From positions 30,192-40,317 of the forward strand of contig BCKQ01000036.1 in assembly GCA_001600695.1 (NCBI GenBank): 10,126 bases of DNA, written 5' to 3'. Below are positions 1-10,126 of the stretch, one piece after another; positions within the stretch are counted from its first letter, which is position 1, and every line of letters starts with the position of its first letter. Below the pieces are notes generated by a model that was not told where the DNA came from, ran no database searches, and was given only the letters and a program-made list of their open reading frames with translations. A program made the position numbers and the translations under genes. Origin of the DNA: Ascoidea asiatica JCM 7603. Lineage: Eukaryota > Fungi > Ascomycota.

Positions 1-1217
1 TCATTGATCCATGGCTCAGGCGCCACAAACCTGGCCAACAGTGGAAATTTTCCTGAAATCACAGGGTAACACACTTTCTTAACTGGATGTTAATAACTTT
101 CCTAATTTGGACTGGTGGTTGAGAATTGAATGAAATTTTTGCTCGTCAAATTCCAGTAGTTAATAAATTTAGACCCACTAATTGTTTTTGCTGAAGATGT
201 AAATGAATTTACTTACTTCAAATGCTTAAACCCTTATATTCAAAAGAAACAAGATTACTGAGACTTCAATGATTTAAAAAACAAATAATGAATTTCAATC
301 TTCTTTCTGTATTTGTTCTTTTGAATACAAAAATAATATTTACAGCTTCGAGAATCAAAAAGCGTGTTTGAATGTACAATTAAAAAGGATGCCTATTCTA
401 TTTTAATAAATGTAGTTTTTATTTCACTTGAATTGATAGTTACTTTACCCAGAAAATTCAGTAACTTGAGTATAAAAAGTTACGTTTTGCAGATGATAAA
501 AGTCACGTTTTTCAAGTTACGTTTGAGGCCGAATTCAAAAAACGTAACCAATTTTTCAGTTGGAAATGCTTGTGCTGCTTTTGATGCTAAATATATTGAT
601 TTAAAAGTAGCTACCTGATTTTGAAGATAGTTTAGAAGTTTGATAACAAAAGAAATGATAATAAAATTTAATAAAAATTAATTATTGTTTGAATAAAAAA
701 TAATTACGAAGATTTTTAAAAGCTGTCATCCATACAGAATCCATTATTGCTGTTATGTTCTGTAATATCATTATTATTATTTGTCATTTGCTTATAATTT
801 CAAATATTTTAAATATTTTACTCCAAACTAAGATGCAGTTCCCATTCATATTCTCTTTTAGTAATCACTTAAAATTAAATTCAACCTTTTATCATCGTTT
901 TTTCATTTCAAATACATCTACAAAATAAAAAACTCCAATTTTAATTATTAATAATCTTTAAAAATTATTATTCAATCAAGATAATAATTATTTTTACGTT
1001 ATTATTCAATTTAACTCCTTTGGATTGAATTAAATCTATTTTAGTTCTATTAAGACTTAATTTAAAAGCTTCTAAAAAATTGACAAATATTAAAAACAAT
1101 AGTAATTTAAATGGCATTTAATAGAATTAAATTAATAAGATTTAAGGATAATTCATATTAAGATTCTGAAATATGAAAAGAATTAATAGAATCAAAATTT
1201 TGAAAAAAAACACATTG

Positions 1218-1395
1218 TCATTTTATTCATAATCTCATTCATCATTTTATTATTATTCTATAATCATTTTATTATTTTTCTATTATCATTTTATTATCAT
1301 TTTCTTATTATTTTATTATTATTTTATTATCATTTTACTATCATGTTTTTTTCATTTTATTATTTTTTAATATTTTATTATTATTCTATTATCAT
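1218..1395. repeat. Degenerate AT-rich minisatellite, unit about ATCATTTTATT
   Basis: Repeated variants of (t)atcattttatt, tattattttatt and tattattctat over about 180 bp, almost devoid of G. Confidence 0.75.
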
Positions 1396-3131
1396 GGAAA
1401 AAATCAATCTAGTTCTTATAAATTATGATATCATTAATTTCATGATTTACTAAGTAACAGCATTTCCCAGTTAAAATAGAAAAATATCCAAATACAAATG
1501 CAAAATAAAGCTGCACAAATAAATAAAAATAAGAAGCTTAGTCCTAGATGATTACGATTATAACTTAAATGAAGTTCTATCAAGTGAATGAATTCGAATG
1601 TTGTTAATGATGCTACTTTAATGAAATAGAAGCTTGAAAGACCAATGAAAGTAATATGAATTATCATTTTTTCTTATGATTTGAATACACGATTGATTGT
1701 AATATATAAGTGGCGCTTATTATTCTTTGAACCATCATTTTTAAGAAATATAACTGACTATTGGTCAGTATTTTTTATTTCTTAATAAAGCTTCCATTGA
1801 TCAATAATAATTATTACTCTGATGTTAGTGGATCATAGGTTATTAGATTGGAATATTATTTAAATTGATTATTAGAATTGGAATTGAAATAAAATTAAAA
1901 TTGAAATGACAATTTTTAAGGCAAATAAAGAATCGTGAAAATTAGCTTTAATATAAGAATTTGAAATAAACTTAGTGAATAATGATGTATTTGATTATTA
2001 AAATTGGATTAATTGATCTGATTATATTGTATTAATTTTATTATATTGCTATGATTGATAGAAATTTCATTATCATTTTTTATTTGATGTTTGCTGATTT
2101 ACGTCTTTTCACTTTGGAAATAATTCTTTTATTCAGTCAAAAGTAAAGAATAAATGGAAACTTCTTTAATTTGTATGTTTGTGCTTCTTTTCTTCTTTTT
2201 TATTGATTTCTTCTGAGATCAACGAATCATCAAATAAATCAATCATTAACTCAAATTATGAATAATCTTTTCTAACTATTTTAGAACTTCTGATCTTCTT
2301 TTTGTGCTTTTTATTTATAATCGCTTATTGTACTACAGTATCTGTTTTTATTTCAACTTCTGTTTTTTTTTTAATCCCATTCTGAAGTCTGTTTCTTATA
2401 TTATACCTTTTTTTCTTTTTATTTAATTTTAAAAAGTGGGTTTAAAATCAATTCAAATTACTTATTATTATGGAATTTCTATTTTAAATGAAGATTAAGG
2501 TAAGGTAAAAAATCAAAAAGAAAAATATGAGAATTAATATTTTTATTTAAAGAAATATGAACCTCATAATTCAAAAAGAAATATGATTACAATTACATTT
2601 TGAAGCAAAGTGTGCTATTGGCTTGATAAGTTCAATTTATTATTCAATAAAAATGTCTTTTAAATAATCTTTCAATCATCAATTAAAAATTTATTAAAAT
2701 AATATCTATTAAATATGTTGCTTTAAAGGTAAAAATTTTTAAGAATTTAGAAAGCTCTTTTGTTATAATATAAACAGGTTCAAGAGAAGTAATTAAATTA
2801 GTTTAAATTTTAAATACTAATTCTATATTATAGACATTTCAAAAGGTAAAGTAATGAATCACAAATATGTGAAGTTGATTTTATCATTACTAAATAAATT
2901 ACCTTATCCTATATTATTCTGATAATAATTTGCTTTGTTCAATTATAGATAATTATAAATGTTTTTTAATTAAATTCAACTTTTCATTAAATTGGACTGT
3001 GATTAATGAATGTATTTCTTTATGAAGTTAAATTCCTTCTCATGTAACTGAATTGTTGTTTATATGCTGTATATTATAGATATTAGAGACTAAGTATTAA
3101 AATGTTATATTACAGAATAGATTGAATATTG

Positions 3132-3157
3132 TATTATATGTTATGTTATGTTAAGTT
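3132..3157. repeat. Short (TATGT)n pentamer repeat just 3' of the DUF4112 stop codon
   Basis: tattatatgttatgttatgttaagtt, in the presumptive 3' UTR/termination zone. Confidence 0.45.
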
Positions 3158-3167
3158 AAATTATGAG

Positions 3168-3740
3168 TTACACCTTCAACTCAGGATCAGATCGATTGAT
3201 TACATTCACTTGTTCATTTAAACTATCTGGACTGATATTATACTTTCGTATCAAGTAATGTTCAAGCATCAAACAATTTCTTGAGTTTGCTTTATATGCC
3301 ATATTTATAATATCACCAACCACTGGAATTAATCCAATACTAAAATCTAAAATAATATTAAACATCATTTTAGATCTGATTTCATTAGGTAAACCATCAT
3401 TAATTTTATTACATTTTTTAATTAATAATAATGCAAAAAAAATGGCAATAAAATCTCCAATAACTGGAATAAGTCCAATTATTCCTGACCAACCTAATTT
3501 AAATCCACAAAGTGAAAAACATAAATCTAATCTATGAGCTTTTCTTCTTACTGATCTTAAAATTTTTGAATCTTCTTTTGATATAATACTAGGAATTCCT
3601 TTCTTTCTTTTACTTCCTTTCTTTTGATAAAATTTTAATTCTGCTTCTGGAATTGGTTCAAAATAAGGATCTTCTTTAGCAACTGTTACTTTACTTCCTA
3701 AGATTTTATTAAGTACTAATTTTTGTGCCAATTGAGCCAT
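3168..3740 (-). CDS. DUF4112-family small membrane protein (190 aa), conserved fungal protein of unknown function
   Basis: Intact ATG-to-TAA ORF with the DUF4112 pattern: basic N-terminus with EDPYFE, then 'R-x-KAHRLD-x-CF-x-LCGFKLGWSGIIGLIPVIGD' and a second 'D-x2-IGLIPVVGDIINMAYKANSRN' repeat, each next to a hydrophobic helix. Confidence 0.9.
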   Translation of the reverse strand: MAQLAQKLVLNKILGSKVTVAKEDPYFEPIPEAELKFYQKKGSKRKKGIPSIISKEDSKILRSVRRKAHRLDLCFSLCGFKLGWSGIIGLIPVIGDFIAIFFALLLIKKCNKINDGLPNEIRSKMMFNIILDFSIGLIPVVGDIINMAYKANSRNCLMLEHYLIRKYNISPDSLNEQVNVINRSDPELKV

Positions 3741-4466
3741 TGAGTTTATTATTTTTAATTAATATATTAAAGTGTATGTGTATGTATATGAATTGAAATA
3801 TCTTTTAGCAACAATGACTTTTTTACTTTACATCTCTTTATTCAAGGAAGAAGAAAATCAGAATAACAAAATCAATTATTTTCAATTCTATTTATATTCT
3901 AAATGTTTATATAATGCTTATTTTTGTTTAATTCAATTAAATTTCATCCATGATCATTGATAATTAAAAAACGTTGCTAGTTTTATCAGTGCTTAATACA
4001 TGTTAACTATGGGTATTGGATGTCCGTTTCCAATTTTTTATCTTTTGAATTCGTGTTTTCACAATCAACAATAAAGGGCTAATTAATTTGTTTCAACATA
4101 AAATAATTCTAAATAATTACTAATATTTATTTTATAAAGCTAAACTTATCAAAATGTTATATCAATAGTGAGTGTGTGGTAGCCTAGCAATCATATGTTT
4201 TACTTAAGATTCAAAAAATATGATTTGTAATAAATTTATAAACTAAAAACTTGATATTATTTACTGATTTCTATGGTGTTTTTTGAACTAAGTATGATTT
4301 ATGTTTTCAAATTCAATAAAATGAAATATCTTAACTTCAATTTTTGTGTGTATATATGAATCGTTGAACTACTTGAGCCTGATAAATAATATTCAAGAGG
4401 TATACTCTAAAATCATGAACTGATGATTGTCTACATTTTAAAGCGGAATAGCATATTCAAATTAAT

Positions 4467-4482
4467 AAAAAAAAAAAAAAAA
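4467..4482. repeat. Poly(dA:dT) tract (A16) in the divergent intergenic region
   Basis: 16 consecutive A about 80 bp upstream of the first CArG-like motif; such tracts are typical nucleosome-disfavouring yeast promoter elements. Confidence 0.6.
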
Positions 4483-4562
4483 TAATACAATTCTGTTTTC
4501 AAATCCAAATAATGCAAGTTTATAATTGAGTTTAAAATATTTCCTAATTAAAGTTTGATTTA

Positions 4563-4581
4563 AAAGTTTCCTATTTGGGAT
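4563..4581 (+). promoter_or_regulatory. Mcm1/MADS-box (CArG-like) motif AAAGTTTCCTATTTGGGAT
   Basis: TTT-CC-N6-GG-A pattern like yeast Mcm1 sites; near-identical to 6035-6053 and 7812-7830; an extra half site TTTCCTAATTA at 4540-4550. Confidence 0.5.
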
Positions 4582-4585
4582 TTGA

Positions 4586-4696
4586 ATAAGAACGTTAAAA
4601 TTAATTGAAAATTATGTAAAGAAATATTATAAATCAATAGAAAATAATCAAAATCAAGAAGGTTATCCAGTTATGGAAAAATCTATTTTATGTTGA
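4586..4696 (+). other. Out-of-frame 5' segment of copy 1 (IRTLKLIENYVKKYYKSIENNQNQEGYPVMEKSILC*)
   Basis: GYPVME (4661-4678) matches FYPSME of copy 2 but lies one frame off the long copy-1 ORF; ATG at 4673. Confidence 0.45.
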
Positions 4697-4907
4697 TGAA
4701 AATAATAATGTTTCATTCAATTATATAACAAAACAATCATCATTTGATTTATCATCAATTATTACTATATTTAATTCTATAATAAAATTAATTTTATATC
4801 ATTTTTTAATTTCTAGTTCTGTTAGAGATGAGGTTTTTAACATATATACATCAAAAGAAAAATATAAAAAATGGTTTGAAGTTTATAATTTTAAATATTT
4901 TAACGAT

Positions 4908-5813
4908 ATGCAAGAGATTAAGTTTGTACTTTTACATTCTTTTTTAATGCTTCAAGATTATTCTAAAGAACTTGAATGGCTAAAAAGTTTAATTAAACAT
5001 GAGTTAATTATATCAGGTAAATATCATTTCATTGATATTGAAGTTAATAAGATTAATTATCAAATCAAATTTGATTATAAATATGAACCTGAAGGGGTAT
5101 TTAGAGGAACTGTTTTTTTTCATGATCAAATCCTTGTGATAATGAATGGAACTTCAGAATCTCAGGTAAATTTTAAATTAATAGATTTTTTAAAAACAAA
5201 TTCAAATTCTTATATAAATATAAAAGATATTAAAACTGATTTTGATCATTTATCAGCTCAATTTACTAAAGATTTTTATAAAAATGAACTCATTGATAGA
5301 ACTTTATGGAATAATTGTTGGAAAAATGTTGAAATTTCATACTTAGAATATCAATTAGGTGGTAGAATTAATTTAATTCCATTAAAAAAAAATGGTGATG
5401 AATTAGCAAATATAGTTATTTGTTGTATTACCAAAAATAATCTGTTATTTTCTGAAAAATTAAGTTATGGATTTGGTTTTGATTATAATGATTCATGTAA
5501 AAGAGCAATTCATCTTGCATCAAAATATTTATCTTCTAATATTGAAAGAAAATCTGTTAAAAGGCAAAATAATTATAAATTTTTACTTAAAGAAGCACAA
5601 CCTAAAAATATTTTATATTTCAAATTACAAAATTCTTCGAATAATCCAAATTATGATACAGCTAAAAATGTTGTTGTTTGTGTTTATAGTAATGATACCA
5701 AATACACTATTTTGGGTGTTGGAATTGACAGATTCTTGGAATTAGCAGTTGAAATAGCTGCAGAAGGATCTCAAAAATATGTTTGCAAAAGTTTTTCTAT
5801 TTTATTTCAATAA
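4908..5813 (+). CDS. Divergent Rnt1/Dcr1-like protein, copy 1: degenerate (probably inactive) RNase III domain plus about three dsRBD-like units; true start probably upstream of 4908
   Basis: The frame is stop-free from 4641. Translation upstream of ATG 4908 gives ...IFNSIIKLILYHFLISSSVRDEVFNIYTSKEKYKKWFEVYNFKYF, resembling the Rnt1-type segment ILNSVMTLIIY...SNEQIKQWSIMYNF (recalled) and copy 2. The C-terminal NVVVCVYSNDTKYTILGVGIDRFLELAVEIAAE resembles the Rnt1 dsRBD ([29 protein letters not shown]). Further dsRBD-like units lie at about 5058-5195 and 5325-5531. Confidence 0.7.
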   Translation: MQEIKFVLLHSFLMLQDYSKELEWLKSLIKHELIISGKYHFIDIEVNKINYQIKFDYKYEPEGVFRGTVFFHDQILVIMNGTSESQVNFKLIDFLKTNSNSYINIKDIKTDFDHLSAQFTKDFYKNELIDRTLWNNCWKNVEISYLEYQLGGRINLIPLKKNGDELANIVICCITKNNLLFSEKLSYGFGFDYNDSCKRAIHLASKYLSSNIERKSVKRQNNYKFLLKEAQPKNILYFKLQNSSNNPNYDTAKNVVVCVYSNDTKYTILGVGIDRFLELAVEIAAEGSQKYVCKSFSILFQ

Positions 5814-6034
5814 TTTCAAGCAAGTTCAAAATTTGCAATCAGAATTTATCATCAATGATCTTTCTCACCTGTAAAGGAAAGTAAATAAAGGCCTATCACG
5901 CGGAGATATCAAATGGAACTAGTCTAAACAGTACTGCTCTAAACATCTGCTCTATCTTCTCCATCTGCGTTTTTCTTATTTCTATTTTTGATTAAATCTA
6001 ATTATTTGGGTTTTGGAAACGATACTATGAAATT

Positions 6035-6053
6035 AAAGTTTCCTAAATAGGAT
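6035..6053 (+). promoter_or_regulatory. Mcm1/MADS-box (CArG) motif AAAGTTTCCTAAATAGGAT
   Basis: Perfect CC(A/T)6GG core (CCTAAATAGG) with a TTT flank, about 205 bp upstream of ATG 6259. Confidence 0.55.
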
Positions 6054-6258
6054 AGTTTCTAATTCTAGTGAAAAAAAACTTATTAGTGCTCAAAATATCG
6101 TTGATTGACAAATTCTATAAAATTTCAAATGAACAAGGAATAAGTAAGTATGAAAATTTCAATAATTCTTTTTTTTTGCTTTTTCTTTTTCTTTTTCTTT
6201 TACCTATTTTTCAACTTAACTTCATAATTTAAATTCTTCTCATTTTACAAATTAGTAT

Positions 6259-6438
6259 ATGTTTACGATGCTTGCATTACCAAAAAATGGGCAGAGAAAT
6301 GATAATAACACTTTAGAATTAGCTGATATTAAATTAATTAAAACTTATTTAATGAAAAATCATCTTCAAACAAAACGAGTTTTCTTGAGTTATCTAAAGC
6401 TAAAAATCATGAAGTTACTTCTCAATCAAAGAATATAA
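6259..6438 (+). other. Out-of-frame upstream ORF (59 aa), probable N-terminal segment of copy 2 separated by a -1 frame break
   Basis: ATG 6259 gives MFTMLALPKNGQRNDNNTLELADIKLIKTYLMKNH...RI*, overlapping the main copy-2 frame at 6342-6438. KLIKTYLMK resembles KLIENYVKK upstream of copy 1 (4598-4624). Confidence 0.4.
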
Positions 6439-6524
6439 ACGATAATTCTAATGGATTGCAAATAGAGTATGATATTGATAAAAATTCAAATAATTTTATT
6501 GAAATTAATGATTTTTATCCATCT

Positions 6525-7640
6525 ATGGAAGTATTAAAAGATCCAGAAATATTAATTAAGTTATTTAAATTCAACCTGATAAAAGAAGTGGTTATTGATC
6601 AAAGTTGGAAAAAGGAGTTATGTGAATTATGGGATAACATTTTCAAAACAATTTTAAATTCTCAATTGTATTCATTTAAATTAAGTTCTTCTGAATTTCA
6701 ATTGTTAGCTTCTCAGTTATCCTCCAAAAAAAAGTTTAAAAAATGGTCAGATATTTATAATTTTAAATATTTTCTATATTGTGATTTTTTTGGTTATTTT
6801 GATCGAAAATATAATGAAAATTATGAAATAAATATTCCCTTAGATGCTTCCATGATTTTTTTAAAAATGTTTCATGGTGCTTTACATAAACAAAATAAAA
6901 TTAAAGAAGAATTTTGGATTAATCAATTAATTGAGCATGAATTAAAATTAATGGGTTTTCAACATGAAGGTGTTAAAAAATTGGAAATCAAACAATCTTA
7001 TAGCCAAACTGAATATACTTCAAATTCAACATTAAAATCCAAAACAGATATAGATGAAGTTGAAATAAATGGAATAAAGTTAAGTTTTAAAACTCATTTC
7101 AAAGAAATATATATAAACAGGTTCTGGAATACAGTTTATAAATATTGGTTTAAGACTAACAATTATAGCAAAGAAATTAGTTACAATAGTGATGAGTTGG
7201 ATAATGATAATACTGATAATGATAATGATAACTTTTATCAAGGTAAATTAATAATATTAGATTGTGAGATTTTAAGACTTGAAGGACCTACAAAAACAGA
7301 TTTAATTTATTTATTCAAAAAGTATATTAAATTAAACCCAAACTTAATTCTATCAAAATTACAAATATATTTAAACAAATTATCTTGTGAATTAACTAAA
7401 TCTCTTCATGATTTTAAGTTTGAATTGCAAAAACTGAATAATTGCACAACCTCTGTAGTTGCTTGTGTTCTTGATTGCGAAGGCAGTGAAATAATTTTAG
7501 GAGTTGGTGAAGATAAATGGCAACATAAAGCTGCTAGTATTAGTGCAAAAATAGGATTTAATAAACTAAATAGATTTATAATTCCAAAATTTGGCAGGTC
7601 TAGTTTTGATTCTCATGGATTCAAGATTTTAAATTACTAA
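6525..7640 (+). CDS. Divergent Rnt1/Dcr1-like protein, copy 2: degenerate (probably inactive) RNase III domain plus about two dsRBD-like units
   Basis: Frame open 6342-7640; the track start at 6456 is TTG and the first in-frame ATG is 6525. Motifs are collinear with recalled Rnt1: FYPSMEVLKDPEILIKLF ~ WPPKLPEIQDLAIRARVF; KKELCELWDNIFK ~ NERLEFLGDSILN; SSSEFQLLASQLSSKKKFKKWSDIYNF ~ SEGQLSTLRMNLVSNEQIKQWSIMYNF; MIFLKMFHGAL ~ ADVFEAYIGGL; C-terminal dsRBD-like SVVACVLDCEGSEIILGVGEDKWQHKAASISAK. Paralogy with copy 1 is clear (KKWxxxYNFKYF, WxxxLIxHEL, VVxCV..ILGVGxD). Confidence 0.75.
   Translation: MEVLKDPEILIKLFKFNLIKEVVIDQSWKKELCELWDNIFKTILNSQLYSFKLSSSEFQLLASQLSSKKKFKKWSDIYNFKYFLYCDFFGYFDRKYNENYEINIPLDASMIFLKMFHGALHKQNKIKEEFWINQLIEHELKLMGFQHEGVKKLEIKQSYSQTEYTSNSTLKSKTDIDEVEINGIKLSFKTHFKEIYINRFWNTVYKYWFKTNNYSKEISYNSDELDNDNTDNDNDNFYQGKLIILDCEILRLEGPTKTDLIYLFKKYIKLNPNLILSKLQIYLNKLSCELTKSLHDFKFELQKLNNCTTSVVACVLDCEGSEIILGVGEDKWQHKAASISAKIGFNKLNRFIIPKFGRSSFDSHGFKILNY
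7200..7232 (+). repeat. Coding (GATAAT)n microsatellite encoding DNDNTDNDNDN in copy 2
   Basis: gataatgataatactgataatgataatgataac, in frame within the ORF. Confidence 0.7.
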
Positions 7641-7811
7641 TTTTTCAATTAATTTCAATATCTAGAAAGTATGACTTTGTATTTCTATAAGTCTTGCCTC
7701 TAAATTTTGATAAGTTTTCTGTCTTCAATAAGAATCTGATTTAGACCAAATTGAAAGAGAGTTTAGTTTTTTGTGTTTTTTCTGATTTCATCGGATACTT
7801 TGTTGGATCTG

Positions 7812-7830
7812 ATCCCATTTAGGAAACTTT
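7812..7830 (-). promoter_or_regulatory. Mcm1/MADS-box (CArG-like) motif, reverse complement AAAGTTTCCTAAATGGGAT
   Basis: One mismatch to the 6035 motif and two to the 4563 motif; lies between copy 2 and relic copy 3. Confidence 0.5.
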
Positions 7831-8099
7831 TAAATTTCAGCTAGCCTAGTTAGTGGGGGGAAATAGGCGATAGGCAATAGTCAAAATAGAAATCAGACCT
7901 TCCTTTAGAAATTATTATAACTTGATGATATTTTTCTCACTTGAATTCAAACTAAAAGTGAAATTGGGATTCTTCTCAAGAAGCTAAATCTTTTAACTCA
8001 GAAACTAATAAAATGGTATGTAACCCTATAAAAAAAAAAAAATCTGAAATTATATAAAATGGCTACACTAAATTTTAGGAACAAAAAGAAAATTACTAA

Positions 8100-8636
8100 G
8101 ATAAAAAATTACCTATCGTTATCGAACAATGGAATAAAACTCAAATCCTACTTTTAAAGAAATTGAAGTCAGGGCCGAAAAAAATCAAACAGAATGATAA
8201 TAGAAGCAGCAATTAGAGTAATAGTTAAATCGAAAATGATTCTTAGAGCTATAGGTTTTTTTTACTGAATAATGTGGAAAATCTCAAAATTTGAAGTAAT
8301 TGAGAAAAAAGGAACTATTAAACTAATCAAAACTAAAAAGTTGTCGAATTATAGAAGTTAATTTATACTTTCTATGCAAAATAAATTTAAATCATATTTG
8401 GAGGTAATGAAATCTGAGATTATTCGTGATATTAATATGCATTTAGACAAATTGTCAAATAAGTTGATCAGTATTTTTCACAAATGGTTAATTTATACAA
8501 ATGGCAACTTTATCTTGATTTATGATCTAAGATGTTTAAGATTGGGTATTTAAAATATATTTTTGGTGAATTGAGTTGTTGTAGACTATATCTATTAGTA
8601 ATAATAGGATACCAAAAGAAGTGCTACATTAATTAA
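8100..8636 (+). pseudogene. Decayed copy 3 of the RNase III/dsRBD-like family
   Basis: 8374-8553 encodes ...FKSYLEVMKSEIIRDINMHLDKLSNKLISIFHK, aligning with copy 2 FKKYIKLNPNLILSKLQIYLNKLSCELTKSLHD. After a frameshift, 8541-8570 IGYLKYIFGE aligns with copy 1 ISYLEYQLGG. In-frame stop at 8359. Boundaries approximate. Confidence 0.5.
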
Positions 8637-9007
8637 AAGTTCGAATTGATAATTCTAATCAATTTCTTCAGGAGTTTTACATATAAACTTAAATAATATT
8701 ATAAAGAAAAAAAAACAATTTTAATGGAACACACTTCACTTTTGGCTACAAAAGATTGAGAAAATAACTGATGTTACTTATATGTTCATACCAAGTGTTT
8801 AGCAATTTATTGGAATCAAAAGTGATTTCATTAATTTAATTATTATTTCAGTTTCTTTGTTACTTTGTTGCTTTGTTACTTTTGAGTTTTTTGGTTCCTG
8901 TCATGATATTTAAATTTGAGAGTTCCAACTTTGAAGCAAATAACCAAAATTTTGATTGAAATGATGATATTTTTTTAAAATTTTTTTTAAAGATTTTTTG
9001 TCAATAG

Positions 9008-9330
9008 TATTATCAATACAGTTCTTATTAAAATTTTCATTGAATATATAACTATTATTAACACAGTTGACTGTGAAGGAATCACAGAGAGACTTGCTCA
9101 AATTAATCTTGTAAATAATGTTAGGTATTAGCATTTCTTGAAGTAGCTTCACAATTGCAAATATACATTGAAGAAATAGCATACAAGAAAAATAAAAAAT
9201 CTCCAATTTCCAATGAAACAACTCCAAAATATGGATATTATTCATTTTATTTTGATCCGCTATCTTTCAAAAGAAAAAAAATATATAAAGATGAAATTTT
9301 TTGCCATAGACAGGATTCAATTCACAAAAG
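9008..9330 (+). pseudogene. Possible decayed copy 4 of the same family (dsRBD-region relic)
   Basis: 9063-9125 TVDCEGITERLAQINLVNNVR ~ copy 1 LVIMNGTSESQVNFKLIDFLK and copy 2 ILRLEGPTKTDL. After a frame change, ASQLQIYIEEIAY (from 9146) ~ copy 2 LSKLQIYLNKLSC. Spacing is collinear, with several stops and frameshifts. Confidence 0.35.
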
Positions 9331-10126
9331 GCCCAAAAAATTTACAAAATATTCTATTTTTCAACAATATTGAATTTACTATACCGAAAAAAAAAGAACT
9401 TAAAAACAAAACTCAAAACAAACTGTTGCTGAATAACACCATTTTTTTATTTTTCAATAATTTGTAATCAAAACCCATTTTGGACCAATCCTTTTTACTA
9501 TTAAAAAGAGAATATACTTAAAAAGATGTTCATTTGTTAACATATTTCAATCGATCTGGAAATGATTTCGATGTTTCGAAATTATTTTTAAATGCAATAT
9601 AATTAAATGAATAGAAATAGCAAAAGTTGCATTCGAGTTTCTTTCACGTATCACGTCTATTCTTCAATATACCAGTACTTTTTGTATTAACTACAGTTAT
9701 CCACTAGCATTTTATTATTTTCTAAGATCATGCTATTTTGTATAGATCTTTTGATATCTTAACTAGATAGACAATAGAGATATGCTGCATGTACATTAAA
9801 TGGTTCTTATTAACCAGTTGTCTTTTAGTAATTGCAGATCCATTCATTCCACAATTTATTCATTCAATCAATGGATAATAGAATTTTTTTTAAATAGTGA
9901 CAATTGAATTGCATTTTGTGAGCTTCGATTTGCCATATTGAAAACACTGGCTAGAGAAAGTAGTTTCTGTGGCCGTTTTTGGTGTCTGCAAAACCCAGAC
10001 TCCTTCCTAATCGGGCCTCTTCAATGCTCTCCCTCAAATCGATTATAATACTTTCAGCCAACAATAAAAGAATGCTCCACAACAATAGTGAGTTTGGAAT
10101 TTCATTAAACTAATATTCACACAATA

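Follow-up and report, generated by a model that had tools for sequence, protein, structure and literature searches.

Two tandem paralogs in Ascoidea asiatica, probably derived from Rnt1/Dcr1-type RNase III and apparently no longer catalytic

Organization of the locus

The window analysed here is a stretch of 10,126 nucleotides from Ascoidea asiatica JCM 7603 (contig BCKQ01000036.1). The region is gene-poor, with a GC content of 23%, and neither tRNA genes nor Rfam families were found in the window. Two long open frames, called copy 1 and copy 2, occupy its central part, together with a short repeated motif:

4563..4581, + strand: first of three copies of the 19-nt motif, 92 nt upstream of the copy 1 ATG
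4641..5813, + strand: copy 1, a pseudogene in JCM 7603 (390-codon open frame; BLASTP paralogy)
4767..5027, + strand: what remains of the copy 1 RNase III-like domain, with the KKWxxxYNFKYF box (BLASTP, tblastn)
6035..6053, + strand: second copy of the motif, 472 nt upstream of the copy 2 ATG
6525..7640, + strand: copy 2, with an intact 371-aa ORF (open from 6342; stop upstream at 6339)
6618..6932, + strand: RNase III-like domain of copy 2 (profile against PDB, aligned to S. cerevisiae Rnt1p)
7422..7571, + strand: putative dsRBD-like core of copy 2, three strands and a helix with ILGVGEDKWQHKAASISAK (language-model neighbours, model topology)
7812..7830, - strand: third copy of the motif, inverted, 172 nt downstream of the copy 2 stop codon
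8386..8487, + strand: doubtful trace of a third copy (tblastn E 0.68), resembling the helix before the dsRBD-like core of copy 2

The frame of copy 2 comprises 432 codons from 6342 to 7640, of which the 371 residues from the ATG at 6525 form the presumed protein. At this GC content, the chance of frames as long as these two is about 1e-17 to 1e-18. The two copies are real but distant paralogs in the same orientation, as an earlier, sequence-only reading of this DNA had claimed. BLASTP aligns them in two collinear HSPs (109 aa, 35% identity, E 5e-5; 49 aa, 35%, E 2e-4), tblastn gives E 1e-8, and a DNA box of 51 nt, starting at 4851 in copy 1 and at 6723 in copy 2, is 84% identical. Similarity is also seen 5' of both copies (LKLIENYV / IKLIKTYL), in other frames and behind stops; on reading the sequence, no intron of the GTATGT...TACTAAC...AG form that joins these upstream segments to either ORF was found.

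The 19-nt motif, AAAGTTTCCTAWWTRGGAT, has a CC[A/T]6GG core resembling Mcm1/SRF sites. The window contains three exact copies of it, compared with 0.01 expected, and the conservation around it reaches about 26 nt.

The sequence-only reading had placed two further relics downstream, with collinear similarity to the long frames, and so counted about four tandem copies. This part of it is not supported: beyond the two copies, there is at most a doubtful third and no fourth. Searched with a profile HMM built from copies 1 and 2, six-frame translations of the downstream DNA scored near or below zero, no better than control regions, and the DNA boxes conserved between copies 1 and 2 have no better-than-chance match there. 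In the first supposed relic (8100-8636), frameshift-tolerant Smith-Waterman alignment produced one local match, between 8386-8481 and residues ~325-356 of copy 2 (counted from 6342). Its score is 51, compared with 37 +/- 4.4 for shuffled sequences and up to 53-57 for reverse-complement controls. The second (9008-9330) has a score equal to the shuffle mean. Neither segment is supported as a paralog copy, the scores being at chance level. Only the inverted motif at 7812-7830 speaks for a third unit. Synteny around the DUF4112 gene, another point that the sequence-only reading had raised for comparison, is lost: none of the proteins that flank the gene in relatives, among them Coq4, GGA and FHA, could be traced in the window.

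Probable relationship to Rnt1/Dcr1-type RNase III

The two frames had been read as Rnt1/Dcr1-like pseudo-RNase III proteins with a dsRBD, with HMMER/Pfam and AlphaFold plus Foldseek searches proposed as checks. These searches did not recognize the family. Neither Ribonuclease_3 nor dsrm matched in Pfam or NCBIfam up to E 10, whether whole proteins or five or six sub-pieces were used. Neither copy 2 nor the two-sequence profile had a match in a word-indexed protein search, and HMMER against 1.84 billion representatives returned just two low-complexity matches to an Asn-rich stretch and no relatives. Whole proteins and the whole-length profile matched nothing among PDB sequences. The AlphaFold models are poor (pLDDT 32 and 44), that of whole copy 2 (pLDDT 32) being unusable, and shape searches by Foldseek and in the Atlas revealed nothing clear.

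The assignment is nonetheless supported by evidence that is marginal but specific, consisting of a match to Rnt1p in the PDB, the clusters found by a protein language model and the topology of the C-terminal module. When a profile of both N-terminal halves was compared with 177,635 distinct PDB sequences, Rnt1p was the sole protein matched (4oog_C, 5t16_A; E 0.055, 16.9 bits), over about 100 collinear residues. The top matches of copy 2 alone are again Rnt1p chains (E 0.26), while the match was not obtained with copy 1 alone. In the alignment of copy 2 with Rnt1p, LCELWD corresponds to LEFLGD, KKWSDIYNF to KQWSIMYNF and WINQLI to WLRKLA. The box that follows the signature helix in Rnt1p (LVSN..IKQWSIMYNF) is present in copy 2, where it reads LSSKKKFKKWSDIYNFKYF; in copy 1 it reads TSKEKYKKWFEVYNFKYF, and both align to LVSNEQIKQWSIMYNFHEKL of Rnt1p. 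This box is the best-conserved stretch between the two copies. By hhalign, copy 2 and E. coli RNase III align in the same register as with Rnt1p, although not significantly (probability <1%); a comparator set of 80 E. coli rnc loci, 96-100% identical, added nothing to the profile.

The language-model neighbours of copy 2 are dsrm and Ribonuclease_3 clusters, the nearest being a 253-aa dsrm family of Ascomycota (0.91, 174 shared features). Copy 1 again has dsrm and Ribonuclease_3 clusters as neighbours (0.79). Several other neighbours of copy 2 are AT-rich giant-virus clusters.

The dsRBD is characterized by an alpha-beta-beta-beta-alpha fold and a GxG...K..A..AA helix. The AlphaFold model of the C-terminal region of copy 2 has this topology (helix 10-22, strands 38-42, 46-54 and 60-67, helix 68-87), with a pLDDT of 43.6, and the helix that precedes the core lies at about 7338-7376. 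In a structural comparison of this model (VIA), dsRBDs make up about 16 of the 50 top rows, the best Z score being 4.2, where a Z of about 4 is within noise. The register of beta3 and alpha2 agrees with that of the E. coli dsRBD (hhalign, probability <1%). Among PDB sequences, no dsRBD was matched by the C-terminal profile or by the middle module of copy 1, and a test for internal repeats of dsRBD-like modules gave a match that was not significant.

Could these likenesses be produced by chance and AT-rich composition in an orphan family with no relation to RNase III? Such an origin would fit the absence of Pfam and NCBIfam matches, the modest E-values of the two PDB comparisons, the low hhalign probability against E. 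coli RNase III, the poor AlphaFold models and the giant-virus clusters among the neighbours. It is quite unlikely, however, since the single PDB protein matched belongs to the predicted family and is matched over 100 collinear residues that contain the two most typical motifs. Moreover, the paralogs are only about one-third identical, yet both obtain RNase III and dsrm neighbours; three independent comparisons (the Rnt1p profile, hhalign with RNase III and hhalign with the dsRBD) share their register; and the best structural rows are strongly enriched in dsRBDs.

A dead RNase III fold is likewise found in the mitochondrial ribosomal proteins mL44 and mL57, accompanied or not by a dsRBD. They belong to the same class of architecture, and the 253-aa Ascomycota dsrm family could be taken to point in their direction. 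That copies 1 and 2 are diverged members of this group is highly improbable, since the PDB comparisons at E 10 matched Rnt1p but no mitoribosome chain, and the KxWSxxYNF box is Rnt1-like. In addition, tandem and dispersed copies that are often broken would be unexpected for a single-copy ribosomal protein gene.

Active site and domain content

The RNase III signature is ERLEFLGD, and catalysis depends on four carboxylates, E41, D45, D114 and E117 in E. coli. In copy 2 the signature is degenerate (KELCELWD). Its first Glu is replaced by Cys (C33, 6621-6623) and its Asp is kept (D37, 6633-6635); in the second pair the Asp is kept (D107, 6843-6845) and the Glu is replaced by Met (M110, 6852-6854). 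In copy 1, a Ser occupies the position of the first catalytic Asp and the stretch of the second pair is deleted, as judged from the same low-accuracy alignment on which the assignment of all these catalytic residues depends. Since both Glu residues are replaced in copy 2 and the site is lost in copy 1, neither has the four-carboxylate site and neither is predicted to be an active RNase III, in agreement with the non-catalytic character attributed to them before. Only about 30 residues lie between the ATG at 6525 and the signature, and copy 2 therefore seems to be devoid of the N-terminal dimerisation domain.

Copy 1 and turnover of the family

Copy 1 is a polymorphic pseudogene: both samples carry null alleles, each with its own lesions. 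In JCM 7603 a deletion of 26 nt after 4676 has put the homologous ATG (4673-4675) out of frame, and the next in-frame ATG is at 4908. The allele of the second sample has the additional 26 nt after 4676, which bring MEILLNSKLLKNLFYVDENNN back into frame; it is without the 171 nt from 4752 to 4922 and has a nonsense change, TAC>TAA, at 5342. Copy 2 is identical in the source sample and has two missense changes (6733 and 7366) and no synonymous change in the other; its density of differences between strains is tenfold lower than that of copy 1. Further frameshifted paralogs are present elsewhere in the genome, on contigs at about 3x depth; they are 89% identical, with a +1 frameshift and D37N. 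The birth-and-death and pseudogenisation that the sequence-only reading had proposed for this dead RNase III-like family are thus supported, both by the copy 1 lesions and by these broken members.

Such turnover might also be that of a family without any present function, in which an old Cdl1/Dcr1-like duplication burst is eroding neutrally and copy 2 is just not yet broken. The differing null lesions of copy 1, the frameshifts in the extra paralogs, the two missense changes without a synonymous one in copy 2, the gene-poor surroundings and the lost DUF4112 synteny all agree with this. Against it, a 432-codon frame at 23% GC is very unlikely without selection or a very recent origin, the 19-nt motif is exact at three places, and copy 2 differs far less between strains than copy 1. 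We regard neutral erosion as possible rather than probable.

The explanation that we favour, at a probability of roughly 0.6, is that copies 1 and 2 are tandem members of a very fast-evolving family, specific to the lineage of this AT-rich budding yeast and derived from class 2 RNase III of the Rnt1/Dcr1 type, in which a dsRBD follows the RNase III fold; copy 2 would be catalytically dead and copy 1 disabled. Copy 2 would retain the RNase III helical scaffold and the C-terminal dsRBD-like module, and from the loss of both catalytic glutamates its protein is expected to bind dsRNA without cutting it, like Candida Cdl1. Copy 1 would be a paralog disabled not long ago, through null lesions that vary from strain to strain, and more copies, at least some of them frameshifted, would lie elsewhere in the genome.

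Possible modes of action

RNase III domains act as dimers. The dead protein might assemble into homodimers that do not cleave dsRNA but clamp or shield it; alternatively, it might dimerise with the one active RNase III of the cell, blocking or altering cleavage. The shared Mcm1-like upstream motif may co-ordinate transcription of the copies. A rather doubtful extension of these ideas is that the expanded dead Rnt1/Dicer-like family serves as co-regulated dsRNA decoys, sensors or inhibitory dimer partners against dsRNA viruses, killer elements or retroelements. A family of this kind would be a new form of RNA-based defence or counter-defence in fungi.

Comparison with known RNase III proteins

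The RNase III family of budding yeasts has been described as one or two genes, from among Rnt1, Dcr1 and, in the Candida clade, the dead Cdl1. Rnt1p (PDB 4OOG, 5T16) is the only solved protein matched by the family, collinear from the signature helix to the last RNase III helices, and in copy 2 this part is followed by a putative C-terminal dsRBD-like module. Unlike copy 2, in which both catalytic Glu are replaced and the signature is degenerate, and which is too diverged for Pfam, Rnt1p is active, single-copy and essential for rRNA and snoRNA processing.

Cdl1 of Candida albicans arose by duplication in the Rnt1/Dcr1 lineage, has altered metal-binding residues and is presumed inactive; this inactive RNase III of the Candida clade has an unknown function (PMC3579876, PMC11047096). 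Like copy 2 as it is read here, it is a budding-yeast RNase III-family protein with altered active-site residues. However, a single Cdl1 gene per genome is described, and it can be recognised as an RNase III by ordinary searches, whereas the Ascoidea asiatica family has two tandem copies and others elsewhere, is rich in pseudogenes and is invisible to Pfam, and copy 2 appears to have no N-terminal domain.

For the proposed dimers, a functional analogy may be drawn with trypanosome editosomes, in which dead and active RNase III proteins form heterodimers: KREPB6-8 are degenerate, have lost the catalytic residues and are obligate dimer partners of active RNase III endonucleases (PMC9508840). Their lineage and pathway are unrelated.

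A genome with many dead RNase III copies would show that the inactive branch can diversify, and would provide a natural allele series in which the role of a dead RNase III could be studied. The copies described here are tandem and dispersed, diverge rapidly, vary in integrity by strain and have a promoter motif in common. Since ordinary domain searches miss the family entirely, similar expansions may hide in other AT-rich yeast genomes.

The locus and its surroundings

The window has a G+C content of about 23% and only three convincing genes, and searches of it for tRNA and Rfam RNA found none. The features discussed here are as follows.

Features of the locus
3168-3740, minus strand: DUF4112 gene (Pfam E 3e-37)
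4563-4581, plus strand: first 19-nt motif, 92 nt upstream of the copy 1 ATG
4641-5813, plus strand: copy 1, RNase III-like open frame of 390 codons
6035-6053, plus strand: second 19-nt motif, 472 nt upstream of the copy 2 ATG
6525-7640, plus strand: copy 2, RNase III-like, intact, 371 residues from ATG 6525, frame open from 6342
7812-7830, minus strand (inverted): third 19-nt motif, 172 nt downstream of the copy 2 stop

The best relatives of the DUF4112 protein are in budding yeasts, with 57% identity in Clavispora lusitaniae and 60-61% in two further yeast assemblies, which places the source among the Saccharomycotina, as an AT-rich species. In those relatives the order FHA - Coq4 - DUF4112 - small ORF - GGA is conserved. 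Since no trace of the FHA, Coq4, small ORF or GGA neighbours is present in the window, the array sits at a synteny break within gene-poor DNA, and the neighbouring 3 kb or so (1-3167) is ORF-free. This segment has 16-25% G+C and no ORF longer than 84 codons, and it contains an 11/22-nt tandem array (1214-1395). At the other end, G+C goes up over 9900-10126, where no frame is open through to the window end and no gene was recognised.

Two paralogous open frames

Although distant, copy 1 and copy 2 are true paralogs: BLASTP aligns them in two collinear segments (35% over 109 residues, E 5e-5, and 35% over 49 residues, E 2e-4), tblastn gives E 1e-8, and a 51-nt stretch of DNA (4851 in copy 1, 6723 in copy 2) is 84% identical. 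With a stop-codon probability of 0.09 per codon at this composition, frames of 390 and 432 codons would be open by chance with probabilities of about 1e-17 and 1e-18. These comparisons and the frame lengths bear out the two long, co-oriented paralogous ORFs described from the sequence alone.

Similar sequence is also found on the 5′ side of both ATGs (4586-4672 and 6269-6524), with LKLIENYV opposite IKLIKTYL and YPVME opposite YPSME. These segments are out of frame with the ORFs or cut off from them by stop codons, and a search for canonical intron signals of yeast that would connect them found none. They may be what is left of an N-terminal domain, or a conserved 5′ leader.

Each copy is also accompanied by a 19-nt pattern, AAAGTTTCCTAWWTRGGAT, which occurs exactly three times in the window against a chance expectation of 0.01; the similarity around it reaches about 26 nt. 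Its CC(A/T)6GG core with a TTTCC flank is presumably a form of Mcm1/SRF-type site. A second, partial CArG-like box (TTTCCTAATTAAAG) is located at 4537-4553, 10 nt upstream of the first motif.

The third motif is the sole positive sign of a third unit. The sequence-only reading had counted about four tandem copies, including relics at 8100-8636 and 9008-9330; the two ORFs stand and the relics fail their controls. A profile HMM built from both copies scores near or below zero in the six frames of 7641-10126, with control regions no worse. Frameshift-tolerant local alignment finds one short downstream match (8386-8481, score 51; 37 ± 4.4 in 40 dinucleotide shuffles), which is exceeded by the reverse complement of the same DNA (53-57), and 8900-9500 scores at the shuffle mean. 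Downstream matches to the two best-conserved DNA boxes of the copies are no better than chance. The DNA taken as the fourth relic is overlapped by a minus-strand ORF of 111 codons (8910-9245), a candidate small gene without family match.

The RNase III-like domain

The two proteins probably have an RNase III fold (probability roughly 0.8). Neither the whole proteins nor their pieces match Ribonuclease_3 or dsrm in Pfam/NCBIfam up to E 10, word-indexed protein searches return no relatives, and HMMER, run exhaustively on 1.84 billion representatives, gives two matches only, both low-complexity. In the language-model search, the top neighbour of copy 2 is an Ascomycota dsrm cluster (score 0.91) sharing 174 of 256 features, above the mark of 170, and several Ribonuclease_3 clusters come next. 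Copy 1, which is only about one-third identical to copy 2, has dsrm and Ribonuclease_3 clusters as weak neighbours (0.79).

A profile of the N-terminal halves of both copies, compared with 177,635 distinct PDB sequences, matches exactly two chains, 4oog_C and 5t16_A, both of which are S. cerevisiae Rnt1p (E 0.055, 16.9 bits). About 100 residues align collinearly, from the signature Asp through SILNSVMTLIIY, LVSNEQIKQWSIMYNF and ADVFEAYIGG to KWLRKLA. Copy 2 alone has the same top matches (E 0.26), with LCELWD opposite LEFLGD, and copy 1 alone has no Rnt1p match. RNase III chains are, by rough estimate, a tiny fraction of the PDB. Because of this rarity, and because the family had been predicted beforehand, the Rnt1p match is read as real despite its marginal E-value. 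The hhalign match to E. coli RNase III falls short of significance and is in the same register, with IFKTILNSQLYS opposite ILSYVIANALYH right after the signature. Three kinds of evidence thus agree, at a marginal level of support, on an RNase III domain.

The C-terminal region

A C-terminal dsRBD is likely, if a shade less so than the RNase III fold. The AlphaFold model of the C-terminal 109 residues of copy 2 is poor (pLDDT 43.6); in it, a helix is followed by three strands and a second helix. With this model, Foldseek gives no significant match and the Atlas shape search no dsrm cluster. The best Z in an exhaustive VIA search is only 4.2, and dsRBDs make up about 16 of the top 50 rows (HYL1, DRB2, DRB4, DCL1, DCL3, ADAR1, ADAR2, PKR, NF90, TARBP2 and HEN1). 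In a non-significant hhalign alignment, SEIILGVGEDK lies opposite SEPVVGTGSSR at the β3-α2 junction of the E. coli dsRBD. The central part of each protein may contain additional dsRBD-like modules. The RNase III/dsRBD assignment is supported with moderate confidence: the Rnt1p match, the language-model clusters and the VIA dsRBD rows favour it, while Pfam/NCBIfam, HMMER and Foldseek do not.

The catalytic centre

The catalytic residues of copy 2 (numbered from ATG 6525) were mapped through the Rnt1p alignment, which is of low accuracy.

Copy 2 residues opposite the catalytic residues of Rnt1p
First Glu: Cys33 (codon 6621-6623)
First Asp: Asp37, kept (codon 6633-6635)
Second Asp: Asp107, kept (codon 6843-6845)
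Second Glu: Met110 (codon 6852-6854)

In copy 1, Ser replaces the first Asp and the second catalytic pair is deleted. With both Glu residues absent from copy 2 in this alignment and the copy 1 site degenerate, the proposal that the copies are apparently non-catalytic is supported. In bacterial RNase III, changes of the second Glu abolish cleavage while dsRNA binding is retained; by this analogy copy 2 is predicted to bind dsRNA without cutting it.

RNase III domains function as dimers. A dead subunit could homodimerise and hold dsRNA without cleavage; alternatively, it could pair with the active Dcr1 or Rnt1 of the cell and block or alter cutting. Trypanosome editing complexes, which contain dead/active RNase III pairs, offer a precedent for such partnering (PMC9508840). 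The antiviral or conflict role suggested from the sequence alone is hypothetical. The closest named relative, Cdl1 of the Candida clade, is a catalytically inactive RNase III whose function is unknown (PMC3579876, PMC11047096). No report of a comparable RNase III-like expansion was found in the open-access papers searched.

Turnover between samples

Contigs from three public DNA runs were compared over 4300-9600; a search for RNA runs returned none. Two runs, likely from the source sample, match the window exactly, while the third, from another sample, differs mostly within copy 1. There, 26 additional bases after 4676 put ATG 4673 in frame and yield MEILLNSKLLKNLFYVDENNN, a good match to MEVLKDPEILIKLFKFNL of copy 2. 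Since these bases restore the frame, the window strain has a 26-nt frameshifting deletion. The other allele lacks 4752-4922 (57 codons, the best-conserved box among them), has a 6-nt insertion after 5236 and carries six substitutions: one nonsense (Y234*, at 5342), four missense and one synonymous. Copy 1 is thus a pseudogene in both samples, through different lesions. In copy 2, the only differences are K131M (numbered from 6342) and I342T.

Substitutions number 6 in 1002 nt of copy 1 and 2 in the remaining 3979 nt (Fisher p 0.0013); indels number three in copy 1 (about 1 kb) and one in about 4 kb of flanks and copy 2. This excess is greater than neutral decay of a pseudogene beside equally unconstrained spacers would give, so that relaxed constraint alone is insufficient. 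Possible causes are ectopic conversion by other members of the family and old haplotypes.

Each of the three runs also yielded short contigs that are 89% identical to 6511-6763 and stand at about threefold the local depth. In these contigs a one-base insertion after 6644 breaks the frame, and Asn takes the place of Asp37; all three assemblies break at 6736-6763. From these contigs and breaks it follows that the genome has additional, closer paralogs elsewhere, some at least broken. Together with the sample-specific lesions of copy 1, they lend new support to the birth-and-death pattern suggested for this family. One of the high-depth contigs runs on into 36 unrelated bases, followed by a weak match to 5454-5488.
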